Assembly: GCF_006345805.1 (NCBI RefSeq) | Contig: NW_021827075.1 | Location: 1-11,209 of the forward strand | DNA from: Octopus sinensis | Lineage: Eukaryota | Direction: 5' to 3' | Length of the DNA: 11,209 nucleotides | Shown: piece by piece, positions 1 to 11,209 of the stretch | How positions within the stretch are numbered: position 1 is the stretch's first letter | Layout: each line of letters opens with the position of its first letter | Program-made: the position numbers and the translations under genes | Notes under the pieces: generated by a model | What the model saw: the letters and a program-made list of their open reading frames with translations, nothing else | Database searches by the model: none | What the model was told of the DNA's origin: nothing

Positions 1-1388
1 TGCTGTCACTATATAATTATTATATTGGGCTAATCAATATTGAACCTTCTGAATTTGATGATATTGACAGACAAATACGGCAATTGCTTACGTCGCTCAG
101 ATTACATCTCAAACCTGCAAATAAAAGAGACTGTATTTAAACCGGAAGGCTCTTGGAAGAGGGCTTTCATCAGTTGCTTTCAAAAGTGAACTAATGCTCT
201 TTCAGTTCCTTACGAGTCTGGAAAATATGTCAACTATATGCTTACGGAGGGCGGGGATTCTGCGTGTAATTAAAATGAATAAATGGCATTTGGCTATGAT
301 CGCAGGATTTCTATCCTCCAAATATGCAATTATTGATAAGAAGAGTATTACTATGGAGTCTCTAAAGTCCAGTCAGATACAATATTTACAAAGAAAATTA
401 GTTCTAAAGCACTACATTCTGTGCTTTTCAAATGTGTGGATGAACCTAATGTTGATTTACCTGCATCCTCAGAATGGCTATCTAATGGAAATAATGGGCC
501 ACGAAGCGAAGCATGGTATTGTCTTCTGCAAGATCGAAACTTGTTCTTTGCATCGCTGACTCATTATGCAATCTTGTAAGAAAAGCAAGCAAGAAACTGT
601 TGACCACATGGCTACTCAGTGTGGTTAAAATGCTCAACAGTGATTATCTCCGGAGACACAACGAAGTTGTGAAGTGTATCCACTCTTAACTTGTGCCGAA
701 TGTATGGACTCAAAAAAGCAAGACGATTGAAGGGACATTCTGTTCAGTCAACACTGTCGACGGGAAAAGTTGAAATCAGGGTTGATTGTACAATTCTCAC
801 CGAAACAAAAGTAGAATATAACAAGCCAGATATCTTTTGTCCACGACAAAGTCAGAAACGAAATAAATCTAATTGAAGTGGGTTATTACTTCACAGGATC
901 GCCTCAAGCAAGTGGAGGTTGAAAAGTGTCACAAGTATGACCTATTGGCAAGTGAGCTTTCGCTTCTGTATAGCTGTCAAGTAAAAATAATTCCTGTGGT
1001 TATGACATGGGATGGAGTTGTCTCGAAATGCTTCAAAAATATATGAAGAAACTATCTATTGAAGCAGAACGAGGACATAAAATCCAATCCGTTGTACTGA
1101 AAAGAACGCTCGAGAGTATGATGATCGAACACAAGCACGGAATGAAGGTATCTGGTTGAAGAATACGCTTCTGCTTCCAACCGGTATGTGGAGATGGCAT
1201 GCAAAAATGAAGACAACGACCCAATGAATGCTAAAGAAGATGCAATGGTTGAATCAGATGTGGTAGTGGGGAGTAAGAGGCAGCTGGAAGTAGACTCTTC
1301 TTCCAAGAGAAGGAGAGTGGATATCAGCGAGCTGGAGTGAGATCTGCTTAGTTTTGATTAACTATTAATTTATTATTGGTTTAAAAAA
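1..1388 (+). mobile_element. Decayed R4/Dong-like non-LTR retrotransposon, 3' part: RT C-terminus/thumb, CCHC knuckle, restriction-like endonuclease (RLE), C-terminal tail; runs off the left edge
   Basis: Joining frames gives LSLYNYYIGLINIEPSEFDDIDRQIRQLL..RLYLNRKALGRGL (3-170), LLQDRNLFF (~525-548), degenerate C..C..KETVDHMATQCG (~566-625), DYLRRHNEVVKCIH, NKPDIFVHDK..LIEVGIT..EKCHKYDLLASEL..KIIPVVMTWDG (~820-1015; PD-(D/E)xK RLE). Ends at SKRRRVDISELE-TGA (~1341), then a short AT-rich 3' UTR with A6 at 1383-1388. At least 6 frameshifts. ORF-track entries 194..559 and 691..876 are pieces of it. Confidence 0.9.
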
Positions 1389-1875
1389 CGGGTTACCTTT
1401 GTTTTTTATGTCTTTTTGGATAAAAGTTAATAATATTCACCACAAAAAACAAACATAACGCATTTTGACCCGACATAACGTTTTATCGGTTAACTTGAAT
1501 TTTTTATTTAGAAACAATTTAAAATATTAAAAATTATTTTTTTAATTTCCTTAGCCGACTAAAGGTACTTTTTCAACAATTTCCCCCTCTTCATTTTCTA
1601 AATCTAATGTTCCTCCGTCCTGTTTTATCACTCTTGTATGCAGATGTATCTATCTGGTCATACAGAGGATATTTTCTTGTGTTTTCATTTATATCTTTAT
1701 CCATCCGTAAAAGTGCGTAATCTCCTACTGATATTTTCTCTTCATCAAATCTCTATCTTTCCTTGTTTTTATTTTTCCCCCCGCACTTTCCAAATTGTTA
1801 GGTACGTCTTCTTGCATTTTATTTACTTCTCCGCTTTCTGATACACAAAATCTACTTCTTCGTATTAATTTTCTC

Positions 1876-1902
1876 CTTATCGTAAAATAATTTCATAATT
1901 AC
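1876..1902 (-). other. Possible 27-nt intron (phase 1) in the integrase C-terminal linker
   Basis: GTAATTATGAAATTATTTTACGATAAG contains an in-frame TAA. The flanks are not a conserved motif, so support is weaker. Confidence 0.5.
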
Positions 1903-2111
1903 TAGTAAAAGCCAATGAAGACTGGATAATGTAATCATCTAGTTTTTTTGATATCCCACTCCCATAAAAATTTTAAATGGAATATACTTCGTAGTGTCAC
2001 GTTTAGAATTATTATATTGTAGACAATTCTTTTAATAATTGCATGATATTCTCCAAACATTCCATTTGAAGCGCTTGTAGAAGAGATCCATCGTTTTTAG
2101 ATTGGTTAAAT

Positions 2112-2136
2112 CTTAAAATTAACAAAATAAATATAC
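2112..2136 (-). other. Putative 25-nt spliceosomal intron (phase 2, within the Arg codon of VER)
   Basis: GTATATTTATTTTGTTAATTTTAAG. Removal gives CAA GGT CAG GTA GAA CG|A TTT AAC CAA = QGQVERFNQ; unspliced reading hits TAA. Confidence 0.88.
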
Positions 2137-2377
2137 CGTTCTACCTGACCTTGTATACGTGGGGCACATGATCTTCCACATGTGCTTAGTGCCAAACTTT
2201 GTACACATTTCCTCCATCATATTGTTTTTGACTCCTTTCCATTATCTGTTTGCAAGATCAATGGAACTCCAATCATCATAAAAATGTTTCAATAATAGGC
2301 ACTTTTTCTGTGGCGCATTTGGTTCTCTAAAGTTCTACAACCCCCTATTTTGAAAAAGAGTCAATTAAAACGAGAAT

Positions 2378-2399
2378 TTGGATAAATCGTAATAAATAC
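2378..2399 (-). other. Putative 22-nt intron remnant with decayed 3' splice site (AA instead of AG)
   Basis: GTATTTATTACGATTTATCCAA. Removal gives FKW|ILVLIDSFSK, the usual rve W-x-L-x-x-I-D-x-F-S-K segment. Confidence 0.65.
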
Positions 2400-2525
2400 C
2401 CATTTAAAGCTGTTATTTATTTCTGAATATCTTCTTAAATCGATCAAATCAGCAATGTATCTATCTCTTGGGCCTCTTGCAATAATAGGAGTGATAACCG
2501 ACCTTGTAGGTAGCAATTTTTTGAA

Positions 2526-2552
2526 CTGAAATTGAATAATTTAACTAAATAC
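2526..2552 (-). other. Putative 27-nt spliceosomal intron (phase 0)
   Basis: GTATTTAGTTAAATTATTCAATTTCAG contains an in-frame TAA. Removal joins KCDYCQ to FKKLLPTRSVITPI. Confidence 0.85.
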
Positions 2553-2672
2553 CTGACAATAATCACATTTTTGAATTATTTTGCTAATCTCTTCCCAAGT
2601 TGCACCATATATCTTTCCCTTAAGCATAGAAAACATTTTATCTCCTCCAAAATGTACATAACTGTGCTCACA

Positions 2673-2698
2673 CTAATCATAATTAAATAAATTGATAC
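2673..2698 (-). other. Putative 26-nt spliceosomal intron (phase 0)
   Basis: GTATCAATTTATTTAATTATGATTAG. Removal shifts frame and joins KYIE to CEHSYVHFGGDK, the H-x3-H half of the HHCC finger. Confidence 0.85.
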
Positions 2699-3477
2699 TT
2701 CTATATATTTCAGCTTTAACTCTTGTTCTTCTATGCAGAATAATCTGACTTTTTTATTCCTTTGGTATATGTAGGCTATATTTTTTTCAATAAGTATTCG
2801 GTTAGCAATCCTACGTATGTCCTTTTTGTTAATTTCTTCCTCATCATTTATATTTACATCATTTTCATCTTCAATGTTTCCGCAATTTTCCATTTTTTAT
2901 TGTATCATTTTCTGCATATTCATATGTAAGAAATTCTTCAATATCCAACGGATCAAAAATATCTGTGTATCTTGCTATCTTTGAGAAAAGAATTTTTTTG
3001 CAAAAGAATGTTGTTGGTTGTTTTTCGAGAAATTTTTCATTAAGCAAAAAAGAAAATTTTTTGGACAAATATTGACAAGAAAAATGAGGATTCTCCTCTT
3101 TATAAGATAAAATTTCTATTTTCTGATTAAAATTCAGACGAGTATAATAATTACGAGAAAACATGTGGAACAATTTTTATTAATAAAATTCAAATTTATT
3201 AAAAAAAATTTTGAAAAATAAAAATTATAGTACAAAATTAATATTTTCGATGAGAGGAAAACGAGTTGACACAGGTGACGTCGACGTCGCAAACGAGAGC
3301 GAGTCCCCCCTTGAACGGGAATAGCGTAAACCCATCGGGACTTTTTTCGTCACCACGGTCTAGATTTGATCTTTAGTAATTAATTAAAAATTTAGTTTTA
3401 AAATCATTGAATAAAAATCGAATGTTTTTAAATACATAATTTAAATTTACACGTTTATTTACATTTTTTTGTTGTCA

Positions 3478-3779
3478 ATGGTTATAAACTACGAAACAAA
3501 ATTAAAAATTGCTAAATTAATATTGAAGAACAAATTATCCGAAAGACAGATAATTCAAAAATACAAAACTAGTAAAGGCATAATTTCACTAATAAAAAAA
3601 CAATTGTGACTTTTCTTAACGAATTCGTCGATAATATTTATAACGAAGGTTTAAAAAACGATAACATGAAAACAATTCTAAGAGAAACGCAAGATTCTCT
3701 TGATCAGCTAAAGAAAAAAAATTTCATAAATTTCCCGAACTGCTCAAATTATTTTACGATTTTCGACTTAATTTTATGA
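3478..3779 (+). pseudogene. psq/CENP-B-type HTH fragment, probably a pogo/Tigger-like transposase N-terminus
   Basis: ATG 3478: MVINYETKLKIAKLILKNKLSERQIIQKYKTSKGIISLIKKQL* (TGA 3607-3609). A shifted frame continues FLNEFVDNIYNEGLKNDNMKTILRETQDSL..* (3779). No DDE domain seen. A pogo-type terminus lies downstream at 4141. Confidence 0.5.
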
Positions 3780-4080
3780 AAATTAAAGAAAACACACATC
3801 GTTAATAAACTTCAGTTAGCATATTAAAACCAGTTATTATCAGTTTTGTTTTATTGTTGCGTTTACATTCCTAATTTACATTCCTAATCCAAAGGATCCT
3901 GTTGGCCGTTGTGCGTGGGAACAGCTGTTCCATCCGGCTTGCTGGCCGATTAATTTCTGATTAATTTAACTTTCCTTTTAAAAAAAAAATTTTATGAAAA
4001 ATGTAAGAAGTAAAAGGAAAACTGGGGATAAATTAATTTTTCTAAAATTGATTTTTGATGTTTAAAAATCTGTTTTTATT

Positions 4081-4143
4081 AAACCCCTGTTTTTGGGGCA
4101 CCCCCGTGGGGCACTTGGTGCCCCAATTCGGGGTCGAACTGTA
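4081..4143. repeat. pogo/Tigger-type transposon terminus (right-end TIR) followed by TA
   Basis: Reverse strand reads TA|CAGTTCGACCCCGAATTGGGGCACCAAGTGCCCCA. A CAGT terminus with TA target is typical of pogo/Tc1-mariner. Outer 21 nt are 19/21 identical to 8807-8827. Confidence 0.7.
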
Positions 4144-4239
4144 TAACAAAGATAAAGAGACAACCAAACATGTAATTTTAATTATACAAATTAAAACTCT
4201 TAACAATTGCCATTATTCTTCGTAAATGTGGGAAAAAAT

Positions 4240-4880
4240 GAACGTGATACTCAGTCAATTGGTTTGGAGCAATCAATGAACATGCTCTATCACTGTGCAA
4301 TTGTATATTGGCCTCATTGACTTGGAACCCTGTGAATTTGAAGAAATTGATAAATTAGTCAGAAAGAAACTTATGAACTTGAATGTGCATATGAAACCAG
4401 CATGCAAAGAAAAACTTTACTTAACGAGGAATATGTTTGGAAGAGGACTGATATCAAGCACTTTCAAAGCTGAGAAAATGTTGCTTGATTTCAAAACAAG
4501 TCTGGAAAGGCGAAAATTTACTTCTCTGAGGAGTGCAGGAATTCTGTGGGCTGAACAACAAGGAAAGTCACATATGGCCACAATCACAGAATTCTTGCGA
4601 ATAAAATATGAATCAACCCAGCACATTGAACAGACACTAAAGAGTCTGCAGATTGAGTGTCTCTTATCAGCAAATTAAAAAGAAAACTTTCCATTCAAAA
4701 TTATTTGAATCACTTGATAATGAAACTTTCGATATATAGAAATATTTCACCTAAATCTGAAGCCATTCTCTTCCTTCTGCAAGACAGTAATATTTTCCTC
4801 CGCAAGCTTGGTTCAAAATGTTCACATTGCAAAACTTCTAATAAGACACTCGAAATTTTGGAAACTCGATGCAATAGAAT
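4240..4880 (+). mobile_element. Second R4/Dong-like non-LTR fragment (RT thumb to CCHC knuckle), truncated at both ends
   Basis: FGAINEHALSLCN/YIGLIDLEPCEFEEIDKLVRKKLMNLNVHMKPACKEKLYLTRNMFGRGL..LRSAGIL..FHSKLF..SEAILFLLQDSNIF..KCSHCKTSNKTLEILETRC. Collinear with, but diverged from, positions 1-625. Confidence 0.88.
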
Positions 4881-4907
4881 GCGATCGCCTCCAGGTGTTT
4901 TAAAATA

Positions 4908-5640
4908 TACACCCCTCACCATTAAAATCCGAACACTTAATTTTTAGCAAATTTTTAATCATTTTTAATAAAATAATTTATTTGAGCTTCTTTATTTGTA
5001 TTATTTTAACTATTTATATATTTAAGTATATATTCGACAATATAATTTTCAAAATTAAAGCAGAAACGTGTTTTCTAGTGACAAAGAATTCCGAACGGTA
5101 TTTTGTTCAACTCGAATACAATTTTTATTAGACAGAAATGAATAATTTCAAAAAAGGACAAATTATATCTTTATATAAACAAAATTTCTCCTATAAAATG
5201 ATTTCGGACATCGTAAATATACCGAAGACAACTGTTTGGGACTTTGTTAAAAAATATCTAAAAACTGGGATTACGTGCAGAAAGGCTGGATCTGGAAGAC
5301 CACCCAAGTTCAGTCAAGATGAAATTAGGATTCTTTTATCATTATCAACTGATAATTTCCAAACCGCAGCTACCTTGTCTTCAGAAATGGAAAAAATTAC
5401 ACAAAAAAAGTCTCAGCACGCACAATAACAAGAATTCTAAACTCAAAAGGTTTGTATGGACGAGTTGTAAAGAAACGACCATTTCTAAGTTCAAAAAATA
5501 TTGCTCTCAGATATGGAATATCTAAAAAATTTCATGCAATTTCCGACAGCGGATGGAGGAAAGTTATTTTCTCCGACGAATGTAGTTTTGAACTTTTTTC
5601 CCATTCAAGACCAATATATCAATACAGAAAAAAGGAATCT
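4908..5640 (+). mobile_element. Tc1-like (DD34E family) DNA transposon, left TIR plus 3'-truncated transposase
   Basis: TA (4908-4909) then CACCCCTCACCATTAAAATCCGAACAC (4910-4936, TIR-like). ORF from 5138: paired-like HTH, GSGRPPK linker, one frameshift in an A-run at ~5409 (restores VSARTITRILNSKGLYGRVVKKRPFLS), then WRKVIFSDECSFELF (first catalytic Asp). Breaks off near 5640. No second Asp, Glu or right TIR found. Confidence 0.88.
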
Positions 5641-6234
5641 CCCCGGCGTCGTCAAATTGGGATTTGTGGGATAGAATGGGGTATGGCAATGAGTTTGTGG
5701 GGACCTACGAAGTATGATTGCAAAATGCCACTCTAGCACATGTTTCTCATTGTGTCTATCTCCGAACAACCCGCCGACGCCAACAAGAGTCTCTTAATAA
5801 CCTTCAGTCCATTGATCTGCACATAATTCAACTCGTCAACCTTCTTGATAGATAGAGCATCCATTTCTTTGGGAGATGCCATTTACTCCGCCCCTTGCTA
5901 GAGGAGTGTTTGATTGCATACAACCCACTCAAATGAACAGCCACAAAGAAGGAAAACTTGCCAATTTCCTTGTCAAATTCTGCACTGCAGCCAATTAGTG
6001 TCATTTTCTGGAGATATTGCGGGTCTTCGATTAAAAGGTCGTCATAAACAATTTTATATTGTTGAATAATGTGGGACACACTTTGAGAATGCTGGTCAAG
6101 GGAGAAAGGGTAGAAGCCTTGTGAATTACCGGACTGCTATTTTGATTTCTCCTGTGCTACGTTCTTCGGACAAAATGGTATCCGTTAGTCCATATTTAGT
6201 TTTTGTTTAAATCCAAGAATTTTATGAATTAAAG

Positions 6235-6268
6235 TTAACACATTCTCGAAATTAACACATTCTCGAAA
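6235..6268. repeat. Perfect 17-bp tandem duplication
   Basis: TTAACACATTCTCGAAA at 6235-6251 and 6252-6268. Confidence 0.9.
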
Positions 6269-6294
6269 TTGGCCATGAAATTTGTATGTAAAAA

Positions 6295-6455
6295 AAGAAG
6301 ATTAAAGGAACAAAATCGAAAAATATCACAAAAATTATAAATAAGAAATAAATAAAAAAGGAGATTAATAGAAAATAATCGAAAAATATCACAAACAGTA
6401 TAAATAAGTAAAAAAGGAGATAAAAGGAATAAAATCGAAAAATATCACAAAAATG
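6295..6455. repeat. Degenerate A-rich minisatellite, about 3 units of 56-63 bp
   Basis: Core AATCGAAAAATATCACAAA at 6314, 6377 and 6433. The 6252..6467 minus ORF is a low-complexity artefact of it. Confidence 0.8.
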
Positions 6456-6721
6456 ATGAACTTTCAAATAATTAAATCATTAAAAGAAAATACATCCCGA
6501 ATTATTCCTTCTGAATCCAATTATAAAAAAATTAAAGTGTAGCAAATAATTAAAAGAGCACCACAAAGTAAATCAACAGCGTGCTCACACGTGCATAATT
6601 TATTAGGCATTAGGTTTGCCATTAAGAAATTAAGATAAAAAACTAACAATTTTTCAAGTTTTTTTTAATTGAATTAAAATATTATTATACAACTATAAAT
6701 AATTTTTAATTTTAAATAATG

Positions 6722-6932
6722 AGTGGGATAATCGGCCCGAAAGCCCTGGAGTTCCTTTCAGAAATCGGTTTGATGATCTCGAGGAAAAGTCACGAGAGAC
6801 GTGAGTCTAGCTGGCTTTTTCAGCGCATTTCGCTCGCGATATTGCGCGGAAACTGTCTATCTATTCGCGCGTCCTCTTAATCAAAGAATTAGCATCATAA
6901 ATTCACTTAATTAACACTCAAACTAAAAAAAA
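6722..6932 (+). mobile_element. 5'-truncated CRE-like non-LTR retrotransposon 3' end (RLE C-terminus)
   Basis: Open frame 6722-6880: SGIIGPKALEFLSEIGLMISRKSHERRESSWLFQRISLAILRGNCLSIRASS*. QRIS.AI.RGN is the characteristic CRE-type RLE terminus. GC/CpG-rich, followed by a short UTR and an A-run at ~6925-6932. Confidence 0.8.
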
Positions 6933-7026
6933 ATTTTTTTAAAAATTTAAATATTAAAAATCTCGCGTCACCTAAAACAAAGAATCTTATAATATAAAAT
7001 CAGAGGTTTCGCTAAGCGTTTTATTC

Positions 7027-7206
7027 TAGGCTTCTGGAGTCAGTGATACAGAATTTTTCACTGTTTTTTGTTTGGTGCTGATGGAGAATATGTTTGGAGA
7101 TAAACGTGAAGTCTTAAAACTCATCTATCGAAAAGCGATGGACAGGTTGGGATTTGACTCAGAAAAACTCAACCAATTGAAAGATTTGGCAGCTGAACTT
7201 CTTTAG
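7027..7206 (+). pseudogene. Short unassigned protein-like frame (helical C-terminal remnant?)
   Basis: ..ASGVSDTEFFTVFCLVLMENMFGDKREVLKLIYRKAMDRLGFDSEKLNQLKDLAAELL*. Coding-like composition between AT-rich flanks. Family not recognised. Confidence 0.3.
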
Positions 7207-8687
7207 AATTTTGTTGCTTATTGATTTTTTGGGTTTCTCAATAAATTTTTTTGGCAATGTTTCTAGGAATAAAATTTTTTAAAGTTTGCTTTTTTTACTT
7301 AACCTTAAAACCAAGAAATATTTGTTAAGTAATTTTTTCTATTATTCTTAAATTGTCTTTTTTGCGTGGTTTTTAGAACCTATGCTTACTGAACAATCGA
7401 CCGACTTCAAAAACAGGAAAGTGTGTTTTTACATTACCATGTCACAATTTCTTGCAATACAGAGGACATGTTGGCTGGTTTGAGAAAAGATCCATTTTCA
7501 ATGCAATGATGGTGAAAGTAATGCTGGCAAACACTCCAAGCTAATCAAAATATAAAAATTAAAGACCGATAGGACACTGGTCACCGGGAAATAAACATTT
7601 TAAGCAACATGATTCAAAAGACATGCGACATATACTACAACAGTCGTCTTCGATGTTCCAGCGTCTGAGAATCAAGCACGAAACCAAGAAAGTCACCGAC
7701 GGGTTTTCAACCAATCAGTTGCCTAGCCGTATAATCAAATAAATAGTTATTCTTAATATCCATTAAGCCACATTTTAAACAACTGTAAAAAGCTACGAGG
7801 TATGAAAGAATTAGACTCTAAGGGCACCGAGCCGATTAAATACGTGCTGTGCGTTCTGCGGATGACAATTACTACTTGGAAATGAAGACTTGTTTATACC
7901 AATTTCTTATTGAAAACCTAAACAAGAAGTGTCCGTATCTCACGTGGATTGGGTTGTCGAATTCGTTTCGCATCACCAACTTAATAGTTTGGTAAATTTA
8001 TTCAGTTGCTCATAGACAACCCCAAATCAACAAGTTTTATGAGATGGGGATTTTGTATCAACGGTATAATTATTTATTAAACTGGCCCAACCCAGATGCC
8101 CTCCAATGAACACTTGTTCGCCTCTAAATGACATGCAACACACAGCAGGGAGAAATGGCTTGAATTGGATGCCACTCCTTCTCTGTATGTACCCACATGA
8201 CACCCGTAAATATAAGAATTCCATTAGTTCTGTGATACACGCCGTATTGTATAAAAGATGTTTGTCTCCTTCCGAAAGACAACTTTGGACTGAATGTTTG
8301 TTGATCAATTGAGTGTGTCGAACTCCGAGAAGATTCAATCCAGCAATCCTCACTGAATAAATGTCAGGACTGGAACCCCGAAGACTGAGGGAACAGTTTA
8401 ATATCCTTTAGATTTGTTTGCCGAATGATTTGTAGTTTCCTAAACGGTTTGCTGTCACCTTTCATTCTATTTTGATTAATAATAATCCCCGTGCAGGATC
8501 AGAGTTCTAGAAGTCCTTTTTTTCGGTAGGCATTAAGTGCCTCCTGAGCGTTTCCATATCCGATTGGGAGTTCCAACTGATATGGTGGACCCCATAACGC
8601 CACGATAATACCGGAATGAAAATAAGAAATCCCTATTTTTCAACTGTGTCGTGCCAGAAGTACTCATTGCCTCGCGGGCAGGGGAAC

Positions 8688-8829
8688 TTTTCCCCGGTAG
8701 GGGGTTTATTTCATTAAAAATCATCGTATTTTATAGGGATGGCAAAAATATTTCCCCAAAAGCAAGGTTTTCCCCAAAAAAGAGGGTTTCCCCGCTACTT
8801 GGTTTTCCCCAATTCGAGGTCGCACTGTA
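8688..8829. repeat. Second pogo/Tigger-type terminus with subterminal TTTCCCC repeats, followed by TA
   Basis: Reverse strand TA|CAGTGCGACCTCGAATTGGGGAAAACCAAGTAG. TTTCCCC occurs five times (~8689, 8751, 8769, 8787, 8804). Confidence 0.7.
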
Positions 8830-8962
8830 TTTGTGATTCATAATGAAACACAACTTTCATTTAAAGCAAATCTAATTATAGAGAAATTTTTGCTTTAGGG
8901 CACTAAATAAATTTTTCAAGAAAATAATAAAATTTAACTAATTTCTTTTTTGACTCTCAGGG

Positions 8963-9330
8963 ACAACTAATTCATTTGATTATGATTTGGGATGGAGTCG
9001 TCATGAAGTTCTCCGAAAATTATATCGATAACTTATCTATTGAAGAAGCAAAGAGGACGCACATCCAATCAGTTACGCTGAAAATGACTCATAAGAGTAT
9101 GCTAATTGAGCAAAAATTGGATGAAGGTATCTGATAAAGAGTATGATTCTATTTCTGATCGGTTTGTTGAGATATCATGTACTGGTAGAGACGACCCAAT
9201 GATTTCTGAAGAAGACACATTGATAAAATAAGATGTGATGCTTTTGAGTAAAAGGCAATGTGAGATAAGCTCTTCTTCTAAAAAAGAGAGTGGATACTAA
9301 CGATTTGGAGTGCAGGTACACTTAATCAGA
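8963..9330 (+). mobile_element. Third R4/Dong-like fragment: 5'-truncated 3' end paralogous to ~984-1350
   Basis: TATGATTTGGGATGGAGTCGTC vs TATGACATGGGATGGAGTTGTC; ATCCAATC, GATGAAGGTATCTG, ACGACCCAATGA, CTCTTCTTC and GAGAGTGGATA anchors are shared in the same order. Contains stops and indels. Confidence 0.85.
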
Positions 9331-9399
9331 TTTAAAAATATTTTTCTAAAAATAAAGAATACTTTAAAAAATTAGTTATTCTGGCTTTAATATAGAAGG

Positions 9400-9480
9400 T
9401 TCAAGCATTGATGTTGACCCTCCAAACATTAGTGTTGACGCTTCAAGCATTAGGTTAAAGCTTCAAAAATTAGCGTTTTT
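9400..9480. repeat. Degenerate 21-bp tandem repeat, about 4 units
   Basis: TTCAAGCATTGATGTTGACCC / TCCAAACATTAGTGTTGACGC / TTCAAGCATTAGGTTAAAGC / TTCAAAAATTAGCG.. Confidence 0.75.
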
Positions 9481-9569
9481 TAGGAAATCAAAACATTTTT
9501 ACTAAATCAAAGTAGCTATTTATTAGTTGTTACTTTCTTCTCGGCAAGGGAAATATATCTGAACATTCT

Positions 9570-9755
9570 AAGTTAAAAAGATTCATGATTATTAGGGCAA
9601 TTTAAGTTAAAAAAGTTAAAATATATGAAAATGTGTATTTTGGCTTAAAAGTAAAAATAAAGTATTTTTTAAATGAAATAGTTACTTATTAAAGAAAAAA
9701 ATAAAGTTAAAAAGTTAAAAAAAATTTTTTTATAAAGTTAAAAATTTTAACTTTA
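9570..9755. repeat. Cluster of AAGTTAAAA motifs upstream of the CGGBP1-like ORF; possible subterminal repeats or promoter
   Basis: AAGTTAAAA at about 9570, 9604, 9613, 9704, 9712 and 9735, with an inverted TTTTAACTT at ~9744. TAGGGCAA at 9593 resembles a hAT-type 5' end, but no partner was found. Confidence 0.45.
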
Positions 9756-9781
9756 TTTAAAATAGCGCGTGGGTGTTTAGT

Positions 9782-10199
9782 ATGCCAAGAACTGCAAAAA
9801 CAATGTATTTTAAGGCAAAAAAAATTGTTATTGAATATCCGCTGGAGTTTTTATTACGAGAGAATGGCGAGTTGCAATGTCAACTTTGCTTATGCACAGT
9901 CAGGTGTGAGAAAAAGCATTTTGTGAATTCTCACCGAGAATCGAAGAAGCACTCAAATTTATTAAGTTTTTACAAATTAATATAATTTTTAGAGAATAAT
10001 TTCTATCAGCCTTGTTTGGACGAGTTACCCAATGATGACTGGTCAATGCAAGTCACTAAAGCATTTATTCAATGCGATATACCCTTGCATAAATTGACTA
10101 TGCCTCCTCTAAAGAATTTATTCAAGAATACTTCTTTGCCTCTTCCTTCCCAATACAAAGCAAGAATGTGCGTTAAACAATTGAAAACTGAATATATTG
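9782..10199 (+). pseudogene. CGGBP1-like (hAT-related) transposase N-terminus with C2H2/BED-type zinc finger; 3'-truncated, one micro-intron
   Basis: MPRTAKTMYFKAKKIVIEYPLEFLLRENGELQCQLCLCTVRCEKKHFVNSHRESKKHSNLL|KNNFYQPCLDELPNDDWSMQVTKAFIQCDIPLHKLTMPPLKNLFKNTSLPLPSQYKARMCVKQL. The CxxC..H..S.KH and AF...DIPL.KL...L..LF.....LPS motifs match the CGGBP1 family. No DDE core present. Confidence 0.8.
9966..9992 (+). other. Putative 27-nt spliceosomal intron (phase 1)
   Basis: GTTTTTACAAATTAATATAATTTTTAG contains the only in-frame stop (TAA 9983-9985). Removal fuses ORF-track entries 9773..9985 and 10016..10303 in one frame (LL-K-NNFYQP). Confidence 0.75.
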
Positions 10200-10496
10200 T
10201 ATTATGTCGCGTCCCATGGTGGTTACGCATCCCATGCTGGCTACATGTCACCTGTCAATCAATCATTTTTACGAGGTCATTGGCTGTCAGATGTCATAAT
10301 TAATGTGGTTTAATCATTCGTTACTCGTGTGGGCATATTTAATATTTTTAGCGTTATTATTTAATTTTCAACATGTCCTCTTTAAAATGTTTTCCCCTGT
10401 ATATGTAATAATAGGTTTTGTAAAAAATATCTCAGAATATCACATACTATAGTCAATATTTTAAATGGCCAAGACAAATACAATATAAATTAACTA

Positions 10497-10791
10497 TTCC
10501 TTCCTCGGGACCGCTACAGATTCACCCCTGTTGCGGCTGAGTCATCAGGAGCTGTTGGCCCAGCGACTGCCGAGTTCTTGCGCGAACTCGGAAGAATGCT
10601 CGCCACAAAGAAAAATGATCCTCGTGAAGGAGTATGGCTAAGACAAAGGATCGGAATAGCCATACTCCGAGGGAACTCGCTTTCCATACAGGCAGCGGGC
10701 TTCCTCAATTGATTTCTCAAATCAATCTCAAATCAATCTCTTCTCTGAATTTATTAACTGACATTATTAATAATGAAAATATTGAAAAAAA
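10497..10791 (+). mobile_element. Young 5'-truncated CRE-like non-LTR insertion with A-tail and 15-bp TSD
   Basis: Open frame 10497-10712: FLPRDRYRFTPVAAESSGAVGPATAEFLRELGRMLATKKNDPREGVWLRQRIGIAILRGNSLSIQAAGFLN*. 3' UTR with TCTCAAATCAA x2, A-run from 10785. AATATAAATTAACTA flanks it at 10482-10496 and 10792-10806. Confidence 0.9.
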
Positions 10792-10814
10792 AATATAAAT
10801 TAACTAAAAAATCC

Positions 10815-11209
10815 ACTAAATTTATTGTCATTGAGCCTCAATCACAAGTAATGACACATTATTTATCTGTTTCAGGGTATCGTGGAAAGATTTAATCAAA
10901 CTTTAACACGAAATCTTTCAAAGCTGATGAGTGAAGAATCAACTAAAAACTGGATCCAATTTATTAAACGAAGCACTTTTACATATAACACGACTATTCA
11001 TTCTTCTATAAATGAAACACCATTTAAAAACTAAGAGGAGTTTCTGGTATAAACACCGTCATTCATGATGATAAAAGTTTTTTTAATTTTTTTAATTTCA
11101 AAGAAAGTGAATGTTCGGATGATTTTTATCATGTATCATCAAAGGATATGGATGTAGAAAATATTTTAGATGTTTCAGGTAAATTTAATAAATTTTTATT
11201 GTTGAAACG
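10815..11209 (+). pseudogene. Second Ginger/KRBA2-like rve integrase fragment (catalytic Glu region and C-terminal linker); runs off the right edge
   Basis: EPQSQ|GIVERFNQTLTRNLSKLMSEESTKNWIQFIKRSTFTYNTTIHSSINETPFK, then a frameshift, then RGVSGINTVIHDD. Matches the PQSxGxVERxNxT / YN...HS....TPF pattern of rve integrases. Confidence 0.85.
10848..10875 (+). other. Putative 28-nt spliceosomal intron (phase 0)
   Basis: GTAATGACACATTATTTATCTGTTTCAG. Removal gives CCT CAA TCA CAA|GGT ATC GTG GAA AGA TTT AAT CAA = PQSQGIVERFNQ. Confidence 0.88.

What the first reader, a model, noticed from the sequence alone, without database searches (positions are those of the whole stretch)
1876..2698. Integrase-type DNA transposase gene split by 4-5 ultra-short (22-27 nt) GT-AG introns
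Seen in sequence: on the minus strand, 26, 27, 22 and 25 nt AT-rich segments (2698-2673, 2552-2526, 2399-2378, 2136-2112) begin with GTAT. Three end in AG and one in a decayed AA. Each removal restores a conserved motif: IE|CEHSYVHFGGDK, CDYCQ|FKK, FKW|ILVLIDSFSK, GQVER|FNQ. A fifth candidate (1902-1876, 27 nt) removes an in-frame stop. Established: Ginger DNA transposons use gypsy-like integrases and some carry introns; introns under 30 nt occur only in a few reduced eukaryotes such as microsporidia. Inference: this mobile gene reached roughly 3 micro-introns per kb and depended on the host's micro-intron spliceosome. ORF callers shatter such a gene (track ORFs 2576..2893 and 2871..3173), so the family may be under-annotated.
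Basis: partly seen in the sequence, partly recalled or inferred. Interest (0 to 1): 0.85.

Follow-up and report, generated by a model that had tools for sequence, protein, structure and literature searches.

The report
Dead transposase gene with micro-introns
A decayed copy of a cut-and-paste transposon's integrase-like gene is interrupted by four or five introns of only 22-27 bases, the kind typical of dicyemid parasites. A diverged relative in another assembly has introns at the same spots, so the tiny introns are real; the element is ordinary, but it probably gained them inside that host.

Summary
The five minus-strand segments exist as described, and removing the first three opens a 157-codon frame. 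GT..AG segments of this size are common by chance in this AT-rich DNA, so the pattern alone proves little. The evidence is comparative.

- The segments coincide with the only large gaps against intronless homologues.
- Removing each of the first four gives gapless colinearity across conserved motifs.
- A copy only 48% identical in protein, on a scaffold of the Octopus sinensis assembly, has GT-AG introns of 27 and 26 nt at the same residue and phase as introns 3 and 4. It also has a 27-nt counterpart of intron 5.

That scaffold (clathrin gene) and the window (ANAPC11-like gene) both carry host genes with 21-26-nt introns. The genome is most probably a dicyemid's.

The element is Ginger2/Tdd-like: TGTNR termini, 43-57-nt inverted repeats, and one H2C2 + DDE integrase ORF. 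Its closest named relatives are microsporidian and intronless.

The window copy is dead. It has stops, about ten frameshifts, no detectable repeats, and the intron 3 acceptor is mutated to AA. No RNA evidence was available.

A second integrase remnant in the window has its own 28-nt intron.

The parts
1534..2893 (-). Ginger2/Tdd-like transposase (integrase-type) pseudogene, from the ATG at 2893 to the TAA at 1536-1534. It comprises an H2C2 zinc finger, a DD35E core (IADLID, QTDNGKE, GQVER) and a C-terminal SH3-like tail ending ...FSRLRKLKK*.
   Evidence: phmmer hit to P0001, E 9.5e-59, 44% identity. tblastn and spliced alignments run to the stop codon. Pfam Integrase_H2C2 and rve hits are below threshold in this decayed copy. 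About 10 frameshifts and 3 in-frame stops lie downstream of 2345.
2673..2698 (-). Micro-intron 1: 26 nt, GT..AG, phase 0, after P0001 residue 76.
   Evidence: Called at these coordinates by the homology-guided aligner. It joins two reading frames into LKYIECEHSYVHFGGDKMF, which is gapless against P0005 LKYIKKVHEVGHLGRDRLI. The site is deleted in the L003 copy, so there is no second witness.
2526..2552 (-). Micro-intron 2: 27 nt, GT..AG, phase 0, after P0001 residue 116. It contains an in-frame TAA.
   Evidence: Removal gives CDYCQFKKLLPTRSVITPII, gapless against CAQCATKRLMITKPRITPII. It is absent from the L003 copy (CPFCQSKRMLETKPP) and from L001, L004, L008 and L009.
2378..2399 (-). Micro-intron 3: 22 nt, GT..AA (decayed acceptor), phase 0, after P0001 residue 158.
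   Evidence: The orthologous L003 intron is at the same residue and phase, is 27 nt long and ends in CAG. The first 10 nt, GTATTTATTA, are identical in the two copies, and the window copy has a 5-nt deletion plus AG>AA. It is absent from L001 and L004.
2112..2136 (-). Micro-intron 4: 25 nt, GT..AG, phase 2, inside the Arg codon of GQVE-R-FNQ (P0001 residue 240).
   Evidence: The GT..AG boundaries fall in the top-scoring tie set of a free-boundary scan. The L003 orthologue is 26 nt at the same codon and phase. A 1-nt deletion follows at about 2098.
1876..1902 (-). Probable micro-intron 5: 27 nt, GTAATT...GATAAG.
   Evidence: The L003 copy has a 27-nt intron, GTAATT...GATAG, in the same variable linker (after P0001 residue 318). 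The L003-guided alignment uses the same donor at 1902. The flanking exons are too decayed to fix the acceptor or the frame.
2871..3173 (-). Upstream 100-codon ORF that overlaps the transposase ATG. Its relation to the element is unknown.
   Evidence: ORF list. The only hit is a weak CENP-B_N helix-turn-helix match, E 0.14. It has no counterpart in L001 or L003.
10773..11034 (+). Second integrase-type remnant, 5'-truncated and of a different lineage (HPQSQG type).
   Evidence: tblastn and tblastx hits. Alignments to P0003, P0015 and L003 copy B.
10848..10875 (+). Micro-intron in the second remnant: 28 nt, GTAATG...TTTCAG, phase 0. It joins ...EPQSQ|GIVERFNQTL.
   Evidence: Sequence read. The same segment is called with three different guide proteins. 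The homologous site is uninterrupted in L003 copy B and in all database relatives.
7437..7714 (-). Host control gene: ANAPC11-like RING-H2, split by a 26-nt GT..AG intron at 7566-7541 (phase 1). It also has a frameshift near 7499.
   Evidence: Pfam zf-ANAPC11 scores 32.4 bits (cut-off 25) on exon 1, and zf-rbx1 hits exon 2 in another frame. Spliced alignment scores 179 against 143 without the intron.

Best explanation
Window 2893-1534 (minus strand) is a dead copy of a cut-and-paste DNA transposon of the Ginger2/Tdd type. Its single gene encodes an integrase-like transposase with an H2C2 zinc finger, a DD35E catalytic core and an SH3-like tail.

In the lineage living in this genome the gene carries four, probably five, spliceosomal micro-introns of 22-27 nt (GTA..AG). 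The transposase could therefore be made only after the host spliceosome removed them. The host is a genome whose own genes have 21-26-nt introns, most probably a dicyemid.

Shown:
- The segments exist, and removing them restores colinearity with intronless homologues.
- Introns 3 and 4 sit at the same residue and phase in a copy only 48% identical in protein.
- Host genes beside both copies have introns of the same size.
- Complete relatives have TGTNR-ended inverted repeats around one integrase ORF.

Inferred:
- The introns were actually spliced.
- The two intron-bearing copies evolved as functional genes with the introns in place (dN/dS about 0.2).
- The introns were gained after the element entered the micro-intron host, because every other family member examined at DNA level lacks them.
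- The host is a dicyemid.

The window copy itself can no longer work. It has in-frame stops, about ten frameshifts, a mutated acceptor in intron 3 and no detectable terminal repeats.
For: Coordinates and junction motifs are confirmed.

Homology. phmmer to the intact 413-aa P0001 gives E 9.5e-59. tblastn gaps fall at the segments.

Spliced alignment. My aligner calls 2698-2673, 2552-2526 and 2136-2112 with GT-AG only, and 2399-2378 when an AA acceptor is allowed. The score rises from 525 to 624 to 666.

L003 copy. It has canonical introns at 10118-10144 (27 nt, phase 0, after residue 158), 10390-10415 (26 nt, phase 2, in residue 240) and 12133-12159 (27 nt). Its score rises from 705 to 798. Nucleotide alignments show these insertions are absent from L001 and L004.

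Selection. Window versus L003: 48% amino-acid identity, pS 0.73, pN 0.36, dN/dS about 0.19-0.21.

Host introns. L003 clathrin heavy chain has introns of 26, 25, 21, 25 and 24 nt. The window ANAPC11-like gene has one of 26 nt. Published values: dicyemid median 27 bp, and among animals introns under 30 bp occur only in Dicyema and myxobolids (PMC6543705, PMC13644364).

Transposon structure.
- L001: 2,272 bp, 43-nt TIRs TGTCACCGTCC..., one ORF.
- L003: TIRs 53/56 identical, TGTCACGGTCC..., at 9483 and 13645.
- Enteropsectra breve element: 49-nt TIRs TGTGG... with a 5-bp TSD TTTAT.
- Pfam rve: 51-60 bits in P0001 and the L003 copy.

Intronless relatives at DNA level: L001, L002, L004, L008 and L009.

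A second integrase remnant in the window has its own 28-nt intron.
Against: - No transcript evidence of splicing could be obtained.
- GT..AG segments of this size are frequent by chance. Decoy dinucleotides and a free-boundary scan show that protein alignment alone does not single out the GT/AG boundaries, except for intron 4.
- The Pfam gain on splicing is small.
- The window copy has no detectable TIRs.
- The eight transposon introns all start GTA, whereas the six host introns sampled start GTT or GTC. The sample is small.
- The window and L003 copies group together with only 20% bootstrap support, so shared descent of the introns rests on position, phase and the identical first 10 nt of intron 3.
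- Host identity is indirect. The only taxon label available is 'Octopus sinensis', for L003.
- Eight of the ten inferred frameshift sites checked lie close to a homopolymer run, so some may be assembly errors rather than decay.
Confidence: 0.8

Rival explanations
1. The short AT-rich segments are random insertions that accumulated in a decaying pseudogene. Their GT..AG ends are coincidence.
For: The copy is clearly decayed, with stops and about 10 frameshifts. GT..AG segments of 18-32 nt are common here, 16 on the sense strand and 9 on the antisense strand. Decoy dinucleotides bridge the gaps equally well.
Against: Two insertions sit at the same residue and phase in a copy that is only 48% identical and evolved under purifying selection. 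Intron 3 shares its first 10 nt between the two copies. All eight start GTA, and seven of eight end in AG. All lie in the 22-27-nt range of host introns. Each of the first four leaves a gapless alignment when removed. The remaining damage in the copy consists of 1-2-nt indels, not 25-nt blocks.
Confidence: 0.06
2. The gene is not a transposon but a duplicated or pseudogenised host gene domesticated from a Ginger2 integrase (as KRBA2, SCAND3 and GIN1 are). It acquired its introns as an ordinary host gene.
For: The window copy has no TIRs. Domesticated Ginger-derived genes with introns are known (PMC2836005, PMC3575427). dN/dS of about 0.2 between the two copies fits a host gene as well as it fits an active transposon.
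Against: The L003 copy, which shares introns 3-5, is bracketed by 56-nt inverted repeats (53/56 identical) with the TGTCAC terminus of the intronless element L001. Both copies are broken. One carries a nested Tc1-like insertion. Both lie in transposon-debris regions.
Confidence: 0.08
3. It is the integrase end of an LTR retrotransposon (gypsy-like pol), not a DNA transposon.
For: The rve and H2C2 domains are shared with retrotransposon integrases. Some NCBI names for relatives read 'Pol polyprotein'.
Against: There is no reverse transcriptase, RNase H or protease in the same orientation next to it. In L001, L003 and L005 short inverted repeats, not direct repeats, enclose a single integrase-only ORF with its own start codon.
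Confidence: 0.03
4. The segments are germline-limited eliminated DNA (ciliate-type IESs of about 26 bp) rather than introns.
For: The shortest Paramecium IESs are about 26-28 bp and AT-rich (my own knowledge). Ciliates also live in cephalopod kidneys.
Against: The ends are GT..AG, not TA..TA. For segment 1, TA-to-TA excision would remove 24 nt and leave the wrong frame (sequence). The exons are stop-free under the standard code, and the in-frame TAG/TAA codons align with F, P or L in homologues, not with Q.
Confidence: 0.01

Closest known systems
Ginger2/Tdd DNA transposons (Bao, Kapitonov and Jurka 2010, PMC2836005)
   Same: A single transposase with an H2C2 zinc finger and an rve DDE core. 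The GPY/F motif is not evident. TGTNR termini, TIRs of tens of bp, element size about 2.3-3.5 kb, and AT-rich target sites with a 4-5-bp duplication (5 bp in the E. breve copy).
   Different: The paper reports introns for Ginger1 transposases (1-4, of ordinary size), not for Ginger2. Here there are 4-5 introns of 22-27 nt. Placement inside the Ginger2 clade was not tested by phylogeny with reference sequences. The window copy itself lacks TIRs.
Intron-bearing Ginger1 transposase genes and their host derivatives Gin-1/Gin-2 (PMC2836005)
   Same: An integrase-type DNA-transposase gene interrupted by canonical GT-AG introns whose positions are conserved among related copies.
   Different: A different Ginger group, found in hydra and vertebrates, with introns of normal length.
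Dicyemid micro-introns (Ogino 2010; Lu 2019, PMC6736024; Zverkov 2019, PMC6543705; Hadjez 2026, PMC13644364)
   Same: The length (median 27 bp, two thirds under 30 bp) and the reduced 5' signal 'GTa'. Introns of the same size occur in host genes next to both copies.
   Different: Those papers describe host genes whose intron positions are inherited from other animals. None of the passages found mentions introns in transposon genes. Here the introns sit in a mobile element whose relatives lack them.
Intronless family members in Microsporidia (Enteropsectra breve ENBRE01_2744, Pseudoloma neurophilia, Dictyocoela muelleri, Nematocida sp., Cucumispora) and in unnamed Logan, ENA and Tara contigs
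   Same: The same protein family: 35-61% identity to the family's intact member P0001, which is itself 44% identical to the window copy. The domain order is the same, and the terminal structure is the same where visible (L001, L005).
   Different: All are uninterrupted ORFs at DNA level (L001, L002, L004, L005, L008, L009).
KRBA2 / SCAND3, vertebrate genes derived from Ginger2 (PMC3575427)
   Same: The integrase domain is of the same superfamily. NCBI named some microsporidian family members after these genes.
   Different: They are single-copy domesticated host genes fused to KRAB or SCAN domains. The copies here are TIR-bounded or decayed repeats.

Membership tests
Ginger2/Tdd DNA transposon | Transposase with an rve (DDE) integrase core | tested here: met
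   rve scores 51.2 bits in P0001 and 59.8 bits in the spliced L003 copy (cut-off 32.6). The window copy scores only 14-29 bits because of decay, but it matches P0001 at E 9.5e-59 and keeps the D, D(35)E residues.
Ginger2/Tdd DNA transposon | N-terminal H2C2 zinc finger | tested here: inconclusive
   Integrase_H2C2 scores 19.4-20.3 bits, below the 25.5 cut-off, in both P0001 and the spliced window copy. The H..H...C..C pattern is visible in the alignment.
Ginger2/Tdd DNA transposon | Terminal inverted repeats of about 45-300 bp with TGTNR termini | tested here: met
   L001 has 43-nt TIRs starting TGTCA. L003 has 56-nt TIRs starting TGTCA. L005 has 49-nt TIRs starting TGTGG. None were found around the window copy.
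Ginger2/Tdd DNA transposon | 4-5-bp target-site duplication in AT-rich DNA | tested here: inconclusive
   L005 has a clean 5-bp TTTAT duplication. L003 flanks are TAATA and TGATA, matching at 4 of 5. L001 shows no duplication. The window copy cannot be tested.
Ginger2/Tdd DNA transposon | No RT/RNase H; the integrase-only ORF lies inside the repeats | tested here: met
   L001 and L003 each have a single ORF between their TIRs. The six-frame Pfam scan of the window finds no RT next to the gene.
Ginger2/Tdd DNA transposon | [quoted passage not shown] | not tested
   No reference Ginger sequences were available. By eye the C-terminal module reads FPLYD where GPY/F would sit. NCBI names such as KRBA2 and SCAND3 for relatives point indirectly to Ginger2 (PMC3575427).
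Spliceosomal micro-intron (dicyemid type) | GT..AG boundaries | tested here: met
   4 of 5 in the window and 3 of 3 in L003. Intron 3 of the window has AA where its orthologue has AG.
Spliceosomal micro-intron (dicyemid type) | Length within the host's intron distribution | tested here: met
   Transposon introns are 22-28 nt. Host introns are 21-26 nt in L003 clathrin and window ANAPC11. The published median is 27 bp.
Spliceosomal micro-intron (dicyemid type) | Removal restores reading frame and colinearity with intronless homologues | tested here: met
   Met for introns 1-4. Not met cleanly for the fifth.
Spliceosomal micro-intron (dicyemid type) | Position and phase conserved between diverged copies | tested here: met
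   Introns 3 and 4 sit at the same residue and phase in the window and L003 copies. Intron 5 is only approximate. Intron 2 is present only in the window copy. The intron 1 site is deleted in L003.
Spliceosomal micro-intron (dicyemid type) | Removed from mature RNA | not testable with these tools
   No reads or transcripts of the source organism were accessible. No spliced near-identical ORF was found in the protein collection.
Dicyemid genome (source of the window) | Taxonomic marker or a named near-identical record | tested here: inconclusive
   Only indirect evidence is available:
- L003 lies on a 1.29-Mb scaffold of the Octopus sinensis assembly, with a compact clathrin gene that is 50% identical to human over the 151 residues compared and has five introns of 21-26 nt.
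- The window shares transposon families and a 118-nt element at 90.7% identity with L003.
- The exact-ORF look-up and the ANAPC11 search returned nothing.

The most novel reading that the evidence does not exclude
The transposon gained its introns de novo after entering the micro-intron host. This would mean up to five insertions of about 26 nt in a 1.3-kb gene, a sixth at a different site in a second integrase lineage, and a presence/absence difference for intron 2 between copies. Every relative outside this host is intronless.

If so, in a genome whose spliceosome needs little more than GTA...AG about 26 nt apart, small AT-rich insertions can become introns at once. These transposon families would then be a rare and datable record of recent intron gain in an animal.
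Probability: 0.35. Interest if true: 0.65.

Novelty: new variant of a known kind. Interest (0 to 1): 0.48.

Why it matters
Dicyemid micro-introns and intron-bearing Ginger transposases are each known. A mobile gene carrying a full set of host-style micro-introns, while all its relatives elsewhere have none, was not found described in the papers searched. It matters in three ways.

- **Annotation.** ORF callers and even NCBI's eukaryotic pipeline break or misread such genes, so transposon content in micro-intron genomes is under-counted.
- **Intron evolution.** Intron positions in dicyemid host genes are thought to be inherited. Here the comparison with intronless relatives points to gain, which gives a concrete system for asking how 26-nt introns arise and what minimal signals suffice.
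- **Transposon history.** The family links microsporidian and animal-parasite genomes, which may reflect horizontal movement of transposons among parasites.

In passing, a 1.29-Mb scaffold labelled Octopus sinensis looks like parasite DNA.

Tried and rejected
1. **Decoy splice dinucleotides.** All 256 donor/acceptor pairs were tried in the spliced aligner. Frequent AT-rich pairs bridge the gaps as well as or better than GT/AG, so score gain is not specific evidence for GT-AG.
2. **Free-boundary deletion grid** around each intron. A 44%-identical guide cannot fix the boundaries better than about +/-10 nt, except at intron 4 in both copies.
3. **TTAA[AT] as a branch-site-like motif**. It occurs in 8 of 12 introns, but also in 54% of background AT-rich 26-mers, so it is uninformative.
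4. **Raw count of GT..AG segments**. These are common by chance.
5. **Pfam, spliced versus unspliced, with frameshift correction held constant**. The gains are only small.
6. **TIR search around the window copy**. Nothing was found.
7. **Rfam and tRNA scans of the window**. Nothing was found.
8. **Exact look-up of the window ORF 2576-2893** in the contig collection. It is not on record.
9. **Third protein search, with the spliced ANAPC11-like product, to name the host**. No candidate shared enough words, so the search was wasted.
The scan was redone with stop-free segments.
11. **Tandem-duplication origin of intron 2.** I compared the sequences by eye and found no convincing similarity between the intron ends and the flanking exons.
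12. **Micro-introns in the Tc1-like elements of L003**. Only 1-nt frameshifts or deletions were seen, no intron-sized insertions.
13. **NJ tree of the family**. It is too poorly resolved to prove that the intron-bearing copies are sisters.
Full report
**Observation.** They are 2698-2673 (26 nt), 2552-2526 (27), 2399-2378 (22), 2136-2112 (25) and 1902-1876 (27). All are 77-88% A+T and all start GTA(T/A). Four end in AG and one in AA. Removing the first three gives a single open frame of 157 codons from the ATG at 2893. The quoted junctions (YIE|CEHSYVHFGGDK, CDYCQ|FKK, FKW|ILVLIDSFSK, GQVER|FNQ) are reproduced, and the two track ORFs exist. Downstream of about 2345 the gene is badly damaged. 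A homology-guided alignment needs about ten 1-2-nt frameshifts and passes three in-frame stops before reaching the family's conserved end...FSRLRKLKK*, at 1536-1534. Eight of the ten inferred frameshift sites checked lie within about 12 nt of a homopolymer run of 4 or more. Some may therefore be assembly errors, but the stops are substitutions.

**Is the pattern more than chance?** The pattern alone is not, and I want this on record.
- The gene's sense strand has 16 AT-rich GT..AG segments of 18-32 nt, and the antisense strand has 9.
- I wrote a small protein-guided spliced aligner and gave it all 256 donor/acceptor dinucleotide pairs. Common AT-rich pairs bridged the gaps at least as well as GT/AG.
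- A free-boundary scan showed that a 44%-identical guide cannot fix boundaries better than about +/-10 nt, except for intron 4.
- A TTAA[AT] motif that looked like a branch site occurs in 54% of background AT-rich 26-mers.

The case therefore rests on comparison with other copies.

**Comparative evidence.**
- *Homologues.* The spliced product matches an intact 413-residue protein, P0001, at E 9.5e-59. tblastn of P0001 and other relatives against the window puts its large gaps exactly at the segments.
With an AA acceptor allowed it also calls 2399-2378. The score goes from 525 to 624 to 666. After removal, each of the four junctions aligns without a gap to intronless relatives across conserved motifs.
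- *A second intron-bearing copy.* The decisive witness is L003, the locus encoding P0004, an NCBI model named 'uncharacterized protein LOC115227152 [Octopus sinensis]'. I joined the flanks of a nested Tc1-like insertion there, which has a TA duplication and 198-nt repeats. That copy then shows canonical introns at 10118-10144 (27 nt, phase 0, after P0001 residue 158), at 10390-10415 (26 nt, phase 2, inside residue 240) and at 12133-12159 (27 nt).
- *Shared positions.* The first two L003 introns sit at the same residue and phase as window introns 3 and 4. Intron 3 shares its first ten bases in the two copies, and the window version has lost 5 nt and changed CAG to CAA.
- *Divergence.* The two copies are only 48% identical in protein. 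Synonymous sites are saturated (pS 0.73) while pN is 0.36, giving dN/dS of about 0.2. Most of their divergence therefore happened under selection for the protein with the introns already in place, which implies the introns were being removed.
- *Intron 2.* It is absent from L003 (CPFCQSKRMLETKPP).
- *Intron 1.* Its site lies within an internal deletion of the L003 copy.
- *Intron 5.* It is only probable. The L003-guided alignment uses the same donor at 1902, and both introns are 27 nt reading GTAATT...GATA(A)G. However, the flanking exons are too decayed to join frames.
- *Pfam.* With frameshift correction held constant, the gain on splicing is small. In the window, H2C2 goes from 16.3 to 20.3 bits and rve from none to 14.1. 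In L003, rve goes from 56.4 to 59.8 bits and rve_3 from none to 21.1.

**What the element is.**
- *L001.* This Logan contig is a complete 2,272-bp element with 43-nt inverted repeats starting TGTCACCGTCC and a single uninterrupted ORF.
- *L003.* The intron-bearing copy is bracketed by inverted repeats identical at 53 of 56 positions, starting TGTCACGGTCC, at 9483 and 13645.
- *L005.* The Enteropsectra breve member has 49-nt repeats starting TGTGG and a clean 5-bp duplication, TTTAT.
- *Classification.* TGTNR termini, short TIRs, AT-rich targets, an H2C2 + DDE integrase-only ORF and no adjacent RT are the published marks of Ginger2/Tdd (PMC2836005). I did not place the family in a tree with reference Ginger sequences.
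- *The window copy.* It has no detectable TIRs.

**Relatives.** A profile search found 40 relatives. Apart from the Octopus-labelled model, two weak Rotaria hits and one anaerobic-fungus record, all the named ones are microsporidian: Enteropsectra, Dictyocoela, Pseudoloma (61% identical to P0001), Nematocida and Cucumispora. All are uninterrupted ORFs. Five genomic copies from the closest subfamily, including one from a Tara Oceans metagenome, lack all five introns at DNA level. In an NJ tree the window and L003 copies fall together with P0020 inside that subfamily, but with only 20% support.

**The host.**
- *L003 scaffold.* L003 lies on a 1.29-Mb scaffold (VCDQ01000492.1) of the Octopus sinensis assembly. 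Its clathrin heavy-chain gene is 50% identical to human over the 151 residues compared and is split by introns of 25, 24, 26, 25 and 21 nt.
- *Why a dicyemid.* To my knowledge octopus genes do not look like this. Dicyemids live in octopus kidneys and have a median intron length of 27 bp (PMC6543705). Among animals only Dicyema and myxobolid myxozoans have such introns (PMC13644364).
- *The window.* It carries an ANAPC11-like gene (Pfam 32.4 bits, cut-off 25) split by a 26-nt GT..AG intron. It shares several transposon families and a 118-nt element at 90.7% identity with L003. Its G+C content is about 33%, against 36.7% for D. japonicum, whose genome is 49% repeats (PMC6736024).
- *Conclusion.* I conclude, by inference only, that both sequences come from dicyemid genomes. 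Attempts to name the source directly failed.

**Mechanism and history.** The most likely account is a Ginger2-like cut-and-paste element whose transposase mRNA had to be spliced at four or five micro-introns by the host spliceosome. The window holds a dead copy of it. Because every relative outside the micro-intron genomes is intronless, parsimony favours gain of the introns in this host. The database does favour uninterrupted ORFs, so loss elsewhere is not excluded.

A second, 5'-truncated integrase remnant of another lineage lies at about 10773-11034 on the plus strand. It has its own 28-nt GT..AG segment at 10848-10875, and removing it joins ...EPQSQ to GIVERFNQTL. Three guide proteins call the same segment, and the site is uninterrupted in all relatives. 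This suggests the phenomenon is not confined to one family. The Tc1-like elements examined show no such insertions.

One oddity remains unexplained. All eight transposon introns start GTA, the published dicyemid consensus, while the six host introns I could sample start GTT or GTC.

**Novelty.** Dicyemid micro-introns and introns in Ginger1 transposases are both published. In the papers I could search and read, I found no description of micro-introns in transposon genes of dicyemids or of an intron-rich Ginger2 lineage. I rate it a new variant of a known kind and of moderate interest. It would be more interesting if the intron-gain reading holds.

Noticed in passing
L003 (Octopus sinensis assembly GCA_006345805.1, scaffold VCDQ01000492.1, 143924-164436): This 1.29-Mb scaffold labelled as octopus carries a compact clathrin heavy-chain gene with five introns of 21-26 nt, amid transposon debris. 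It is probably a dicyemid (kidney parasite) contaminant. The NCBI model LOC115227152 on it reads through one micro-intron and breaks at the next.
   Followed up: partly
window 10773-11034 (+), intron 10848-10875: A second integrase remnant of a different lineage has its own 28-nt GT..AG intron between ...PQSQ and GIVERFNQTL. This site is five codons upstream of intron 4 of the first copy and is uninterrupted in all relatives.
   Followed up: yes
window 8499-8616 (+) and L003 14789-14904 (-): A sharply bounded 118-nt element is 90.7% identical between the two loci, while the surrounding DNA is unalignable. It has no Rfam match even at E<=1. It could be an unknown small RNA gene or the end of a shared young repeat.
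   Followed up: partly
window 7437-7714 (-): An ANAPC11-like RING-H2 gene, the only host-type gene in the window, is split by a 26-nt intron (7566-7541). It also needs one or two frameshifts near 7499 to keep the last zinc ligands, so it is either a pseudogene or carries assembly errors.
   Followed up: partly
window introns versus host introns (window 7566-7541; L003 200-224, 390-413, 840-865, 1109-1133, 1536-1556): All eight transposon introns begin GTA(T/A). All six host introns sampled begin GTT or GTC. The sample is small and the difference is unexplained.
   Followed up: no
protein family (P0003, P0008, P0012, P0014, P0016, P0019, P0021, P0025, P0026): Nearly all the named relatives of this transposase are from Microsporidia, and one unnamed relative is from a Tara Oceans metagenome. 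This hints at horizontal movement of the family among parasites and their hosts.
   Followed up: partly
L005 450-3903 (Enteropsectra breve JALPMN010000416.1): A complete 3,454-bp element with 49-nt TIRs (TGTGGTGCGCC...) and a clean 5-bp target-site duplication, TTTAT.
   Followed up: yes
L003 10482-11966: A Tc1-like element with 198-nt TIRs (96% identical) and a TA duplication is nested inside the intron-bearing Ginger2-like copy. Its transposase frame has 1-nt shifts but no micro-introns.
   Followed up: partly
window 974-1339 and 8954-9312; 3-690 and 4280-4675; 6716-6877 and 10494-10709: These are repeated fragments of retroelement-like ORFs (70% nucleotide identity for the first pair). A Tc1/mariner remnant lies at 5132-5733. 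Most of the window is transposon debris.
   Followed up: no
window 2871-3173 (-): A 100-codon ORF lies just upstream of, and overlaps, the transposase start. It has only a faint CENP-B-type helix-turn-helix match and no counterpart in L001 or L003.
   Followed up: no
L003 5778-6287 and 8436-8870 (+): Another integrase copy ('copy B', HPQSQG type) is split by about 2.2 kb of inserted DNA. It has no introns at the positions of introns 3 and 4.
   Followed up: partly

What the first reader, a model, noticed from the sequence alone, without database searches (positions are those of the whole stretch)
2112..10875. Two integrase paralogues carry different introns 14 nt apart in the same catalytic motif: candidate independent intron gains in transposons
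Seen in sequence: copy 1 has an uninterrupted CAA GGT (Q-G) but a phase-2 intron inside the Arg codon of VER (2136-2112). Copy 2 has an uninterrupted GAA AGA TTT but a phase-0 intron between Q and G (10875-10848). The sites are 14 coding nt apart, differ in phase, and the intron sequences share no obvious similarity. Inference: reciprocal presence/absence in a highly conserved motif is best explained by separate gains (or gain plus loss), not shared ancestry. If the host is microsporidian, a lineage known mainly for intron loss, this would indicate active micro-intron creation.
Basis: partly seen in the sequence, partly recalled or inferred. Interest (0 to 1): 0.8.

Follow-up and report, generated by a model that had tools for sequence, protein, structure and literature searches.

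The report
Tiny introns in dead dicyemid transposons
Two decayed transposon integrase genes each carry a 25-28-base intron at a different spot in the same catalytic motif, but the DNA most likely comes from a dicyemid (an octopus kidney parasite in which such tiny introns are normal), so this is a modest case of lineage-specific intron gain rather than a surprise in a microsporidian.

Summary
On the minus strand, 2136..2112 is a 25-nt GT..AG segment splitting the Arg codon of QGQVE|R. On the plus strand, 10848..10875 is a 28-nt GT..AG segment between PQSQ and GIVER. Removing each restores the frame and the conserved glutamate motif. The sites lie 14 coding nt apart, in phases 2 and 0, and the two segments show no similarity.

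The interpretation needs revising.
- The host is very probably a dicyemid, not a microsporidian. The window shares transposon families with contigs filed under Octopus sinensis. Those contigs carry housekeeping genes with seven introns of 23-29 nt, which matches the published dicyemid median of 27 bp.
- The two "paralogues" are deeply diverged lineages, identical at only 18 of 74 aligned residues.
- Both copies are dead. Copy 1 has about five frameshifts and several stops. Copy 2 is truncated at its 5' end and frameshifted.

Every relative examined lacks both segments. This includes a nearly intact copy from the same kind of genome and a Pseudoloma element. Independent gain is therefore the most parsimonious reading, but it rests on single dead copies and splicing is untested. 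Tiny introns are the host norm, so interest is moderate.

The parts
1587..3173 (-). Copy 1: pseudogene of a standalone integrase/transposase. It has an HHCC zinc-binding domain, a DDE core and a C-terminal GD-type domain. It contains three GT..AG mini-introns, about five 1-nt frameshifts (near 2897, 2280, 2228, 2177 and 2064) and in-frame stops (TGA 2363..2361, TAA near 2032, TAG near 1941).
   Evidence: Three-frame reading and lesion coordinates. Pfam gives Integrase_H2C2 and rve below the curated cut-off on fragments. Homologues reach E=5e-38 and carry PF00665 and PF17921. Nucleotide alignment to the Pseudoloma element.
2112..2136 (-). Copy 1 mini-intron 3 (the finding): 25 nt, GTATAT...TTAAG, phase 2, inside the Arg codon of QGQVE-R-FNQ, the motif holding the catalytic Glu.
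   Evidence: It appears as a gap of about this length at this site against the Pseudoloma element, whose IQGQV*RFNQS runs uninterrupted.
2526..2552 (-). Copy 1 mini-intron 2: 27 nt, GTATTT...TTCAG, phase 0, after CDYCQ of the zinc-binding domain. It contains an in-frame stop.
2673..2698 (-). Copy 1 mini-intron 1: 26 nt, GTATCA...ATTAG, phase 0, between KLKYIE and CEHSYVHFGGD. A 26-nt GT..AG segment sits at the same site in the diverged L004 copy.
10773..11209 (+). Copy 2: 5'-truncated integrase fragment. It begins about 24 codons before the Glu motif, has a 1-nt frameshift in the A-run at 11020-11038, and runs off the window end.
   Evidence: Pfam rve_3 scores 23.6 bits, below the cut-off. It aligns with the L005 integrase at 35% over 51 aa and with the family in A1.
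10848..10875 (+). Copy 2 mini-intron (the finding): 28 nt, GTAATG...TTCAG, phase 0, between PQSQ and GIVERFNQ.
10464..10712 (+). 3' end of a non-LTR retrotransposon with a restriction-like endonuclease domain (C-terminus ...QRIGIAILRGN). It sits about 60 nt upstream of copy 2, where the 5' part of copy 2 is missing.
   Evidence: tblastx hits to several copies in L004 and L005. Reading of the longer copies. The endonuclease assignment rests on motifs read by eye; Pfam found nothing.
3205..3369 (-). Fragment of the same retrotransposon family (...DRGDEKSPDGFTLFPF...), directly upstream of copy 1.
9782..10205 (+). hAT/CGGBP1-like gene fragment with a further 27-nt GT..AG mini-intron at 9966-9992. 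The paralogue in L004 has none. This shows the feature is not specific to integrases.
   Evidence: The L004 paralogue has a weak, sub-threshold DUF659 match.
4249..4881 (+). Tail of a non-LTR reverse-transcriptase ORF. This is the sequence that ties the window to contig VCDQ01005567.1 (L004), at 87.6% nt and 90% aa identity.

Best explanation
The window is a nest of dead transposons from a dicyemid genome. It may come from a dicyemid assembly or from dicyemid contigs sitting inside an octopus assembly.

The two features are remnants of two deeply diverged lineages of standalone integrase-type transposase genes (zinc-binding HHCC domain plus DDE core). These are Ginger-like elements whose nearest named relatives are in Microsporidia.

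While the lineages were active in a host with minimal splice signals (GTa...AG) and normal introns of 20-30 nt, each acquired its own host-type ultrashort spliceosomal introns. Copy 1's lineage gained three (26, 27 and 25 nt). Copy 2's lineage gained at least one (28 nt). Two of these landed 14 nt apart in the catalytic-glutamate motif, by separate insertions rather than common descent. Both copies later decayed.

Shown:
- the sequence anatomy;
- the absence of the segments from all relatives found;
- tiny introns in host genes on linked contigs;
- conservation of copy 1's first intron in a diverged copy.

Inferred:
- that the segments were spliced in the active ancestors;
- that they arose by gain rather than differential loss;
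- that the window itself is dicyemid DNA.
For: Anatomy:
- Both segments have GT..AG ends and are 25 and 28 nt long. Removing them restores the frame and the PQxQGxVERFNQ motif.
- Three further segments of the same kind occur in the window.
- All five have length 3n+1 or 3n+2, or else contain an in-frame stop.

Host:
- Window ORF 4295-4675 is 90% identical to XP_029655886.1. Its contig, L004, matches the window at 87.6% nt over 669 nt.
- L004 shares repeats at 86-98% identity with L005 and L006.
- The window shares at least six transposon protein families with these loci.
- L005 carries an HSDL2-like gene with introns of 24, 26, 26 and 23 nt. The spliced product aligns continuously with PDB 3KVO at E=3e-51.
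- L006 carries a NIT1-like gene with introns of 29, 25 and 26 nt. The spliced product aligns with 1EMS at E=1e-75.
- Published data: the dicyemid median intron is 27 bp and two thirds are under 30 bp (PMC6543705). D. japonicum lives in O. sinensis and its genome is 49% repeats (PMC6736024). Among animals, only myxobolids and Dicyema have introns under 30 bp, and in Dicyema the splice signals are reduced to 'GTa' and 'AG' (PMC13644364). Both motif introns start with GTA.

Gain:
- The Pseudoloma element that groups with copy 1 (52-74% bootstrap) has none of copy 1's three segments.
- The nearly intact L005 integrase reads PQSQGQIERYNQTLK without interruption.
- All nine database homologues aligned are continuous proteins.
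- Copy 1, copy 2 and the L005 copy do not form a clade.

Indirect evidence of splicing:
- Copy 1's first intron is kept at the same site, at the same 26-nt length but with diverged sequence, in the L004 copy. That copy is 47% identical over 40 aa.
- An unspliced 26-nt insert would have broken the transposase frame while the family was diversifying.
Against: - There are no RNA data, so splicing is not shown for any of these segments.
- Each of the two motif introns is seen in a single dead copy. It could in principle have arisen after the copy died.
- The tree is poorly resolved. Deep nodes have 2-47% bootstrap and copy 2 contributes only about 75 aligned residues, so differential loss cannot be excluded formally.
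- The window carries no host gene. Its dicyemid origin rests on shared transposon families, and transposons can move between genomes.
- The linked contigs are filed as Octopus sinensis.
- Their GC content is 33-34.5%, a little below the 36.7% reported for D. japonicum.
- Several frameshifts lie in homopolymer runs and could be assembly errors. The in-frame stops cannot be explained that way.
Confidence: 0.68

Rival explanations
1. Both introns, and perhaps more, were present in a common ancestral element. The lineages differ because of differential loss rather than independent gain.
For: The deep branching of the integrase tree is unresolved. Transposons are sometimes thought to lose introns through reverse-transcribed copies (my own knowledge, not tested here). 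Copy 1's first intron is shared by two diverged copies, so some introns in the family are old.
Against: None of the 12 relatives aligned has either intron. These include a copy from the same kind of genome (L005) and the closest relative of copy 1 (Pseudoloma). Loss would be needed on many branches, against two gains. The two introns lie 14 nt apart, and a 14-nt exon between two ancestral introns is implausible.
Confidence: 0.12
2. The segments are not introns. They are small random insertions that accumulated in dead pseudogenes and happen to have GT..AG ends.
For: Both copies are clearly dead and carry other lesions. Each motif segment is seen only once.
Against: GT..AG ends are expected at about 0.0023 per segment, yet five of five interruptions in the window show them, plus the L004 one. 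Lengths of 25-28 nt match the 23-29 nt of seven host introns. The other frame-breaking lesions I located are 1-nt indels. One such segment is positionally conserved between diverged copies.
Confidence: 0.08
3. The window is genuine octopus DNA. The integrase elements reached the octopus by horizontal transfer from its dicyemid parasite, and the mini-introns are relics that the octopus cannot splice.
For: The closest database matches are filed as Octopus sinensis. Dicyemids live in the octopus renal sac (PMC6736024). The transposon families involved have relatives scattered across unrelated parasites, which suggests they are mobile between genomes.
Against: Two of the linked contigs carry housekeeping genes with 23-29-nt introns and an intronless, divergent Kv channel. 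The contigs themselves therefore look like dicyemid DNA rather than octopus DNA with inserts. L004 shares 86-98% identical repeats with them.
Confidence: 0.08
4. One reading: the host is a microsporidian, and these are newly created micro-introns in a lineage otherwise known for losing introns.
For: The nearest named relatives of the integrase (Enteropsectra, Pseudoloma) and of the retrotransposon (Hamiltosporidium, Dictyocoela) are microsporidian. Microsporidian introns can be this short (PMC13644364, introduction).
Against: The linked contigs encode a T1-domain Kv channel and HSDL2-like and NitFhit-like genes, with 3-4 introns per kb. That is a metazoan, intron-rich pattern. Best identity to any microsporidian element is only 29-38%. 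The Pseudoloma relative lacks the segments.
Confidence: 0.02

Closest known systems
Ginger1/Ginger2 DNA transposons (cut-and-paste elements whose transposase is a retroviral-type integrase; from my own knowledge of the Repbase literature, not read here)
   Same: The gene is standalone and encodes an HHCC zinc-binding domain, a DDE (rve) core and a C-terminal domain. There is no reverse transcriptase upstream. A relative on a Logan contig (L003) has inverted repeats of about 55 nt near both ends.
   Different: No terminal inverted repeats or target-site duplications were found around copy 1 or the L005 copy. No Ginger reference was compared. The nearest named relatives are unclassified microsporidian proteins.
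Ultrashort spliceosomal introns of dicyemids (PMC6543705, PMC6736024, PMC13644364)
   Same: GT..AG ends, 24-28 nt, a 5' signal of roughly 'GTa', a 3' signal of little more than AG, and no clear polypyrimidine tract. Seven host-gene introns of 23-29 nt on the linked contigs have the same form.
   Different: These sit in transposon genes rather than host genes. They are more AT-rich than the host-gene ones (11-29% GC against 24-54%). Copy 1 has 3 in about 1.4 kb, against a published host average of 6.2 per 1.16 kb. Splicing is untested.
Standalone integrase genes of Microsporidia (Enteropsectra breve ENBRE01_2067; Pseudoloma neurophilia M153_71300001146)
   Same: The domain order and N-terminal region are the same, at 29-38% identity. 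Short stretches of the Pseudoloma element are nearly identical to copy 1 at nucleotide level, for example the PRDRYIADLIDL codons.
   Different: The microsporidian genes are uninterrupted at all three of copy 1's intron sites and at copy 2's site.
Introners (transposons that become introns)
   Same: Both link transposons with intron gain.
   Different: Here the intron lies inside a transposon's own gene. The 25-28-nt segments are not repeated elsewhere in the window and show no similarity to each other.

Membership tests
Retroviral-type integrase (Pfam rve PF00665 + Integrase_H2C2 PF17921) | HHCC zinc-binding motif followed by a D, D, E catalytic core | tested here: met
   Copy 1, after removing the three segments, reads H-x4-H...C-x2-C, ADLIDL, QTDNGKE and QGQVER. 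Copy 2 keeps only the Glu motif and what follows it. The same-genome relative in L005 passes both Pfam cut-offs: rve 53.5 bits against 32.6, and H2C2 28.0 against 25.5.
Retroviral-type integrase (Pfam rve PF00665 + Integrase_H2C2 PF17921) | Score above Pfam's curated cut-off for the window copies themselves | tested here: not met
   Fragments of copy 1 score H2C2 22.4 bits (cut-off 25.5) and rve 19.0 (cut-off 32.6). Copy 2 scores rve_3 23.6 (cut-off 26.5). Membership of the window copies rests instead on homologues found at E=5e-38 that carry both domains.
Ginger DNA transposons | Terminal inverted repeats and target-site duplications flanking the integrase gene | tested here: inconclusive
   No convincing inverted repeats flank copy 1 or the L005 copy. 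The copies are decayed or nested. A distant relative, L003, does have inverted repeats of about 55 nt near its ends.
Ginger DNA transposons | No reverse transcriptase or RNase H in the same element (distinguishes it from an LTR retrotransposon pol) | tested here: met
   The proteins start with Met about 100 aa before the zinc-binding domain in L005, L004 and the database homologues. No RT ORF was seen on reading the frames upstream of copy 1. LTR-like direct repeats were not found either.
Dicyemid-type ultrashort spliceosomal introns | GT..AG ends, length about 20-30 nt, 5' signal 'GTa' | tested here: met
   The segments are 25 nt (GTATAT..AAG) and 28 nt (GTAATG..CAG). Host genes on the linked contigs have 23-29-nt GT..AG introns. 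Published values are in PMC6543705 and PMC13644364.
Dicyemid-type ultrashort spliceosomal introns | Removal restores the reading frame and the conserved protein alignment | tested here: met
Dicyemid-type ultrashort spliceosomal introns | Removed from the transcript by the spliceosome | not testable with these tools
   No RNA data were available. The only indirect support is positional conservation of copy 1's first intron in L004.
Dicyemid-type ultrashort spliceosomal introns | The host genome is a dicyemid | tested here: inconclusive
   The evidence is strong but indirect: shared transposon families with contigs that carry tiny-intron metazoan genes and are filed under the dicyemid's octopus host. 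No dicyemid reference sequence was available for comparison.
   The linked contigs carry a Kv channel with a T1 domain and HSDL2-like and NitFhit-like genes with 3-4 introns each.

The most novel reading that the evidence does not exclude
Dicyemid genomes may create ultrashort introns readily because their splice signals are minimal (GTa...AG, 20-30 nt). Any short insertion with those ends would be spliced out, and so rescued rather than lethal. Their transposon families would then record recent, datable, lineage-specific intron gains. Five transposon intron sites are seen here: four lineage-specific and one shared. That would make dicyemid transposons a natural system for studying how introns are born.
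Probability: 0.3. Interest if true: 0.6.

Novelty: new member of a known kind. Interest (0 to 1): 0.35.

Why it matters
If the segments were spliced, they show that transposon genes living in an ultrashort-intron animal acquire host-style introns lineage by lineage. Transposon families have many datable copies, so this would give a tractable way to time intron gains and look for their mechanism. That is useful, but it is not a break with what is known. Transposase genes with introns are common, and 25-28-nt introns are the norm in dicyemids.

A practical by-product may matter more to database users. Three contigs of the Octopus sinensis assembly GCA_006345805.1 appear to be dicyemid DNA, and so do RefSeq proteins named as octopus that sit on them.

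Tried and rejected
- **Ciliate host, with the segments as excised germline sequences.** Rejected. The deletion boundary of 2136..2112 can slide by only 1 nt and cannot be bounded by TA (read from the sequence). Long reading frames use the standard code with no in-frame TAA or TAG.
- **Microsporidian host.** Rejected (see rival explanations).
- **Octopus host.** I held this view after because L004 shares repeats with contigs carrying a Kv channel gene whose model spans 3.8 kb. I dropped it when the Kv coding region proved to be a single exon and the neighbouring HSDL2-like and NIT1-like genes showed 23-29-nt introns.
- **More copies of either lineage.**
  - A homology search with copy 2 found nothing, as did one with the hAT-like protein.
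  - Ten window ORFs are not in the protein collection.
  - tblastn of the L005 integrase against all held loci found no further copies.
  - The remaining retrotransposon hits I looked up by name (10 of them) belong to microsporidia, Babesia or unnamed metagenome and read-assembly contigs, not to further octopus-filed contigs.
- **Terminal inverted repeats around the integrase genes.** None found.
- **A structural link between the integrase genes and the retrotransposon 3' ends that flank them.** No shared flank sequence was found. The adjacency may be chance, given how dense that family is.
- **Origin of the two introns by tandem duplication of an AG|GT exon segment.** The intron ends do not repeat the adjacent exon sequence (inspection of the sequence).
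- **Rfam and tRNA scans of the window.** Nothing found.

Full report
**1. The observation**

The window is AT-rich (27-39% GC across 1-kb windows, 33% overall) and has no tRNA or Rfam match.

On the minus strand, 2136..2112 reads GTATATTTATTTTGTTAATTTTAAG (25 nt). It sits between ...CAA GGT CAG GTA GAA CG and A TTT AAC CAA.

On the plus strand, 10848..10875 reads GTAATGACACATTATTTATCTGTTTCAG (28 nt). It sits between ...CCT CAA TCA CAA and GGT ATC GTG GAA AGA TTT AAT CAA.

Removing them gives IQGQVERFNQ and PQSQGIVERFNQ. From established knowledge of the rve family, this is the motif carrying the catalytic glutamate of DDE integrases. It is the best-conserved block in the alignment of 13 family members.

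78% of shuffles score as well or better.

**2. What the two genes are**

*Copy 1* runs on the minus strand from about 3173 to 1587.
- It encodes an N-terminal region, an HHCC zinc-binding domain, a DDE core and a C-terminal ...VGDYALL... domain.
- Pfam recognises Integrase_H2C2 and rve only below cut-off on its fragments.
- A database search finds 11 homologues up to E=5e-38 and 36% identity. Most carry PF00665, alone or with PF17921. The named ones are from the microsporidia Enteropsectra breve and Pseudoloma neurophilia.
- These homologues are standalone proteins of 330-480 aa that start with Met about 100 aa before the zinc-binding domain. The gene is therefore not a fragment of a retrotransposon pol. 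I saw no RT frame upstream when reading the translations.
- Copy 1 is dead. It has 1-nt frameshifts near 2897, 2280, 2228, 2177 and 2064, and in-frame stops at 2363..2361, near 2032, near 1941 and further downstream.
- It also has two more interruptions of the same kind as the finding. One is 26 nt at 2698..2673 (KLKYIE|CEHSYVHFGGD). The other is 27 nt at 2552..2526 (CDYCQ|FKK), which contains an in-frame stop.

*Copy 2* begins only about 24 codons before the motif, at about 10773.
- It lies about 60 nt downstream of the stop codon (10712) of an unrelated retrotransposon 3' end.
- It has a frameshift in an A-run at 11020-11038.
- It runs off the window.

The two copies share 18 of 74 aligned residues. 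In neighbour-joining trees they do not group together.
- Copy 1 groups with the Pseudoloma element at 52-74% bootstrap.
- Copy 2 is unplaced.
- A third copy, from L005, falls elsewhere.

They are different lineages of one superfamily, not recent paralogues.

**3. Whose genome this is**

Ten window ORFs are absent from the protein collection.

An exhaustive search with ORF 4295-4675, the tail of a non-LTR reverse-transcriptase ORF, found one protein at 90% identity. It is XP_029655886.1, named Octopus sinensis. Two more proteins with that name scored 48-50%.

The contig of the 90% hit (L004) matches window 4249-4881 at 87.6% nt. L004 shares repeats at 86-98% identity with the other two contigs, L005 and L006. 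Translated comparison shows at least six transposon protein families shared between the window and these loci.

I first took this to mean an octopus host. Introns of 25 nt would then be very odd.

L005, however, carries an HSDL2-like dehydrogenase gene whose frame is restored by removing four GT..AG segments of 24, 26, 26 and 23 nt. The product aligns without a break to human HSDL2 (PDB 3KVO, E=3e-51).

L006 carries a NIT1-like gene with GT..AG segments of 29, 25 and 26 nt. Its product aligns without a break to 1EMS (E=1e-75).

The Kv channel next to the HSDL2-like gene has a single-exon coding region and is highly divergent.

The literature explains the pattern.
- Among animals, introns under 30 bp are known only from myxobolid myxozoans and Dicyema. 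In Dicyema the splice signals are reduced to 'GTa' and 'AG' (PMC13644364).
- The dicyemid median intron is 27 bp (PMC6543705).
- D. japonicum lives in the renal sac of O. sinensis, has a 67.5-Mb genome that is 49% repeats, and averages 6.2 introns per gene (PMC6736024).

The simplest reading is that these 'octopus' contigs are dicyemid DNA and that the window is too. This is an inference: the window carries no host gene, and no dicyemid reference could be searched.

**4. Are the segments introns?**

They have the form of the host's introns. There are six clear transposon-borne cases: five in the window and one in L004. A seventh possible case is an in-frame 24-nt segment after ...KSPF in the L005 integrase.
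- All seven have GT..AG ends.
- They are 24-28 nt long.
- Five of the seven start with GTA.

The seven host-gene introns are 23-29 nt.

GT..AG ends are expected by chance at about 0.0023 per segment. The other frame-breaking lesions I located in the same copies are 1-nt indels.

The nucleotide alignment of copy 1 with the Pseudoloma element shows the second and third segments as gaps of about their length. The first falls in a poorly aligned stretch, but the continuous Pseudoloma reading frame shows no interruption there either.

One piece of indirect evidence supports function. An internally deleted member of copy 1's lineage in L004 is 47% identical over the first 40 aa. It has a 26-nt GT..AG segment at exactly the site of copy 1's first intron (KLKFIE|VQHNLNHFGRD), with diverged sequence. 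A frame-breaking insert would not have persisted through the diversification of an active family unless it was removed from the transcript.

For the two motif introns there is no such evidence, because each is seen only once.

**5. Gain or loss?**

No relative has an interruption at either motif site. This holds for:
- the nine database proteins aligned;
- the Pseudoloma pseudogene, which reads IQGQV*RFNQS;
- the nearly intact integrase in L005, which has one stop and reads PQSQGQIERYNQTLK.

The L005 gene also lacks copy 1's other two introns.

The hAT-like gene in the window has a 27-nt intron that its L004 paralogue lacks.

The transposon genes are also poorer in introns than host genes: copy 1 has 3 in about 1.4 kb against a published host average of 6.2 per 1.16 kb.

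The pattern fits sporadic, lineage-specific gain after the elements entered this genome. Two ancestral introns 14 nt apart would imply a 14-nt exon, which also argues against shared ancestry.

The tree is too weak to exclude differential loss formally. I found no sign of how the segments arose: their ends do not repeat adjacent exon sequence, and they are not repeated elsewhere in the window.

**6. Comparison with what is known, and verdict**

The genes work like Ginger-type transposases, but membership is untested. I found no terminal repeats around the window copies. A distant relative does have them.

The segments match dicyemid ultrashort introns in every feature that sequence alone can show.

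The microsporidian premise does not, and it supplied most of the claimed interest. The proximity of the two sites is about a 7% coincidence by my estimate.

I rate this a new member of known kinds, of moderate interest. A useful side result is that part of a public octopus assembly appears to be parasite DNA.

Noticed in passing
L005 6718-7738 (+); L006 about 21971-21000 (-); L004 whole: Contigs VCDQ01001009.1, VCDQ01009621.1 and VCDQ01005567.1 of the Octopus sinensis assembly GCA_006345805.1 carry (or, for the third, share repeats with contigs that carry) housekeeping genes with 23-29-nt introns. They look like dicyemid DNA. RefSeq proteins XP_029655886.1, XP_029655345.1 and XP_029654503.1, named as octopus, sit on them. 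A search of the paper library found no report of this.
   Followed up: partly
window 10464-10712 (+), 6719-6880 (+), 3205-3369 (-); L005 12500-12790 (+), 15290-14900 (-), 8547-8720 (+), 9417-9036 (-): 3' ends of a non-LTR retrotransposon are very dense, at about 10 in 52 kb. Read by eye, the family has a CCHC motif, a PD..D..ExK nuclease-like domain and a C-terminus ...QRISLAIxRGN. Pfam found nothing. In L005 two copies flank the integrase gene and face inward. A second inward-facing pair encloses only about 315 nt. No shared flank sequence was found, so target preference versus chance remains open.
   Followed up: partly
window 9966-9992 (+), within the hAT/CGGBP1-like gene 9782-10205; L004 1140-1960: A 27-nt GT..AG segment containing an in-frame stop interrupts the hAT-like ORF in the window. 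The L004 paralogue is uninterrupted at that site. This is another lineage-specific transposon mini-intron.
   Followed up: partly
(database relatives of window 4295-4675 and of copy 1): For both the retrotransposon and the integrase, the named relatives outside the octopus-filed contigs all belong to unrelated parasites: Hamiltosporidium, Dictyocoela, Enteropsectra, Pseudoloma and Babesia caballi. A stretch of copy 1 is nearly identical at nucleotide level to the Pseudoloma element (34 of 36 nt at PRDRYIADLIDL by my count from the alignment). This may indicate a transposon pool exchanged among parasites.
   Followed up: no
L005 13123-14340 (+): A nearly intact integrase gene with a single TGA stop. 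It passes the Pfam cut-offs for rve and H2C2. After ...KSPF it has a possible in-frame 24-nt GT..AG segment, GTTAGTCTCTTTTTATTTACTCAG. Removing it gives the family-typical SPFxLFYG spacing.
   Followed up: partly
L005 3920-5092 (+): A single-exon Kv channel with a T1 domain. It keeps the TTVGYGD selectivity filter, but the segment where S4 should be (read by eye) has almost none of the usual basic residues. In the neighbouring HSDL2-like protein, the position of the catalytic Tyr in the YxxxK motif reads Phe (FALTK) in the alignment to 3KVO.
   Followed up: no
window 4121-4144 and 8807-8830: Two copies of the same GC-rich element end, CCCCAATTCG(G/A)GGTCG(A/C)ACTGTAT (92% identical). One lies just before the retrotransposon tail at 4249-4881. 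The other lies about 120 nt before the tail's continuation at about 8949-9320. This suggests a nested insertion that splits one retrotransposon copy.
   Followed up: no
window 6291-6471: Three copies of an A-rich unit of about 62 nt (81-100% identical), spaced 56-63 nt apart, in a region with no recognisable coding sequence.
   Followed up: no
window 5138-5740 (+): The N-terminal half of a Tc1/mariner transposase (HTH_Tnp_Tc3_2 above the Pfam cut-off). It has a frameshift in a 7-A run near 5405 and is truncated near 5740. A relative lies in L004 at 17090-19157.
   Followed up: no
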